Origin: Marsupella aquatica
Lineage: Eukaryota; Plantae; Marchantiophyta
Direction: 5' to 3'
DNA length: 64,000 nucleotides
NCBI GenBank assembly: GCA_973895155.1
Contig: OZ316893.1
Coordinates: 25,780,798 to 25,844,797, forward strand
Shown: piece after piece, positions 1 to 64,000 of the stretch
Layout of the letters: each line of letters begins with the position of its first letter
Numbering within the stretch: position 1 is the stretch's first letter
Made by a program: the position numbers and the translations under genes
Notes under the pieces: generated by a model
The model's input: the letters and a program-made list of their open reading frames with translations, nothing else
Told to the model about the DNA's origin: nothing
The model's database searches: none

Positions 1-844
1 GGAGTATTAGCGAGGAGGAGGAGGGGGTCGCCGATGGGGTATTGACAGGGGTGCAAGGGTCGGGAGGGTGTGTATAGACACCACGAAAAAAGGCCCTATT
101 CTAAGGCAAAATATGCACAAAAAATAAATTTGTTGGGTTACTCACACTGCCGTTATCACTTTACACCAGATAAAGACTAGTTGTCGACGGGAAATGTTAC
201 TGAATTGCATCGGTAACGTTTGCAACTCTAGCAGAGTAAAAAATTCCCGTCACGACTCCTTCACTCCGCGTCAATTGTCAATCTTGGACTCAAAATGACC
301 ACTGCACCGCGATCTCTCCGTTGAGCCGTTGCACTCCCCGTTTCTTCCTCCGAATCGAACGCAACGACAAGTAACCCCGCTTCAGTCAAAAGAAGACTCC
401 ATAGCCAGTCAGAAACTCAGAACGGCTCTTTTGCTTGGTACATCGCACTCACTACACCCTCAATAGCAAACCAGCTACCGAAATGATCAGCTTTGCCCGA
501 TCTACGATTTGAGCTAAAGGTTGTGACGCCTCGCGCACCACAAAGCTCACACCATCGAGAAAATGATCTCAGTTCCCCCCCAAAAGAACCGTCGAAGAAA
601 ACCGTCGAACACGAATCACAAAAAATCCAGAACGACGGAAACGTGAATTCCTCCGCACCACGAACTCCGTTCAGAGATTTCTTTGCACTGTCGGAAAGCC
701 CTTGCCCCGATCTATCCGTTGAGCCCAAAACCTCCAAGTTCCATGCGACAGAACTCCGTGAAATCCACCAACTCTAACCGCTGGAAAAACTGTCACCAAC
801 ACGTCACAAAAAATTTGATCACCTCAACGTCACCTCCCAAGCTT
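1..844 (-). mobile_element. 5' internal/leader region of the left-edge LTR element; no recognisable gag within the window
   Basis: Lies downstream of LTR+PBS on the minus strand. The short ORFs here show no gag motifs. Confidence 0.6.
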
Positions 845-856
845 GCTCTGATACCA
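845..856 (-). other. Primer-binding site complementary to the 3' end of tRNA-iMet
   Basis: Plus-strand GCTCTGATACCA is minus-strand TGGTATCAGAGC, the canonical plant PBS, adjacent to the LTR end. Confidence 0.9.
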
Positions 857-858
857 AT

Positions 859-1190
859 TGTTGAACTAAGACGTCATTCGCAACGACAATACAACCATGA
901 CTCATTCCATGCACACGCAGTTGACACAATCTCTACGTGGTTCACCTCTTCTCCAAGGCTACGTCCACACAAACACTCAAGCTTTACTTCAAGAGTAAAC
1001 GAACACACATGCTCTTCCTCTTCCTCAAGTTGCTCCGTTACAATGAGTAAGCACCACTCACCAGCGGCTTACACTAGTCCTGGTATATACAAGGTCACAC
1101 ACGACTAACCTAACCTCAGCTAAGACCCTAACTGTGGTTAGCCTAAGTGCCGTAACCTTTGAGTCACAAGACTAAGAGCAATCCTTAACA
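859..1190 (-). mobile_element. 5' LTR (332 bp) of an LTR retrotransposon whose internal region runs off the left edge
   Basis: TGTT...AACA termini. Followed on the minus strand, after 2 nt, by the PBS TGGTATCAGAGC (845-856). About 95% identical by eye (about 17 mismatches) to the inverted solo LTR at 40020-40351. Confidence 0.9.
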
Positions 1191-1332
1191 ACTTCGTCAG
1201 CCATAGAGCTTGTGCTCAAAGACTCAACAATGAAAGATGAGGTCGTTGAGCTAACCTAAGGGGATAACTATCCCTCACAGACTCAAACTAAACACTAAAT
1301 GCTCACATACAAAACCTATATACTTAGATAGT

Positions 1333-1650
1333 ATGATAGACTATACTACCACTCCAAATGGTGTGAAACCGTCACAACAACTACTGTTATGCAACCACAA
1401 CACAACCACAACATGGCCACAACAATCACGCAATTGCCATGAGAACACTTCCAACAAGTACATCATTTGTCACAACAATGATACAATCTCAGTGGTAAGT
1501 AACTTACCACTTCCAATATGCAACAACAACAACACTTTCATAACCAGACCACAACTACATAACTACCACAATGATGACACAGCTGCAATGAGATCCACCA
1601 CAACAGCATAGCTCAACAAGATCACTTCAATTCCATAACAACAATGTAAA
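1333..1650. repeat. CAA/ACA-rich low-complexity tract
   Basis: Numerous caacaac/accacaac units; the ORF 1333-1611 is an Asn/Thr/His-rich compositional artefact. Confidence 0.55.
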
Positions 1651-4600
1651 ACAGGTTGCCTTTTTCCCATAGAAATATTGAGAGTTTAATTTATGAGTGT
1701 AAAGCATATTGACTTTTATGAGTGCAATCAATTTCACTGTCGATGACTACTTGGACTACCTTAGTGCTGGGGACACCTCAAATTTTCACAAATTCTCAAA
1801 TGCCTTGCAAGTCGCCAAAAATACTTTGCCTGGAATTCTGCAATGCCAAGTTTGAATTTATTCAATAATTACAACAAGTGGCAACAGTTTGGAACGACAA
1901 ACACATTCATTGGAAGTTGTAATTGTCACATAAATAATGACCATGTGATTTGTAACGACTACAGTAGAGACATTTGTGAAAATACTTTTCTTTAATTTAA
2001 AATTTCCTTAAAACTCTATGAAATTATTATTATTATTATTATTATTTATTTAATTTTTTTATTTTTATTTTATGAAAGTGACTTTTATGAGAATCATCGT
2101 GGGGTCCCAGTCAATTCATGCCCTGGACACAATTCATGATGTACTTTACTCGATGGAAGCTCTTGTTTGGTCCATAATGATTGATGAAGCAGCCCAGATC
2201 ACCAGATGGCAAAACTGCTATTATTGCCTATGCAATTGGGTGTCTCACACCTGGACGATTGCCGAAAAAAACTTCATTCGAAACCACCAGTTTTTTTCAT
2301 GGCTCAGGGTGTACAAACACAATTTTGCGCCAACTTACCGCAGTACTAGGTCCCTCAAGTGCTCTACACAATATGTATTTCTTTCTTGGCTCCATTCTCC
2401 ACCCTTAAACTTAGGCATACCTTGAAAAAATAGAATAAAATTTAAAAACTTAGACAAACTCCTTGAGAAAGAAAGAGGGTAGGTTCCCCTGGCCAGACTG
2501 GATAGGAGATTATGAGCCTCGATTGCAAGAATAAGACCGCAAGTCCTAATGCAAAGGAAAATATATAGGAGGGGGTTAAAGATCGAGGACAGTTTAGCAC
2601 AGGATGAAAGCTTTTCACCCTGGGTTGCGCTGGCTTGAGGATTGTGAGCCTCAACCTAAAACTAGGCCCATGACCCAAGATATCTGGTCACATTATAGTG
2701 AACTAATATCTAAAATTCATTCTTACAATATGTTTCTGAAATAACATCATGGGGCTATGTTCGGGCCCCCATCACAATAGGAACTACAATTTAGCCAACA
2801 AAGCAAAACACATGCAAAGGAATTCAGGATGGAGGGCAACCGTAAGCACAGGATGTGAGCACGGCATAAATGTGTTGGGCTGGGCTGTTATTTGGGTAAG
2901 AAAAAGAACAGGGTGCAAGCCCAGGAGCAGGAAAAGTCATGAGGACTCCATATTCCTATTTTGACCTAGGTGTTTCCTGGAAATCTCACCGCAGTTGCTG
3001 AGATTCCCTGTCATCGTTGTTGGTGCTGTAACTGCAATATTACTTCATCAAAAAAAATTTAAAAATTCCATTTCACTTATTGTAGGAGGTTGGTGCTGTT
3101 ATTGCAATACAGATATTGCCTCAAAAAACATTAAAATTCTCACATAGGCCTATCCTTCAATTTTGGACACTTTCACCTTACTTACTATGTTTGCTTTTCC
3201 TCTTTGTGCTCTTGCTGCCATAAATTTTACATCTTCGAAAAATAAAATTAAATAAGATCTGGACACATTTTCCGTGTACTGCATTTAGGCGGGACGGAGG
3301 CAGTACCGTAAGGTATCGTACTAAAACTCTCAACTACGGACGTAAACGGCACGAGTGGAGGTTCCAGAACACTTGCTGAAAATGGAAGTATGGGCAGGGA
3401 TCTCGCGCGGTCAGCATGGCCACTTTCGGTAACGGCACGCAGTAACCATGTGCGTGGTCCGATCCGCAGCCGTCAACACGGGCAGCTACGGCGGACATAG
3501 TGGTCGTGCGACTCCGCAACAGCATCGGCACGCAGTAACGTTTGCTGTGGTCAGATACCCAGTAGGAAACATCCGCAAGTGGTCAGATTCCCCACAGGAA
3601 ACATACCACATTATTTTTTTAAGGATTTTAATTTTTAGCTCGAGTGGCGAATATTAAGTGTGTGAAGAAAAGATGCTCAAAACATTACTTTTCTGATTAT
3701 TTTCCTGATGTAAGGGTGACCGTTAGATTCTGGCTAACAGGGTCTGTGATTAGTTGGGACAATGGCTAGTTAGGCAGAAAAATACTAGCCAATTTTTGCA
3801 AAAGCATTTTGGGGAGGTAGAATTTGGCAAATTTTTGCCACTAAAAAATGCTCAAACATACCCTAGTGCATCATAAACTAAGTAAATTTTGTTTTTGTGC
3901 TATTCCCGGAGTTAGGCATCTTGGTGGGAATCAACAATGGGCATTTGGTAAATGTTATTTTTTCCACACTGTTGGATCAGCCCAAAATACCCTTTTGACA
4001 TGTTGTGTATCCGCCTACCTTAGCCCGCTTTGCACACCCTTGTTATGCAGGTGCCATTGTGCATCCCCTCCTCGAAGCTGGTTGCACCTGTTGTGCCATC
4101 ATGCGCTCCAAAACTCCTTGTGTCCCCTCGCAACCCCGCATAAATGCCTTGGCCTGACCCAAGGTGTGATGTTGTTGACAAGGTTTTGTCTTGACAACAG
4201 TTTTTTTTATCAACCCCGGCATCAATAACACCCTCAATGACACTTTCTTGCCTCCGCAACATTTCATTCCTAAATAGCTTCCCTGTCTCGATGAAACTTA
4301 CATGCCTCAATGGCACCCTTGCGTGGATGACAAACAAAAGACCTAACGGCACCATTACATGGATGACAAACAAAAGGGGTTAACAACTTCTTTGCCTCCA
4401 CAACATTTCCTTGCCTCGTCTCAATATTATTGGGCTAGTTAATATTATTGGGTCGTTGCCATATGGTTACTCACATGGACCCAAGTATCATGCAGGCTGA
4501 CTGCGTCGTCTAACTATGCACGACGGTACGCAGTGCTGAGATCCTCAGCGGGCAACACACACAGTGGCCCCTCTCCCTCGTCGCAGTCGAGTCGCGCAGT

Positions 4601-5201
4601 CACGCCGTGTTTCCGCCGCACGCACTGCGTCTTTGTTCCTTCCTTAGTTTCTTGCTTCCCTTCCTTCTCTTTCCTTTGTTACTTCTCTCCTACCCCTTCC
4701 TTCTTCATCAACGCGGCTCCGCCGCCTCGCCTATGTATACAGCTTGCTCGACTCCCTCCCCAATCTTACTCACGCCTTCGAACAATTTCTCAATTGTCCC
4801 ACCCCTCCCCTCCGCCGTCACAGCCCGGAGTCTAATTGTTGGCCTCCTAGTTCGCTGCTCGCAATTGCTGACTACTGAGTAGTTCCCGTCGGTCGAGTTT
4901 GATTTGTGCCTTCAACGCTGTTTAGCAGGTGGGTATGCGCGTTTCTGTCAATTGAGATGGATGCCAGGACTCTTTAGCATGTTTATGCTGGGGGTCTTTT
5001 GACGCAGGCTTCTTCCTACACTGCTGATGTTTTTTCAGCACGATTTTCTTTTGTATGGAGTTTTCGTCGACGCGATTTGTTCTATGTATGCGTTTGTTGA
5101 GTTCCTTTCTGTTCATGACGCAGGTGAGTTTTTGGCGGCAGCGTTTTTGAAATTGCGGAATAGAGCTGTCGTCGAGCAGGCAGTTGGGTGAAGCGAAGAC
5201 G

Positions 5202-6004
5202 ATGTCGACAGTCCTGAAGCAAGGCGTGCAGGTGGACGTGGAATTGTATCTTCCTGTACAGATGCTGTGGGACGCGCTTTTGAATTTGGAGAATGTGGCG
5301 CCCAAGACTTCCCTCTACTTGAGCCACAAATTGTTGCAGGGGACAGGGGGCGTTGGTAGCATCAGTCTAATGCAGTTCGCTGATGGTAAGCTCTTTTCGT
5401 TCTAAGGCTGTTTATATTTGGCCAACATTTTGATAGAGGTCTTACCCTTGCTTGATCTCGGTTTTGTGAACTAATTCATTCGTTGGAATAGGTAGGTTCA
5501 ATTGTTTGCCCTTCGAACTTTTTGGGGAGTACTTCAAATTTGTCCGCTGAGGATTTTTGTACAAGTTACCGTTCAATTGACCGTGGGAAGCTTCTTGAAT
5601 TCTTTACTATTACGAGGGGAGGACAGGAGAGGGGACTGAGCTCGTTCTGAATGATTCTGTTTGCCATCCATACAGGTCGGTATGAGAAGGAGCGCGTTGA
5701 TTTGGTGGATAGCAGGACGTACACGCTCGTTTCGACTGTCATTGCTCAGGAATCTGCAATGTGTTTTAATCTTTACACCAAAACCATGGCTCTGTCCCCC
5801 GCACGTAATGGCACCACCACCATCGCGAGATGGCGAGCCGAGTGTGTTCCGACAACAGACGGATCATCACCGGTTAGCAGGGCCAGCGATTATGCACTCA
5901 CCTTCTTCAGGGCGTTAGAGAAGTATTTGATATCAGCGCAAGAAAGATCTGCCGTACTGAACGGAGATCATCACCTAGTGAAACTGGCAAAGCTTGCCCA
6001 GTGA
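5202..6004 (+). CDS. Bet v 1 / PR-10 / MLP-like (START-fold) protein, about 170 aa, 2 coding exons
   Basis: Exon 1 5202-5385 (MSTVLKQGVQVDVELYLPVQMLWDALL...LQGTGGVGSISLMQFAD, with the Gly-rich loop GxGGxGS). GT-AG phase-1 intron 5386-5675 at the usual PR-10 position. Exon 2 5676-6004 (GRYEKERVDLVD...FFRALEKYL). 513 nt in frame. Confidence 0.88.
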
Positions 6005-7600
6005 ACTGAAAGGGTCATCCATTGAAATGAGAAACTCTGGGTACTGAATGGAGAGCTTCATCTAGTGAAAGTAGACTACTCAAGAACGAGACCTTGTAAA
6101 AAATAAATTTAGACTCTCTCGTCTGTAGTGTTCTGGCTTTTGGGACTGGCTTGTATCTTGTCTCTTGGACCAGGAATTCGGTAACATCTAGATCAATTCA
6201 ATCATTCTTACTTTCTGTCGTTTTCTTCAAAGGTTTTTGAAGAATTTATCACAGCAGGGTACTTTCCCACTTAATCGTCGTGAAACGATAGTGAAATTGG
6301 AGATCACTAGCTTAGTTTGAATCGGTTAAGATTACAACGGTGTACCCACCAGGATTGGATTGTTAGAAGCTTTAAACAGATGATTTTCCTCGCCAGCCAT
6401 TTTTGCAATGTTTTCTGCAGGGTTCCCGACCATAAGCCCTTGAAAACACTTGTAAATACACACGCCAGTTGTAAATACGATTCGTCAAAATAATGACAAT
6501 TTGAGAAATGAATACTGGGATAAATTTGCCAATGAGTGACAACTAGTGTGCAGCTTCCAACGTACGTTTCTGCCTGAAATTGAGCAGGGCTAGCAAAACA
6601 GTAGGTGGGATTCCTAATTTTGTGGTCCCGGTTTCGTCAGTTACATCGTCTCCTTCTATTCTCATGGACTTCATTGTGTTCCAATACTTCTCACGAATGC
6701 TGTGCCTGTGCTATGTTCCAGCTTCCGAAACCTTTGGAGAGAGCTTCTGCTCTGTTCTTATAGACTCCATTATGCTCACTGGAGCCCAACGGATGATATG
6801 CTTGTGCTACCTTCCTTCTGAGAAAGAGATCACTCCTTTCGCATCAGGCGAAATGTACAAAGCATTGTCAGTCCCTACAGCTCGCCTAACCGATGTGAAA
6901 TGTTTTGTCAACATCCAAAACACACACAAGCTGTCGGGAGAGACTCCTTCCTCGTGCTTCCAGAAGAGCAATGGAAAGCCAGCAAGGGCATTTCCGTGAA
7001 AAAGAAGTACCAAGCAAGTCTTCGATCAGGGCTGGACGACAGGCAGGAATCTGGGCAGAGCATTACTTTCTCCTGAAGAAAATATTTGGGCTCGTAACTT
7101 TTGCAGAGTTTCATTCTGTGGTCTTCTGTCGACAAGACATAGTTAGCATTCATGTGGGTTTTTGTTTGCTCCAAGTCTCTATGAGCAAGCAATGCTTTCT
7201 CTCACTGACTCCTACTATTTAGGTACGCTTCGTGCATATCCAAGGTGTGACGTCTCTTCTAGATGGTGCCTACATTTATTTGCATTTTGGAGGTGTGAGG
7301 GCTCTCTCCGCGAGGTAATTGTGTGCTAGTTCCTCGTATTTCTCCTCTTCTCCTCTTCTAGTTTGTGCCGTTGTTTATCTTAAAAGATGTGTTATTAGTC
7401 ACCTTTTCCTTTTGGGGGGTGTTATGCACTCATGATACCATATTAGTCACATTTTCTATTTTTCTTTTGGGTTTAAAGTTTGTCTAGTTCTATAATCTAC
7501 AGTAGCTCAGTTTTGGTAACAATTTGGGGAAAGTGCTGCATGACTTCACTAGAGATCGCATTTTGACAAGGACTGTTAATGGTGGCGATGACTTGTGTTT

Positions 7601-7712
7601 GAAAAGGTGAATTCAGTGAGGATGGTGCCCCGATTGAGTTATATTGGAAAAGGTGAATTTGATGAGAATGGTGCCGATTGGGTTGTGCTGCAAAGGTGAA
7701 TTCATGAAAGAT
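7601..7712. repeat. Three degenerate ~45-bp tandem units (AAAGGTGAATT...ATGGTGCC)
   Basis: AAAGGTGAATT recurs at about 7603, 7649 and 7692. Confidence 0.5.
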
Positions 7713-8419
7713 GTGCGGATACCAATGGCAGGGGTTTGTGCTACACAGTACTTTGATATAAACTAGGTTTCAAATGCATGAAGTAAAGGTGATGTACATT
7801 CCTCAATATCAGAGGTCTAGATTGAAGATCGAAGGTCTACATTCTTCGATCTACATTCTCAGAAAGGCTTTTGATTCGACGGTAGAAAACTGGGAAGGAA
7901 GGAGATCTCAACAGTAGTCGCAACCACTGGTCGTTCAACAACAGAATGCCCTAAGTACACCATAGCGCCATGTGGATCTACTGTAGGCAATAAATAACTA
8001 ATGAACCTCACAAAGTATTTGGGGGGCATTTGTGCAAACCTAAATATAATTTGGTCAATGTAATTTTTTAAATCTATTTTGGGGTATATGTTGTTTTTTT
8101 AAATAAAAAATGTACAAAAACATTCTTGTGTGAAGCGGGATGCGACTGTGCTTTAAAGGACAATATTCTTTCCCTGCGTGTCACCTAACCTAAAAATAAT
8201 TGGTGAGTGTTTCCTAACCTTTAAATAGTTAATGTTTTGTGTGCTACCTAACCTTAAATTTGTTAGAGAACTTTGTTTATGTAAGTTTCATGTTAATCAA
8301 GAAGTTGGAGTGATGACAGAGTTGCATATGGGAATAGGTTTTGGAGATGAGAGTACAAAAAAAGTAGACTATTCATGGTAAAAGTCAAATGTTCACTTGG
8401 TACTCCTATGTCCATAGAG

Positions 8420-8606
8420 CCCATATAACATAAGCCATACAGCCCATATAACATTCTATACAGTCCATGTAAAATGTTAAAGTAGCCAAGGGTTTCTTAC
8501 ATTCCCTTGGTGGAACCCATATAACACTACCCATACAGCCCATATAATAGTCTATACAGTCTATGTAAAATGTTAAAGTAGCCATCTGAAGGGGTTTCTT
8601 ACATTC
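8420..8606. repeat. Two-copy ~96-bp tandem duplication
   Basis: CCCATATAACA...CCATACAGCCCATATAA...CTATACAGTC.ATGTAAAATGTTAAAGTAGCCA...GGGTTTCTTACATTC occurs twice. Confidence 0.8.
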
Positions 8607-9673
8607 ACTTGGTATTCCTGTGTCAACTGTAGCCAAATTATTTCTTGTTTGATTGGTTGAAAAGTTTCTTTCTATCCATGGTTATTTCAAAAGTCTGTCA
8701 GTCATAAAGAAAATTCAAGCAATTTATCAGTAAACTTTGATATATCAGTCACAACCCATCCAATGGTTATTTTGTTCACCCTTTTTTTACCTATTTGTTT
8801 TTGTTTATTTGAAGTGTTACTTTCAAGTTTCATTGTTCTTCGAATTATATGATTTAACTGTTTTCCTTTGCCTTGCCTCAAACATGAATAGTCACATTTG
8901 GTTATTTTCACACAACTAATATTTCTTGTTTGTGATCAATATTGCTGATGTGGTTGCATGTGCTTCCAAGGATTTTGAAAGTAATTTCTCATGGTAGTTC
9001 TTAATAAATAATTCCTGAGTGTTTCCTAGCCTTAAACAATTAACCTTTTGTGTATCTTTGGTGTGAAGTGGGATGTAACTATGTTTAGAGTGTTTCCTAA
9101 TCTTAAAATAATCAATGTTTCTATGGTAACCCAACTAACAGGAACTACCTAACTATGGTAAGCCTTTCTGAGAATGTAGATCGAAGAAATTGGGTTACCA
9201 TAGTGGCAGAATTCGACGGTCAATAACATCAGGGCAGGCAACCCTCAAGCGGAAATAAGCGGATGTAGTAGAAACTAAGCCAGGTAGGTTTCAGGAACAG
9301 GTCTAGCCTGAGCAGGAGTGACACTGAGACTCTGAGAGTACTTAGTGTCCTGGACCCTGAACGCTAATAATACCAAAAGCGTCACACACAAGGAGACCAG
9401 CCAGACAGATCACTAAGAAGTACTTATTAATCATTTCCATTCTATGATGCCCAGTACTTTGAAAGTACCCTAAATGCAAATAGCACACAAGGACCACAGA
9501 GAGCACTGGAAGAGACCAGCGCTGTCTCACTAAAGCTATTTTATTAATCATTCAGCTTCATGCTATGATGCATTCATTACATTGCCCTAAGCGTAATGTA
9601 GTATCGTACTAATCACTTGCTTGAATTTATTGGTTCTTCCATGCGCAACCCTAAACCCCAAACATTTCTTCCA

Positions 9674-9836
9674 CTAAGCCAGCTGGTTGACTGTCCACCA
9701 CTGCCTCGAATGCATCCCAGATGACATTTCTTCCTTGAAAGAAATATGCAGGCTTTAGCATGCTCCCATGAATCTCCCTGTAAGCCAGCTGCTTGAACTG
9801 TCCACCACTGCCTCATATGCATCTCAAATGACATTC
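9674..9836. repeat. Two-copy direct repeat with a ~55-bp core
   Basis: TAAGCCAGCTG.TTGA(A)CTGTCCACCACTGCCTC...ATGCATC.CA.ATGACATT at about 9675 and 9781. Confidence 0.7.
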
Positions 9837-12800
9837 TCCTGCATGAATGTGGCCAGGCATAGCAGTTTGCAAGTGTTTGTGGGGTGGTGGTAACTGCACT
9901 TCAAAATGCAGCACCTGGATATCAACACTTGGTCTTATAAGAGAACAATCAGGTTTTTATGGCATGGAAAATTTAATTCTGCCTGTGAGCATGTGCATTT
10001 ACTGCCAAAAAGTGAAAGGGTGTTTCCTGAGACAGAGCGGCAGAAGCAACAATGGGAGCAGTATGTTTCCAAAGAAATACTTCCTCAACCTTCCTTCAAG
10101 TTGTCGTGAACGTCAGAAGCACTAATAAAAACCAAAAGGTTCCCTCCTTCCATTGCCCACCAATCTTGGTACTATAACCAAATCTAATGAATGATCATGA
10201 CCAGTCCTACAGACTACTAAATGTCATATCCTTTAAAAACACAGTCAAGGTTGCTAATATTTATGCTGCCTTTGGGAGGAGCCACCCTGGTGATGAATAG
10301 CGGGCCTTTCCCTTATTGTGGCATCTTTTCAAGGGCAAGCGAACTCTATGCCACTAGTGAAGATTAGGATAGATCATTTGAGTAAGAAGAAGGGAATAGA
10401 TACTTGCTACAAGAATGATTCTATCACAAACCATCAATAATGCAAAATAGTTCCATTGGTGTGGGAATCCAGGCTTCTGTCACTTGTTCTCCTATGTACA
10501 CATTAACTTAGTATATCTTCACCTAATTAAAATAAGTATATTTTGAAAATATATAGTTTACACATATTCATATTCCAAAATTAAATGACTTTCTTTTAGT
10601 TCGTGAAGGGTGTAAAAACGTTAGTTTGTACTATAAACACTGTGTTTGATTTTATATACTTTGTAAAACTTTAGTCAAAACAATTTTAAAATATATGTTT
10701 TGGATCACCATTGTATTTTGCAATTCACCCCCCAGAATAGTATACTCTCATCTTCGCATTTTGGTGGTGAGGACAGAGGCCGTCTTCTCAAATCTTTGAA
10801 TGAACTCATTTGGATCAGATTACACTTGCACTATCGAACAACAATTATAAAATTACATGCGAAGTGGTCTATTCTAAGAAAAATGATAGGCAGGGAGACC
10901 TGATGTGGTCAGAGCAATATTGTTGAGCATCAGATAGAAAAGACTTTATATCTTTGTACAATCACACTCAGAGAATCAAAATTTTGCAAAATTGAGGCAA
11001 AACTCACAGCGCATGTGATTATTTTGTTTAATTATTATTTTAAATTTACAAATATGCAAATATGGTTTTTTTTTTTTTGGGGGGGGGGGGGGGAGGTTAC
11101 TCTGCTCAAGCAAGAAAGCTTTCCAGAGGGAGATCCGTACATTCAAAACAATCTTGGTAAATGAATTCTTTAGCTATTGGGCACCAGGCATTTGTTTTGC
11201 TAACAATCTTTTGTATCAACCAAAACATTCCATGTTGGCAATACCTTGCACCCAATTTAGGTGGTTATTTTCTTTCCTTGAAACTGAGAGAGTGTGGCAA
11301 GGAGCGAGAGGGGGAAAAGGTACAAAAAGGGGCTGTGGAAGAAAAGGAAGGAACAAAGGACCGAGGGCCAAGAAGGAAAAAGAGGGGGAGGGGGGGGGGG
11401 GGGGTGTTAATTAAAAAAAAAACTGTCCAACACAAAACAACCTAGCTCCTGCTCCAACACTTGCCTCAACTCTCCTGGAACATGCCTCTATTGTTGTCTT
11501 GTAGTGATATGTAATTCATTTGACTTATTTTATGATAAAAGAAGTAGATACATGTAAACTATATGCTAATAAATTAATATCTGTTAATTAAGAGTAAATG
11601 ACATCAAAGATTGAGTGACACCTTTCACATGTCAAAAATGTACATTATGACCAAGAAAGTACAAAAGTACTAAAGAGTTGTGCACATACAATACAGATTT
11701 GCACTTGTTCCTAGGTAGAGATAATCAACTCAATTAAAACCATAAATTTTGCAAAGAAACCCATGAGGGAAACTTAATACACAAGATGTGCACATTGTTC
11801 AAATTTATTTGTTTCACTCTCATGAGAAAAAAGCTAACTAGTGATTGAAAATGAAAAATTAAACATTTAGGAGGGGAGCCAAATATATTCAAAATACTCT
11901 AAATTCATTAAAATTAAAGGGATCTAAAAGTTAATTCAAAATCAAATTAATACAAATGATTCACCTTGTTAAGGCACATTAAATTTCAAATATTGAACAC
12001 AAAATATGAATAAGACAAAATCTAAAAGATGGATTCACCATATAGCAGTTTCTATATGGCACTTGCCTCAACTCTCCCTACCCATTTATGTCTTCTATCC
12101 CGAAGAGTGTACTTAATCCAAGGTACATTAAAGTTGCACTCACATGACTCATTGCGTTTTGATAACTCAGGCAGGTCAGTGTGGGATGGATTTACAAAAT
12201 TGGATCGCATTTTGACTAGAAACTGGGCATCTTCAAGATTAACCCCAACAAGGTGTCCCATAGTGGCCCAACCAAAGTAATGCACTTCTTGTTGGGGACT
12301 ATTTGGCTTTTTGGCTCTTCTTGGGTTTCCCTTGTTTTTTACCCTTAGTTTGATGGGTCATTTGCCTTTGGAATCCTGGTTTGGAGCATTTAGTTCTTGG
12401 CAGTGTGTTATATAATTGCATTTAGAGAAAGTATGGGGTAGATTTAACATTCTCATGAAATTATGCAAATTTACAAGTTGAACTGTATTTATAGTTGCAC
12501 TCAATCAGCTCGTCTCTGACAGATTAATATCAGCCTATAGGCTTGTGACTTTTGAAACATTCAATCTCAATCCTCATGTTTTTTAAGCAGACTTCTTTTT
12601 TATTGCCTCTGAGATTAAATCTGGATCTTACAATGAATGGAAATGGCTGGAACACTTCACAAGAACCCATTCAGGTATAGTATCTAATGATCCTACATGG
12701 CAAGTGTTGGGGCCCAATGAAATTCTCATGTGTCGAGCTTATTTTGTCTACAATTTTAAACGAGTTGTTCCAAACATTTGCAAACTTTGAGCTCATTCAT

Positions 12801-13090
12801 TCAAGAATTTACATTAATTAGACTTCATTTCAAAAGATTTTGATTCTGGAGTCTTTCTTGAGAAGAGGAAGTTTCTCTCCAATTTGCTATGGTGAAAAGA
12901 AGTCACAAGTTTACGTCCATGACGACAAGACCTCGACCTTCTCCAGTTCCCCATCATCCTTGTTTTGTTTCTGTTCCTCCAATTGCAGAACTCAATTCTC
13001 AGTGCGGGTGCTTCGCCATGGAATGTTTCAGATCTCCGTTTCCAGCCCATCAAGCTATTCTGCCGCACCATGATTATGTCTGTCCTCGTT

Positions 13091-13365
13091 GTCTTCTTCA
13101 GCACTGCAAACAACTCCTCCAGTAATTTTATGAGCAATTTCACGAAGCACCTTTCTCCAGATGGATGAAGCAGGCCGTCATTGTGTTCTTCCGCACTACA
13201 AGCAACTCCTACATCGATTTTACGAGCAACTCCTCGAGTTTCACGAACCACTTTCTCCAGATGAAGCTGGCTGTCAAAGTCTTCTTCAGCACGCCAAGCA
13301 ACGCCTCCAGCAATTTTACGAGCAATTTCATGAACCACTTTCGCCGGGTGAAGCAGGCCGTGTGC
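13091..13365. repeat. Three degenerate ~95-bp tandem units
   Basis: GTCTTCTTCAGCAC...CTCCAG.AATTTTA.GAGCAA...TTTCA.GAA.CACTTT...TGAAGC.GGC.GT recurs at about 13091, 13183 and 13279. Confidence 0.75.
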
Positions 13366-15413
13366 TGTAGGTGTAGTCTTTGGCGACAATCTATGCATTT
13401 AATAGCACGACCAACCGATCGCTATAATAATGCTCGCCGGTCTTGGCTGAGATGAGAAGTCCACTCCCCTCCGAGAACTCGATCATGCCAGTAGTATTTG
13501 CAAGCTACCTACCTGAACCATCCTCAACGGGAAAGCCAGCCAGTCAGCCAGTCAGCCGGCCAGCGGGTCCAAGTCCACTTCCACAACGTCAACATTGCAC
13601 GACAGGCAAGGTACGAACAACCAGTTTGCGATCTCAACTCCAATCAAGAATTATTAAGGGACAAAAAAAGGGGAACTTGCTTCTGTACCGTTGGCAAAAG
13701 TCTTGCTGTGGAGGTGATTTTCTTACCGTTTCTAGAGCAGTTCAGTCCTTCCACCTTTTCAGTAATGGAGTAGTACGAAGGAAGGGGCAGAAGAGAGGAT
13801 TCAGAGCAGGCCACCGACACACGCAATTCCCGGCCATGCATGCACGGCTACGAGGAGCTCCAACCGGAGCAGTTCAGCGTGATTTAACAGCAAAGCAACG
13901 ACGAGCTGAGAGGCCGAATGTGCAGCAGAGCCAAATCAGCCAGTAATAATCCTCCATTCCTGCAGTCTGCTACGGTAAGAAAGATCGTGCTGTCGCCGTA
14001 TGTATGTCGGATACTTGGATCCCTGCCGCCCTGCGGCATTCAGTGTCTTGCACGTGAGAGAGTTTGTGACAGCGAAACTTTATGAATTATGATCATGATC
14101 ACGGCAGTGTAGACCTGTACCGCTCAATGCCGCAATGGAGCACTGTCATACTGTACAGAATCCGTATGCGGAGGGAGCAACTGAGGCCTTAGAGAAACGG
14201 ACTGTGGTTGACTATGGTAGTTGTTTGTTAAATTATTGAATGTTAAGGATGTTTATGAATACCACATAGGTTCTCTCTGTTGCACACGAGAAGGGAATTT
14301 CCCATTCTTGAGCTCAGATGAACTTAGTGACTTACTAATAAGTGCAATCAAGAGTGGTGGAGCTCAATAGTCATTGAACGCCACCATTCTTAATTGCACT
14401 GATCACTAAGTTCTTGGTAGCATCCTTCGGCTCAGTTTGGCTCACACCAGTCCGCATGCACTGCGCCAGCTGAGGTGCGTGCAGAGCTCCGGCAACGCCT
14501 CACAGTTCACACGTACAGAAGAACATTGATACTGAAATGTCTGAATTGAATGAATAAATCGGACGTGGTGCAGGAGAGCGTACGCAGTACAGGACCCCGA
14601 CTGAGGACTGGTCCAGCCGGCCAATCTTCTACAGTAGTACTGCACTACTGATGGTACTTGTCGTCCGATGGCTAGCTGCTTGGCTGGCTCTTGTAGGGAG
14701 AATGTGGGGTGCCTGCATGGGAAGGGCCTCCTCTCCAGCTCTCCTACACTCGACTTTGATTTCGCCGTGTATCTACCACCTTGATGTTAGGAGTTAAGGC
14801 GAGGTGGAGTAGAATAGAATGATAGATAGTGAGTGATTGTGAGTAAGTGACCGATCACCGATGGGAGATGAGTGGACTGGCTGGCCCAATTGGAGAGCGC
14901 ATGCATTGATTTTCTTGTACTATGGGTCCGTATTCATTTGGTTGCTCATGCGATCCGCCATCTTGTGCTTGACGTGATTCTCTATAGTGTAATGGCAGTG
15001 GCGGACTGTCTGTGATCCAACTTTAGTTGGAGGAGGCTACGGACCTACAGGACCGTCCTATCCGGGAGGTTCCAGGGAGCACCCGGGTTCACCTGTCGTG
15101 TAGCCGCTCGTGTTGTCGCTGAGGGTCTGTCACTCTGCCTGTCTCGGACTTCGAGCTGCCTGAATTTGTCCTGACATGCAACGAGCAATTCAGTGATGAG
15201 TCGTCTAGCTCCAGTCCACCACTGTGGACTTGAATGACGAGAGCTGGAGAGACTCAGCCGGAGAGAGCCGGCTTTCAGTCGTGAAGGAACACCCTTCGAG
15301 TCTCCAAGACAGATACAATACACAGAGAGAGCTTTCTGAGGGTCGATGTGAGCTGCTGTGGAATTTGTTCATTCACTGGAAGAAGCGCAAGGAGTCGCGG
15401 GGAGCTAGGCGAC

Positions 15414-18400
15414 ATGGAATGCAAAAAGTCCACCGGTAGTATGGTGCTAGTGACATGGGTACTTGCGTCGCTGCTACTACAGGCCAGTACATTGTGTTTA
15501 GCATGGAACACAGACGGCCACGAAATAATTTGCAATCTGGCCCGTGTAAGTAGCTCATCTGCAGAAGGAATTCTCACCCCCCATTTTCCCTACTGCCTAT
15601 TCCAGTCCCGCTCTGGTCCCGCATTCCCCTTGTTTTTGTCATTTTTTTCTTTCCTCCGGATGTCTTTAGGAGTCCAACACCAATGTGAATGGCACTTTCC
15701 TCAATTTTGTAGGCGAAGTTGAGAAAGATTGGCTGCCGAGGACGCCCTTACCTGTCATTTCGCTTGAAAGCTAGTCTTCACCCCCTACAACTGCCAGTCT
15801 CATGTTCTTCCCCTCATCTCAGCGATGTGTCCTGCAAGTCATACGTACTATGGTTCTCTTTCTATGTGTTGCCTTAGTCTTTAGAGTAAAATCAATAGTG
15901 GTCTTGTCCATTGCTGGCGAATGGTCTTGTGCCATCCACAGTTGGGCATCCTAAGGGTGCAGCTGATCCCGGTCTCGATCAACCGGTACTGTTGGTAGAT
16001 TGCAAGTAGCAATCTTGCTTTTTACCTTGGAACTGTCCGTGAATAAGAGGGCGAATTTCTTTAACATTATTGCAGGAAAATACATCCTAGTAGCCTCGTT
16101 TCACTAAAGAGTGCTTCTCCTCGTAAATGTAAGTTGTCCTGCTCTGTACGAAAGTAAACGTTTCTCAGCTCGTAACCCCATCCGCCCCGACTGTCAGCTG
16201 TACGGGTGATACCCATTTCAGCTATAGCAAAACTCAAGCTCAATCTTCTTGAGAAGTTGATGAGTCGGTCAGGGTTCCTCATGCCACGGTTCTTTTGTCA
16301 TTTCGTTCCTCTTGTAACTGAGAAACACTTAGTGCAACTCTGGTGATTCTCTGCCTGAGTTCGATCGACAGCAATGTATGTTATTCTGGCTTGGTTTTGA
16401 AAGGTTTCTTACTCAATTAGTCAGCATAAGAGAATGATGCTCCGTTACAACTTGGGCGATTTTACTCACAGCGTTTGGGTGTCTCTGCATTGCAGCCCAT
16501 GATAACACCGGCAACCATGGCACAAGTGAACAACCTCATGAATGGCCAATTCCAACACAATTTCTCTACTTTATGTACATGGGGAGAAGAGGTGCAGTAT
16601 CTTCCGCGGTACAGCTGGAGCCCCCCTTTGCACTCCGTTAACACTCCTGACAAGCTCTGCTCGTACAACTACTCGCGTAAGTCTCTGCTCTCCTACTCAC
16701 TACCTGTTGGGATGGGAGCTATACTAATACATACGGAAAAGTTCTCGAGATCTAAAATCTTAAACCCTCACCCGAACTGAAGCTCAATGGTCTCCGAAAT
16801 CCAATCTCGTTCAAGAGATTCATTGGAGATCTGCATCATTGGAATCTCAAAGAGAGGAGCGATGTAGAAATCGTGATCCCTGAAGGGCCGACGCTCACAT
16901 CCGGAAAGGCGGACACTTCGCGCTTCTACTTGGCGATCTGTTTCGGTTCCGCAAGCATGTTCATGACTTGAGGCATTTTGGTGCAGCATCAGCTATTAAT
17001 TTGGGAAGGAGCCATACCATTATTGCTTTGCTACACTTGCTCCAACAATGAACGAATGCTTCTCAAAAATGAAGAATCCATAAGCAATTGGATTTCTACT
17101 GGAGGACACACGTCTAGCTATGTAGAAAATCTTGATTGCGGATGGCGACGATTGGTATCATCTTTGGATTGGAATTCGGATCCGTCGAGTTGTTTGGCAG
17201 GATGAGTTTTAGGATCCGCACCCGAGAAAATGACGGCCGTGAATTTTCTTTAACTTATCTAAGGGGCCAGTCGTTTCAGGAGTGGGACTGTCTCATTACT
17301 CACACATGCATGAAACCACGTTCGTCAATGATTGGAAACCAATTTCTAATTGGTATCGTTTTGCCACTTACAGGCGATTGCGTTGGTGTCTTCGGAGAGC
17401 CGAACTTTTGCGCGTCCGGAGCCATTAAAAATTACACGTCGCAACTGGTTGATCCCAGTTCTCCATGTATGTTGGCCACACTAGTTTTAGCATGGTGATC
17501 TATTTAACCGTTGTGCTTGCCTCATCATTTGAGGCTTCGAAACCTCCATCAAAACTGTATCTTGCCACTTCCCATATTTCCCCTTCCAGTTCCACGTTTC
17601 ACCATTGTATGTCAAACAAGGGATTCATGCTCATTGCTGTGCAGATAACAAAACGGAGGCACTGCTGTTTATGGCGAATATTATGGGCGACATCCACCAG
17701 GTAATTGTTCTACATGGGTGTATTACTATTTTAGTACGTGCACTGGCCTTTTAACCTCTACTTGAGGTTGGAACCAAGCATCAGTATGTAATAAAGAAAT
17801 CTTTAATTACATGGAGGAGAGGATTCGGTTACTACCTCGATTCCTGGAAGGAACAGGTAGGAAGCAATTTGAGTCAATTCCGAGTTTCAAACACTTGAGC
17901 TTGCTAACGCATGCATCTTTGCTTCATGTACTACAGCCATTGCGTTGTGGATTTATTGGAGATGGCGGTGGTTCGTTTATTGACGTTTGGTGGATGAACA
18001 CTCAGAACGGCAGCATGACCGATCTATTTTCTGTAAGACTTGTAACCGAGAACCACATTTTCACGATAGCTAGTCAGTCCCTAGCTGTTATTGCCGATGA
18101 AAGATCATAATTAGTCTAATTCTATAATTGTTGGAACCGCATGAATGTACAGTGCTTTGCTCTAGGCTATTCAATGTTCTTTGTGGTGTTTTGATACTGC
18201 ACTTCAAATGTTTACATGGGCCCTATCACTTTTCGGTGATACTTCTGGAATGATCCCTACATGAAAACTAAAAGAAACTCAAATGTGTAGGGCATTGCCC
18301 CTGCACTTGATGACTGTGCTGTTCTAATTCCCAAGTTTGATTGATTGACTTTAACCCGGATCTAAATGTGTTCGCAGGTGTGGGATTCTCATATAGTCCA

Positions 18401-19654
18401 TGAAGCATTTGAGCGTTCCTTCAATCAGAGCAATCCAACATACAATGAGACATTAGTAGACATACTTGGGAACATGTCGCTCGCAATATACTCAGGCCTT
18501 ACGGTGAGTATGCTTTAGAGGTTGTCGTTGGCTATGTTGGTCATAACGTGAGCTAGTTGGAGCTTCTCAACCTTCCTAAGTCTCCTGTAGTATAAACCTC
18601 TGATATGGTTATTTTACCAACAGGCTGCAGATGTCACAGCATGGAGTCCATGCCCAGCAGGCCCTGCCTCATGCCCTGACATGTAAGTGTTCTCCTAACA
18701 CTTCACAAACGGCATTCTCGGTGCAAAGTTTCACACCCATCCATGAGGGTTAGTTGATATTTGATAGGTGTAATATCTGGGTGATCGTATAAACGACTGA
18801 TATTTTCCAGCATTCACTTGATCCTCCTTTTCTCTTGGGGGATTATGTAGGTTGCCCCATTCCCTGTCAAGACGTAAGACAACATACGCATCCAACCTTG
18901 ATATGGAATGTACTCGGTTGCGAGCCTCCTAGAAACTGAGAAAAATTGAGAATGCAAGTCGAAGTATGAGGGCCTGCTGACGATTGTGATGTCTTCAATG
19001 TGCTACTTCCAGGTATGCTACAGAAAGCATTCAACTGGCATGTCAATATGCTTATGCTGGTGTAACTGCAAACCAGATTCTTACAGGTGTGCTACAGACC
19101 AGATTCTTACAGACATTGTAGTAGTGTCTTGGTTAAGTCCGTACTCATTTTTAAACTCCAAAAATGAACTGAAATTAAACCCATGTCATTCCTTGTTTAC
19201 ATGATGTTGCCCATAATTTTGTCTGGATTCCATGTCGAACCCAGTCTGAAGTCACACTGACCAGCATCTGGAAATATTCGGTCATTTACAGTTTGATCAT
19301 TTACATCTGCGATGTCCATTGGCAGATCCATACTTTAACACAGGACTGCCAATAGTGGAGAAAAGATTGCTTCAAGCGGGTGTGAGACTGGCAGCAACTC
19401 TGAATAGGATATTTGATCCTACTTATGTATCACCCCCATTGGCTCCAGCTCCTGGAACACCAGTTCCGACACCATCACTTCCTCCAGTACCAGTTCCTTC
19501 AGCACCACTGAATGCCTCAGCACCTACTACAGCACCTGCTCCAACAGTTGCTCCCGGAGCACCTGCCCCTACAGTATCTGTTCCTACAGTACCAGCTCCA
19601 AATGCCGCAGTACTTGGGACACCAATGCTTACTCCGATCCCATCAATGGGCTAA
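15414..19654 (+). CDS. Secreted S1/P1 nuclease family (ENDO/BFN-like) protein with substituted Zn ligands and a Pro-rich C-terminal tail, about 381 aa, 9 exons
   Basis: Exons 15414-15545, 16496-16676, 17374-17466, 17645-17700, 17937-18032, 18378-18503, 18624-18682, 19013-19086, 19326-19654; all GT-AG, 1146 nt, no stops. Signal peptide then WNTDGH. Family motifs WSPPLHSVNTPD, CASGAIKNYTSQL, TEALLF...GDIHQPL, VWDS, YATESIQLACQYAY, PIVEKRLLQAGVRLAATLNRIF. Confidence 0.92.
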
Positions 19655-21319
19655 GGTGGGTTGGTTAACTCGTACTTTGGATGCCTTGTGTATAGAATTT
19701 GAAGCATTAAGTATCGTAATATCGTTGATCGTAAATTGGACTGGTGAAGAAACGATATGTATAGTTCAATGTATATTATACGATATTACGAAACTATTAC
19801 TTATCACCAGTCCATATTACGAAAGTTGGGCTGGTGGAGAAACGATATGTATAGTTATTAGGATGCTAACGCACCTACGTCCAGATTACGTACAAATATG
19901 GTCTTGTTTTAAACGCACTTGGTGAATCCTGTTTCTTTAAAGGTGTAGCCTGCGTGGTTTGCATGGCAGGCAATGAACATGCACAAAGTTAAGTATCTCA
20001 AAAAAGAAGGTTTTGGGGCAATTTAAGTACATTTCAAGATTGAGAATTCTAAGGAGTATGAAACTTTTGACACTGTTTGGCGCAGGTTAATGTGATACTT
20101 TGAACGACGGCTACCAGTGCCCGATATTCTTTGCCAGACACTAAAAATTTTGACTTCAAGTAAATGGAGGGTAAAGCAAATAGACTTCCCATGACATGAA
20201 TTTGAGGAGTCACCAAATGTAAGCAGCACCAAGGTCAAAATATGACTGTCGGATAGAAGTTTAGGACTGTCACCTAGGTATTATTGTATTTACAGTATAA
20301 TTTAGAGATTTAGTAGTTAATCAGACAATAACACGCTAGACAAACTTCAATCGACTTTTCATCCAAGAAGTTCGACAAATTCAGTTGGGCTTATTATCAA
20401 GAGAATAAATATCGCCTCCTCTCCAGATCTAAGTTACTGGTTTTGCTTATGAAGTACTTGTGAGAGAGACTCCGTTTTTGAGGGTTCTTGTTTCCCGACG
20501 CTGTTTTGGAGTCCGTGCACATGAATGTAATCTGAGCAAATTGTATTTCTTCATGATTTTTTTAAGCTTCGAATATAGATCCTCTCTTAGCTCTTTAGCA
20601 TGGAGGTGAGAGCGCCCACCCATCTTCACAACGATTGGGATATAAACTATTATAACATGATAATTTGTTCAATCCACCTGCTGCCTTACACATTCGCTAC
20701 CCCGTAACTTCTTTATGCAGATACTACCATGATTTGCCTACAAGTCCGGATACAGAAATGTTTCTTCACCATTGAAGGTGTTTTTGTATCTATCCCAGCG
20801 CTGCAGCCCAGAAAACAGGGAAACTGACATTACATCTATCTGTTTTCGTGGGGGCGCTTATCTCTTATCTGTTTTTTGGGGGGACACTTGCAATGAATAG
20901 TATTGTTCGACAACGGTAGCACGTCACGTCTGTCTTCAAGTAATGCCTACAAACTAATAGTTACATTGGTAGACGTGGGCTGACAAAACAAGCTCAGTAT
21001 AGGTTGACCTGCAAATATAATTACTAGGTGTCAAACAATCTATCAGCAGCAGGTTTTGGATTCTCAAATTTCCGAAGGAAAAGCTTACTTGGGAAATCAT
21101 TCCAGAATGTTAGGAAAGTGACTGATTCGCTAAACTGAACAAACTTCTTACGCCAAAGTCGACCACTGTTGCAGAGGTTCCCAGTATAGACAAGGGACTG
21201 ACTGGAGCTGCAAACTGTCAACTCTGAACTGGGACTGCTCAAGCTAGGTATGAGTTTTAGGGTTCAGGGCCAAAGCTCACACACTGAGCACTAATAAAAG
21301 GTAGTCTCATGGAATTTTG

Positions 21320-21550
21320 AACGGCAACACTTACAGTAGCTCTTCGTCAGCAGAACCCTCTCAAGGAATTGATTCCTAGCTTACCAAGAAGTAGAGTTCC
21401 CTAGCGAGACTTTTAGATCGGATCACAAATTAACATTGAAGCACTTAGCTCTTCATGAGCTTTCTCCCTCTCAATGAATTGATTCCTTGCTTACCATGTA
21501 CTAAAGTTCCCTGGCTAGACTTTTAGATCCGATCATAAATTAACATTGCA
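21320..21550. repeat. Two-copy ~120-bp tandem duplication
   Basis: CCCTCTCAA.GAATTGATTCCT.GCTTACCA...AGTTCCCT.GC.AGACTTTTAGATC.GATCA.AAATTAACATTG is repeated. Confidence 0.75.
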
Positions 21551-22737
21551 GTTAGGCACTTTCTGACAAACCGCTATAGGGCATCCAACAGGAAATACGT
21601 TGTGTCCAACTTTGTGTAATACTTGTAATATGAGGCGAGTGAGTTACCGACAAGGATTCTATGGCTAGGACAAACCTTCCGGACTTTCTGTCCACTTTAC
21701 GTAAGAGAATTACTATCAAAGACAAATGATTTTATGGCTGGGATAGAAACCTTATGGGCTACCACATCCTCCCCAAGGACTAGATTTTCAAGAATTAAAT
21801 ACTCAAAAAATCACAACCATAAAACCTTTATTGTAAGGATCAGGCCAGGTGTTCAAATAATCACAGCCAAAAGACCTTGCTTATGACCTTTTGAGGCACC
21901 CTCTTGAGTTTTGTTGGCGATGGCCTTGCTTTGCAACTATTGAGTTTTATTGGCAATGGCCTTGCTTAAACGACTGAGAGCAAATGATTTTATGGCTGGG
22001 ATAGAAATCTTATGGGCTCTCAGAAACCTTATTGCTGATTAAATTATGCTGGTCCTTCTGCGGAGATCTCTGTCAAGGCATGTCATTGTGGAGTCGAATG
22101 TCAACCACAAACTAATATTTCTCATGTGCGTAAACCAGCCCACGTCCAGGGTACCACACCATTGATAATTTGGGACATGCGAATAGATCCTCACGATCCC
22201 AACGGCTGAAGTTAACGTGCCAAGTATTGATAGCCATCCAGCTCCACGACATGGAAAGTGAGAATTTGAATAATGTTGTAGGCAATTTTGAGGAAATCAT
22301 TTGAAGATGAATTTTCCAGGTAGAGTACTTTGCTTCTCCTGTGAAACCCAAACTTCTCGTAACCTCAACAAATACCTCTTGCAATATTGTAGTGATGTCA
22401 GACATAGAGTCTCTAGTTCTTGAGCTGGTCATTGAGCTACAACTCAATCTTATTGGCTCAACAACAGCTCTGTACTTTCAGTCCATGTCACAGTTCCAGT
22501 GACAATACTACCATTCATTTCTTCAAACATTATCTATCCTCTATTGGGGATTCTACCCTTCTGGCTTGCTTGCCTCGTACTTTCTCCAATTGGAGACTAC
22601 TAGCAATAGTCTCACGTTCATGACATTCCAGTCTTGAGAGAAATAATTGTCCTTCACCTACATCTAACTGTGTAGAAGAATGAATCATAATGAATCGAAA
22701 TCTTGAAGAATAAAAATTGCTACAGATGAATGATGAG

Positions 22738-24803
<2,066 letters not shown>

Positions 24804-25545
24804 CACCACAACTGCAAACACATGCACATGTACAGAAAACCCCAGCGATCAGCAATCAACAAAATTTGATCCCATAACCCCGAATTCGAGCCACTAAACC
24901 ACAAAACTGGTATTTCATCCACCCCATGCGTCCCTCCCACCCCAGAGGACACACAACCCATCAGTAAGATTCCCAAATTCGAACAAGTCGCTTACCCGTC
25001 GTATCATTTGTACCATTCTCCATGTTCTCCCAATGGAAGAAAATGCTCCTCCCTCAAATTGGTGTGAGAAGTGGGGTCTGACCACACGCACAATGTAAGT
25101 CCAGTACTAAAATCAATGTCTTGAACGAGCACGACAAGCAGGATACACACAAGTGCCGATCGGTCCGACAGATTCCCAGAGGCAGACCCAATTGCAAGGC
25201 ATATCAAATATAGATAGACGCTAATCAGAACAAGAGAGTAACATCAAGAGTGCGGAGTTGATGTAGGAACTCCTAACCACGCAATGGCAATTAATTAAGA
25301 TTGAGAAAGGGAAATCCTGAGAGCCTACACCACAGAAAAGTCGAGCAAAACCACCACAGACCAACCAAAGATGGCAACCTCTCCTTCCGTGACCTACAAA
25401 ACCAGGAGATCCGGACGGAAGCCACGACAGAAACAACTACTGAAATGAAAGTATCATATCTCTCCCCCCTCTCTCTCTATCTCTCCCTCTCTCTATGACC
25501 CACAACGAGATCCCCACAGAAAGAAAACCAGAGAGTGGTGGGGGC

Positions 25546-25575
25546 GGGCTGGGCTGGGCTGGGCTGGGCTGGGCT
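25546..25575. repeat. (GGGCT)6 microsatellite / tandem site-II-like TGGGCY motifs upstream of GSDA
   Basis: GGGCT repeated six times, just upstream of the CT/GA-rich tract (about 25460-25494) that probably marks the GSDA 5' UTR. Confidence 0.6.
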
Positions 25576-25690
25576 GTCGCAAGGCCCATGGGAAGTACAA
25601 TGGCGACCCCAAAAATTCCCTTCCAGACACGGGAGGAACGAAAGCGACAGAGCGTCTTCCATCATCAACAAGACCTGCAGGTCAGCACAG

Positions 25691-25735
25691 GGTGGTGCTT
25701 ACGGTGGTGCTTACGGTGGTGCTTACGGTGGTGCT
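25691..25735. repeat. 12-bp minisatellite (GGTGGTGCTTAC), about 3.7 copies
   Basis: Read directly from the sequence. Confidence 0.85.
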
Positions 25736-28700
25736 ACATACAGCACTGTAGATGCAGGGCAGGGACGGCCTAGCAGTAGATTAGCAGGATTCCAACAACA
25801 ACAGCAATGATTTGAACGAAGGGATGGCTGTCCTCCTTTTGGTTGCTCCCGTGTTGATGCGGTGGGTCAAAGCCTCATTAAACTGGAAGCAAGTGCGTCA
25901 CATGACAAGACAAGCGGAGGGCTCGAGGAGGACAATTCTGACCCACAGCAGGCTCACAAACACCACGAGATGATAGAAACACAGAAATGGAATGGAAGGG
26001 AATGGAAGGAACTGAAGAATGAAAGAGGGAGAACAAGCAGTCGTGTGACTTGTGAGAATTCTTATCGACTTTCAAGATGCGGATCCAAACGGGAGGAATG
26101 CTGTGGTGCACGTGTGAAGAAGAGGCTTGCCGTGTTGGCAACAACAACAGCCAACAACTGGTTACGAAAGGAACATAATTCCGTCCAATGATTCCAAATC
26201 AAACATCATTAGCAGAGGGCATTCCTTTCTATTTCCCCCAGATTTCAGGCAGGCAGTAAGGCCTGTTAGTCAGACTCCCGTTACGCTTGCCTCTGGGCTT
26301 CCTTCATCAACGCATTTTGCTCTTGTCCTTTAGAATGCTTCTTGAAACATTCCCCATGAGACCTCTGACCTCTCTCTCTTGTGGAAACTGGAAATTGGTG
26401 GAAGAGACAATATTATTGAGTTCCCTGCGAATCAATAAAGGCCATCTTGAACGGCTTTCCCCAGATTTCAGGCGGGCATCTCTCCCTGCTTTTTGCTGGG
26501 TCCTTCCTTGATAAATGCAGGAGTGAGCAGTGGGTACTGAGTGGTGTTCAACTTTCCTCTGGCCAAGGACTTTCTCAACAGCAATGTCTTGTATGGGACT
26601 CTTTGATTCTGTCTCTATGTGAAGATTTGGAGGAAGTTCCATAGAGAGCATATTTTACATCCCCAGGGAATCAAGGGGACTTGAAAGGTTCTGGGCCATG
26701 GGAATCAATTAAGTATCCATATCGATGGTCTTTATAGGAGACTCTCTTTATTTCCCCCTTTTTTTTTAGAGGAAATCCAAGAAAAAGTTTCTGGGCCATG
26801 GGAATTAATAGTAAGTTTCCATGTGGACTTTATAGGAGATTTTTTCCTTTTTTTAAGGAGAAATCCAAGAAACCCAACCAAAGGGAGGCAACAAAAGCCA
26901 CTTCTAATATTTGAACCCATGACCTATGAGTCCTTACTCAAGTGAGTTACCACTCAGCCATGCCTGTCTCCACAACAAGTGACTCTTGTCACATAAGAGC
27001 ATCAGCACTCGTGCCCTACATCCTGCTGAGGGTTGTTTTATCCAGGCTTGAAGCATATTTTGACTTGCACTAGTGGTAGGCATCATCGAGGTTTTTCTGG
27101 GCAGATGCATACAAGCTTCCATGCAATATATAACACCTAATATATCATTTTGGTTTTTAGTTTATTGTCATTGTTATGAGGTCTAACGCACCCTTAGTTT
27201 ACCCAGTTATATCATACCGGTAGAAATGTGAGTATATTATTTTTATTTTCTATTAGGATGTAGTACTTTTACTCTTTATTAGAATCATCATGGATTTAAA
27301 TGGAGGCTCAAATGATTTGTATGTTTCATTTTCTCTAGCGATTATTTGAATAATTGTCGTACAAGCTCAGTTGTAGACACATACTAATCTTCAGATATGG
27401 AGAAGATTTCAATATCATATTAGCATCATCAAAACCATTTGTGATACTCATCATTATATTAATTAGAATTATTATTTTAATCATCATCTACTATTTAGTG
27501 TCATGCATGGTTAACTTCATAAAATCAAACATGTTTTTTTCACAAATCATAGTCACCCAAACATTGGGAGTTTGCATTGTTGTTAACTCATAATTGAAGA
27601 TGATTGTTAGTTATAGTAGGTGCAAACATGTTTCATGATCAAAAACCCTTACAAGAATTCCAAAATAGTTTTTGAGCTGAGAACAAAGGAGTGTATTAGT
27701 GAGTTGCTTCATTACTATGAAATCTCGGCTCTCAACTTTTCTTTGGAGTGGCATTTGCATCCCTAGGTCATCCTCATAGGCTTTGCTTGTTGGTCTTCCT
27801 TGGGTTTTTCAAAATTTATGCGAAAGAACATTAGGTTTGTTTAAATCCAATTTTGAGACTTAGAAGAAAATATAGGATTTAAAACAAATTTAAAATACAT
27901 TCCAAGAATATTTCAAATCAAAAAGTGTAAAAAATTCAAAACTTTTTTTCTTAAGTTTTGGGTGTATGAAGCCTATACATGTTGCAGGTGATGGGGATCA
28001 CCATGTAGTGAGACCCCCAAGATAATACTTATATAGTCCTATATTATACACACTTTGATCAATTTTTTAAATACCTTGTTGAATATTAGAAAATAACATT
28101 TTTCCAAACTAGACTTTAAAATGCATTTAGTATAAAATTTTGGTTATAAGTAGTAGACCAACAAGATTAAAAACTCTTCATTTGTTTTGCCCTTAATTCT
28201 AATAGTTCAACGAATGATTTCCTAGGAGGTTCAATCTTCTCATTAATTTATTTAGCCCAACACTTAGGATGGATATGTAAAGTGCTTGATCAACCCTTTT
28301 CATTGATTTGTTATATAATTCTTCCACATCTGCAGAATCAAAGAAAATCTTGATGAAATTCCATAGATATGTGTGTTTATTTGTTAGAATGATTTCAATC
28401 ACTTTTAAAATGAAATAGGATAATTCAAATTTGTCTCAAACTTGCTTAGTGATAAAAAAAATTGGCTTCACTCTTTCTCAAAGTTGGATCACTATCATCC
28501 ACATCTCATACAACTTGAAATTAGCCTTAACTATCTGCTGCAAGTGTGACCAGTATAGGCAATGTTAAATTGTTTAGGGAGTATCATCATTATTCAAATC
28601 AAGTAACAATATGTTTTCCTCATTTTCTCAATTGGTAGCTCAACTTCAGTCTCTTGCTTTCTTCAAGAACTCCTTCATGATCTTTCTTAGTTGTTTTTCT

Positions 28701-31306
28701 CTTGCAAGGAGAGAGATTTTTTTTTCTTCACTTGAACTTGTTTATTTCTTGTTATTTGCCTTTTATTTAGCTTTTTCTCAATTTTTCCTGTGCTCATCTA
28801 TAGCTACTGTAGACATGCGACAACACTTGTGCCAATTTTTTGCTATTTGACTTAACATGATGACAATGAATTTATCAATCCACGTTGTTGGTCTTCTGAA
28901 ACATGAAACTTTTAAAAAGTTTTGTTTAACTCCAACAAAATACCTCCTTTAGTTTTTTCTACCCTGGTGATCAATTTATTATAAACAATCATAACATCTA
29001 ATAGTGAAATGTGTAAACATAAATATAAGAGATTAAGTAGTCAAGCAGTTTACAACAAAATGTTAATCTCAAACAATCAAATAAATTTATCAATCCCAAC
29101 AAGATTTTTTAATCCCACAAATAGTTCCAAGCTCATTGTAGTTGATCATACCCTCCACACACGATGGCACATGATATGCATTGAGATTACAAACTTAAAT
29201 GTTGTTAACCACTAGATTGATAGATGCATCACAATATATATGGGGTTTAGGATATAATTGTATTCAAACTCTTTTGTAAAGAACTTTCAAAATTTTAAGA
29301 TTTGGACGATGCCCTCATGGGAATGTCCATGTACTGGTAGTTATAAAACAATTCTAAGGGTTTTTTCATCAAACATTGTTTGAACACAAACTTTTTTGTA
29401 TTGGGACAAAGGACTAAAAAATGGGGGATACCTTATTATAGTTATAGATTACATGACAAAATAAATATTGATTATTTGATACTTTCAGTGTTGAATAGTA
29501 ATTAACTTTGGTTTTAGATGTAATGAAACATATAAGGTTCAAACAAGAAAATAACATGATACCCTAAACCCTGAATTGTGTGGTATTGAGAAAGTACAAT
29601 AAAAAAATGACCAAACTATATTTATTTTGTAATGATCTTAACGTGGCTGCTGCACCAAAGTGGAGTGACAGTGATCCCACACATCTTCTTAGATTGATAC
29701 ATGAATCTGTTTGCACAAAGGGAATCATGTGAGGGAAGAATATGGTCCTTGAGCTATTTAAAGATGCATCAAAATCTGAATATTCTGGAAACTGTAAATA
29801 AGCCAGAACGTTGTGAATGATACAATCAATCAGGTTAAGCAAAAAGTCTACCATAAATCTAGCCTGAGCTTGCATTCAAGATCCATCTTTGTGTGTCGCT
29901 CTTCCATGTTGCAGTCTTCGTCCATGATCCATGTGTTATTTTTAGATTGCAATAGACACATTTCCTTCGCTAATCCTTAGAAGAGGTATGTTCACAGCTT
30001 CTTTGTTTGTCTCAAAGAAATTGTACTAAATTCCCTTAATTTCATACCAACCAACAATTGGATGAGTTATCCCACCAGATTAGCGTGGAGCAACAAATCT
30101 CCACACTTGCTCTGAGCAACACATTCAAATTAGGCCAGTGATGCTATTTGTTTCCTTGTATCTTGAAAGTCTCATTGATTCTTGATGTGTAAGATGTGTT
30201 CACATTATATCAACATAATCAATCAATGATTCCAAAGATTTTCAATTGTACAACCAAATTTCTTTATTGGTGTTTGTAGGTGTTTAGACTTTACATAAAC
30301 AATTCAATAAAATGTAATTTAAAGCTTGCCATATTAGAAAAAATAAAGATCATCCAACCTGTCCAAATATCTGGCCAATTTGTGATATATAGCAAAACCA
30401 AATGATACCTTTTTGGTTCAAAACTCCATGAATTATTAGTGCATTGGGGTTGAAGGTCTGAAAGTTGTAGCACCAAATGTTTGAGTCACAATCACACTCC
30501 AATGGAACCAGCTCAAAGTGAGCAGTTGTGTAACTAGCAAATTTGGCTGCCAACACCAACCACTAGTAGAAAACGGGCCCATTTTAGACTGCCCTATAAA
30601 ACAACTATATGACACCGTTTACAACATAGGACTAAGTTGTAACCTAACTGACCTAACCTTGGCCATGTCACATTCAGGACCTCCCTTCGCGGTGACATAG
30701 ATTAACAAGAGCAGTTACCATCAACCGAGAAGATTTTCTGTTTCGATTCAAAGATGTAAGGGCATGGTGACGAGATCCTGCCAAGGAAGTCACTAATGTC
30801 CCATATTTTTCCCCAATTGGGGTCACGTCTTTCAGTATGGTTTTGTCATGTATGAACTCTTCTCAAGCAATGGAGTAGCTTTCCAATGGGGAAAGTAACA
30901 AGACTGTACAAAGTAGTTCCTGTACCAATACTACTTTCTTCAGCATCTCTGAAAAAGCAATTGTAAGGCCAAACACTCACTTTTGTCTATAATAACCACT
31001 CCCACGTTCAGAAGAATAAAGACACTTTCAAACAACAAAGTAAGACTTCGAAGTAAAGACTATATATGTGGGTGTCCGTTGGGAAACAAACGATTATCCA
31101 GAGAGCGATGCTGTGCACATTCTGACATTCTGAGCAGTATATGGAGATAGTACCAATCAAACATCATGGATAAATGGAGAATCGCAACACGTTGACGTTG
31201 CTTTTATTTGATCAATGTTGAAAAATGAGCTTCCAACGTTAACTTCCCTATAAAGGAACAGGTTGGCCATGCAAAATAAATTGACTGGGAGGCCTTGCTG
31301 CCATCA

Positions 31307-34300
31307 TCAGCCTCCAAACAAATAACTGGCTGCTTGATCCTCATTCCCACCAAAAAGAGTTAGAGCCTGAGTAACAGCCTCCCTGTCGAATCCCAGCTCC
31401 ATAAGCCTCAACACCTTGGGTTCTAACTCGGGCGTGACCTGGATCCCAAGACATCCAAGAACAACTCCACGTCAATTTGTTGCCAGCTTGAGAAGTGGCT
31501 TACTCAACTTGAGATTATGACATTCTATTTCATTGCTCGGACTGCTTTAGTGACGATTGCCTGACATTAGAAATAGTTATTAGGAAAGCAATTCAGAGTT
31601 ATTAACTTTGGCAGTTAATATAGTTTCGAAGAAGGAATGCACTACAGCTTTAACGGACATCTGCGAGTGCTGAACTGTTGGCTTTCTTATCAGTCTTTCT
31701 TTGGATTATACAAATATGATATACCTTCATAGGGAGCTGGTACTCATCCATTTGGGAGAATCATTAAAATTAGCCAGCCTCCATCGCACTAACTCTCTAT
31801 TCTCACTGTTCAGGGGCTCTAAGATACGTGAAACCAGTCCCCAGCACACAACGTCAAGGTTAGAGTTTTCAATCACTTCAGGTAACTACCGGACCAAGCA
31901 GTTTGTTTTACACTGCTACAGAGAGAATGAGGAATGCCATGTAATTTTCTTTCCAGCCCAATCTAGAACATCTTTTTGAAATTATGTTAGCATAGAGGGC
32001 CAGGAGAAGAACGTCGGTGAGTCTAGAGACCGCTGCAATTCAATTTTGCAGCAGGCCCTTACAACATTTGATTTGACATGAAATCAATCACTCACATAAC
32101 CTCTTCTACGTTATCGTAGTGTCAATCACAATTTGTTATCATCAATTAGTGATGTGACGAACTTTACGGGCGCCAAGCAAAGGTCCTAGCCGTACCTGAG
32201 GACTCCTAGATCTCTTTTTGGCATCCTGCACTGACTGTGAAGAACCTCCTGCAACACATTCGCCGCGGATTAGAGCTTAGAGAGGGGCTTTCAGGCAAAC
32301 AATGTTTTTTTCACAAATAACTTCTCTTCCAACCATCAATCCTTCTGGTGCTAAAATTTTTTCTGAATGTTCATATAACGCCCCTCACAAAGTCGTGCTT
32401 GCAACCATTCTCTGGTCTACGCGATGGACTTGAGAAATCCTATGCATCGCCCATCAGAAATGAATCATTGTTTAGGCTTTGAAGACGACCTTAATCAAAC
32501 AGCCCTTGTAATCTTAACAATGTTTAGTGATGAGCGGTTCGAGTTTACTAGAAGTCACAGCTCATGTGATGCAACCACAACTCTAGTATACTAATCTACA
32601 GATGCCCATTTTGAGCATTCAAGTAGCAGTGTTTGCAAAAAAGAGAATTACCAACTAAACCCGGGGCATGCACTGGAGCTGGAGGATGCACAGGCACTTC
32701 CCTGACACTGCCACCTGACTGCTGCTCAAACAACAGAAAAATTTAGATTCCAACAATTTCTCAAGCCATTTCTATATTCTTCTGTGAGAGGTAATGGTGT
32801 CAGGAACTCTTTACTAGTCTAAAAAAAAAAGAAAAAATGGCTGAAAACCAAATATAAGCCAACTACAAAACTATCCAGGTCACTAAAGAATTAAGGGTAC
32901 AGCCATATTTTTTGGACCTGAAAAGCAAACCGGGAATACTTTGTCGTCAAAAAAGAAATAAGTTGAACAAGGACGACAACACATACATTCACAGAGAAGG
33001 CAGGACACCGGTCATCAAATTGATTCTGACTAGGTGTGCTAAATTAAATTTGGAGTACATGGGATTGTAAGTTGAGAAGCTTACAGTTGGGGGTGCCTGT
33101 TCAGCATTATCACCACCAAGATGGTGCGCGGGCAGATCCTTTTCTGTAAAACCAATCCGTGCATTGATTGACAAAACAACAAAGCATTCAATAAACAATA
33201 AGGATCATCAACTTCATCTAGTGTGCAGTCACCTTACTTCAAACACGAGGGTGTCCAGGGTCCAGGAGGCAAATAAAAGATTCGGGATGTCTCTATAATT
33301 TCCAAGCATTCACGCTGTTACTTTCTACCCAACCTCCAGAGAGATGCAAACCTTGCAAGAAAGGTACAGATATTTCTCCTCCTCCAACTCGTAGCACGTT
33401 GTCGTTTAGGTCGATGGAACACTGCAACCCCAAGATCTTCAGCAGTCAGCTTTTTCGGTTTCAGACTGCTTGTCTGGAAGTATCAGCTACTTGCCAGAAA
33501 ACTATTGACTGAACTAAAAGGGAATAGCGACAGTAAACTTACAGAGGAGCAGTTTGTAAAATTAAATGTCACCTGACCCTGCTACTAACACTTTGACTCA
33601 GAGACTCTCCTCAGTAAAGAACGTACCGGTATCCCTCTCAGTGTTGTGCGTGCGAGTTCTTAAAATAAAAGGAATCCAAATTCAAGAGCCAATATCACAC
33701 CTGGTGTTTGCGGAGCATATCCAGGCCGAATATGAATTCCAGATCAGGTTGGTCAAGTACTGTAAACGAGCATGGGTAGTAGTTTTTGCCAATCTGACAA
33801 AAAGAACACGATATGTCATTGACTAGAAAGAAGCTTGCTCACCGCAAGTAACTTGAACCTGTCAAAGCTGCTGCTTTCTTTAAAGCCTAAAGAACTGAGA
33901 TAGCCCATCCTCAGGACATGCAACTCAGGCGAAAAGCCCGCCATCGTCCACGCTGTCAAGGAGTAGTTTTGTGTACAGAACATATGTTCAGCAGCAACAG
34001 TTCCGAACTTCTAGGGGATCTATGACAGAATAGTTCTGACGTTTAGAGACCCAAAATATTCCAACAATTTGAAACAGCAACGCCACGTTGGTAAATCGTA
34101 TGATCACCTTAAGAGGTGCGACATGAATTCGGCCCACTATTTCCGACTGTCCAACTCCTCTTGCAATTCCCACATACCGGCGATCAAGCAAGCGCAACAA
34201 TCTGGCCACATCGATTTGAGCAAACCAACAGTAAATAGCACAATCCTATAGAATACCGCCAAATTATTAGTATCAGTAGAAATAGGAGGTTTGATTGTTG

Positions 34301-37300
34301 CAAGACTACAAGGCTATATATGTTGAACCCACGAGACAGCTCACCCACAACGTTCCGCGCAGTCCTTTGAAATAATAGTAGTCTGGGCACCACTGTCAAC
34401 AAATGCCTGCACATGAAATTTTAGGGTAAGGCATGCTAATGGCCATCAAACATTTCGCCGGAACGTGACAAAGCCATGTGGAGCCGATGGAACAAGAAAT
34501 TGATTACTTCTCGTCCAGAAAATAGTCCATACATTGATATTTCTTTCTAGTGCCAGAAACCGGCAAGTCTAATCAAGATTCAGAACGAGATCCCGTCACC
34601 ATTCTACTTGGATTTTTCTTCTGCAAGCGAGTACAAGTACGGTGAATACAAGAGTTTATTTTATTCGACACCAGATTCAAGACATCTAAATCCAATAGGG
34701 TCTTCCAACCTTGAGTGGGACGCTGTTGACCTCCATATCCACGTAAAGCATGATCTGCAAGACAGACTCATAAATACGGTCATGTACGGCAAGACAGAGT
34801 CCAAACAGAAGACAGATCTACTTAGCTTACTAAAGTCGTTTCCAAGACAGTTCTTATTCTTTAAGGTTTCCTTTCATCATTAAACCTGGTCAAGCCTTTG
34901 ATTGACAGTGTCCAGTCTTCTCGTTCAACTACAAATTTGGTTCTAAAATAGATTTCACATGTAAGAGAAAAGGCGACTGAAGGCAGCCAGTATCAACACA
35001 GCCTTCAATTTGTTCTCACCACTCGTGCAAAGGCCTCGGGATTGTACTCCACAGCAGCCTCCCAATTTTCATCAACATTTTTCTGCAAATTTGGCCCACA
35101 GCAGCAATTTTCGAATCAGTTTGACTTCTCGCATAACGAGATATTAGGCAGGAATGTTCCCAGAACTCCATCAGGAGTCGGTCACTGATTGTCTTCTGTA
35201 ACACGAAATCACTATGACAATAACGCAGGTAGCCGATGGGTTCCCAGGATCCAACCTGTCTTATTGACTCCTCAATTCTCCTTTGAGCGTCTACATCAAA
35301 TGGGTCAGCATTAAACAATTCCTACAAAATTGTCAGAATAACCACTGTCAGCCAAACAGCTAAGACTCCTTTACAGAGGATATGGAAATGCAATTGATAT
35401 CTGTGTTATATCTCAGCTATAATTATGCTTTTTCTAGGTTTCTCCATAGGAGCATAGCAAGGAGAGAGATCCAGGCGCCTCCATCTGCCACCCAGCCCTC
35501 CGTTGACTGACTTTTCACCCATTTGAAAGTGCATGATAAAAGGGAGCAAATCATTATTGAGAACCACAACAGTGCAGAAATACAGGCGCTCTCTAAAGGA
35601 TGTCGTTTTCGATCACCGACCAGTTCACGTTGTTGGCGCTGCTGCAATTCCACCCTAATGCCATGCTGCTTCCTTAACTCTCTTTGCAAATTCTCAAGAT
35701 CATCCCCAAGTACTGCCTGTGCAACTCCCGGATTCCTCTGCACACAGTCGAAAGAAGAGTCACCATCCGTTGCTCAAAGCTCCATCCGTTTGTAATACAG
35801 TATATGATCCTAACCCTCCAACGAGCAACGAAGATGTAATGGTTTTCCTTCTGTTCGAATTTGACCTTTATCTTAGATAGAATAGGTATACCGCCCGAAA
35901 AGATAAATGAATACCCAAATTTGAAGCGAGGAATCCATGGCAACATGCGGAGCAGTTCACCTCTTGTAACTGCCTGATTATATTCGGATCACTGCGCAAA
36001 TGTCTTTGGAAGGCACGTGGATTTACTGCAGAACCATCTGGGTTCATAGCTAAGTCACTTGGGGCTGGACCCGCTGCAACAGGTCCACTGAATCACAAGT
36101 GGCATGAAATCGATCAACCCCATAGTAGTCACATATACAAACAAACAGCGTGCAGTTGACCTGAAAGATAGGACGTGTCTAGGCCGGATCATCGAACAAT
36201 ATGAATCGTAGAGACGTTTGGTAATGGATTAAACTACTGCATCATGTTTGCAACCAAGGAGGAGCATATTGGAAACAATGCCAGTCAAGAGTAATAGATC
36301 ATAGCATCTGTGAACCTTGGAGGTGCAGAAACGAGCATCAAGAGATCGTTCTCCACTACTCCTGCAGCATTGAGCCGCCCATTATTAGGAATCTCCTTCC
36401 CATCATACAATATCTGTTGCTGACTAAGGGGTATACTGGTCTGCGCAAACAATATTTAAACGAGTCTTAGATTGAACTAGGATGAAACAGACTTGTGCTT
36501 TAACGCAGGTAGGTGATTTGCGAGCTTAATATGAAGCCAAAAGATGTTTCATAGACTCGGACTGTAGGTCAACCCCATCTATTCCTCCTTGCCGAATTAG
36601 CTGTAAAGCTTCATTGGATTTTGAATTCACAGAAGAATAGATAGAATCGAAGACAAATGTGTGTATCTGCACATACGTGTCTTCATCTCGAGCCACGAAC
36701 GGCAGTAAGGGATGATAGAAATTCAAATGCAAATGACGCCGAGAGAAACATACCTCCACTTCAAGTATTGCCTTGAGATTCTCCACCTGCTCAAAGAACA
36801 AGCGTTAGGAAAAAGGTCGAAAAACTTAAAAAATCTAACTGCAAACGCGTTGTACATTGTGTTAACCATTTATTAGTAAGTCACCCAATGGCGTAAGATG
36901 ACTCTGAAGACATAACCAGTCACTCGACACGATTTTCACCATTTTGACTGTTGAGACAGGTACAGTGAACCTAAGGCGACTAGGAGCTTGACAAATAGAC
37001 ATGTATCAGTAGAAAGGCACGAGAATCTCATGGTTTTAGTTATAAGCTCATAAGTCAACGCAAACATGCCAAATTACACAGCCCGAAGCAATTCAAACCT
37101 TTCCCATAATGTAAACATTATTATACTGGTCTTAAACAGGCTTGCACAGTGCATCGTGTGTAGCGTGAGCTGGCAGGCATGCCGGCCGAGCAGAAACCTT
37201 TCGCTTTAGTAACCTCGAATTCACTTCAGAAACCTAACCCTAATCAGAGACACTTTCACAGCCCCAAACTACGTCTGCGCTGTACTCTAACTACAAAACT

Positions 37301-37822
37301 AAATGAGATAAACGGAAGAGCCAATTCTTAGAGATAACAGCTAAAATTTCTCTTTACAACCCCCTTCATCTCCTCTGGCGTGATAAGAAGTTTAGAGATG
37401 CTGATGACAAATAGAAGAACTAGAGCATACAAATGGGACAATGACATTAGCCTCTCAATCAGCAATACAATACAGCGTTTCTGTTTTTCAATAATGCGTT
37501 TTCATGCGCTGAACACATTCTCATTAGCTATAGCGAAAGCAATTATCTTTTCCATTCCAATTAACACGCTACCAAAATGACCGTCTGACCAACATCACAA
37601 AAGGAAGGGGAGGGATATAATATACGGCATCAATTTTCTTTGAGAAATAGGAAGTTAACCTTCCCAGTCGAACGGATCACATCACAAATAATATAGCCCC
37701 AGGAAACCACGAACTTCAACTTGACAACATAGCAGGGGGGGGGGGCGACACTATACCAGCTCATCCGGCTCCACGTCCAAAGACACAATTTGCTCATCTG
37801 CCGTCAACACGGACACCTTCAT
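31307..37822 (-). CDS. DDI1: DNA damage-inducible protein 1 (UBL - retroviral-like aspartyl protease - UBA), about 425 aa, 16 exons
   Basis: Exons 37822-37757, 36786-36754, 36440-36316, 36087-35961, 35737-35621, 35321-35256, 35082-35020, 34754-34710, 34406-34345, 34201-34108, 33793-33701, 33421-33352, 33143-33085, 32724-32652, 32248-32196, 31438-31307. UBL: MKVSVLTADEQIVSLDV...VENLKAILEVE. Protease: MLYVDMEVN.VPLKAFVDSGAQ, GRIHVAPLK, FGLDMLRKHQCSIDL. UBA: LMELGFDREAVTQAL.LFGGNEDQAASYLFGG. Confidence 0.95.
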
Positions 37823-38645
37823 CCTCGCTCTCTTGCTGCGGCTCTGCGTCCTGCTCCTCCTTCCCCGGAATTGTCCACTCTCTGACCTCCTCGCCCTCTC
37901 CTTCAATTGGTTTGCCTCACAGCTACCACAACACTACGAAATAAAATGTCTTTTCCTCTCGAATTGGTGAACTCTCACTCCATTAGACTCGACAGGACGG
38001 CAGCATTTGCAAATCTAATAAAAAAAACTGATGAGAAACAGGGGTGTGCAAAGGATCCCCACGAAGAACTGGACGTTACCTTTCACCACACGCAGTACAG
38101 CTTACGACAACGAAATCCAATATCTTCCGCTCTCAATTGCTGCACTCTCAATCCGTCAGCACGCACCGGACCGAAGCATTCACAAATTGCATCGAAAACT
38201 CATGACCACTGATGACAAAACGGATGTAAACAGAGGATTGCAACGAAGAACTAGACCTCTGGACCTTACTCTTGACTACACACGCATTACACGTGAGGCC
38301 ACGCGGCCTGTAAGGTAAATAATCCTTACCACAGAAACGAAAACGTGGGTGGCATCGTTGAATCTGAGTCGTCGAGGGCTTTATTTTTACGGTCTAGATT
38401 TTTTCGGTAACTTGCAGACGGTAAAGGTTAGTAAGGATCACGCCACAGTAACTTGCTCGACTACAGTAGTGTACTTACGTAGGCGGCAGGAAAGTCAAAC
38501 GAAGTTAACTGTCGTCGGCCCTTTAGCGCCAATCGAAATGGGGTACTGTACCTATTTGGACAGACCAGTCCGAAGATGCTTCCTCCGGTCCTCCGGTCCT
38601 CCCTTCAATCCCTTCGCGACAAAGGCACAATCAGTCCCTTGGCGA

Positions 38646-39265
38646 CAAAGGCACACCCCCACTCCCAGCCCAACGCCGGCTAGAGGAGGTTAGAGAGCTG
38701 TTTCCATGACAATTGCCTACCGCTGTGTGCCTGTGTTGTCATGCCCATCATAGGGGGTGCCAATGGAGTCCGGTAATTTCCATATCAAAATGTGACAACA
38801 TACCCATGTCATTCCTATAAATTCAATTTTTTTTCTTTAAATCAATGAAAGTTATTTATCGCACACCAAATATTGTCACATTTTGATGTGCAATTATTGT
38901 AATTGGTCCCCATTCTGGTGAGGTAGATTGTACAAATATGGCAATTCCAAGAATGTTGTTTGATGGTACTACGCTCGGGACTACCCTTACTCCATTTGTA
39001 GATAAAGGCATGCCCCAAGTCCCCAACCCAATGCCAGTTAGTGGGGTGAGAGACCTGTTTCCATGACAATTGCCAGCCCCTGTGTTGTCACACCCACAAT
39101 AGGGGGTGGCAATGCTGGTGAGGTAGATTGAACAAAGACGACAATTCCGAAAATGCTATTGGATGGTACTCCCTGTAGTCCCTAGTCAATAAAGGCACCC
39201 CCAAGTCCCCAAACCAATGCCAGCTTGTGGGGGTGAGAGGGTTGTTTCCATGCCAAATGCCAACC
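38646..39265. repeat. Three-copy degenerate direct repeat upstream of DDI1
   Basis: AAAGGCA..CCCC.A.TCCC.A.CCAA.GCC.G.T.G..GG.G..AGAG...TGTTTCCATG.CAA.TGCC at about 38647, 39003 and 39190. Confidence 0.7.
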
Positions 39266-40019
39266 CCTATCTAACCACTAAGGGTTGAAGCAGCCAAAAT
39301 ATGACTAGTTGGTCAAACTGACCAAAACTTCTAGGAGCACACTTTGAGAGGTACATTTTCATGTTTAACCCGGATTTTTGGTGAGATCTTTGGGATTTAT
39401 TTACAGACCCCCATGGGAGGTGCTTTGCAGATTCCTTGGCTCCACATGCAACCACATGAGCATTCTCTGTCACAAACAAGGAAATCTATGTTTGTGGCAA
39501 CACATTTGAGGCCGCCAAAAATGGTGGAACTTGGAAACCATAAAAATGCCATTAACAACAAAGAAAAGGTAAGAAAATACCACCAATAAACCATTGAATT
39601 TTTTAGATCAACGGATGGCTTCCAAGGAGAAACCCTGAGAAAATGGGTGTAAACCTTGGAAACAACAATTGAACCACAAAACAACTAACATTGTCTCAGT
39701 CTTCAATTTACACATTCCATGTGCCAGTTCTAGCAGTACCTCATTTTACTGTACATTTGATGCAGCAGGACTCCTGGCAGAACCCACACACATTGTGCAG
39801 GCCCGTGCCAAATGCAGACCATGTGAAAACCCCCTATGAACTTGTGAAACCTAGAGCCTCAAACCTATTGGGAGAAAATGCCAAAACGTTGAATGAGGTT
39901 TACTAAAAGGAAGGCATTCACACATCAATGTCTTCAATTCACAATTACCCTAATCTTCCAGTTTGCACAATGCGGTAATCAGCGGTCGTCCCAACAACGA
40001 CAATGATGACCAGCAATAA

Positions 40020-40351
40020 TGTTAAGGATTGCTCTTAGTCTTGTGACTCAAAGATTACGGCACTTAGGCTAACCACAGTTAGGGTCTTAGCTGAGGTTAG
40101 ATTAGTCGTGTGTGACCTTGTATATACCAGGGCTAGTGTAAGCCGCTGGTGTGGTGTGCTTACTCATTGTAACGGAGCAACTTGAGGAAGAGGGAGAGCA
40201 TGTGTGTTCGTCCACTCTTGAAGTAAAGCTTGAGTGTTCGTGTGGACGTAGCCTTGGAGAAGAGGTGAACCACGTAGAGATTGTGTCGACTATGTGTGCA
40301 TGGAATGAATCATGGTTGTATGGTCGTTGCGAAAGACGTCATAGTTCAACA
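40020..40351 (+). mobile_element. Solo LTR (332 bp) with 5-bp TSD AATAA, same family as the LTR at 859-1190
   Basis: TG...CA termini. AATAA at 40015-40019 and 40352-40356. No adjacent PBS or PPT. Confidence 0.92.
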
Positions 40352-40834
40352 AATAATGCATGCAATTTGTTTGAGCACTATATGTGGTTGAAAACCCTAC
40401 AATCATAGCTCAACCAAACAAAGTTCATGGTTCAAATCCTTATAGTCATGCTTCCCCTAGCTTTGTACAAGAACATCTCTTGCTGCCCTAGCCGTCAGCA
40501 TTATTCGGAATCATGTCTGTCGCTCCTAGAAGAGATAAAAATTCTCTAGGCTGGTAAAAATCCATTAAAAGGATGATATCCCACTCTTGTAATCTAAGAT
40601 TGATGGTAAAGTAGATCTCTAGGATAGCAAAGATTAAGAAGTGAAGAGGGGTGCTAAAATAAACTTAAGTCCTAAAAAAACAAAAATTAAAAGGGTTCCA
40701 AAAATTAATTCAAAATCTAGGTAGTACAATAGTTGCAGCTTGTTAAGGCACATTCATATAAAAATACACTACACAAAATCTGAAATTAAGGTAGATTCAC
40801 CATTATAGTTGCACCAATATTTAGAATTTAGAGG

Positions 40835-41840
40835 TTATTAGTGCCTCATTTGGCCTTACCCGTTGGAGATGCCAAGAAAATCTTTGCCTTTGAAAACACA
40901 AGATTCTGCGACAAAAAAAGTCAGCCGAATGATTCAGTCGAGTCCCGTCCTTTGAAATAACTTCCTTCTGCAGGAGCATTGGCGGGAGACTCTAAACCCC
41001 AAGCCACACTCTGAAAGGTAGAATGATTCACCATTAGGGCGTCTCATATGTAAAACAACAGGCACCTCACGGTTGCGCACGAGGCAGTCGGGAGCACGGC
41101 AACAAGGTACAATTGGGCAATTATTTTTGGGGGTACAAAAAAATGAGAGTCCTCACAACACCCAGGTTTAATCTGACGGGCAAGTTTATGGCTTGCCGGG
41201 CACATAAAATAGTCAAATGACGGTCCCAAAATGGTCAGTTTGACGTATATTCTTTGATATTCCCCCAGACTCCCCTGGTCCCCGGACTCCTGACCCGACC
41301 CGGCTCCCAGCCCGCCTGGGACCCCGCTTCAGCCCGGACCAGACCCGGCCTCCCGAACCACTCCCTGGCCTCCCGAACCCTTCCCGAACCCCTCCCCAAC
41401 CTCCCAAACCCCTCCGGAACTCCTACCAAAATGTCTTCCGGGCCTCCCGAATCCCTCCCGAACCCCGACTCCGGGAGACCAGTTTATGTATTTACGGTTT
41501 GACGGGAAAAATCCCCCAATTTGACGGGCAAGCTCAAACCGAGCAACTCTGAAATGGGGGCCTTCTAGTATCCCAAGTGTGAATGGTCAGGCCTCGCAAT
41601 GGGTGCCCTTCCAGTCATGATTGATGTCCTAATCACAACACGCCAGGGGCGCCGTCAAAGCAAAAAAATGAGCCTATTTAATACCGTCAAAATTTATAAT
41701 TTAATCTTTTCAGACTTTATTAGTGCCTCATTTGACCTTAACCGTTGCAAAAAAAAGTCCCCCGAAGCATACAGTCGAGTCCAGTCCTTCGAAATGACTT
41801 CCTTCTACAGGAGCATCGGCGGAGACTCGAAGCCACACTC
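40835..41840. repeat. Diverged direct repeats (40835-41011 and 41717-41840) flanking a C-rich CCCGA/CCCGG low-complexity block
   Basis: TTATTAGTGCCTCATTTG.CCTTA.CCGTTG and CAGTCGAGTCC.GTCCTT.GAAAT.ACTTCCTTCT.CAGGAGCAT.GGCGG...AAGCCACACTC are present in both copies. Confidence 0.7.
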
Positions 41841-41866
41841 GGTTGAGGAAAAATGGACTTTAGTTC

Positions 41867-42165
41867 TGTTGGTGTTGGAGACAATCTCTAATATGAGAGA
41901 ACTGTATTCAGAACGTAGCAAAGGGCGAAATAAGTAGAGCCGGAGAGGGCCAGACTTGGCGGAAGATCAACGGATCTCCAGATGAAGCTAAGATCTAACA
42001 GCTATGTAAGCTACCGTAAAGTATGCACAACAGACATGAGACTTGTTCCGTCTGATCTATGAAATCTGTGTCTAATCCTAATCTGATCTACAAGTAATCT
42101 AAATCACAGGATTACTGTCTGGTTCTGTCGCTACCTAACTTGCGAGTACTCAGTAAGTTCCAACA
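41867..42165 (-). repeat. 3' LTR of the copia element
   Basis: 299 bp, adjacent to the PPT, about 97% identical to 47274-47572. Confidence 0.93.
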
Positions 42166-42233
42166 CCCCCTCTCGAGGAAGTAAGGGAGGATAGAACCTG
42201 ACACGTTAAGCTTACTAATGAATAGATCAAAAA

Positions 42234-42710
42234 ATGTCGGTCCGCCAAGCTCTACTGATAGGCGCAAGTGTAAGCGTGGAAGTATTGGGGCAGGTCTTTC
42301 GAGTGTTGCATGTTGGTTGCAGCAAGTTGGCAGTGTGGATTCGTGCGCTGCAGTTGGTTGACGAGGAGGTGAAGAATGAGCCGATATTGGGTGTTGTTGG
42401 ACCATCATCACCTGTGATTCTAGGTGGATCTTTGCCGCAGCCCCATGATGACAATTTTGGAGCGATGGTGCTTGCACCTCGGTCCCCCTCTGGAACAGAA
42501 ATTCGGACGGCTAGTGATATCGGTGAGGGGCTGGTGATGCATAAGCGCCATTTTTATGCTGTCGCAGTTGGTCATCAGCCAGGAATTTACAATTCATGGG
42601 CGGATGCAAACAGGCAGGTTAGCGGATACCCTGGAAATTGTCATCAAGCTTTTTGAACTCGGCAAGAGGCAGAATTTTTCCTTGCTTGACACAGAGCAAG
42701 CGGAGTGTAG
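42234..42710 (+). pseudogene. Antisense accessory ORF inside the copia element with a C-terminal RNase H1 N-terminal hybrid-binding (Cauli_VI/viroplasmin-like) domain
   Basis: ATG at 42234, open to 42656. KRHFYAVAVGHQPGIYNSWADANRQVSGYPGNCHQAF*TRQEAEFFL matches the RNase H1 HBD consensus FYAV..G..PG.Y.SW..C..QV.G.P....K.F.T..EA..F. The two internal TGAs (42654, 42687) can be explained as CGA>TGA. Confidence 0.8.
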
Positions 42711-42733
42711 GCGAGACAACTTGAGAGTAGTGG

Positions 42734-45700
42734 TTATGTCTTGAATTGTGCCGATGAAGCAGATTTTACCCCAATAAACTGTCGATGTTTTTCAAATTTG
42801 ATCCGAGAAAGAGGTTTCGTTAGTAGATCTGCTGGATTGTCTGTGGTGTTGATATATGACAGCGTAATTTCCCCTTCCAACACCCTTTCACAGATGAAGT
42901 GGTGTTTCCCTTCTATGTGTTTCGTCCGTGCATGGAAAATAGGATTTTTGGCCAATTTAATGGAACCTTGATTATCACAATGCAAATGAACGTCTAATAA
43001 AGTTGGAAGAGAGGCATGAGCAAGGTCAGTATGTATGGAAGGGTTGGAAAGACCGATGGGTACCGTGAGGATGGAGTTGTGGTTGAGTTCCAGGAGTAGC
43101 TGGCGTAGATGAACTGCTTCCTTGGCCCCTTCAGAGAGCGCTTTGTACTCAGCCTCCGTGGTGCTATCAGAAATGGTAGATTGGAGCTTGCTAGACCACA
43201 AAATAGGACCAGTGGAGAGTTGAATTAAGTATGCTCCTCGGGAGCGACGTGTATCAGTACAACCAAGGAAGTTGGCGTCAGTGAATCCTTGGAGGAGTGT
43301 TTTGGTGGAACGTTGAAAATGAATACCAAAATCTGTGGTGCCCTTTAAGTAGCGTAAAATATGTTTCACAGACTCCCAGTGGCGTTGTTGTGGGTTAGAC
43401 ATGTATCGACTGACGACACCCACAGCGTATGCAATGTCTGGGCGAGTATGCATGAGAAAGATTAGCTTGCCGACTGCATGACAATATTCAGTCACGTCAA
43501 TAGAAGGTGTGCCAGTTTGGCTTGTGAGAATGTGTCCCTCAGGAATTGGAACGTGCTCGGTTCGGGAGTCATTCATACCAAATTCCTGAACCAGTGCTTC
43601 ACAGTAAGACGTTTGGTGTAGAATAAGACCCGTCGAAGTGCGGCAGAACTCAATACCAAGATATTTCTGAGCCAGACCAAGATCCTTCATGTGGTAACGT
43701 TGTTGGAGATGAGCCTTGACTGATGTGATTTGGTCGGGATTACTTCCAGTGATTAGCAAGTCGTCGACATAGAGCATTAGAATAGTAATCTGGCCATCTT
43801 GATGGCGGAAATAGAGGTTGGGATCAGCCAGGCTTCGAGTCCATCCTGTGGTTTGGAGATGTGAATCTATTTCCTCGTACCAGGCACGAGGAGATTGTTT
43901 TAGACCATACAGGGACCTTCGAAGCTTGCATACCATGGATTCTTTGCCGAGAACTTCAAAACCCTGTGGCTGCTACATGTAGATTTCTTCTGTGAGTGTA
44001 CCATTGAGAAAGGCTGTAACTACATCCATATGGTGTAGTTCCCATCCGTTTGAGATAGCTAGAGCAATAATGGTGCGTAGAGTAGACCATTTTACTACAG
44101 GCGCAAAGGTCTCATTATAATCAATGCCATACTTCTGCTCAAATCCCCTGGCAACCAGTCTAGCTTTAAGACGAAACCTGGTGGAATCAGGTTTGGTCCG
44201 AAAAACCCATTTTGCCGTAAGAGCCCGACGACCAGCTGGAAGATAAACAAGTTCCCATGTACCCATCTTGGTTAGGGAGGCAATTTCTTCCTGCATAGCC
44301 TTGTTCCAACCTGGATGTTTGAGAGCCTGCTCAATGGAGAGATTTTCACATTCCGGGTTGTGAGACTCAACTAAGAGAGTGCTCATATCATAGCATGCCA
44401 TGGGGGAGGATGATGAGGTCGAAGAGAATGACGAATTGCAGCAGGTCTAGGTGGAGGAAGCACTAGTTGGTCTAAGGCGGCATCGATGGGAGGCACAACA
44501 TCAAGTGGGACTTGTTCAGGGTCAGCAACAGGTACAACATCGAATGGGGCTTCTGCAGGGCCAACAGCTGGAATATTTTCCCCCTCTGGGACGATAGGCC
44601 CGGGAACAACTGGTTGTTGTACGTGGTCTGGAGTGAATAGGAAATCAAAGAGATCGGAAGCAAGAGTGGGAGTAGAGTTGAGCAGTCCCATTTTGTTCTC
44701 ATCAAATGTAACATCTCTAGAAATTATGATACGATTACGGGTAGCATCAAAGCATCGATATGCTTTGGAGTTGTCATCATAGCCCAAGAGTGTAGTGGAA
44801 ATGGCCTTGGGACCAAGTTTAGTCCTCATGGAAGCAAGAATAAGTACGTAGGCCTGACAACCAAGAATGCGAAGATGATTGAGATCGGGCTTTGTACCGT
44901 GGAGAGCTTCATATGGAGTTGTTCGGGACAATGCCTTTGTTTCGGACCGATTTTGAAGATAATTGGCAGCGCGAACGGCCTCAGTCCATAAGGTTGGAGC
45001 GAAGCCAGAACTGATGAGGAGTGTGCGGGCAGCTTCAAGGAGTGTGCGATTTTTCCGCTCCGCAACTCCATTTTGATGTGGAGTGTGTGAAACCGTGAGC
45101 TGTCTTCTGATGCCGTGAGTTTTGCAGAACTCCAGAAATTCAGTGGACATGTATTCGCCTCCACGGTCAAAACAAAGACATCCAATTGTTGTTGAAAATT
45201 GGTTTTCAACCATCGCTTTGAATTGTTTGAAGGTACCAAATTTTTGGCTTTTCTGTGAGAGAAAATATACCCACGTAGACCGAGAAAAATCGTCAATAAG
45301 AGTGAGAATATACTTGGAGGAACTCGGACTTTGAAGGGGACCACATAAATCGGAGTGGACAAGCTGTAGCGGTTGAGATGATCGAGACATCGATTGCTTG
45401 GGAACCTTCTCGCGATGATGCTTGCCCATCACGCAGGGCTCACAGATACGTTTGACCCGAGGAAGGTTGGGAAGACCCGTAACCATGGAGGTCTGAGACA
45501 TGTGGTGAATCATCTGATGATTTACGTGTCCTAGACATTGGTGCCAAAGATGCATTGGATCTTGATGGAAAGCTTGAGCAGTGATCGTTGGGCCGGACTG
45601 GGAGACTTCAATAGCGAGAATTGGTGCAGCCTGTAGTAGGTGTCGGTGTTGTTGCACACGGGAGAGAGAACAAATCGTGGAGACAGCAGGAAGATGTTGT

Positions 45701-47072
45701 CGCAACTTGTAGAGTTTGGTCCTGGGTTCTCGATGGCCCCGCAGGAAGATCTTCCGTGGGTTGTCTTTGTCATACACCAAACATGACTTGGAGTTGAACA
45801 GAACTAAATGACTAGCATCTGTGAGGGACCCAACCGAGAGAAGGTTGCGTTGCAACCCCGGGACATACAAAACCTTAGGAATATTTTTATTCTCATCAAC
45901 AGAAATGCTGCCCTGGCCAGCTACGGTGAGCTTATTGCCACTGGCAGTAACTACAGAACTAGAGCGATTTTTAGTTGCCAATTTGCGAAACACGGTGTTA
46001 TCACTACTCACGTGAGTGGTTGCTCCTGAATCTAAGATCCAAGCAGTAGAGCTATGGCTAGTGTCGACTTCGGTGAAGTTGGCCTCAATTGGTTCACCTT
46101 CATCGGTTGCATAGAAGTCATCGTCTTCAGCATCTGCATTAGCGATTGGAGGGTTAGTTTCCACCATGTTGACCAGTCGGTGATGGCGGTTGGCTTGGAT
46201 ATCTGCAGCTTTAAGCTACAGATCAGCAATCTGCTCTTCGATCTTCTTGAGGTCACAAGCTGCTTCCCAATGGCCAGGCTTGTTGCAGTAGTTGCAGTTG
46301 TCGGGTCTACGTCCACGTCCACGTTCAGCATGAGGGCGAGGATGACGGAAATTCGGATTTGCTCGTGGCTGATAGTGCCTGCCATCGCGGGGGTGAGAGC
46401 GTCCCCTTCCTCTGCCAAAGGTGTGTGTTATGGCCATAGCCTCCTCAGATGTTTCAATTTGTTTCCCCTTCTTCCAGTACTCTTCTGATTGAAGTCGTTC
46501 AATCAGGTTCGAGAATGATGGCTTTGGTGTGCGAGAAAGCTCAGCTCCGAACATTGACACAAACGGGCTCCAGCTGAGTGGCAGTCCTCTGAGTACAATG
46601 TGGATCAGTCTGGTTTCATCGACCTTGGCGTTGATACTTGCTAGGTGTCCAGCAAGTTCGTTGACTGTGTTGATGTAAGCCTCGACTGAGCCACCTTCGC
46701 TCAGCTTGATGCTCTGGAGTTTCTGCTCCAATAGGAGCTGGCGCTGCAAGAGGTCTCCTCCGAACCTTTGCTGAAAATGTTCCCAGCACTTTGTTGGGTC
46801 ATCTGAGTACTTATCGACAGTGGGTAGGAATTTTGGCTTCACTGTAGCTGCCAAAATGGAGATGGCCCTGACTTTCTTCTTCTTGATTTCGGCGGTAGTG
46901 AGATTCGCTCCTCCGTCAACTATGTTGCCATTGGCGTCAGGCTTGACACCGAAGTTGAGCTCTTCGAACAGATCATCCCGCCTCAGGAAGTTCTTAACTA
47001 TAATGGACCAGGTCATGTGATTAGCTGAGCCGTCAAGCTTATCGACTCGTGGAACGTCCTAAGTAGTTCCAT
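42734..47072 (-). pseudogene. Copia gag-pol polyprotein, interrupted
   Basis: Zinc knuckle CNYCNKPGHWEAAC; protease WILDSGATTH; integrase WHQCLGH..CEPC, LVHSDLCGP, DRGGEY, QNGVAERKNRTL; RT KARLVARG, LYGLKQSPRAW, LYVDDLL; RNase H TEAEY, CDNQG, NPADLLTK. Lesions: probable frameshift near 47045 (inferred start MELLRTFHE at 47072), in-frame TAG at 46216-46218 and 43973-43975, frameshift near 44400. Confidence 0.93.
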
Positions 47073-47273
47073 ATTCACCTTCAGATTTAAACAACAACTC
47101 GATCTAAATGACTAAGGAATTCTCACTAAGTCTATACTGATTTGAGTCTATGACTAGCTACGCAGTATCAATAACTCAGGGAAGTTCTCAACCTGATTAC
47201 TATACTACTTCTGCTTCTAAGTGCTAGAGAGTTTAGACGCAGCTAAACTATCAGAGATCCTGCTCTCATACCA

Positions 47274-47572
47274 TGTTGGTGTTGGAGACAATCCCTAATA
47301 TGAGAGAACTGTATTCAGAACGTAGCAGAGGGCGAAATAAGTAGAGCCGGAGAGGGCCAGACTTGGCGGAAGATCAACGGATCTCCAGATGAAGCTAAGA
47401 TCTAACAGCTATGTAAGCTACCCTAAAGTATGCACAACAGACATGAGACTTGTTCCGTCTGATCTATGAAATCTGTGTCTAATCCTAATCTGATCTAAGA
47501 GTAATCTAAATCACAGGATTACTGTCTGGTTCTGTCGCTAACTAACTTGCGAGTAGTCAGTAACTTCCGACA
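47274..47572 (-). repeat. 5' LTR of the copia element
   Basis: 299 bp, adjacent to the PBS. Confidence 0.93.
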
Positions 47573-49074
47573 AGTTCGTGATCACTCTGGTGCATTTGCC
47601 ACTTGGGCAAACGCTGTCAGCGAGCATGGAGTCCGAATTCCGAAGCCTGGAGAGCAGCTACTTTTCAAGCGAGCCATTCACTTACACTGTCTTGTACCGG
47701 AAACCAAGAGAAGAGACAGACCTGTTGAGAATCCGTCAAATTTTTTAACGTTAAAATCAACTGCTGTACTGCCAACATCGTCACACGGGTGAGAGATTTC
47801 TGCTCCTGTACCTGAGTAGACGACACTTGCGTGCACAGAAATCGACGCAATTCCATACGTGCATTCTCTTGAAATGGCAAATTCGACATTCCGCAGAGAT
47901 TGACGCACTTTTTTCATTCTCAGGAGAAACCGGTCACACACTTCGGGCACAGATTCCAGGACGAGAACAGAGATGGAGGTAACAGGAGATACGGTCGGGA
48001 TTCCCGTGTGACGTTTGGGCAATTTCATACTTCTGTCTGCATTGTCCCTGTTCGTGACACAGATATTTGAGTGTTCAATACGACATCCTCTGTACTTGTC
48101 TCTCGTACAAGTGAAAGGCTCCTTCGACTTTTCTAAAGAAAAAACTCCATTCTACACTTGTCGATTTCATGTTGCGGTCCATGTGCCAAGTAATACCCAG
48201 CTACAGGAAGCTGAAATGGTAATAGTAGTATCCACTGTTTGTCATTGATGGTGGGCCTCCGATGCATTTTGGTGTTGTGGTGGTGTTGAGCTCATCTTGG
48301 AAGCCTTGGAATTGTAACATTAGGGAGCAAGACGTGCGCTAAGGACCTGCCAGTTCTTCCGCCTCACCGACCGCAACTTTGATTACGAGCGGCATTCATT
48401 TGATGTTGCGGTAACAAGGCTTTGATTCGAAATGATACCGAAAACTGTCGCAAAAATCACAGACGTTGGGCACTGACTCGTTTTTCCTGTCCGGTACCTT
48501 CTTGCAGGCTGAAACTCGCGTACTTGAAATCGGGTCGTTAGAAGCTTCCACTCTTGTACACCGAGGATCGGGGGTCGGGAATGGTGTGATCTCACTACTC
48601 GTTTTCGCCGGACTAGTTGAGTGAATGGTTTTGCCTTCCCAAGTGTAGGCTTTCACTGACTGCTGTGGTAAAGGAATGCTGGAGCTGTGTGATAATATCA
48701 TATAAAGTCATAATCTACAATCTTGTCTCATCCACACTCGACGTGATCTGGATACTCTGAAGTCTGAACCATGCAAAATCATGTTATGTACTGCCAAATT
48801 TGAAAACCTCACGACTTTAAACTGTTGTGCCTCCGCTCCTCCACATCGCCTAATCATCTACTGTTCACTCACAATCTGCACCCACTGGGAGTAGCCCACT
48901 ACAGTATGATCACTCGACTGAGGTGCTTGCATGTATTGCGCAGCTTCAGTCTTCGAACTCCTGCAACTGATTTAAACTCCGGCCGAGCTCCCGTCGGGGT
49001 TGCTATTGCTATTTGTTTATGTAATTGCCGTTTCCTTACGGTGCCCCTCTAAATTCTTTGGATGTCAAATTGGA

Positions 49075-50024
49075 ATGGGTAAGACCGTCGAGCGTGCCTT
49101 TGGTAGGCAACAAAATGACAGAGCGTACGAGAGAGGCAGAGAATTGAAAGGCAGAGCATTGAGAAGCAGAGCATTGTTGAAAGGCGGAGAGAGCGAGAGA
49201 GAGACAGAGAGCATTGTAGGATTGGTCGATGGTGTTGAGCTGCTCAATCCCGATCTCGATAGAGTTCAGGGAGGCAAAGTGGACGGAGAGGAGGAGGAAA
49301 TTGTCGCCATCATGGTGGAACCGTCGACAGTGGATCCACCTTTGAGCGATCAGTTGGACATTGTGACAGTGGGACTTCCTCGAGATGTGGAGCCTTTCTT
49401 TGAGAGATACCACTTGATTATGGTGCAGGACTGAGATCCGACAAAGGAGATCAAGGTTCCCAAAGGGTTTGTTTATGAGCTCTACAACCGCAACGACATT
49501 TGACCGGATCCTCGGCAAGAAGGCATCGTGCATCTCGTTTAAGGATAGTGTTTGCCGCTGCTTCGGGTTCATGGTCTCCAAGAAGAAATATATCTTCACC
49601 GTAGATGCGATCATTTAGGCTATGGTGTGAAGACCGGTCTGCCATGTCTCTGGCACAGCAAGGCTAGAACCCGTTCGTCAATCTGAAGAAGGAATCCAAC
49701 GGGATCTTCTGGCAGGAGGAGATGATTCCCTTCGTCCAATCTATTGCGCTTCCCAATGAGGTGACGACAATCGAGCAATTTTACATCGAGCTGTCCAAGC
49801 TGGTGAAGGCCAAGCTCGGTGGCGTTGAACCTTATTCACAAAGCTGTCGGATGCTATGGTTACTTGGATCGACGCATGGGGTGAGCTCAACTCGCCTGCC
49901 AGAGCGGCCTAAAGTTTTTGGCCATCAAAGGTCGGCAAGAGAACAATTTGAGATGAGAATGTGCCGTAGCTTTGTAGCTGACGATCTGCTGGAGGAGGAG
50001 TTTCCTCACTGGATGATAGACTGA
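49075..50024 (+). pseudogene. Degenerate coding-like segment of unknown family
   Basis: Protein-like ORF fragments (MGKTVERAFGRQ... to 49434; [11 protein letters not shown]... 49722-50024) separated by stops or shifts. No recognisable domain. Confidence 0.3.
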
Positions 50025-51334
50025 GTCTCTACTCTATCACATGGTTTCATTGTCTCTTTGTCGATGGCCCATTAATGTACTTCCGGCATCCGTAAATGTC
50101 ATTCTTGAGCTCATACAATCGAATAAAATCACCTATGGCAGCGATTCACAGAGATATTGCTCTTCGTGGCAATTGTTTGTGTGGATAAATGGCCCGAGGT
50201 GAGGTGCTTTGACTCTCATGAGCCATGCTGAAGAAATTGTGCCAAATTTTATCGGGCCACCTTATCTACGGGATAGTTTCAACACTATCTCAATGATTTG
50301 GATGTCCCTACAACCTATCGAAATATTTACTCTTTGTTATGGAATTTGTGTTGTTTGTTGTCGTCTGGGGCTTTCTGTTTTCTGCTCGAGTTCGATCTTC
50401 CAGCGAATGTACAAGGCTTGGAGATGTCATAGCCTCTCCATCGATCGTTGAGATGGATGATATTGTTTCCACTGAGAACTATAATGTACCTCGTTTGTAC
50501 ATGTGTAGCGCTGACACAGAGCAGGCAGGTGCCTGATTTGCATTTTTTGGTTTGGGAGAGCAAGCTTGTATTCCTTTGTCGTTGTTCAAGTCCAAGTTCT
50601 GTTTTGAAAGCTCTGAACGGATTGAGGGGGCATTTAGGATAGTCACATATCTTCTAATCCTGAATCCAATTGTAAGTTTGGTGATGAGCTGAAGGCACTT
50701 TGCTGTCTCTTAGAAATGTCTGCAGGCTTACACACCATTGTGAAATTGAGACTGAACGCCCACTGATTCACCGGCCTACAAAATTCTTGAACAACAGAAT
50801 CTCATACTGGTGGAGCTGTCCGCATTAACACAAGTGTATAGGATGTGAGGATAACTTTGGTATAGTTTGCGAGCAATTGCCTTCCACCTGAATTGAACTC
50901 AATTGAACTGGACTTTTCCTCGCTTGTAGTCTCTCGACTGGTGATTGTGTGGGCAGGCTTTGGCTACTGACTCTAGTGTTCTGAGGGGCGGAGGAAAGGG
51001 GATGGAATCTTGCCACATTTACAATTTGGTGTTTTCTAATGTTTTGATAGTCCATCAATTACTGCGTTTCGGGTCATGCTGATACCAAACAGCATAAGTC
51101 TATGAATTACCTTTTGAGGCAACCAAGAAGAGAATAAGTCTAGTGTCATCGATTTCGAGGGGCTTCACTTACAACTGGTGCACCCATTTTTGGACTCTGA
51201 CGTCAGAGCGAAGCCAAACATTGTGGCAGCCTTAGCTCCCAGTGACTATGCTAGTGTCATTCACCTATGTGATCTCTATTGAACGTGAATCTTCATGAAA
51301 GTGAATCTTCAGTCCACTAGGACTGTCCAGAGTG

Positions 51335-52430
51335 AAGTCTATAGACCCAGACTACATTTTGTCTGGAGGGAAAACTCTAGACTCTCACTAGGGACATAAT
51401 TGAAGTTGGATATCTGAGTGAAAAACTAAAACTGGCAGTGAGTTTCCTACCTCTGTCTAGAGGTAAGCCTGAATTTGGGAGTAAAACTAGAGCTGGATGT
51501 ATGGGTGGGAAACAATATATGTACCTCAGTCTGGAGTGAAGCCTGACTTTGGGAGCAAAACTAGAGTTGGATGTATGGGTGGAAAAGGATATACCTCTCT
51601 GTCTGGAGTGAAGCCTCTAGACCTTGACTTTTGGGGCATAACTGGAGATGGATTCCTACCTGTGTCTAGGGTGTGGCTTGACTTTGGGAGCAACTAAAGT
51701 TGGATACATGGGTAACTATTTTCCCCTCTCTGTCTAGAGGGAAGCCTTTAGACCCTGACTTTTGGGGCATAGCCAAAAGATAGATTCCTACCTCTGTCTA
51801 ATGTCAAGCCTAACTTTGGGAGCATAACTGAAGTGGGATATATGGGTGGAAAACCAACCTGACTTTGGGGCATAACTAAAGATAGATTCCTACCTCTGTC
51901 TAATGTCAAGCCTAACTTTGGGAGCATAACTGAAGTAGGATATATGGGTGGAAAACCATTTTCATACCTCTGGCTAGAGTGAAGCCTCTAGACCCTCACT
52001 TCGGGGGCATAATTGGAGATGGACATATGAATAGAAAACTGGGGAAAGGTGAGCCTCTGAAGGTGAATCTTGAAAATGATGAAGCATATTTGTACTCACC
52101 TTATTTATGTTCATAGTATAGGTACTCAGACTACAACTCATCACATCTTTGGGGGCATTACTGGAGATGGATACATGAGTGGAAAACCAGGATTGGGGAA
52201 AGGTGAGTCTGTGAAGGTGAATATCTGAAAATGATGAAGCATATTAGGATGTACTCACCTTATTTATGTTCAAAGTATGAGCACTCAGACTAGTACTCAT
52301 CACATCTGGAACTGCAAGTGAATCTGAGGGTGTGAATCTCTGGAAATGATGAAGCATATTTGAATGTACTCCTCTCTATTTATGCTCAAATATGGGCACT
52401 CATACTAGTACTCAACACAACTGGAAGTGC
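51335..52430. repeat. Compound degenerate tandem-repeat array
   Basis: Recurrent TTCCTACCTCTGTCT...AAGCCT..ACTTTGGGAGCA.AACT..AG.TGGAT.TATGGGTGGAAAA units (51335-52050), then GAAAATGATGAAGCATAT...GTACTCACCTTATTTATG...CACTCAGACTA units at about 52072, 52228 and 52343. Confidence 0.8.
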
Positions 52431-55400
52431 AAGAGAATCTGAGGGTGGCTTTACTAGAATTCAGGGCACTCGTGACTTTCTTTCACCAGAGCAATGTGAA
52501 GGCTACTTTCTGTCCTACAGATAGGCCTCTTAGGACCAAAACTCTTTTTGAAATGAAAAGGCCACCTTTTGAGTTTGTGAAAATTTTAGACAAATTTCTA
52601 AACATTCCACATCCACATTTGCTTGGACCCACTACTTGCCATGTAAGATTAGTAGACACTGTACACCCCAAGTGTGCATTTTGCCCTACTCTCACTGGAA
52701 AATTTTGGCCTGAGTTTCAGATCCCCCAAGTCTTGCCGTGTCTCTCACACTCCAACTACCTAGGATGAGCCACTAGCCCAGGAGTCCCCTACTAGCAAGG
52801 AACTAAATTCCTGCTAAGCTGCAATACCATATTCATCAACTTGCTTGAGTCCCTCCCATTCTCTACTTTGCCTTGATTGATTGTTGCAATGTTACACATT
52901 CAATATGATATGCAGAGCAATATGCAAAGAAGGCCAAAGGGGCTTCATGGAGCTACGTGGCAAAACATCTCCTGGTTGCCACAATGAACTGTGTTTATAA
53001 GGTTATGCAGTGTAGTTCTTCTGCCAAGATCAGCACATAGGGAGAACCAGGACAAGAATAATCAAGATGGCACCAGTGTGACAACCTCATAACACCTCAA
53101 TTTTGGCAGTGGCTGCAAAGAAAAAAAAACCTTCTTTTGCAAAGCAAAACATTTCAGTCCAGAAAGGGAAGATAAACACGAAAGATGGGTCAAATCTTAT
53201 TAATAGGACATGTCCCTTCAGTTGACGGATCAGAGAAGGATTTAATATTGGCTTTTTCAGGGGTACCTTCATGGATATTTTGTCTCATGGCGGCCCATAC
53301 TATGCTTGCGAATGTAGATGTCGGTATATGTGTTCCACCCCCCAGTCTCAAGTAGTTCTCCTGGTAGTTATTTCCTTTAGAAACTGGTTGATATATAAGT
53401 ATGTAGGAGTAAGCTTGGATGGAGATCTCCACCCAAAGGTTCAAGTTTTGATGGATCACTAAAAGTTTATTGTGCAAAAATAAAGATTTATCTGACTTTA
53501 AAGCTATATTTGACAGAGACAGTTCACACAAACCCACAAACTCACCACCTTGCTCTTCCTATTTCAAATCACCTTCATAAGCATAATGAAAGGTATGTAG
53601 GATCTTGAGAAATATATATTTGCTTGTACAATCATCAGCAAGTGAACTGGTGTAGGAGTGATGACTTCCTCACGCCCCAAGTTGCTAAACAGGGTGAAGG
53701 TATCACAACACTGTAATTGCATTTCAGGGAGGTATTTGCTTCATGGGACCCCAAAATTACTTGATAGGACCCCTAAAGTTTTAGGTGTGTTGATTCAAGG
53801 TCAATCAATGGTCTGGATCACTCAGGGGTCCTATCAAGTAAAGTTTTTCATAATGGGGTCCCATCAAGCAAATACCTGGGCAAATACCTCCATTTCAGGT
53901 TGACGGTTTCTAAGAAACTCATTTAAAACAAATACTTAGGTCGCACTCATAGACATGGCCCACCTGCGGTTTCCTTTTAGCTGTAAAGAAAACCACCTGC
54001 AAGTTTTTGAAGTGTCAAGTCTTTTGTTTCCCAAGGGCTTTGGTGAACCTCACCGTGGGATGGTGTTGTTGCACAAGTTGCTCGACTGATGAAACTTCAA
54101 CTCAGAATCTCACTTGCCGCAATGAAAATTGCTACTCTCTTACTTGGGATGACTAAATGTACAGCAAACTCTTCATCGAATCCGAGCATGGTTGATATTT
54201 TTCAGGATGTCAAGACATCCACCTCATGCCTTAGTTCACCTTTTGTGAGCAATGGCTTAGTGAAAACGGGCACCATGGAATGAAGGGCCCAAGTGAACAG
54301 GCAGCAAGAAATTAGTCTCTACAAATGCTCGCCCAGAGAGTTTCGTTTGGTTATCGCATTATATTGTAGATAAATAAAGAGCCCCAACAAAGTCAATTAA
54401 ATTTAACCTAAAGGTTCTGTTAATTTGTCGTATCCAAAACCATGTGAGCCCCACATAAAGTGGCTCGCTATGATATCTTCAATGATTTGAAATTCTGACA
54501 TCCACTAAGTTCACTAGTTCAGGTCTTCAATCTAATGTCAGGTCTTGGCGGATGGAGGCATGGAGCCATGGACGATGGCAGCAATCATTATAAATGATTG
54601 ATTGATTTCGTCAGACAGAACAACCTAAAATAATTATTAACATAACAGTATTTCCACCCCCAAAAAACTGTAAAAGTATTTCACAATTTAGGGATAATTC
54701 CATCCAAGTTTCAACCCTTCCATACTGAGAAAAACATATACGGCACATACTTAAAATAGTTAGATACGGAGTAAGTAGGCAAAGCGTTCTATAAGTCGTA
54801 GCTCACAGTCTAAATTAATCTTTAGACGGACTAGCCACCGATTTCATTAACTAAAATGATTACCGTAATCCTGTCCTTCCTAATAAATCAGCGCTGATTC
54901 TGCGCCTCGAGTATCGGTGCAGTAAATAATTCTGACAGAGTTGTCGGGGGCGCCGATTCTGCAGATCGACGGCGAAGGCTGGTGGGACAGTTCCGTCAAT
55001 ACAAGTAACTTCGCATTGATCGGTGCTAGTGAACGGGATAATTACCTCGATCCTTAAGTACGAAAATTTATTGTTTTTCATAAATAAAATAATTATATCT
55101 CAATTCGTTTTTATATCTCAATTCGTTTCTCCCAACGATAAGCTGGGATGAAGCTTCATGCAAACCTTTAAGCTCGGACAGTAGTTCAGCACCCTCTTTG
55201 TATGGGTGGAAGCGAAGTGACTGAAAATGTTTGTTATTCAAGTGAAAGTGCTCCGTTCCCAAAGATCATATGAGAGAAGAATGTTCTGAGCTTTCAGTTC
55301 TAGTATTTGCACAGTTTGTTTTTGGGTTTGTTTTGAAATGGGGGATTTGAAGGTCCCATGGACCATTGCATGACAAGATGCTCGGATTGACCACTGCAAC

Positions 55401-56309
55401 TCCCATAAACCACTCTGATTAATTATTTTTGCTCGACGAGCACTTTCCTTAGTAAAAATGCTCACTTGTGTTGGTGTCGAAACGTGTTTGTCTGTAGGCC
55501 TACCGGTCAAACAGTGCAATGCACACAAATATGAAATATCAATTCTGCTTAAAAGCATGCCATTGACAACAACAACAACAACAGTTATGTGTAAACACAC
55601 TCTCCTGTGCTGTGGTCCGTTGCACAGTTAAAATGTCCACCAGGTTTTGCTTAATTTGAGGACCTTGGTTGTTTTGAGGTCGGTTGTTGGTGTGGAATGC
55701 AGCAGCTTTCACCTGTCCTACGAGCCATGTGGGCAAGACATGTTGCACCCAAACCTGGCTCCCCTTATCCTTGAATTGGAGGTATGCAGGACAACCTAGA
55801 AAACAATAACTGATTTTGAATGAAGTTCAACACTCAGAACAGCAAGATCTGGGGCATTTGAAATATCCTCCCAACATGGATTGATGCCACCATTCCTGAC
55901 ACACTGCTCTGCAAGGCAACCTTCAGGCTGCATGTGAAACTCTAGTGCATAGTGCATGATTCCAACCCTAAATTCCACCACATAGAGATTGTGGTTGGGC
56001 CTGTTTGAGCTGGATTCGCATCTCCTTCCCGATTTCCTTTAGTAAATGCTACCTTGAGTTTAAATACCCTATGCAATGCTCATTCGTGACTTTGGCTTTT
56101 GCCACATACACGTTGACAGTAAATACTCATGCAGAGTATTACTCATAACATCATGGTGTCTTATGAGTAATACTGTGCATACATGTTGACAGTAATACAT
56201 GATGACGGTGGTTCATCTTAGAGACTACGTCCACAAGAGAGCACACACAAGAGAGCTTTAATACTGATCTAAGCCCATTGGCCATATTGAGTCTCATCTC
56301 CTAACAGGT

Positions 56310-56466
56310 TCCATCACAATGAGCCTAAGTTACACCCACTAACTAAGTATTGCTAGTGTAGGTAGTAGTTGGACATTTAACCATAATCCATCACAATGAA
56401 CCTAAGTTCCACCCACTAACTTAGTATTGCTAGTGTAAGTAGTAGCTGGACATCTTACCATAATCA
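56310..56466. repeat. Two-copy ~78-bp tandem duplication
   Basis: CCATCACAATGA.CCTAAGTT.CACCCACTAACT.AGTATTGCTAGTGTA.GTAGTAG.TGGACAT...ACCATAATC occurs twice. Confidence 0.8.
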
Positions 56467-58295
56467 AGCACCTGATTACTGCTTGACAAACTGCAATTAC
56501 AGAGTAACTCTATATCTAAGAGTAAATATCTACACATATGAGACATGGCTTTTACAAGATGTTGGTGGCAAATGTCATATTTTTGTTCCCTTTGAGATTA
56601 CATTGGATGGTAGAATGAGTTGAAACTGCTTCAAAAGGTATTTCAAAAACTTACAGGCCAATTTTGGTATGGTGTCTGCTGATCTCACATTTCAAGCAAT
56701 GGGCCAGTACTTTTGGTATCTATAACAACACCAGCAATCCAATAGAGGAGTTGTAACAAAGGGTTTCCCACAATAACATTTCATGTAAGGCACAAATATG
56801 CAAGGTACTAACAAAAAGCTCTTGTTGCTTGCCAGGACACTATCTCTAGACCATACAAAGAGGCAATAAGACCCTTTGAGCTTCAATCTCAAGTGTGTAA
56901 GATGAGTACAACCACCATGCTCCTCACTTAATTTGGTCCTCACTTAATTTGACACCACTGCATGAGTGAGAGGGGCAAACCTTGCTAGGAATATCACTGC
57001 TAGGAAGAGACCATTTTGAAAGGAACAACAAATTTGGGACCATAGTGATTTCCTCATTTTCTCCCCTGGCTTGTCTGAAAGTTACTCTTGCTACTACTTT
57101 GGACTTTTTGCTTAGGGATTGGGAGCCTTTTCAGTCAAACTTCACTTTGGCTTTGCTGATAGGAAACTTCTCACTTATTTACCTCTATGTGCCCCACTGG
57201 TCTTTGCCACACGGCCTCTGGAATAAAGCAGCACACTATTTCCCTTCCTTTAAAAAAGAAAACCACCCACAATAGATAATATTGGAATTTATAATTCCAA
57301 ACAGATTGGCATTCGAAACAAACTAGAGGGCACCATGCCATTCACGTGTTAGGGGCCCCCTTTTGGAACATCTGAGGTAAGGTGCTCTTAGCTCTATCCT
57401 GGTACACATCTGGAATGTTGTTTGAAGGGGCATGTTGTCTATTATGCATTAATCAACATGTTTATTGGTGCTGGATGGAATGTTCTGCGGACGGAACAAA
57501 ATATACCTCAAAGCATGAAGAAAATCAAAATAAAGGAAGCTCACCCAGCTTGCTCTTAGGCAATTGCCCATTTAATTTGAAAAGAAACCTATATTATGGA
57601 GAGATATACTTAGTGGACCTCCAAATGCAACTTTCTCTCTTAATGGACCAAAAGTTTCCCACGCCCTCCCAATGGACCCCAAAGTTTAGATTCTCTCCCA
57701 ATGGACCTCCGGGCCCACTTCGTAGAGGCATGTTCTTATGAAACAGCTTACCACGCAGTTCGAGTCCACTGCGTACCCTCTGGAAACCGTGGTTGGTCAT
57801 GTGTAGTCGGCCGTCAATAACGTCGCAGTCCACAAGCGTTGTAGCCCTGGCGGCAATCGAGCTCCGCTCAGCATCATGGCAGTTTTTGTGAATACAGTAT
57901 GACTATTGTATTCAAAACAATAATTGAACGAGTTTGCGGTGGCATTGGAGCCTTCGTGCCCGGCCTCACAAGATTTCAGAATACATTGTCACTTTAGTGT
58001 TCAAGATACAAAGGAAATAGTTTATTGGAGCTTGCAACAGCCGGCAAGCCGTACCTCCCCGAACCTCCTTGCCTTTATGAAGATATTGTCCATAATGTGT
58101 ACAAATCTTAAAGGAATAATTTTCAAAATTCAAATGTGCCCGCCCTTTATGGAACCCTTTCGGAACCTGTTTTGTTGTCATTTGGTTTGTTTCTCGACAT
58201 TTTCTCGCATTTTCTCGTGTTGCTGGTTCCGGCTCGTGTTGCTGGTTCTTGTTGTTCCTGCTGTTCCCGCTCGTGTTCTTGCTCGTGTTCCTACT

Positions 58296-58934
58296 ATGAC
58301 GACCCTTGAGGATGTGCGAATTGCAATGAAGGAGCGGCCAGACAGCATCATTGGGCCAATCCCGGTATATGTTTGTAATTTTCACTCTGATTTCCCATGG
58401 CCCAGAAAGTTCACTTACAGAGGTTGCAGGCATGGCATTGACGGTGGTTTGGTTTGTGGGAAGTCCATTGAGGCAGCGGAGCAATGCAAGCACGACCCAC
58501 TGGTAGACGGTAACAATTGTCATTTGTATAGGTTCGATATTTGCATGGTGGATGCATATGAGAACACTGGGCCATTCAAGGCCACTATCTTTCAAGCTGC
58601 ACGAGAGCTTGTGGACATGACTGCTGACGAATTTGCAAAGTATGGTACCATTCGCCAGCTTGAAACAATGCACCAGCAAATTTCTCAGATCCCATACTGT
58701 CTAGTGTGGATTAAGGCAGGACGACACTCTGCTGTTGTGAATAAGCTTGTTGTTGAGATGTGGCGATGCCCTCCTAGTCGTGCCCCTGTGAGAACAAGAG
58801 TTGAGAAAGTGATCAGCAGAAGCAATCTTGTGGATGCTGATGTCCTTATGCAGCAGTTGGAGGTGACTGCAGCAATGATTTCAAAGTTTCGTTTGTCCAC
58901 CATCGAATCCGCCGAAGACTCGAAAGGCAAATGA
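58296..58934 (+). CDS. RPA70 C-terminal (DBD-C)-like OB-fold/zinc-ribbon protein, about 212 aa, intronless, probably transposon (Helitron) cargo
   Basis: FTYRGC-x9-CGKSI...CKH...YRFDICMVDAYENTG..KATIF.AARELVDMTADEF resembles the RPA1-C pattern Y.AC..C.KK...C..C...Y.L...+.D.TG.....F...A..L+G..A.EL. Likely start is ATG 58296 within the 57924-58934 ORF. Confidence 0.62.
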   Translation: MTTLEDVRIAMKERPDSIIGPIPVYVCNFHSDFPWPRKFTYRGCRHGIDGGLVCGKSIEAAEQCKHDPLVDGNNCHLYRFDICMVDAYENTGPFKATIFQAARELVDMTADEFAKYGTIRQLETMHQQISQIPYCLVWIKAGRHSAVVNKLVVEMWRCPPSRAPVRTRVEKVISRSNLVDADVLMQQLEVTAAMISKFRLSTIESAEDSKGK

Positions 58935-59335
58935 TAGGGATGTTGTGTCATGCAGGATATGTTTTGGTTGTTGTATTCTTGTTATTTCTTGAAGAGATTG
59001 GTGGTTTGGTAAGATGATTTAGTGTCATTTAGCATTCTTCGTAGCTTCAATGATGAACAATTTGCATTTCAGATGAGTATTGGGGGAGCCCTTCAGTTGC
59101 ATAATTTTGAAAACTTGTATTGTGTAATGGGTATTTTCTCTTGCGTTATGAATAGAATACAACATTGTTTATGTATTCTCTGATCTATCTGTTATGTAAC
59201 ACGTTGCAACATTCTTTTGTATGTTGAGAATACAACACAGAATACTACATGGTGTATGTATTCTTTGAATTCTATTTCATGTAACACGTCTAGGTTGTGC
59301 CTGCTTTGCTACTTCATTGCTAGGGTTTAGGGTGC

Positions 59336-59513
59336 ATGATCAGTTGCGCGTATGCCTTATCTTTGGCGAGGGTTTAGGATTTTAGAGAGATGGCGGCCGA
59401 TGAGTGAGGAGGATTGTTTTAGGGAGGGATTCCACTATTGGAGCTCGCAAATCGATCGATCGAAGGCCTGATCAGTTGCGCGTATGCCTTATCTTTGGCG
59501 AGGGTTTAGGATT
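59336..59513. repeat. ~45-bp exact duplication with telo-box-like AGGGTTTAGG motifs
   Basis: TGATCAGTTGCGCGTATGCCTTATCTTTGGCGAGGGTTTAGGATT at about 59337 and 59469. TAGGGTTTAGGG at about 59321. Confidence 0.75.
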
Positions 59514-59892
59514 GGGAGCGATTGGGAGAGATCAATTCAGGGAGCTGGTCATGGGGGACTGCGCGCGATTGGGAGTGAGTGAGTATAGAGTGATTCAGGG
59601 AGCTGGTGCTGGTGAAGGGGGATTGTGAAATCACTTGGGATTGCCTGTCGGGTGATTGGAGTGACTGTCGAGAGCGATTCAGGGGGATCAACAAGTGAAC
59701 GTTGGGCAGGTCGGTTGGGTTTTGAACCCAACCAAGGTAGTCATGGTGCCCCATGCCAAGAAACTAACATTGGCAAAGGAGGGACAACATTTTTGATACG
59801 GTGTAGGCGAGCAAGGGAACCACGTATTCAAGTGTATATGCGCCGGTCATGCTCCTCGCGGTTTCTCTTCGTTCAAGTCGTTTCAGACTCAC

Positions 59893-62800
59893 TTGAGCAC
59901 CAAGCATGGCCGAAAACTCCTTGCTGATTTGTTGGAGCCAGACCTGCCTTGGTTGAGTTCAAAACTCAACACCTCTAGTCCCGCCAAGAAACCACGGAAA
60001 TGCAACAGCAGTAGTGGTAAGAAGACGGAAGGTGCATCATGGATTCGATTGCGATCGACTGCCAAGCTAAGATGGCAAATGACGAAGCAGCGCAAAAAGA
60101 ATCAACTGAAGGTGGACTATTGCGTTTCAGTTCTGGGGAAGAAGGAGCCATCGGTTCCATCGAAATTGGTGCTTGTTTGTCTCATTAAGGTCTACCACAT
60201 TCGTCCGAAGGAGAAGAGTGGCTGGGGCTGCTTGGTAGACGATAGTTTCTTTGAGATGTTACAGGAGCATGTCAGCTCTGCTCCTATCACCAATGTTGTG
60301 TATCACTGGGCCGAGCATGTGCAGCAATTGCCTGCTTAGTTGCCTGTGGATCGAAAGTTGCATGCTTTGCAGGTTGATTGTCGACTATTACAGGTACTTT
60401 TTCCGCTGAGAGATGTCCCTGCCCAGTCTGTCCAACCTTCAGCAGGTGAGGAGAGTAGAGAACTCATTGTTGCAGACACCTTGGAGTTTTTGAGGAAGAA
60501 AAGGGAAAGTCTGTTGTGGAAAGTCGGAGCAAAAGAAATCGATTTTGACCATGCCTATCCAGACTATGTGAAGTGGAAAAAAGAGCAGAAGCATCTGTCA
60601 ATTGCCACAGCCGGTCGGAATTGTGTGAAAGATTACACAGGTGATGGCATGTCACAAGAAGAAGCAGAGGCAGCGGTACGTAACACAATCATTTTACTTG
60701 TCTTTGCATTGTTGTGTATACTTCGCGCACAATGTTTACACGAGTTTTCATATTGCAGGCTGGAGTTCACGAAGTGTGGGTTGATACCTCAGATGAGGAG
60801 GGGTACGAGCCCACCCTTGACAAGTGGGGATTAGATTATCATGAGTCCTCTGATGAAGAAGACGCAGCAGAGGTATAGTTCCTCTTCCCATTCTGCCAAT
60901 GATTTTTTCTGAATCTGCAGAGTTTGACAACATTGACCGAAATGTCTACGAAACTTCAGGTTCCTTTGAATGACGAAGCTAAAGTCAAAGAATCAGGGAA
61001 GAAAGGAAAGCCACGCAGGAAGCCAAGCGAACCCAAGAAGCAGCCTCCACAGAAAATTACGCCTCCTGTTGACACTCAGGAAGCCGATGAGGTAAAATTT
61101 GCACTTCCAATGTAATTATCCCATTTGTATACCGTGATATCAATGTATGCACGAGTGTATGCACGATGGTTTAGTGCTCTTAGCCCGAGTATTGCTTTTT
61201 CAGGTTCCTCCCAACAAAGGAGCCAAAGCCAACCAATCAAAGCGGAAAACAAAAAGAACCAAGAAATCTGTAGAGCCAGCACCGAACGGCAACACCACCC
61301 TTCCCGTAGATTCTCAGCAAGCTGACCAGGTAACGTTTACAGATGAAAGTTCTTTGCAACATGTGTAAACAGTGTGGAGAATGTTTCCTGTTTTATCAAC
61401 ACTGCAAGTTCAAGAGTAGGACATTATGTTGAATACCATGATGTTAATGTATACTCACTGTTTGAATGCGCCTGTACCCCGAGTATTGCATTTTAGGTTC
61501 CTGAATCCCATGAAGGACCTACACCCGAACAATCTGTAGAGCCATCACCAAACGGCAACACCACCCTTCCCGTAGATTCTCAGCAAGCTGACCAGGTAAT
61601 GTTTACAGATGAAAGTTCTTTGCAACATCTGTAAATAGTGTGGAGAACGTTTCCTGTTTTATCAACACTGCAAGTTCAAGAGTAGGACACCAATGTTATG
61701 TTGTATACCATGATGTTAATGTGTACTTACTGTTTGAATGTGCCTGTACTCCGAGTACTGCATTTTAGGTTCCTGAATCCCATGAAGGACCTACACCCGA
61801 ACAATCTGTAGAGCCACCACCGAACGGCAACACCACCCTTCCCGTAGATTCTCAGCAAGCTGACCAGGTAACGTTTACAGATGAAAGTTCTTTGCAACAT
61901 CTGTAAACAGTGTGGAGAACGTTTCCTGTTTTATCAACACTGCAAGTTCAAGAGTAGGACACCAATGTTATGTTGTATACCATGATGTTAATGTATACTT
62001 ACTATTTGAATGTGCTTGTACTCCGAGTACTGCATTTTAGGTTCCTGAATCCCATGAGGGACCTACACCCGAACAATCTAAGAGGAAATCAAAGAGAACC
62101 AAGAAATCTGTACAACCACATAAGCCCGCGCCTGAGGTAAGTGTGTTTTCAATAGGCCAAGGAGGAACATTCCAGGGTAGACAGTGGTAAAAATGTATTC
62201 TATGTGTACTTATTTGATTTAAACATGCAATCACCTTAGTTTGCAATGATAGGGACCAAAGGAAGGAGAGCAAGCAACGGCACCCCCGGAGACAGAAAAA
62301 AGTGAACCTAGATGTTCAAAGACGAAGCAAACAACTGCTCCCACCAAAGAGAAAATTGCCCAACCAAAAAGAAAAACCAGAACTAAAACCAAGGTAACTA
62401 CAAATCATTGTGTACTATGTGGCCATATTGTATAGGGACTAAACACATGATTCGCTTGATACTGATTTCAGCCTTACAATTGCAGAATTCATGTAAACAA
62501 GTCCAGGATGTCAATGCACAACCAGCACCAGAGGGAGGCAACACTATTGAAACTCAGGGTATTGCCCTTCCACCGAATGTGTCTGCAATCCCATCAGGAG
62601 AGGTGACTGCACCGGTAGGGAGCACACCTTCTGTAATTGACTTTGGTGGCATGATTGATTGGTAAGATGTGTTTCTTTGCTGATTGCATTCATATGTGAA
62701 TTTGCAGGAGTACCATAAACCACCTGATGTGCAACCAGACCCATATGCAAGTAGACGTAGGAGAAAATTGACAGTTCGTGGGCCATTGGGCAAGGCGCAA

Positions 62801-62968
62801 AGTGAATTTGTAATCCCTGGGTCTTTACCACAAGAGGTCACTGTGCAGGAGGACGATATTTTGGATTCCTTGCACGCATCACAAATTCTCCAAGATTGTA
62901 GCCAGGCTGATGTTACCTCTTTTCACAAGGCAATCGATAAAATGATTAGTAATGTGGATGAAGTTTAG
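59893..62968 (+). pseudogene. Multi-exon gene of unknown function (probably TE-associated) with one in-frame stop and duplicated Lys/Pro-rich exons
   Basis: ORFs 59893-60339 and 60340 onward are in the same frame across a single TAG (60337-60339). Downstream phase-0 GT-AG exons at 60960-61091, 61204-61329, 61497-61595, 61769-61867 and 62041-62136, with further probable exons to about 62968. The true 5' end was not determined. Confidence 0.5.
61265..62079 (+). repeat. About three copies of a 272-bp exon+intron tandem unit
   Basis: Exon starts at 61497, 61769 and 62041 (period 272), with near-identical introns GTAA.GTTTACAGATGAAAG...GCATTTTAG. Confidence 0.9.
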
Positions 62969-63159
62969 GGTACAATTAGCAATATCCGAGGGATAGTCTA
63001 GGGTACCTACCCTGTTTTGTCACCAATGTGTTCATGATAATAAATATGAAATGTTCCTACATTTCTTGCTCTCTTTCAAGACTATATAACATGATCTGTT
63101 CCAAAAATGGTCATAGTAGATCTGTGTCTGGGATACAATATTTATGTTGTATTCACATT

Positions 63160-63585
63160 TTCTCTGACTTTACGACAAAGACGCCCCACTGTCAAATCCT
63201 TCCCACTAACTAAGACGCCCCCCGCCGAAGCCCAAATGGACAAAACCTACAGAATTTGAACACAGAAAACCCTTTTTCATGTATACGATTTGGACGTTGT
63301 ATTCAGATTTCACACTTGGAAAAAAAATTGTCCCTCCGACTTTACGAACACGCCCTCCGCCGAAGCCTGCCCAAATGGACAAAACCTATGGAGTTTCAAC
63401 ATAGAAATACCTTTTTCATGTATACACTTTGGACATTGTATTCAGATTTCACACTTGGAAAAAAAAATTTGTCCCTCCGACTTTACGAACACGCCCTCCG
63501 CCGAAGCCTGCCCAAATGGACAAAACCTATGGAGTTTCAACATAGAAATACATTTTTCATGTATACACTTTGCACGTTGTATTCA
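63160..63585. repeat. ~141-bp tandem repeat, two near-identical copies plus one degenerate copy
   Basis: CTCCGACTTTACGAACACGCCCTCCGCCGAAGCCTGCCCAAATGGACAAAACCTATGGAGTTTCAACATAGAAATAC at about 63334 and 63475. Confidence 0.88.
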
Positions 63586-64000
63586 TAATTCACAGTTACA
63601 AAAAAATTCATTCACTTGAACTTTACAAAGACAGTCGGGCCTAAATGGAAAAAAAATGCCATATTCAACACTTTAATAATCATACAGCACATGCACCATG
63701 GAAGGCGTACTCAGACCTAACAATTGCAAATAAAAGGCTTCACTCCTCATTGGATGGAATACAACATCCACTTTGTAACAATTTGAACTCATTCAAGGTA
63801 GTGTTTAGGTCCATGCACAAATGTGCCCTACTACCATCTAACTTCCCAATATAGTGAATAGTAGACTGTGATGTATATGTCTATTCTGTGATATCTACTT
63901 CATGAGGTAGCCCAAAATAAGGGCAATTATCAGCAGCTTCTTCAGCAAGTTCAGTGATGCGCCGTGCCCACTCATAATCCAAGGAGTTTTGAATGCGTGG

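Follow-up and report, generated by a model that had tools for sequence, protein, structure and literature searches.

The window, the whole stretch of 64,000 nucleotides of Marsupella aquatica contig OZ316893.1 that was analysed, carries a complete Ty1/copia element on its minus strand (41867-47572, ~5.7 kb), present as a single copy within these 64 kb. In the interval that separates pol from the PPT of this element, an ORF in the opposite orientation encodes a hybrid-binding domain (HBD). The features of the locus are, in order of position:

41862-41866, no strand: TSD AGTTC, left copy, with the same five bases at 47573-47577
41867-42165, minus: 3' LTR, 299 bp, one of the repeat pair and candidate source of an antisense promoter
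42158-42192, minus: block surrounding the PPT, matched by divergent families, with a predicted hairpin across the PPT/U3 junction
42166-42174, minus: PPT, GAGAGGGGG
42234-42710, plus: antisense accessory ORF between pol and PPT, 158 codons with two internal stops
42237-42377, plus: N-terminal amphipathic helix, approximate span, predicted on residues 2-48 of the homologue P0002
42378-42551, plus: acidic linker, poorly conserved and predicted to be disordered (low pLDDT in P0002)
42552-42680, plus: HBD (PF01693), residues 107-149, from Pfam, profile comparison and Foldseek of P0002
42654-42656, plus: first stop, within the HBD, a sense codon in the sister contig
42687-42689, plus: second stop, just past the HBD, a sense codon in the sister contig
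42734-43972, minus: 3' part of RT and RNase H (PF07727), with the pol stop at 42734-42736
42773-42778, plus: AATAAA, candidate signal for polyadenylation of an antisense transcript, possibly a chance occurrence, 63 bp past the ORF stop
43976-44446, minus: 5' part of RT, cut off from the 3' part by a stop at 43973-43975
44386-46215, minus: protease, GAG-pre-integrase, integrase and SH3-like domain (PF22936, PF13976, PF00665, PF25597)
46219-47058, minus: gag of copia type with zinc knuckle (PF14223), stop at 46216-46218
47262-47273, minus: primer-binding site (PBS), beginning with TGG, directly after the LTR
47274-47572, minus: 5' LTR, 299 bp
47573-47577, no strand: TSD AGTTC, right copy

The element belongs to Ty1/copia by its Pfam order (gag, protease, integrase, RT, RNase H, with an RT of the RVT_2 type) and by its TG...CA LTR pair, 5-bp TSD, PBS and PPT. 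The two LTRs of 299 bp are ~97% alike, with 9 differences and a K2P distance of 0.031. Simple patterns detected no TATA-like motif on either LTR strand. The gag-pol gene is dead: it is interrupted by stops at 46216-46218 and 43973-43975 and by a frameshift between 44386 and 44446. In the element's RNase H, the four acidic catalytic motifs read intact. The hairpin predicted for the PPT-surrounding block encloses the PPT/U3 junction, with a fold z score of -1.33 that is not significant; loose contig ends fall at 42158 and 42191-42192 in four out of four sequencing runs (42154 being listed for run X1). The PBS is presumably of the tRNA-Met 3'-end type, with one mismatch to the consensus. The Bryco lineage was rejected on this feature, as its PBS complements half of tRNA-Met (criterion from the available text of PMC6317226). 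A SIRE element was also rejected, the longest sense open stretch from PPT to pol being 112 codons against the at least 250 needed, and so was a sense-strand gene in the pol-PPT interval. Nor is the antisense interval an in-frame extension of pol, which stops at 42734-42736.

Elsewhere in the window, the plus strand bears pieces of an S1/P1 nuclease gene (PF02265) at 16430-19651 and, at 49668-50021, part of a gene for a reversibly glycosylated polypeptide (PF03214, E 9e-13), the latter pointing to a plant host. Three dispersed copies of 34-66-bp repeats lie left of the element (38655-39272). Nested arrays with repeats of 74, 102, 115 and 131 bp occupy 51435-52447, and tandem arrays are present at 61265-62079 (272 bp, 3 copies, 95%) and 63230-63606 (141 bp, 2.7 copies, 91%).

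The accessory ORF begins with an ATG at 42234, 68 bp from the end of the 3' LTR (42165), and terminates with a TAG at 42708-42710. With X in place of the two internal stops, the frame gives a protein of 158 aa. PF01693 matches this protein over profile positions 2-44 of 44 with an E value of 5e-18 and 65.5 bits; the curated Pfam cut-off is 21 bits, so the match is not due to chance. When the frame is read up to the first stop only, the match covers positions 2-35 (E 9.9e-14). The domain therefore continues past this stop, as the original prediction had proposed for the pattern beyond the first TGA, and the positions that it gave for the ATG, both stops, the TAG, the PPT and the pol stop all hold. 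The ORF ends nine residues beyond the HBD and lacks the RNase H1 catalytic domain. An RNase H1 enzyme was rejected, no catalytic RNase H domain being present in the same chain. Both stops belong to this copy, because the sister contig has sense codons at the two positions. With two lesions in 474 bp, their density is higher in the ORF than in gag-pol (three in ~4.3 kb), but not significantly so (binomial P 0.08).

An out-of-frame ATG at 42218, 16 bp upstream of the main ATG, opens a 47-codon ORF (42218-42361) that runs into the first part of the accessory ORF, whose own ATG sits in an A-rich context. This context and the AATAAA motif would fit an antisense mRNA, both as candidate signals.

Open homologues of the complete protein were found. 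P0002 (156 aa), the one match among 81 candidates of a word-indexed search, is 48% identical over 97% of the length, and P0128 is 41% identical over 99%. An exhaustive profile search, considered over the best 150 of 4400 matches, and a second indexed search with 65 matches gave P0128 together with P0175, P0193, P0248, P0282, P0284, P0286 and P0287. In these nine protein clusters beyond the window copy, a stand-alone C-terminal HBD follows a linker, and none contains a catalytic domain. PF01693 is the sole Pfam domain of the family proteins scanned (11/11). The open frames of the family span 119-163 codons with the architecture kept; P0175 is frameshifted within the HBD. A single C-terminal HBD with at least 50 residues upstream is found in 14 of the 221 HBD-bearing proteins of the collection searched, namely the family's 13 sequences (counting near-copies) and an ORF of a caulimovirid.

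A scan for the HBD motif gave one match in the window and none in the viral contigs or the metagenome contigs, and a search with the family alignment retrieved 6 viral loci and 80 of 273 metagenome loci. Most of these 86 loci are RNase H genes of microbes in which the HBD is N-terminal. No copia gag or pol was detected by tblastn in the 86 loci, and the window RT-RNase H had no match in the viral contigs. One locus (L001:60-593) lies on a caulimovirid-like contig with movement and coat proteins; its 177-aa ORF ends in an HBD and has a gross layout like that of the copia accessory ORF. Other HBD-ending ORFs lacking a catalytic domain occur at L003, L068 and L053, one of them in a 47-kb viral contig.

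The AlphaFold2 model of P0002, built from a 10-row alignment, consists of a helix (residues 2-48), a linker (47-103) and then the HBD, with pLDDT values of 84-95 for residues 1-40 and below 50 for residues 47-103. Foldseek superimposed this model on the human HBD-hybrid complex 3bsu with an rmsd of 0.6 Å and a TM score of 0.92 by target. The family profile retrieved three sequences in all from the PDB, 1qhk (E 2.2e-12), 3bsu (E 5.5e-10) and 6vrd. These matches, together with PF01693, bear out the identity first proposed for the domain. As judged from the alignment, the helix and the HBD are more strongly conserved than the linker, and conservation follows the predicted structure. Identities to P0002 and P0128 are 20/40 and 16/40 in the helix, 18/63 and 11/63 in the linker, and 35/47 and 34/47 in the HBD; the distant P0193 and P0248 share 33/47 and 27/47 residues in the HBD and 5/63 and 6/63 in the linker. 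Most members have an amphipathic N-terminal helix, with a 19-residue hydropathy of 1.3-2.2, which by calculation is hydrophobic enough for a membrane in some of them. P0286 has no N-terminal hydrophobic helix (hydropathy 0.7). Homodimer prediction for the helix gave a score of 0.03, compared with a mark of 0.32.

In the human HBD, W43 is needed for hybrid binding, which is abolished by its loss, and either K59A or K60A cuts hybrid affinity ~10-fold (available text of PMC6846478). The equivalent of W43 is kept in 9/9 members read at the motif. The human F58-K59-K60 reads H-Q-A in the window copy. Across the nine members, position 59 is Q in five and K or R in four, and position 60 is always A, G or S and never K. 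The same letters occur in other HBD motifs (Q59 in 25, A60 in 12 and H58 in 34 of 204). The net charge of the HBD, from +2 to +7, is positive in 10/10 members, and extra arginines are located ahead of strand 1 and within the GRR loop. Since the tryptophan is kept, the letters at the other positions fall within the range of the 204 motifs and arginines have been added, the protein likely binds duplexes. The affinity or the specificity of its HBD is possibly shifted.

The duplex may be dsRNA, in which case the protein would be a silencing suppressor that coats the sense/antisense dsRNA of the element against Dicer. A single 45-residue domain binds duplexes weakly unless it is multimerised, which speaks against such a coat. 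The HBD motif does bind dsRNA as well as hybrids in vitro (Cerritelli 1998, as cited in the available text of PMC5902531), convergent antisense transcription would itself yield dsRNA (available text of PMC7264820), and the extra arginines before strand 1 and in the GRR loop are compatible with this role. However, CaMV P6 can suppress RNAi without its dsR domain, the homologue of the HBD (available text of PMC5902531). This result weakens the counter-silencing option of the original prediction, and we consider suppression by dsRNA binding quite improbable.

The comparison with caulimoviruses leads to a further explanation, host manipulation of the P6/TAV type, where the HBD would be a protein-interaction module, for instance for TOR activation or for translation control, and the helix would serve self-association or nuclear export. 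Copia gag-pol is one ORF for which a reinitiation factor is not needed, and this counts against the idea, as does the profile comparison with the L001 ORF, which aligns the HBD alone (56 columns). Moreover, the HBD tree (53 columns), poorly resolved with 2/55 branches starred, does not group L001 with the family. The order is nevertheless the same in CaMV P6, where an NES and the P6-P6 domain at the N-terminus are followed by a variable region and the dsR/HBD, and the dsR/HBD motif of P6 binds and activates TOR (available text of PMC5902531). The hybrid-contacting lysine pair of the human HBD is not kept here, and the caulimovirid contig has its own stand-alone 177-aa ORF ending in an HBD. A role of the P6 type is thus conceivable although unlikely. 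Like the copia ORF, caulimovirus P6/TAV (viroplasmin) and the L001 ORF do provide a reverse-transcribing element with an HBD that has its own coding frame and no nuclease, and they show the succession of helix, variable region and HBD. They differ in that the L001 ORF, the only caulimovirid one compared, has no detectable homology outside the HBD, and in that the ORF here is antisense in an LTR element. It is presumably also much shorter than caulimovirus P6.

For the nearest sister copy of the ORF, 17 of 27 differences are listed, and a hand count of these gave 3 in stop codons, 4 synonymous and 10 non-synonymous changes, the latter including conserved G, V, G and T residues of the HBD. To judge from these substitutions, the nearest sister copy is decaying neutrally. 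Its pattern is what two dead copies give and therefore does not support selection. The original prediction called for testing other copies for an open ORF and a dN/dS below 1; the sister has sense codons at both stop positions, but it is itself decayed and gave no sign of such a ratio. In a divergent contig, 60 loose bases flanking one piece contain 18 whole codons, 13 of which keep their residue, seven of these with a synonymous change (hand count in one contig, a small sample). The signal of selection would come only from the distant families and from the conservation of the protein.

Two stops in the window copy, the neutral decay of its nearest sister and the frameshifted HBD of P0175 are what would be expected if the ORF were a passenger, an old captured fragment of host RNase H1 without function. 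On the other hand, frames are open across the clusters, HBDs share 27-35/47 residues where linkers share 5-18/63, divergent contigs show synonymous changes, and the ORF is probably present in a subclade whose pol is 53% identical. DNA under no constraint would have lost its open frame across such a distance, so that a mere passenger appears very improbable.

The linkage of the ORF to copia pol was followed in contigs from four sequencing runs of two studies, possibly including the source of the window itself. An identical copy of 42155-43300, with zero differences, is present in runs labelled organism A and organism B. The two labels probably stand for one species or very close ones; therefore these copies are not independent support. 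A 1141-bp contig of run X3 aligns through LTR, ORF and pol with 134 differences and 28 gaps. A 975-bp contig of run X4 matches the HBD over 53 bases (contig positions 14-66) and pol over 224 (168-391, with 48 differences), with the orientation of the window and a similar spacing. The HBD-pol joint of a third family, with 32 bases on the HBD side, occurs in both X3 and X4. A 5050-bp contig of X1 links PPT, HBD and pol and was left uncounted, its 27 HBD bases being below the 31-base bar. Related elements with an HBD joined to pol in the same orientation extend down to 79% pol DNA identity. Four other joints connect the PPT block to pol, and the stretch separating the two shows no match at 80%; some relatives may therefore lack the ORF. 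Together, the homologous clusters and the HBD-pol contigs of related families agree with the stand-alone accessory ORF put forward in the original prediction and not with a one-off capture.

At greater distance, P0175 and the pol protein P0008 (77% identical to the window) both derive from 1775-bp Logan contigs, and P0286 and the pol protein P0007 (53%) both derive from 2904-bp Logan contigs. When compared with 14 family contigs, equal sizes were found for 2/19 pol contigs of the lineage and 0/63 other pol contigs (below 10 kb), with a jitter P of ~0.002. The pairing of ORF and pol in these two cases is circumstantial. Among the nine homologue clusters, these two are tied to pol, by equal contig size only, and seven have no tie.

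The best named relative of the window RT-RNase H is a protein of the liverwort Calypogeia fissa (51%), at rank 20 of the 120 listed, which makes a liverwort or another non-seed plant the likely host. In a quick RT tree made from 65 of 121 rows, the clade of the window has 15 rows (SH-aLRT 91), among them the Calypogeia fissa protein P0023; P0344, another pol protein of this liverwort, is in the clade as well. The RT phylogeny envisaged for placing the lineage thus provided a clade but no named REXdb lineage. P0007, 53% identical to the window pol, is positioned in a different subclade of the same clade, so that the ORF is probably old; its presence in that subclade is probable from the contig pairing. 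The RNase H domain of the element contains an insertion of ~20-25 residues before the CDN motif (window 43000-43110, minus strand). In the 104 of 121 rows where it was measured, the gap between the EAEY-like motif and CDN is 48-57 residues in 14, 29-32 in 89 and 37 in one. All carriers of the insertion fall in the one 15-row clade with the Calypogeia fissa protein. The insertion could be a marker of the unnamed lineage or a docking site. We are highly confident that the ORF is a real accessory gene of a Ty1/copia lineage, and this lineage probably belongs to liverworts.

Antisense ORFs with no assigned function have been described between pol and the 3' LTR of Grande, RIRE2, Retand, PvRetro13 and Boty (available text of PMC7264820 and PMC11963269). 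The ORF described here resembles the aORF-3R/eORF-3'R of the Ty3/gypsy elements Retand, Ogre, Grande and RIRE2 in its position, its antisense orientation, its maintenance across families and the accessory role proposed for it (same sources, as far as available). Unlike the gypsy/Tat aORFs, which lie in long 3' regions and encode TRP28, PMD or SMC domains with no known biochemistry, it has 120-165 codons, lies in a compact copia element and encodes a domain of known activity. A Retand-type aORF-3R was rejected on the copia domain order and on the occurrence of PF01693 only, with no TRP28. The survey of Neumann 2019 (REXdb) counted extra ORFs only if they had at least 250 codons, and in its available text the only copia elements with antisense 3' ORFs are 1% of SIRE, PF01693 is missing from the eORF domain table and the main text does not mention Marchantia (PMC6317226). 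The env-like eORF-3'F of SIRE is unlike the ORF here, being a sense ORF of at least 250 codons in elements that average 9.9 kb (available text of PMC6317226).

The HBD is related in sequence and fold to that of eukaryotic and bacterial RNase H1 with an N-terminal HBD (3bsu, 1qhk), with W43 kept. It differs from them by being C-terminal and alone, with no catalytic domain, and by not keeping F58-K59-K60. The capture of host RNase H parts by retroelements has parallels in the aRH of Tat, Chronos, Archon and plant L1 (available text of PMC10508981 and PMC5348765). In those cases it was the catalytic domain that entered a gypsy or LINE pol, and the native RH decayed (same sources, available parts), whereas here only the binding domain was taken, it is antisense and the native motifs are intact. 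In the openly available literature that was searched, no copia element with this domain was found, including in the available text of bioRxiv 10.1101/572842 and PMC12885004. An antisense HBD ORF in copia is apparently undescribed, so the supposition that the architecture is uncatalogued stands.

The reading that we prefer, with a confidence falling somewhat short of even, is that the protein acts on the RNA:cDNA hybrids of its own element, most plausibly by shielding them. The antisense mRNA would start in or near the 3' LTR and end within the antisense of the 3' end of RNase H. The N-terminal amphipathic helix would anchor or cluster the protein, on the particle, on a membrane or through self-association, and the HBD would coat the RNA:cDNA hybrids formed during reverse transcription of the element. 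Lacking a nuclease, it would compete with host RNase H, and the RT-linked RNase H of the element would still make the programmed cuts. In yeast, Ty1 cDNA hybrids and mobility are kept lower by host RNase H and rise when it is lost (available text of PMC4214602). Shielding is favoured because the protein has no nuclease, the native RNase H motifs are intact and yeast RNase H restricts Ty1. Reverse-transcription hybrids form in the particle and are perhaps only partly reachable by host RNase H, and the need for a shield would therefore be weaker. The equivalents of K59 and K60, which are not kept, and the neutral decay of the nearest sister copy also count against action on hybrids, as do the lesion density of the ORF, the four PPT-pol joints that may lack it and the service of the domain in TOR binding by CaMV P6.

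A nuclease-free HBD could block the RNase H of the element as well as that of the host. It might therefore have the opposite effect and limit the element, binding R-loops at element loci in the nucleus or sequestering hybrids, so that transposition is lowered and copy number controlled. The antisense placement, which uncouples the ORF from gag-pol expression, would suit such a function. The family looks low-copy, with few contigs per run, although contig depth is not equal to copy number. We judge self-limitation to be slightly less probable than silencing suppression, if not as improbable as a passenger.

Returning to the shielding of hybrids, a fuller scenario can be drawn, which we regard as speculative and on balance doubtful. 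An undescribed copia lineage of non-seed plants would have carried an antisense HBD gene as a counter-defence from a time before its pol proteins had diverged to ~53% identity. The gene would guard hybrids from host RNase H, or else its product would be one half of a split RNase H1, free to dock on the RNase H insertion, and in either case it would have converged on caulimovirus P6.

Plant LTR retrotransposons have for decades been known to carry additional antisense ORFs, nearly all of them in gypsy elements and none with a function assigned to it; the present one is in copia. Because its 45-residue domain has solved structures, known contacts, simple assays and intact homologues, the role of such ORFs becomes directly testable. 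Surveys that apply a 250-codon cut-off and cover few non-seed plants miss ORFs of this kind. The finding bears on whether retrotransposons fight restriction by host RNase H and, if the scenario is true, this ORF would be the first among the antisense accessory ORFs of plants to have its biochemical activity defined.
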